Source: a bacterium
GTDB lineage: Bacteria > Sysuimicrobiota > Sysuimicrobiia > Sysuimicrobiales > Humicultoraceae
DNA: 11,439 nt
Assembly: GCA_041497675.1 (NCBI GenBank)
Contig: JBGQGY010000116.1
Location: 1-11,439, forward strand
Direction of reading: 5' to 3'
Part shown: piece after piece, positions 1-11,439 of the stretch
How the letters are laid out: each line of letters opens with the position of its first letter
Position numbering within the stretch: the first letter of the stretch is position 1
The notes under the pieces: generated by a model
What the model was told of the DNA's origin: nothing
The model's database searches: none
Seen by the model: only the letters and a program-made list of their open reading frames with translations
Position numbers and translations under genes: made by a program

Positions 1-1923
1 GAGACCGAAGTCACGGGCATCACCGTGCGCGACGGGCAGGTGGCGGCGGTCGTGACGAATCGGGGCACGATTCGCACCGACGTGGTCGTCAACTGCGCGG
101 GTATCTGGGCGCACCACATCGGCGCCCTGGCGGGCGTGATGGTGCCGGTGACCGGGATCGAGCACCAGTACCTGCTCACCGGACCGATGGAGGGCACGCA
201 CCGCAAGATGCCGGTCGTGCGCGATCCTGACCTGCTGTTGTATTTCCGCGAAGAAGTCCGCGGGCTGTGCATCGGCGGGTACGAAGCCAGACCCCTGACG
301 TTTGGACTCGACGGCATCCCCGCGGATTTTCACCACCGGCTGCTCGCGCCGAACTGGGATCAGTTCGAGCCACTGGCGAAAAACGCGGCGATCCGCATCC
401 CCGCGGTGGACAAAACCGGCGTCCACAAGTTGATCAACGGTCCCGACGGGTTCACGCCCGACGGAGATCTGCTTTTGGGTGAGGCGCCGGAAGTACGGGG
501 GTACTTCGTCGCGGGTGGATCGCCCGGTATCGCGTCCGGTGGCGGCGCCGGCAAGATCATGGCCGAATGGATCGTTGAAGGCCAGCCCAGTCTGGACATG
601 TGGCGCATGGATATCCGTCGGTTTCAGACGCACTACGCCGATCGTTCGTATGCGGCCGCGCGCGCCCTTGAAACCTATGAGAAGAACTACTGGCTGCACC
701 CGGCCTTCGAAGAACGCGAGTCCGCGCGGCCCCTGCGCGTGAGTCCACCGCACGCGCGCCTAGTCGCGCTCGGTGCGTCAATGGGCGAGAAGGGCGGGTG
801 GGAGCGGCCAAACTGGTTTGCGCACAACGAGCCCGCCGGTGCCGCGCTGACACGCCCGGCGTGGATGCCGATGGGGTGGGCCCGGCTGAGCTGGTCCCCC
901 GCCATCGCGGAAGAGCACCGGGCCGTGCGCGAAGCGGCCGGGCTATTTGATTTCACCTCATTTACCAAGTTCGAAATGGAAGGAGCCGGGTCGCTCGGGG
1001 CGTTGCAGTGGCTCACAGACAATGAGATGGATAAACCCGTTGGCAGCGTGATCTACACGCAGATGCTGAACTCGCGTGGGGGGATTGAGTGCGACGTGAC
1101 GGTGACGCGGCTTGGGCTCGAGCAGTTCATGATCGTGACCGGGAGCGCGTTTGGCGTGCACGACCTCGACTGGATCCGCCGCCACCTGCCCGACGGGGCG
1201 CCGATCACCGTCCGCGATATGACCGCCGAGCGTTGCTGTTTCGGTCTGTGGGGTCCGAAGGCCCGCGACGTGCTGGCACGAGTGTGCCGCGATGATATCT
1301 CCAACGCCGCGTTTCCTTATATGACGGCCCAGGATGTGACCATCGCGGGGGTTCCGGTCCGCGCGCAACGCGTCACGTATGTCGGCGAACTCGGATGGGA
1401 GCTCTACGTCCCATTTGGCGAGGGGCTGAAGGTCTGGGATGCCCTCTGGGAGGCCGGCCGTCCGTCCGGTCTCCGACCGGTGGGCTATCGCGCCGTCGAC
1501 TCGCTGCGACTCGAGAAAGGCTACCGGTACTGGAGCGCCGACATCACGCCGGAGTACACGCCCTACGAGTCCGGCCAGGCGTTTTGCGTGAAACTCGACA
1601 AGGGTGACTTCCAGGGGCGCGACGCGCTCGTGCGGCAGAAGGCTGAGGGCGTGAAGGAAAAGCTGTGCTGTCTGGTGCTGGCGGATCCGCGTGTCATCGC
1701 GCTCGGGAACGAACCTGTGTACGACGGCGAGCGGGTCGTGACGCGCGTGACCAGCGGTGGCTACGGATATACCGTCGGCGAGAGCCTCGCGTTTGCGTAC
1801 CTGCCGGCCGGCTTGTCGGTCGCCGGCACGCCGCTTGCGCTCGTGGTCGATGGGGAGCGCGTCGCGGCGACGGTGCAGCGCGAGCCGCGCTTCGATCCCA
1901 CCAACACCCGCATCAAAGCGTAA
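1..1923 (+). CDS. FAD-dependent oxidoreductase with GcvT-like aminomethyltransferase domain (dimethylglycine/sarcosine dehydrogenase-like), 5'-truncated by the window edge
   Basis: Frame is open from base 1 (ETEVTGITVRDG...), so the GTG at 25 is not the start. Family motifs: VVNCAGIWA, EHQY, RDPD..YFREE, INGPDGFTPDG, GWERPNWF, YTQMLNSRGGIECDVTVTR, RVTYVGELGWELY, SLRLEKGYRYW, TSGGYG. Colinear with the full paralog at 3856-6306 from about its residue 171. Confidence 0.93.
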   Translation, partial: ETEVTGITVRDGQVAAVVTNRGTIRTDVVVNCAGIWAHHIGALAGVMVPVTGIEHQYLLTGPMEGTHRKMPVVRDPDLLLYFREEVRGLCIGGYEARPLTFGLDGIPADFHHRLLAPNWDQFEPLAKNAAIRIPAVDKTGVHKLINGPDGFTPDGDLLLGEAPEVRGYFVAGGSPGIASGGGAGKIMAEWIVEGQPSLDMWRMDIRRFQTHYADRSYAAARALETYEKNYWLHPAFEERESARPLRVSPPHARLVALGASMGEKGGWERPNWFAHNEPAGAALTRPAWMPMGWARLSWSPAIAEEHRAVREAAGLFDFTSFTKFEMEGAGSLGALQWLTDNEMDKPVGSVIYTQMLNSRGGIECDVTVTRLGLEQFMIVTGSAFGVHDLDWIRRHLPDGAPITVRDMTAERCCFGLWGPKARDVLARVCRDDISNAAFPYMTAQDVTIAGVPVRAQRVTYVGELGWELYVPFGEGLKVWDALWEAGRPSGLRPVGYRAVDSLRLEKGYRYWSADITPEYTPYESGQAFCVKLDKGDFQGRDALVRQKAEGVKEKLCCLVLADPRVIALGNEPVYDGERVVTRVTSGGYGYTVGESLAFAYLPAGLSVAGTPLALVVDGERVAATVQREPRFDPTNTRIKA

Positions 1924-1930
1924 CGCCGTC

Positions 1931-3226
1931 ATGTCGACCCCGGCCGCTCGCGCGCTCTCCGTCTTCCCCGCAGGCTCGCCGGGGGAGTACAATCTTCCGC
2001 CCGATCTCGTGACCGTGCTAGCCCGTGGGGAAGGCGCGGCCGTGTGGGATACGCAGGGGCGCCGGTTTCTTGACTTCACGATGGGGTGGGGATCGGTGCT
2101 GTTGGGCCACGCGCACCCCGCGGTCGTGGACGCCGTGCGCCGCCGCGCGGGCCTCGGATCGAACTTTGCGTACCTCTCAGAACCCGCGCTGGAACTGGCC
2201 GAAGAGATCGTGCGCGCCGTGCCCTGCGCTGAACGGGTGCGGTTTTGCGCGTCTGGGACCGAGGCGACCGCGTATGCCGTCCGGCTGGCGCGCGCCTACA
2301 CCGGGCGCGCGAAGGTGCTGAAGTTCGAAGGCGCCTATCACGGCGCGAACGAAATCGGTACCGCCAGCCTGTTTCCTCAGCGTCTCCTCGATTTTCCGGC
2401 GGTCGAGCCGACCTCGGCTGGGCTGTCTGCGGGATCGATGGCCGACATCCTGGTGGCGCCATTCAATGATCTGGACGCGACCAGACGGATCGCCGAGACA
2501 CACCGGCGTGCCCTGGCGGCCGTCGTCGTCGAGCCCCTGCACAGATGCACGTCACCACGCCCGGGTTTTCTCGAGGGGCTCCGGGCGCTCGCAACAGAGG
2601 TTGGCGCTTTGCTGATCTTCGACGAGGTGGTCACCGGATTTCGCCTGGCGTATGGAGGCGCGCAGGCATACTACGACGTCCGCCCGGACGTGGCTGCGCT
2701 GGGCAAAGCCATGGGCGGCGGGTATCCTCTCGGTGCGGTCGTGGGGAGATCCGACGTGCTCGATCTCGTCCGAGAGGATCGTCTCGGACAGGATCGTTAC
2801 GTGTGGTTCGCATCGAGCCTGGGCGGCAATCCGGTGTCCGCCGCCGCCGGGGTCGCGGCGCTCGGCGAGTTGCGGAAGCCCGGCGTCTATGCGCGCCTGT
2901 TTGCGCTCGGCGAGGCGCTCCGCGCCGGTCTCCGCGCGGCGCTGAAGGATGAAGGCATCACGGCGCAGGTGCAGGGCGAGGGACCCCTGGCCGCCGTGGT
3001 GTTCACCGGCACAGAGGTTGTGGACTATCGGACGGCCGCGACCGCCGACCGGCAGCGGGCGCGCGCCTTCCTGCTTGGACTCTTCCGCCGGGGCATCTTC
3101 TTGAATCCGATGTCGACGAAGTTGTATCTGTCGCTCGCGCACACCGCAGGGGACGTCGCGCGATTCCTGGACGTCGCGCGTGAGACGCTGCGGGAGGACG
3201 TCGGCCGTGGGCCCGAAAAGGAGTGA
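1931..3226 (+). CDS. PLP-dependent class III aminotransferase, glutamate-1-semialdehyde aminomutase (HemL)-like paralog, substrate unknown
   Basis: Motifs GEGAAVWDTQGRRFLD, GSVLLGHAHP, RFCASGTEA, KFEGAYHG, LLIFDEVVTGFR, LGKAMGGGYP (PLP lysine), SLGGNPVS. Start placed at ATG 1931, 7 nt after the upstream TAA; the ORF-track start at 1757 lies inside the previous gene. 431 aa. Confidence 0.9.
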   Translation: MSTPAARALSVFPAGSPGEYNLPPDLVTVLARGEGAAVWDTQGRRFLDFTMGWGSVLLGHAHPAVVDAVRRRAGLGSNFAYLSEPALELAEEIVRAVPCAERVRFCASGTEATAYAVRLARAYTGRAKVLKFEGAYHGANEIGTASLFPQRLLDFPAVEPTSAGLSAGSMADILVAPFNDLDATRRIAETHRRALAAVVVEPLHRCTSPRPGFLEGLRALATEVGALLIFDEVVTGFRLAYGGAQAYYDVRPDVAALGKAMGGGYPLGAVVGRSDVLDLVREDRLGQDRYVWFASSLGGNPVSAAAGVAALGELRKPGVYARLFALGEALRAGLRAALKDEGITAQVQGEGPLAAVVFTGTEVVDYRTAATADRQRARAFLLGLFRRGIFLNPMSTKLYLSLAHTAGDVARFLDVARETLREDVGRGPEKE

Positions 3227-3230
3227 GGCG

Positions 3231-3803
3231 ATGAAGCGAAGGTGTCTGTTCGCCGTGATCGTAGCGGGCTTGTTCGTGCTGCCGTCGGTCTCTTCGTACG
3301 CCGCACCGGCCATTCCCGGTCCTCTCGGGGGGCCTGAGATCGCGGTGGATGTGAATACCATGCTTGGCAAGAAGGCGCCAGCGTTCACATTGCGGGATAG
3401 CGACGGAAAGCAATACAAGGTTGTGCCTGGTCGCGGCCGCCCGCTGGTGGTCATCTCCCACATGGGGTATTACTGACAGCGGTGCGTCAGCCAGCTCGGC
3501 GAGCTGGAGAAGTCGGCGGCGGCGCTCAAGGTAATTGCCGAAGCGTATATAGTCAATCCGGACACCCCGGAGAACAGCAAGAGAGTTCGTGAGGCGGCCC
3601 GCCTATCAATCCCGATCCTGTTGGACCCAGGCTACGGCGTGGCGCGGATGTTTGACCTACCTGGCCAGGGTCGGCCTATGAACGGGCTGGTGGGGTTCGT
3701 CGTCGTAGACGGAAAAGGAATCATTCGCGTGCAGCGCGTCGATATCGACTTTGGCAGCCATGCAAGCCAGATCATCCAGATTGTCAACATCGTCTCGCGG
3801 TAA
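3231..3803 (+). CDS. Selenocysteine-containing AhpC/TSA-redoxin (peroxiredoxin-like, thioredoxin-fold) protein with signal peptide; UGA 3474-3476 = Sec82, motif U82-Q-R-C85
   Basis: ATG 3231 follows AAGGAGTGAGG. The track ORFs 3180-3476 and 3621-3803 share a frame, and the only stop between 3231 and TAA 3801-3803 is TGA 3474-3476. Joined product: MKRRCLFAVIVAGLFVLPSVSSYA-AP...GKKAPAFTLRDSDGKQY...PLVVISHMGYY-U-QRCVSQLGELEKSAAALK...YIVNPDTPENSKRV...IPILLDPGYGVARMFDL...FVVVDGKGIIR..., a continuous redoxin pattern of 190 aa. Confidence 0.88.
3491..3507 (+). promoter_or_regulatory. Putative bacterial SECIS element (apical stem-loop)
   Basis: Perfect 7-bp stem CCAGCTC (3491-3497)/GAGCTGG (3501-3507) with a GGC loop. 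The loop starts with G, 21 nt after the UGA, consistent with the bacterial SECIS model (G early in the apical loop, about 16-37 nt from UGA). Confidence 0.72.
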
Positions 3804-3855
3804 TTCCCGGTAGGCGCCGGGGAGAAGACGGAGCGCGGGGGTCGGATTCGCTTCT

Positions 3856-6306
3856 ATGAAAAGCGACGCACAGGCCGTCATTATTGGTGGCGGGATCGTC
3901 GGCTGTAGCATTGCCTACCACCTTGCCGACATGGGATGGAAGGACGTCGTGGTCGTCGAGAAAGGCGACCTCACCAGTGGGTCGACCTGGCATGCCGCCG
4001 GTCTGGTGGGACAGTTGCGCGCGTCGGCGAGTCTCACGCGCATCATGCGGTACAGCGCCGACCTGTACGCCCGTTTGAGCAAAGAGACCGGTCACGACAC
4101 GGAGTGGCGGCAGGTCGGCAGTATGCGTCTGGCCTCGACGCCGTTGCGGATGGAAGAAAACCTGCGACAGGCGGCGATGTGCCGGACGTTCGGTCTCCCC
4201 GTCGAGGTGTTGAGCCCGCGCGAGGCGGTAAAGTTGTTTCCGCTGATGACCGACCGCGACCTAGTTGGTGCCGTGTTCATGCCCACCGACGGTCGGGTCG
4301 ATCCCAGCGGCGCGACGTTTGCGCTGGCCAAAGGCGCCCGGACCCGCGGCGTGGAGTTCTACATGAATACGCTCGTCACCGGCATCACCGTCAAGAACGG
4401 TCGCGTCGATGCGGTCATCACCGATCAGGGGACTATTCGCACGCCCGTGGTCGTCAACGCGGCCGGCATGTGGGCCGATCAGGTCGGCAAGATGGTCGGC
4501 GTGACGCTGCCGCTGATTACAATGCAACATCAGTACCTGATCACCGAGCCGGTTGAGGGCATGCAGCGTGATCTGCCGATTCTGCGCGATCCAGATCTGC
4601 GCGTCTATCTCCGCGAAGAGGTGCTCGGCCTGCTGGTCGGAGGGTTCGAGGCCGATCCCAAGCCGTGGGCCCTCGACGGCGTCCCGCTGAACTTCAGCCA
4701 CCGCCTGCTGCAGTCGGACTGGCCGCTCTTCGAGCCGCTGGCGCGCAACGCGGCGGTGCGCGTGCCGGCCTTCGAGCACGCGGAGGTGACGCGCATTATC
4801 AACGGCCCGGAGGCGTTCACACCCGACGGCGAGTTCATGATCGGCGAAGTGCCGGGCGTGCGTGGGTTTTTCGTCGCGACCGGTTTCAACGCATACGGTA
4901 TTGCCGCCGGCGGTGGCGTGGGTAGAGTGCTGGCCGAGTGGATCGTCGAAGGCCAACCAAGCCTCGATCTCTGGCGGATGGACGTCCGGCGATGGGGGCC
5001 GCAGTACCAGCAGCAGACCTACACGCTGCCGCGGTCGATCGAGGCGCTCGCCCGCCGTTACGGCGCCGTGAGCCTGCCGTTTGAAGAATGGGACACCGGA
5101 CGCGGGTTCCGTCTCAGCCCATTCTATGATCGGCTGAGGGCGATGGGCGCGTCGCTCGGCGAGAAGGGTGGGTGGGAGCGGCCAAATTGGTTCGCGAGCA
5201 ACACCACTGATGGCGGCGCGAGTGCGACAGGCGCGGCCAACGGCTGGCGACCCGCCGGGTTCCTGCGTCACAACTGGACGCCGGCTATCGCGGTCGAGCA
5301 CATGGCCGCGCGCGAGGCCGCCGGTCTGTTCGACTTTACGTCGTTCAGCAAGATTGACGTCGAAGGCCCCGGGGCGCTGCGGGCGCTGCAGTGGATGACG
5401 GACAACGAGATGGACAAACCCGCCGGCAGCGTCACCTATACGCAGATGCTCAACTCGCGCGGCGGCATCGAGTGCGACCTGACCGTCACGCGGCTGGCGC
5501 CTGAGCGATTCTTCATCATTACGGGGAGCGCGTTTGGCGCGCACGACCTGGACTGGATCCGCCGCCACCTACCCGCCGATGGCTCCGCGGTCGCCCGCGA
5601 TGTCACGATGACCTTCGGGTGCATCGGCCTCTGGGGCCCGCAGGCGCGCGCGATCCTGGAAAAGGTCAGCGGCGATGACGTCTCGAACGCGGGCTTCCCC
5701 TACATGACCGGGCGGACGATCTCGATTGCCGGCATCCGCGTGCGGGCGCTGCGCGTGACGTATGTGGGTGAACTCGGCTGGGAGCTATACATGCCGGCGG
5801 AGCAAGGCCCCATCGTGTGGGACGCGCTGTGGGAGGCGGGGCGGCCTGCCGGCCTGCGCCCCGTTGGCTATCGCGCGGTCGAGTCGCTGCGCCTGGAGAA
5901 AGGCTACCGGTACTGGAGCGCGGACATCACGCCCGAGTACACGCCGCTCGAATCGGGGCAGGCGTTCTGCGTCAAGTTGGACAAAGGCGACTTTCAGGGT
6001 CGAGAGGCACTGGTGAAGCAGAAGACCGAAGGGCTCGCGCGGAAACTCTGCTGTCTGGTGCTGGCCGAGCCCACGGCCGTGGCGCTCGGAAATGAGCCGG
6101 TCTTCGAGGACGGGCGCGTCGTCAGCCGCGTGACGAGCGGTGGGTATGGCTACTTTGTCGGCGAGAGCATCGCCTACGCCTACCTACCGGTGAAGATGGC
6201 GACGATCGGCACGCAGGTCACGATCGAGGCGGACGGCGAACGAATCGGCGCGACAGTCCAGCGCGATCCGCGCCACGATCCCGGCAGCACCCGAATCAAG
6301 GCCTAG
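3856..6306 (+). CDS. Full-length FAD-dependent oxidoreductase/GcvT-domain protein (dimethylglycine/sarcosine dehydrogenase-like), 816 aa
   Basis: N-terminal Rossmann motif VIIGGGIVG, LTSGSTWHAAG (His used for covalent FAD in DMG oxidase/dehydrogenase), QHQY, INGPEAFTPDG, ATGFNAYGIAAGGGVG, GWERPNWF, and a C-terminal GcvT-like domain (RVTYVGELGWELY, SLRLEKGYRYW). Confidence 0.95.
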   Translation: MKSDAQAVIIGGGIVGCSIAYHLADMGWKDVVVVEKGDLTSGSTWHAAGLVGQLRASASLTRIMRYSADLYARLSKETGHDTEWRQVGSMRLASTPLRMEENLRQAAMCRTFGLPVEVLSPREAVKLFPLMTDRDLVGAVFMPTDGRVDPSGATFALAKGARTRGVEFYMNTLVTGITVKNGRVDAVITDQGTIRTPVVVNAAGMWADQVGKMVGVTLPLITMQHQYLITEPVEGMQRDLPILRDPDLRVYLREEVLGLLVGGFEADPKPWALDGVPLNFSHRLLQSDWPLFEPLARNAAVRVPAFEHAEVTRIINGPEAFTPDGEFMIGEVPGVRGFFVATGFNAYGIAAGGGVGRVLAEWIVEGQPSLDLWRMDVRRWGPQYQQQTYTLPRSIEALARRYGAVSLPFEEWDTGRGFRLSPFYDRLRAMGASLGEKGGWERPNWFASNTTDGGASATGAANGWRPAGFLRHNWTPAIAVEHMAAREAAGLFDFTSFSKIDVEGPGALRALQWMTDNEMDKPAGSVTYTQMLNSRGGIECDLTVTRLAPERFFIITGSAFGAHDLDWIRRHLPADGSAVARDVTMTFGCIGLWGPQARAILEKVSGDDVSNAGFPYMTGRTISIAGIRVRALRVTYVGELGWELYMPAEQGPIVWDALWEAGRPAGLRPVGYRAVESLRLEKGYRYWSADITPEYTPLESGQAFCVKLDKGDFQGREALVKQKTEGLARKLCCLVLAEPTAVALGNEPVFEDGRVVSRVTSGGYGYFVGESIAYAYLPVKMATIGTQVTIEADGERIGATVQRDPRHDPGSTRIKA

Positions 6307-7414
6307 AACTGGGCACGGGGACGTGCACGCCCATCTCTACGAGCACATCGCGGATCGCGGCCAGCGCGCCGCGCATGTCGGCTTCGGTCAGCCGGCCGAT
6401 GCAGCCGATGCGGAATGAGTCGATTTTCGTCAGCTTCCCCGGATAGATCAGGTAGCCGCGCCGCGCGAGCCTATCGTAGAAGTTCTTGAAATCGAAACGG
6501 GGATCGGCCGGCGTATGAAAGGTCACGATGATCGGCGCCTGCAACGCATCGGGTAGCAGCGGCCGGAACCCCATCGCTCGCATACCCTGGATCAGGATCT
6601 GGCAGTTCCGGCGGTAGCGCGCCCCCCGGCCGGCCACGCCGCCCTCGGCCGCGTGTTCGTCCAGCGCCCGATCGAACGCCGCCAGGACGTGCGTCGGCGG
6701 GGTGAACCGCCACTGTCCCGTCTTTTCCATGAACTGCGATTGCTCGCGCAGGTCGAGCACGACCGAATGGCTGTTGCCCTGACTGGCGTCGAGCGCCGCC
6801 GTGGCGCAGACGACGAACGTGGCGCCAGGGACGCCCTCGATGCACTTGTTGAACGACGAGGTCATGGCGTCGAACGCAATTTCGCGCGCATCCAGCGGCA
6901 GCGCGCCAAAGGCGCTCATGGCATCGATGAGCAACCGGCGCCCGGCCGCCGCCACCACTTGCGCCACCTCGGCCAGCGGATTGAGGACCCCTGACGTGGT
7001 CTCACAGTGGACGAAGGCCACGTGCGTGATTGCGGGTTCTGCCGCCAGTGCGGTTGCCACGCGCGCTGGGTCCACGGCCTCATCCTCGCCCCACTCCAGC
7101 GTCGCGTGCGCGCGGCCGATCACGCGGCATATGTGCGCCATCCGGTGGCCATAGGCGCCGTTGATCAGGATCAGCAGTTTGCCGTCGCGCGGCACCATCG
7201 TCCCGATCATCGCCTCGATCGCAAACGTCCCCGACCCCTGCAGGAGCACCGCGACGTGGGTTCCGTCACCGCCGGCCATGTCGACCAGACGCTGCTGCAC
7301 GCGTCGATTCATGGCGACAAACGCGGCGTCGCGTGATCCCCAATCGCGCAGCATAGCCTCCTTGGTGGTCCGCGAGGTCGTGAGCGGCCCGGGCGTCAGC
7401 AACAGGGGCTCCAT
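6296..7414 (-). CDS. phnW: 2-aminoethylphosphonate--pyruvate transaminase
   Basis: Motifs LLLTPGPLTTS, DWGSRD, LQGSGTFAIEA, NGAYG, VHCETTSG, DAMSAFG, NKCIEGVPG (PLP Lys), QWRFTPPTH, IYPGKLT, FRIGCIG. Lies directly after the AEP-type ABC transporter genes. Confidence 0.95.
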   Translation of the reverse strand: MEPLLLTPGPLTTSRTTKEAMLRDWGSRDAAFVAMNRRVQQRLVDMAGGDGTHVAVLLQGSGTFAIEAMIGTMVPRDGKLLILINGAYGHRMAHICRVIGRAHATLEWGEDEAVDPARVATALAAEPAITHVAFVHCETTSGVLNPLAEVAQVVAAAGRRLLIDAMSAFGALPLDAREIAFDAMTSSFNKCIEGVPGATFVVCATAALDASQGNSHSVVLDLREQSQFMEKTGQWRFTPPTHVLAAFDRALDEHAAEGGVAGRGARYRRNCQILIQGMRAMGFRPLLPDALQAPIIVTFHTPADPRFDFKNFYDRLARRGYLIYPGKLTKIDSFRIGCIGRLTEADMRGALAAIRDVLVEMGVHVPVPSSRP

Positions 7415-7417
7415 GTA

Positions 7418-9130
7418 CTACCTCCTACGCCAGGCCTGCGTCCGGCGGTCGAGGACGCGCGTGGCCGCCAGATGCACGACCCGCACCGCGGCGGATGTGA
7501 TGACGATCATCACGCCCATTGCCGCCGCGGCCGCCGTTTGCCCGGCATCATCCATGTTGACGATGGCGATCGACGCCAGCTTGGTGCTCGGGACATAGAT
7601 AAAGATGGCCGCCGAGACCGTCGTCATGGCATTGACGAACATGTACACGCTGATGCCGAGAATCGAGGGCAGACAGACCGGCACCGTCACCTTCCACAGC
7701 GTGCGATAGAAGGGAGCCTTCAGAGAAGCCGACACCGCCTCAAACTCGTTGTCCAGCTGCTTCAGCGCCGTGGTGGCCGTGAGGTGGCTGACCGTATAGT
7801 AGTGCGCAACGGTATTGATCACTAGGATGCCCAGCGTGCCGTACAGGAATCCCAACGGGTTCCTCGGGTCGTTGAAGAAGAAGATGTACCCCAGACCCAG
7901 CACCAGCCCCGGGACAGCCAGCGGCAGCATGGCAAAGAGCTGGACCAGCGCGCGGACAACGGGAAAGCCGCGGGTCTTCTCCAGGAGGTAGGCGCCGCTG
8001 AAGATGACCGCGGTCCCGATGACGGCCGTCCACGCGGCCATCCGGAGCGAGTTGAAGTACGACGACCATCCCTGGGCGTCGAAGTTCGTGAAGGCATAGT
8101 TTCGCAACGACATGCTGAGATCATACGGCCAGAACTTGATGAACGATCCCCAAGCCGCCACCGCCAGCAGGCTGACCACCGGCACGAGGATCACGGCACA
8201 GAAGGCGAAGAGCAACCAGTCGGTGAACCGGTTGGGCTTGGGCACGAATGGAACCGCCCGCGCGGTGAGCAGGGCCGTCTGGCGGCGCTGCACCAGGCGT
8301 TCCGCCGCGAAGGCCAGCACGGCGGGGGCGAGCAGCAACATGCCGACCACGGCCCCGATCGCGAAGTTCTGCTGGCCGATCACCTGTTTGTAGACGTCAG
8401 TGGCCAGGACGTTAAAACGCCCCCCGATGACCTTCGGGATCCCAAAATCAGTCATGACCAGCGTAAACACGACGAGGGCAGTGCCCATCACGCCGTACTT
8501 CACCCCCGGCAGCGTGACGGTGACGAAGATCCGTGGGGGAGAAGCCCCGAGTGCCTCAGCAGACTCATAGAGACGTGCGTCTGCCGTGCTCAGCGCCGTC
8601 ACCAGGATCATGAGCGCGTGAGGGAAGCAGTAGATCACCTCGCCGATCACAATCCCCAACGAGCCGTAAATGGAATTCCCCAAGAGCAGGCCCCGCACGA
8701 GACCCTGATTGCCGAACAGATAGATGAGCCCGATCGCCTGCAGCAGGGAAGGCGCCAGAATGGGGATGAGCGCCAGGCCGGCAAAGACGCTTTTCCCCCT
8801 CATGCCGCTCCTCGTGAGCGCATACGCGTATACGAACGTCCCAGGCACGACGATGGCCGTGGTCACCGCCGCGACGGAGATGCTGTTCCAGAATGAGACG
8901 AAGAGGCTGGGGGTCGAGAAATACGTGATGTAGTTCGCCAACCCGATAAAGGCGCCGTCGCGATTCTGGAAGCTCTTCGAGAGCAACGCCCAGAGCGGCA
9001 GCGCGAGGGTCACCGTCAGCCATAGGGCCAGGGTCACGAGCCCGCCGCGCGCGATCCATTCGTCACCGGCGAGTCTCTGCCGCACCACCGGGCCGCCGGA
9101 CACTGGGGCCCTTGAGACCGCCGTGGCCAT
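7418..9130 (-). CDS. phnU: Putative 2-aminoethylphosphonate ABC transporter permease with two fused transmembrane domains (PhnU2/FbpB-like), 570 aa
   Basis: Highly hydrophobic with two EAA loops (DARLYESAEALGA; DNEFEAVSASLKA), plus APSLLQAIGLIYLFGNQG and DFGIPKVIGG. Start placed at ATG 9130 (MATAVSR), 4 nt after the ATPase stop; the 9250 start overlaps the ATPase. Confidence 0.88.
   Translation of the reverse strand: MATAVSRAPVSGGPVVRQRLAGDEWIARGGLVTLALWLTVTLALPLWALLSKSFQNRDGAFIGLANYITYFSTPSLFVSFWNSISVAAVTTAIVVPGTFVYAYALTRSGMRGKSVFAGLALIPILAPSLLQAIGLIYLFGNQGLVRGLLLGNSIYGSLGIVIGEVIYCFPHALMILVTALSTADARLYESAEALGASPPRIFVTVTLPGVKYGVMGTALVVFTLVMTDFGIPKVIGGRFNVLATDVYKQVIGQQNFAIGAVVGMLLLAPAVLAFAAERLVQRRQTALLTARAVPFVPKPNRFTDWLLFAFCAVILVPVVSLLAVAAWGSFIKFWPYDLSMSLRNYAFTNFDAQGWSSYFNSLRMAAWTAVIGTAVIFSGAYLLEKTRGFPVVRALVQLFAMLPLAVPGLVLGLGYIFFFNDPRNPLGFLYGTLGILVINTVAHYYTVSHLTATTALKQLDNEFEAVSASLKAPFYRTLWKVTVPVCLPSILGISVYMFVNAMTTVSAAIFIYVPSTKLASIAIVNMDDAGQTAAAAAMGVMIVITSAAVRVVHLAATRVLDRRTQAWRRR
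7420..7426 (-). promoter_or_regulatory. Shine-Dalgarno site for phnW, embedded in the last codons of the permease
   Basis: Minus strand reads AGG AGG TAG TAC ATG: AGGAGG is formed by the terminal Arg-Arg codons of the permease, 6 nt before the phnW ATG. Confidence 0.8.
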
Positions 9131-9134
9131 CGGG

Positions 9135-10211
9135 CTAACCCGTCGGGAACACGCGGATGTGATCGGCCGGGAGTGACACGGTGATCGTCTTCCCGGGAAC
9201 CAGATCAAACTCGCGCTGCAGGTGGATGGCCACGTCGGCCCGGACGTCAACCGTTCCGACCGCGGCCGGCTTCAGGGTGGCGCGGTAGAACGATCCCAGG
9301 AAGTCCATCGCGACGATCTCGACCGGCATGAGGTTGGTCGTCGTCGCACCTCCGCTCCGGACGTCCACAGCCTCTGGTCGGAAGCACACCTTCACCGCGG
9401 CTCCCGGCGTGACGCCATCGGTCGGCGCGCACGTCAGTTCCGTCGTTCCTACCCTGACCCGGCGGGCGTCGACGAGCACGCCATCGAGGATGTTCATCTC
9501 CCCCACGAAGTCGGCGACGAAGGGCGTTGTCGGATTTCGATAGATCTCCATCGGCGTGCCGATCTGCTCGATGACGCCCTGGTTCATGACCACGATCCGG
9601 TCGGCCATGGTGAGTGCTTCCTCTTGATCATGGGTCACCAGGATCGTCGTGACGCCGAGCCGCTGCTGCAGGCCGCGAATCTCATGGCGCAGCCGGACGC
9701 GGAGACGGGCATCGAGGGCAGACAGCGGTTCGTCCAAGAGCAGCAGGCTGGGGGAGGGGGCGAGTGCGCGTGCCAGGGCCACGCGCTGCTGCATGCCACC
9801 CGAGAGCTGCGCCGGGTATTTCTGAGCCGCATCGGGCATGCCGATCAGCGCCAACAACTCGCCGACGCGCTGCCTGACGTTCTCACGCCGCATCTTCCGG
9901 CTGTGGAGGCCATACGCCACGTTGTCAAACACGCTCAGATTGGGGAACAGGGCGTAGGACTGGAAGACGATGCCGAAGTCGCGCCCCGCCGGGGGGAGCC
10001 CGCTGATATCATGGTCTTTCAGCGAGATGCGCCCGGTGGTCTGGATCTCCAGGCCCATGATAATCCGGAGCAGCGTCGTCTTCCCGCACCCGGATGGCCC
10101 CAGCAGGCAGACGAACTCGCCGTGGGAGATGTCGAACGACACGTCCATCAGTGCGTTGAAGCTCCCAAACCGCTTCCAGATATTGGCAACCTGCAGGTAG
10201 GGAGCACTCAT
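9135..10211 (-). CDS. phnT: Putative 2-aminoethylphosphonate ABC transporter ATP-binding protein (PhnT2-like)
   Basis: Walker A GPSGCGKT, Q-loop FQSYALFPNL, signature LSGGMQQR, Walker B LLLLDEPLSALD, H-loop VTHDQEEA, C-terminal TOBE-like region; context next to phnW. Confidence 0.9.
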   Translation of the reverse strand: MSAPYLQVANIWKRFGSFNALMDVSFDISHGEFVCLLGPSGCGKTTLLRIIMGLEIQTTGRISLKDHDISGLPPAGRDFGIVFQSYALFPNLSVFDNVAYGLHSRKMRRENVRQRVGELLALIGMPDAAQKYPAQLSGGMQQRVALARALAPSPSLLLLDEPLSALDARLRVRLRHEIRGLQQRLGVTTILVTHDQEEALTMADRIVVMNQGVIEQIGTPMEIYRNPTTPFVADFVGEMNILDGVLVDARRVRVGTTELTCAPTDGVTPGAAVKVCFRPEAVDVRSGGATTTNLMPVEIVAMDFLGSFYRATLKPAAVGTVDVRADVAIHLQREFDLVPGKTITVSLPADHIRVFPTG

Positions 10212-10222
10212 GGGATCATGCG

Positions 10223-10258
10223 CCGGCTCCCGCTCGTCCGAGAACGAACGGGAGCCGG
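10223..10258 (-). promoter_or_regulatory. Strong intercistronic stem-loop after the binding-protein gene (mRNA stabiliser or partial terminator)
   Basis: Minus strand: CCGGCUCCCG-U-UCGU (loop UCUCGG) ACGA-G-CGGGAGCCGG, a 15-bp stem with one G-U pair that forms only on the transcribed strand. No U tract follows. Confidence 0.7.
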
Positions 10259-10287
10259 AGGCCTCATCTCAACAGACCTGGCGCCGT

Positions 10288-11358
10288 TCAGCGCGGGGCC
10301 GATTTCGCGTCGTAGCGCTTTGCCCACTCCTGGAGGATGCGGTCCCGATTCTTCGCCATCCACGCGAAGTCGTTCTTGAACATCTGTTTCTCAGCGTTCG
10401 GTGGGTAGAAAGGCGGCACATTGGTCAGGCCGGGCAAGGCCACGATCGCGTACGACGTCCGGTCCGGCCCGCCCACGCCGTTGTATATCTCGTTGGCCTT
10501 GCGGCTGACCGCAAAGTCCGCCAGGCGCTGCGCCGCCGCCAGGTTGCGCGTCCCGCGGATGATGCCGGTCGCCTCCATGTCCCAGCCGGCGCCTTCCTTC
10601 GGAATGATGACTTCAATTGGCGCCCCCTGCTGCTTGAGGAGAGCGCCGCGCCCGTCGAACCCGATGCCCATCGCGAACTCGCCCTGCGCCGCCCGGACGC
10701 ACGGTGCTGAGCCGGAGTGGAGGTAGATGCCGATGTTCTCGTGGATCTTGTCCATAAACGCCCAACCCTTCTGCTCACCCATCATCTGCAGCCACGCTGC
10801 GATCGTGAGATAGCCGGTACCGGACGATGCCGGGTTGGGCATCACGACCCGCCCTTTGTAGGCGGGGCTGAGCAGGTCTTGCCAGGAGAAGGGGGCACGC
10901 AGCCCCCGCTTCTTCGCTTCCACGGTGTTGTAGCAGATCACAGACAGGAAGGCGTCCATGCCTGTCCACGTCATGGGGTTCTTGGTATCACGAAAGGCGG
11001 GTTTGAGCGCGTCGGCGCCTCGAGGTGTGTACGGCTGGAGCAAGTTCTGTTCATCGAAGATCAGCAGGCTGGTGACGGCCAGGCCCCAGATGGCATCGGC
11101 GCGCGGGTTTGCCCTCTCGGCGAGGATGCGTGCCGTGATAACCCCGGTCGAGTCACGCACCCAGTCGATGATGACCCCGGGGGTGTCCGCCTCGAACGAC
11201 GACTTGAAATAGCCCAACTGGTCATTCTCAATCGCGGTGTAGACGGTCAGTCGCGTCGGTGCCTGAGCGATAGCCTGGGGAGCCAAACCTATGGCGAGGA
11301 TCACAATGGCCACCAGGGCCACTGCCAACTTGCCTGTCATTTTCACGCCTTGCGGCAT
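10288..11358 (-). CDS. phnS: Putative 2-aminoethylphosphonate ABC transporter substrate-binding protein (PhnS2/AepX-type), 356 aa
   Basis: Signal peptide (KLAVALVAIVILAIGLAPQAIA-Q) and motifs LTVYTAIE, WVRDSTGVITARILAE, ADAIWGLAVTSL, MPNPASSGTG, YLHSGSAPC, GWDMEA, NRDRILQEW. ATG 11358 is preceded by GAGGGGG; ATG 11340 is an alternative start. Confidence 0.9.
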   Translation of the reverse strand: MPQGVKMTGKLAVALVAIVILAIGLAPQAIAQAPTRLTVYTAIENDQLGYFKSSFEADTPGVIIDWVRDSTGVITARILAERANPRADAIWGLAVTSLLIFDEQNLLQPYTPRGADALKPAFRDTKNPMTWTGMDAFLSVICYNTVEAKKRGLRAPFSWQDLLSPAYKGRVVMPNPASSGTGYLTIAAWLQMMGEQKGWAFMDKIHENIGIYLHSGSAPCVRAAQGEFAMGIGFDGRGALLKQQGAPIEVIIPKEGAGWDMEATGIIRGTRNLAAAQRLADFAVSRKANEIYNGVGGPDRTSYAIVALPGLTNVPPFYPPNAEKQMFKNDFAWMAKNRDRILQEWAKRYDAKSAPR

Positions 11359-11439
11359 AGCGCACCCCCTCATGTGGGCGTTCCGCGCAGTATTTCCCCG
11401 GCCGTGCCCCAAACCCTTGCTACAGCCGCATCCGGACGC

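Follow-up and report, generated by a model that had tools for sequence, protein, structure and literature searches.

The gene at positions 3231..3803 on the forward strand of the window, as we call the whole analysed stretch of 11,439 nucleotides, almost certainly encodes a real bacterial selenoprotein, as judged from sequence comparison. Its product is quite probably an extracytoplasmic oxidoreductase with a UxxC active site. The complete reading, that of a real selenoprotein working outside the cytoplasm as a UxxC selenol/thiol-disulfide oxidoreductase and belonging to a family that serves copper homeostasis, is favoured with moderate confidence.

When translated, the frame has 190 codons, ends with a TAA stop at 3801-3803 and contains a single internal stop, the TGA at 3474-3476. 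This is codon 82, predicted to specify selenocysteine (U82), and its residue context is ...PLVVISHMGYY-U-QRCVSQLGELEK.... Under translation table 11 the frame is split into ORFs 3180/3231-3476 and 3621-3803, which the initial annotation had joined into one 190-codon frame interrupted by one TGA; translation of 3231-3803 agrees with this. No start codon occurs in the downstream half between the TGA and position 3621. A putative Shine-Dalgarno sequence, AAGGAG, was read at 3218..3223 on the forward strand, 7 nt upstream of the ATG at 3231. An aminotransferase gene precedes it on the same strand and stops at 3224-3226, so that the two are closely packed. That stop is also a TGA, and orthologues of the selenoprotein gene in loci L013 and L016 end in TGA too; because of this ordinary use of TGA as a stop, reading of the sequence with genetic code 4 or 25 was ruled out.

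In each of 20 unique DNA sequences of homologues, with protein identity of 48-72 %, this codon is TGA as well, and on this comparison a selenoprotein frame with TGA is far beyond chance. Among genome contigs, the aligned codon is TGA in 7/7 true homologues; the set had eight loci, and L018 was left out because only its signal peptide matches. The metagenome loci were retrieved with the pattern [RK]VQRVDID, which is independent of the UGA codon; seven of the 22 end before the site and were not counted, and the 15 covering it all have TGA. In a sample of 94 genomes of the phylum, exactly one TGA is present in each of the 17 full-length copies, but these counts overlap, as the sample includes some of the genomes from which L011-L017 come. 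All site-spanning homologues of the close clade have TGA, and no Cys form at codon 82 was seen among them. Twelve distant full-length relatives (24-41 % identity), hand-picked from 150 listed, have Cys at the position of U82 in ten cases and at the position of C85 in all 12. The remaining two have Arg and Thr at the former position, the latter in a PxxxTxxC peroxiredoxin (P0145), and Trp was found in none of the 12. Conservation extends over both sides of the TGA, with 49 invariant columns in the full-length alignment of eight sequences. A private mutation is excluded because the TGA is conserved in several species, and a base-call error because it is retained in independently assembled contigs of three other runs. 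Among these bridging contigs, from runs X8, X9, and X14, are strain variants that have 13-18 differences elsewhere.

Decoding of UGA82 may be directed by a short hairpin, a candidate bacterial SECIS element at 3491..3507 (forward strand), which starts 14 nt past the UGA and lies within the codons of S-Q-L-G-E-L. Its stem CCAGCUC/GAGCUGG has 7 bp and its loop is GGC. A hairpin of 7-8 bp at this distance, with G as the first loop position, is present in 20/20 unique sequences. At the eighth, flanking pair (3490/3508), the window has an unpaired G.A, where most relatives have G-C (12 distinct rows) or U-A (two); 97.8 % of cells are paired there, compared with 25-49 % when the partner is slid. Covariation rests on this one pair, because the other seven of the eight pairs never vary, and it probably reflects one compensatory event, as L017 and L019 are related. 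Synonymous positions are frozen in all four stem codons, as against 2/36 other degenerate codons of invariant residues (Fisher one-sided p = 1.6e-4), and the loop codon is variable (GGC, GGU, GGG, GUG). The frozen codons CAG, CUC, GAG, and CUG are also favoured codons of this GC-rich genome. The 67 nt following the UGA fold no more stably than shuffled sequences (z = 0.25), and the hairpin signal is a short conserved stem and not overall fold stability. No Rfam family was matched when 3200-3850 was scanned at E up to 10, a null result of little weight given the poor coverage of bacterial SECIS elements in Rfam.

The Sec machinery, which the initial annotation had proposed to look for, was found in the genome: selA (C24:23937-25028, 462 bits), selB and tRNA-Sec(tca) (C24:29512-29607) are clustered on contig C24, and selD, itself with one in-frame TGA, is on contig C39. 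SelB and this tRNA would decode UGA82 as selenocysteine. At least one strong Sec marker was identified in 7/8 carrier genomes examined; in carrier G005, selA, selB, and selD were all not found. In a comparison of 18 carrier genomes, SelA was not found in four, all of them 68-88 % complete. SelA is present in 76/94 genomes of the phylum sample overall, and its co-occurrence with the gene is therefore uninformative. A second, unrelated UxxC redoxin candidate, TGA-containing and of W-C/U-P-x-C type, is located on contig C19. The gene at 3231-3803 thus joins the Sec-containing SelD and this candidate in the selenoproteome of the genome.

A thioredoxin/peroxiredoxin-fold domain is predicted at about residues 38-190 (3342..3800, forward strand; AlphaFold2 pLDDT 97-98). 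The read-through protein matches both Pfam models that had been suggested for it, AhpC-TSA (PF00578) with E 2.1e-16 and 60.4 bits against a cutoff of 26 and Redoxin with E 1.1e-9, over residues 46-167 and so in both halves. The AlphaFold model has mean pLDDT of 92 and pTM of 0.84. It places residue 82 between the strand 72-76 and the helix 83-93, in agreement with the earlier proposal that the TGA takes the place of the first Cys of a CxxC motif, after a strand and before a helix. The UxxC motif, U82-Q-R-C85, is at the N-terminus of this helix and is part of a longer motif, H77-M78-G79-x-x-U82-x-R84-C85 (3459..3485, forward strand), in which none of the six named residues varies across the eight-sequence alignment; the motif was compared over the 20 unique DNA sequences. 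His77 is confined to the Sec clade, whereas this position is variable among the Cys relatives (Y, H, D or others). H177, 95 residues beyond U82, is also invariant in the eight-sequence alignment.

Structural matches of the model are Bcp1 (3drn; Z 18.5, rmsd 2.2, 145 aligned) and ResA (Z 17.1), and further matches are 3hjp in Foldseek (1.4e-10) and the BCP 2cx3 in HMMER (E 4e-8). With Z of 18.5 for Bcp1 and 17.1 for ResA, the predicted structure does not separate a reductase from a peroxidase. In the HMMER alignment with 2cx3 and in the row of P0145, U82 is opposite the Thr/Ser of PxxxT/SxxC and C85 is opposite the peroxidatic Cys. Met78 occupies the Pro position, so the peroxiredoxin signature is not present. 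Because of the positions of U82 and C85, the chemistry appears to be of the thioredoxin-type UxxC kind and not that of peroxiredoxins. This refines the initial description as a UxxC redoxin comparable to peroxiredoxin-like AhpC/TSA proteins.

Residues 1-24 (3231..3302, forward strand) form a predicted N-terminal export signal with basic MKRR, a hydrophobic core, and SYA|A at its end. In each of the 15 full-length family members, the N-terminus is basic, with a net charge of +1 to +7, and an uncharged stretch of 18-31 residues comes next. Residues 1-24 plausibly act as a signal peptide that is cleaved off or as a signal anchor; of the signal peptide first proposed, the basic N-terminus and the hydrophobic run hold throughout the family, and SYA|A stays a putative cleavage site. 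Such a signal would put the thioredoxin-fold domain outside the cytoplasm. As the protein combines a thioredoxin-type U-x-x-C with an export signal, the reading adopted is that of a TlpA/ResA/ScsD-like selenol/thiol-disulfide oxidoreductase acting outside the cytoplasm. The selenolate at the N-terminus of helix 83-93 would attack and Cys85 would resolve. The protein would most likely be a reductase, kept reduced by a membrane conduit of the CcdA/DsbD type. In the family at large it would serve copper homeostasis, by repair or prevention of copper-catalysed oxidation of thiols in envelope and copper-handling proteins or by direct handling of Cu(I)/Cu(II). The data are best read as those of a selenol/thiol-disulfide reductase of the envelope with a link to copper stress.

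The copy in the window lies outside any copper cluster, with the class-III aminotransferase gene 4 nt upstream and a DAO/GCV_T-type dehydrogenase gene 52 nt downstream. The five CopD loci of the genome are on other contigs. A paralogue in a copper cluster was sought in the genome and none was found, the HMGxxUxRC gene being present there in a single copy. A genome of the same genus shares these flanks and has another small exported protein in the slot. Among 13 non-redundant loci of relatives (near-identical loci were grouped by eye), 12 have copper-linked genes, and copper-specific domains are present in ten of these 12. A CopC-CopD fusion is directly upstream of the gene in L011, L012, L017, L019, L031, and L032, and a multicopper oxidase is present in L011, L012, L014, and L024. 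A cupredoxin is coded in L025, an HMA-bearing P-type ATPase in L032, and a YHS domain in L016; the locus groups of L013 and L015 have a P-type ATPase alone. In L019, a DsbD_N protein is beside CopCD and the selenoprotein gene. The genome carrying the window has one CcdA/DsbD_TM conduit, recognized by DsbD_TM at G000:C8:6137-6796 with 70.8 bits. On these neighbourhoods, a copper-linked job of the family is slightly favoured. The literature search for a link between Sec and copper (CopCD/multicopper oxidase) gave nothing relevant, the query 'CopD' being void as it was swamped by COPD, and the paper on the CSP1-3/Sysuimicrobiota phylum (PMC11604079) contains no word beginning with 'selen' or 'copper'.

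The copper neighbourhoods, tight and recurrent as they are, would also suit an exported selenoprotein that is no disulfide reductase but a copper-binding, Sco-like metallochaperone or Cu(I) buffer, which we consider unlikely. Its putative ligands would be Sec82, Cys85, His77, Met78, and possibly His177, and it would pass copper to or receive it from CopC-CopD, a multicopper oxidase or a P-type ATPase. The invariant H77, M78, U82, and C85 with the distal H177 are typical soft-metal ligands, and the specificity of His77 for the Sec clade fits such a role. Furthermore, one N-terminal fragment of a relative is named 'cytochrome oxidase Cu insertion factor (SCO1/SenC/PrrC family)', and ScsD and ScsC are reported to bind Cu(I) via CxxC. 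However, the Sco1/SenC domain of Pfam (SCO1-SenC, PF02630) was not matched by the window protein at E up to 10, the spacing of the motif is not that of Sco proteins, and the Sco structure 4hde was 50th in the wide structural search with Z 11.7 (rmsd 3.6, 145 aligned), below the Z of 17-18.5 for Prx/ResA structures.

A Sec-dependent peroxidase of the BCP/PrxQ type, which would clear copper-generated peroxides in the envelope, is less probable still and would be a clear surprise. Its attraction is that the best matches (2cx3, 3hjp, 3drn) are all from the BCP/PrxQ/AhpE group and the Pfam family is AhpC-TSA; moreover, reduction of a cell-envelope peroxiredoxin by ScsB is described in PMC3322552. 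It is opposed by the active site, where only C85 coincides with a peroxidatic residue and where, in the one HMMER alignment printed, the catalytic-Arg region of 2cx3 faces a hydrophobic residue and not Arg. Known Sec-peroxiredoxins are also tabulated differently, as TxxU with Sec at the peroxidatic position, in PMC9312934 and PMC13188914. That the gene is not a selenoprotein gene, and the TGA is a terminator (of two genes or a pseudogene), a sequencing error or a codon for another amino acid under a different code, is scarcely credible: gene callers do treat TGA as stop, the downstream fold is not unusually stable and the Rfam SECIS model is unmatched, but against this stand the invariant TGA between well conserved flanks, the post-TGA half with its late start codon, Cys in that column in distant relatives, the contigs of other runs and the complete Sec machinery.

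In public protein collections, every family copy seen is entered as a pair of fragments under the names 'peroxiredoxin', 'redoxin domain-containing protein' or 'hypothetical', and the selenoproteomes of the lineage are under-counted because of this. At least 39 N-terminal halves ending in 'HMGxx' and at least 32 C-terminal halves were found in these collections, as had been expected from the behaviour of annotation pipelines, and no NCBIfam model rescues the HMGxxUxRC family from the split annotation. That the gene recurs beside those for CopC-CopD, multicopper oxidase, and copper ATPase suggests a use of selenium by some bacteria in copper defence of the envelope. A broader proposal, to which we give somewhat less than an even chance, is that the HMG-x-x-U-x-R-C proteins are a distinct, obligately Sec-containing family of envelope redox or copper-handling proteins within copper-homeostasis modules (CopC-CopD, multicopper oxidase, Cu P-type ATPase) of CSP1-3/Sysuimicrobiota and probably beyond. 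If true, this would be a direct functional link between the use of selenium and copper defence outside the cytoplasm, a task done elsewhere by the Cys-based Scs and TlpA systems. The advantage of Sec would then be that, in an oxidising compartment rich in copper, a selenolate remains reactive, can be reduced again and is a tight binder of Cu(I); with every member cut in half by gene callers, the family would have gone unnoticed. The selenium-copper idea is open to ordinary biochemistry.

Among known systems, the gene belongs to the class 'Prx-like thiol:disulfide oxidoreductase' (PF00578, UxxC), to which it is assigned by the description of domain and motif. In two reviews (PMC9312934, PMC13188914), this class is tabulated with PF00578, UxxC/UxxU, and WP_010940744.1 as the example, and a 'Redoxin family protein, PF08534, UxxC' (HEU0032618.1 / MBA3499694.1) is listed separately. 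PF00578 above the gathering score and Sec in UxxC are shared with the former class, and both the class and the present gene are predicted bioinformatically only. The clade differs from the class in the motif H-M-G-x-x-U-x-R-C, in its predicted export or anchoring, in having Sec in every copy seen, and in its copper clusters. The initial suggestion of an undescribed subfamily is therefore only partly upheld, since a domain-plus-motif class is found in these reviews, but there is no curated NCBIfam model for the clade. The curated NCBIfam models of selenoprotein redoxins, which were SelL-related (NF040769), TUGYCR (NF053656), WAxxUGC (NF041054), and PrxU (NF040737), also represent thioredoxin-fold (seleno)proteins. 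The SelL-related model weakly matches 21/26 alignment members (best E 1.2e-13); no member is near the cutoffs of the four models (120-300 bits), and the window protein is unmatched by them at E up to 0.01.

The BCP/PrxQ/AhpE peroxiredoxins (3drn, 3hjp, 2cx3, 5id2) are the best fold and profile matches and share the AhpC-TSA family, but the window protein lacks their PxxxT/SxxC signature and has Sec at its Thr/Ser position. Sco1/SenC proteins are similar in the thioredoxin fold, in the predicted tethered or extracytoplasmic location, and in two thiol-type ligands with a distal His (here U82, C85, and H177), and they are also genetically linked to copper. The Sco motif is CxxxC, whereas the spacing here is UxxC.

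Similarity to ScsD, TlpA, ResA, and CcmG is seen in the predicted N-terminal anchor with an outward thioredoxin-fold domain, in a dithiol-type x-x motif at the N-terminus of a helix, and in copper-linked genetics, and a partner of the DsbD_N or CcdA type is available, with which the protein may work. The structures of ResA, DsbE, SdbA, and CcmG match the model of the window protein with Z of 15-17. The NCBIfam ResA model gave 21.4 bits against a cutoff of 170, and the TlpA and DsbE models weakly match 2/26 and 1/26 alignment members, respectively, so that all three models stay well short of their cutoffs. According to 10.64898/2026.05.22.727170, ScsD of Salmonella is induced by Cu and has an inner-membrane anchor; it is fed by ScsB and binds Cu(I). 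As a Cu-induced partner of the DsbD-like ScsB it is described also in PMC10907172. The protein studied here differs from this group in having a Sec nucleophile instead of Cys and no Trp before the active site, and the neighbours of its family are CopC-CopD, multicopper oxidase, and P-type ATPase genes, not scsABC or cytochrome-maturation genes.

The redoxin gene at 3231-3803 (+) is a single frame of 190 codons ending in TAA. Codon 82, the TGA at 3474-3476, is its sole internal stop, and the residues around it read ...PLVVISHMGYY-U-QRCVSQLGELEK.... Translation table 11 breaks this frame into ORFs 3180/3231-3476 and 3621-3803, and translation bore out the initial annotation, in which the two fragments had been joined across the TGA. 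An AAGGAG hexamer was read in the sequence 7 nt 5' of the ATG, and the TGA stop of the preceding gene is 4 nt from the redoxin start. Both Pfam profiles proposed for checking matched the read-through protein, AhpC-TSA with E 2.1e-16 (60.4 bits) and Redoxin with 1.1e-9, over residues 46-167 and thus on both sides of the TGA.

The 29 matches of a protein search are all 104-114 residues long and are C-terminal halves starting right after x-R-C or N-terminal halves stopping at ...HMGxx. The exhaustive search of representative proteins (E up to 1e-3) gave 797 matches. Among 178 proteins examined, 39 stop exactly at HMGxx, 32 start at residues after the second Cys, and full-length relatives with Cys are few; pipelines do split the gene, as had been expected. 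On DNA, TGA is at the aligned codon in 7/7 true homologues (8 genome loci; L018, with similarity limited to the signal peptide, was left out) and in all 15 site-spanning loci of 22 from metagenomes, the remaining seven being truncated contigs or C-terminal remnants. The retrieval pattern [RK]VQRVDID is independent of codon 82, and a private mutation is ruled out by these loci. Four metagenome contigs (L034, L036, L037, and L038) carry the C-terminal part only, fused to unrelated upstream sequence, and are possible remnants or rearranged copies. With identical stretches dropped, 20 unique sequences remained, with 48-72 % protein identity to the window. Matches with E up to 1e-20 were found in 18/94 genomes of the phylum, and 17/17 full-length copies have exactly one TGA; the unpublished genomes G024 and G031 are counted here (leaving them out gives 16/92 carriers and 15 full-length copies), and the counts overlap with the loci L011-L017, as several of these genomes are also the source of those loci. 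In 12 distant full-length relatives (24-41 % identity), hand-chosen from 150 listed, Cys replaces U82 in 10 and is at C85 in all, so the site holds TGA in the close clade and mostly Cys in these relatives.

The gene is located among copper genes in 12 of 13 non-redundant loci. A CopC-CopD fusion of about 800 residues is directly upstream in L011 (1412-3955), L012, L017 (1434-3824), L019 (409-2832), L031 (440-2833), and L032 (436-2832), and the same C-terminal peptide is upstream in L025, where a cupredoxin-like ORF is also present. About 250-300 C-terminal residues of the fusions are without Pfam match, and the selenoprotein gene begins shortly after the end of their conserved C-terminal peptide. 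Further members are a multicopper oxidase downstream (L011, L012, L014, and L024), a P-type ATPase (L013 group, L015 group, L017, and L032, with an HMA domain in L032), a YHS domain (L016), and a DsbD_N protein (L019). Cys-type TlpA-like redoxins (AhpC-TSA, Redoxin, Thioredoxin_8) are in tandem with the Sec-type gene at L015:2293-2916 and 3309-3914, L026:881-1462, L028:328-900, and L020:3045-3653, so that two or three envelope redoxins stand side by side in some clusters. The redoxin itself may bind copper directly, a reading compatible with the invariance of His77, Met78, Sec82, Cys85, and His177 in the family.

The window copy is the exception to the copper context. Its neighbours, both on the same strand, are a class-III aminotransferase gene on one side and a DAO-FAO_M-GCV_T dehydrogenase gene on the other, and the CopD loci of its genome (G000) are on other contigs. 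When window 3200-3855 was compared with a same-genus genome (L049, G028:C133, 2401-2955), the flanks were the same and the slot coded for a different small exported protein with a weak YbjN-like match (E 0.0085). Judging from these sequences, the slot between the aminotransferase and dehydrogenase genes behaves like a variable cassette. With no copper cluster around it, CopD elsewhere, and another protein in the same-genus slot, the window copy looks relocated; it retains all invariant residues and the downstream hairpin. In protein P0017, the N-terminal half is 81 % identical to the window protein, and a short peptide resembling a DAO-type dehydrogenase N-terminus precedes the redoxin half in the ORF, a possible sign that the same junction has been rearranged in a close relative. 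On either side of the aminotransferase and selenoprotein genes lies a DAO-FAO_M-GCV_T-GCV_T_C gene resembling dimethylglycine/sarcosine dehydrogenases (25-1923 and 3856-6306, both +), and the two are paralogues. The second is followed by a class-V aminotransferase gene (6296-7414, -) and an ABC importer with fused double permease (7418-9250, -), ATPase (9135-10211, -), and SBP_bac_6 binding protein (10288-11412, -).

In the AlphaFold model (26-row alignment, mean pLDDT 92, pTM 0.84), a strand (72-76) just before residue 82 and a helix (83-93) just after it agree with the CxxC position assigned to the TGA by the initial annotation. Structure searches gave Bcp1 (Z 18.5), ResA (17.1), TlpA (13.4), and a Sco protein (11.7). 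As BCP/PrxQ/AhpE peroxiredoxins and ResA/DsbE/SdbA/CcmG reductases rank together, the chemistry is decided not by the fold but by the alignment. Against BCP 2cx3, Met78 is at the Prx Pro, Sec82 at the Thr/Ser, and Cys85 at the peroxidatic Cys, and P0145, a true PxxxTxxC protein, aligns as 2cx3 does. By this placement of U82 and C85, the active site is thioredoxin-type with the nucleophile first (UxxC), not that of a peroxiredoxin. Recoding of a peroxiredoxin-like type had been suggested; the AhpC-TSA domain and Sec at the first CxxC position stood, but Sec is not at the peroxidatic Cys, and a peroxidase role is less likely. In passages of two reviews (PMC9312934, PMC13188914), Sec-peroxiredoxins are TxxU, and 'Prx-like thiol:disulfide oxidoreductases' are UxxC/UxxU. 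In all 15 full-length members, the N-terminus is basic (net +1 to +7) and leads into a hydrophobic stretch of 18-31 uncharged residues, from which an extracytoplasmic redoxin domain is predicted. The suggested cleavable signal looks plausible for the window copy (SYA|A), whereas many relatives resemble signal anchors.

A SECIS is generally a small stem-loop, at most a few tens of nt from the UGA, with G in the loop. CCAGCUC-GNN-GAGCUGG begins 14 nt 3' of the UGA in 20/20 unique sequences. Its four stem codons (Gln CAG, Leu CUC, Glu GAG, and Leu CUG) are monomorphic, compared with only 2/36 other degenerate codons of invariant residues in the same 113-codon stretch (Fisher one-sided p = 1.6e-4). 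The loop codon varies (GGC, GGU, GGG, GUG), always with G first. At an eighth, flanking position, 12 distinct rows have G-C, two have U-A, and three, including the window, are unpaired. In this analysis 97.8 % of cells are paired, versus 25-49 % with slid partners. The other seven pairs are invariant, so covariation is limited to this one position and probably to a single event. Over the 67 nt after the UGA, the fold is no more stable than shuffles, Rfam gave no match for the hairpin region, and the frozen codons are also preferred in this GC-rich genome; for these reasons the hairpin is graded as a probable SECIS. The review passages describe the bacterial SECIS only as a stem-loop placed directly 3' of the UGA.

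The complete Sec machinery sought is present in G000 (completeness 98.6 %). SelA (462 bits), the SelB winged-helix domain, and a single tRNA-Sec(tca) (29512-29607) cluster at G000:C24:23937-29607, and SelD (394 bits) is coded at G000:C39:15011-15934 (+) (L006). This SelD has its own in-frame TGA and is of the Sec-containing type, also found in G001, G002, G006, and G007. Among seven other carrier genomes, SelA was found in G003 and G004, tRNA-Sec of at least 66 bits in G002, G006, and G007, and SelB in G006 and G007; no convincing SelA, SelB, SelD, or tRNA-Sec was found in G005. SelA is present in 14/18 carriers, the four others being 68-88 % complete, and in 76/94 genomes of the phylum, so its co-occurrence with the redoxin does not discriminate. 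A reassigned code is excluded, since TGA is the ordinary stop of neighbouring genes and the gene's own stop in two orthologues. Twenty public runs contain the stretch, of which seven may be its source; four of the others were compared over window 3150-3850, and no difference was reported at 3474-3476. The TGA is unaltered in bridging contigs of X8 (2 differences over the whole stretch), X9, and X14 (three contigs, including strain variants that show 13 and 18 differences), which rules out a base-call error; one X14 difference turns the loop GGC of the hairpin into GUG with the stem unchanged. Non-selenoprotein readings are essentially excluded. A second, unrelated redoxin ORF of G000 (L042, C19, ca. 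26250-26609, -), with a long C-terminal extension, has one in-frame TGA in ...W-U-P-Y-C...; with its TGA at the classical WCxxC-type site, this ORF probably codes for a further UxxC selenoprotein.

Judged by domain plus Sec motif, the criterion used in the field, the redoxin falls into the class 'Prx-like thiol:disulfide oxidoreductase (PF00578, UxxC/UxxU)' listed in PMC9312934 and PMC13188914. The proposal of an undescribed subfamily therefore fails at the level of the class but holds in that no NCBIfam model covers the clade, though several selenoprotein redoxin models exist (best members E ~1e-13 to 1e-14, far below cutoffs). Literature searches, one of them void through the homonym COPD, yielded nothing on an association with copper clusters or on selenoproteins in CSP1-3/Sysuimicrobiota; the clade may already be included in supplementary tables of large surveys. 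The redoxin would function in the envelope as a selenol/thiol-disulfide oxidoreductase whose reduced state is probably maintained by the single CcdA/DsbD-type conduit found in G000. By analogy, the family is probably tied to copper stress like ScsD of Salmonella, which is reported to be Cu-induced, membrane-anchored, and Cu(I)-binding, with ScsB as partner (10.64898/2026.05.22.727170).
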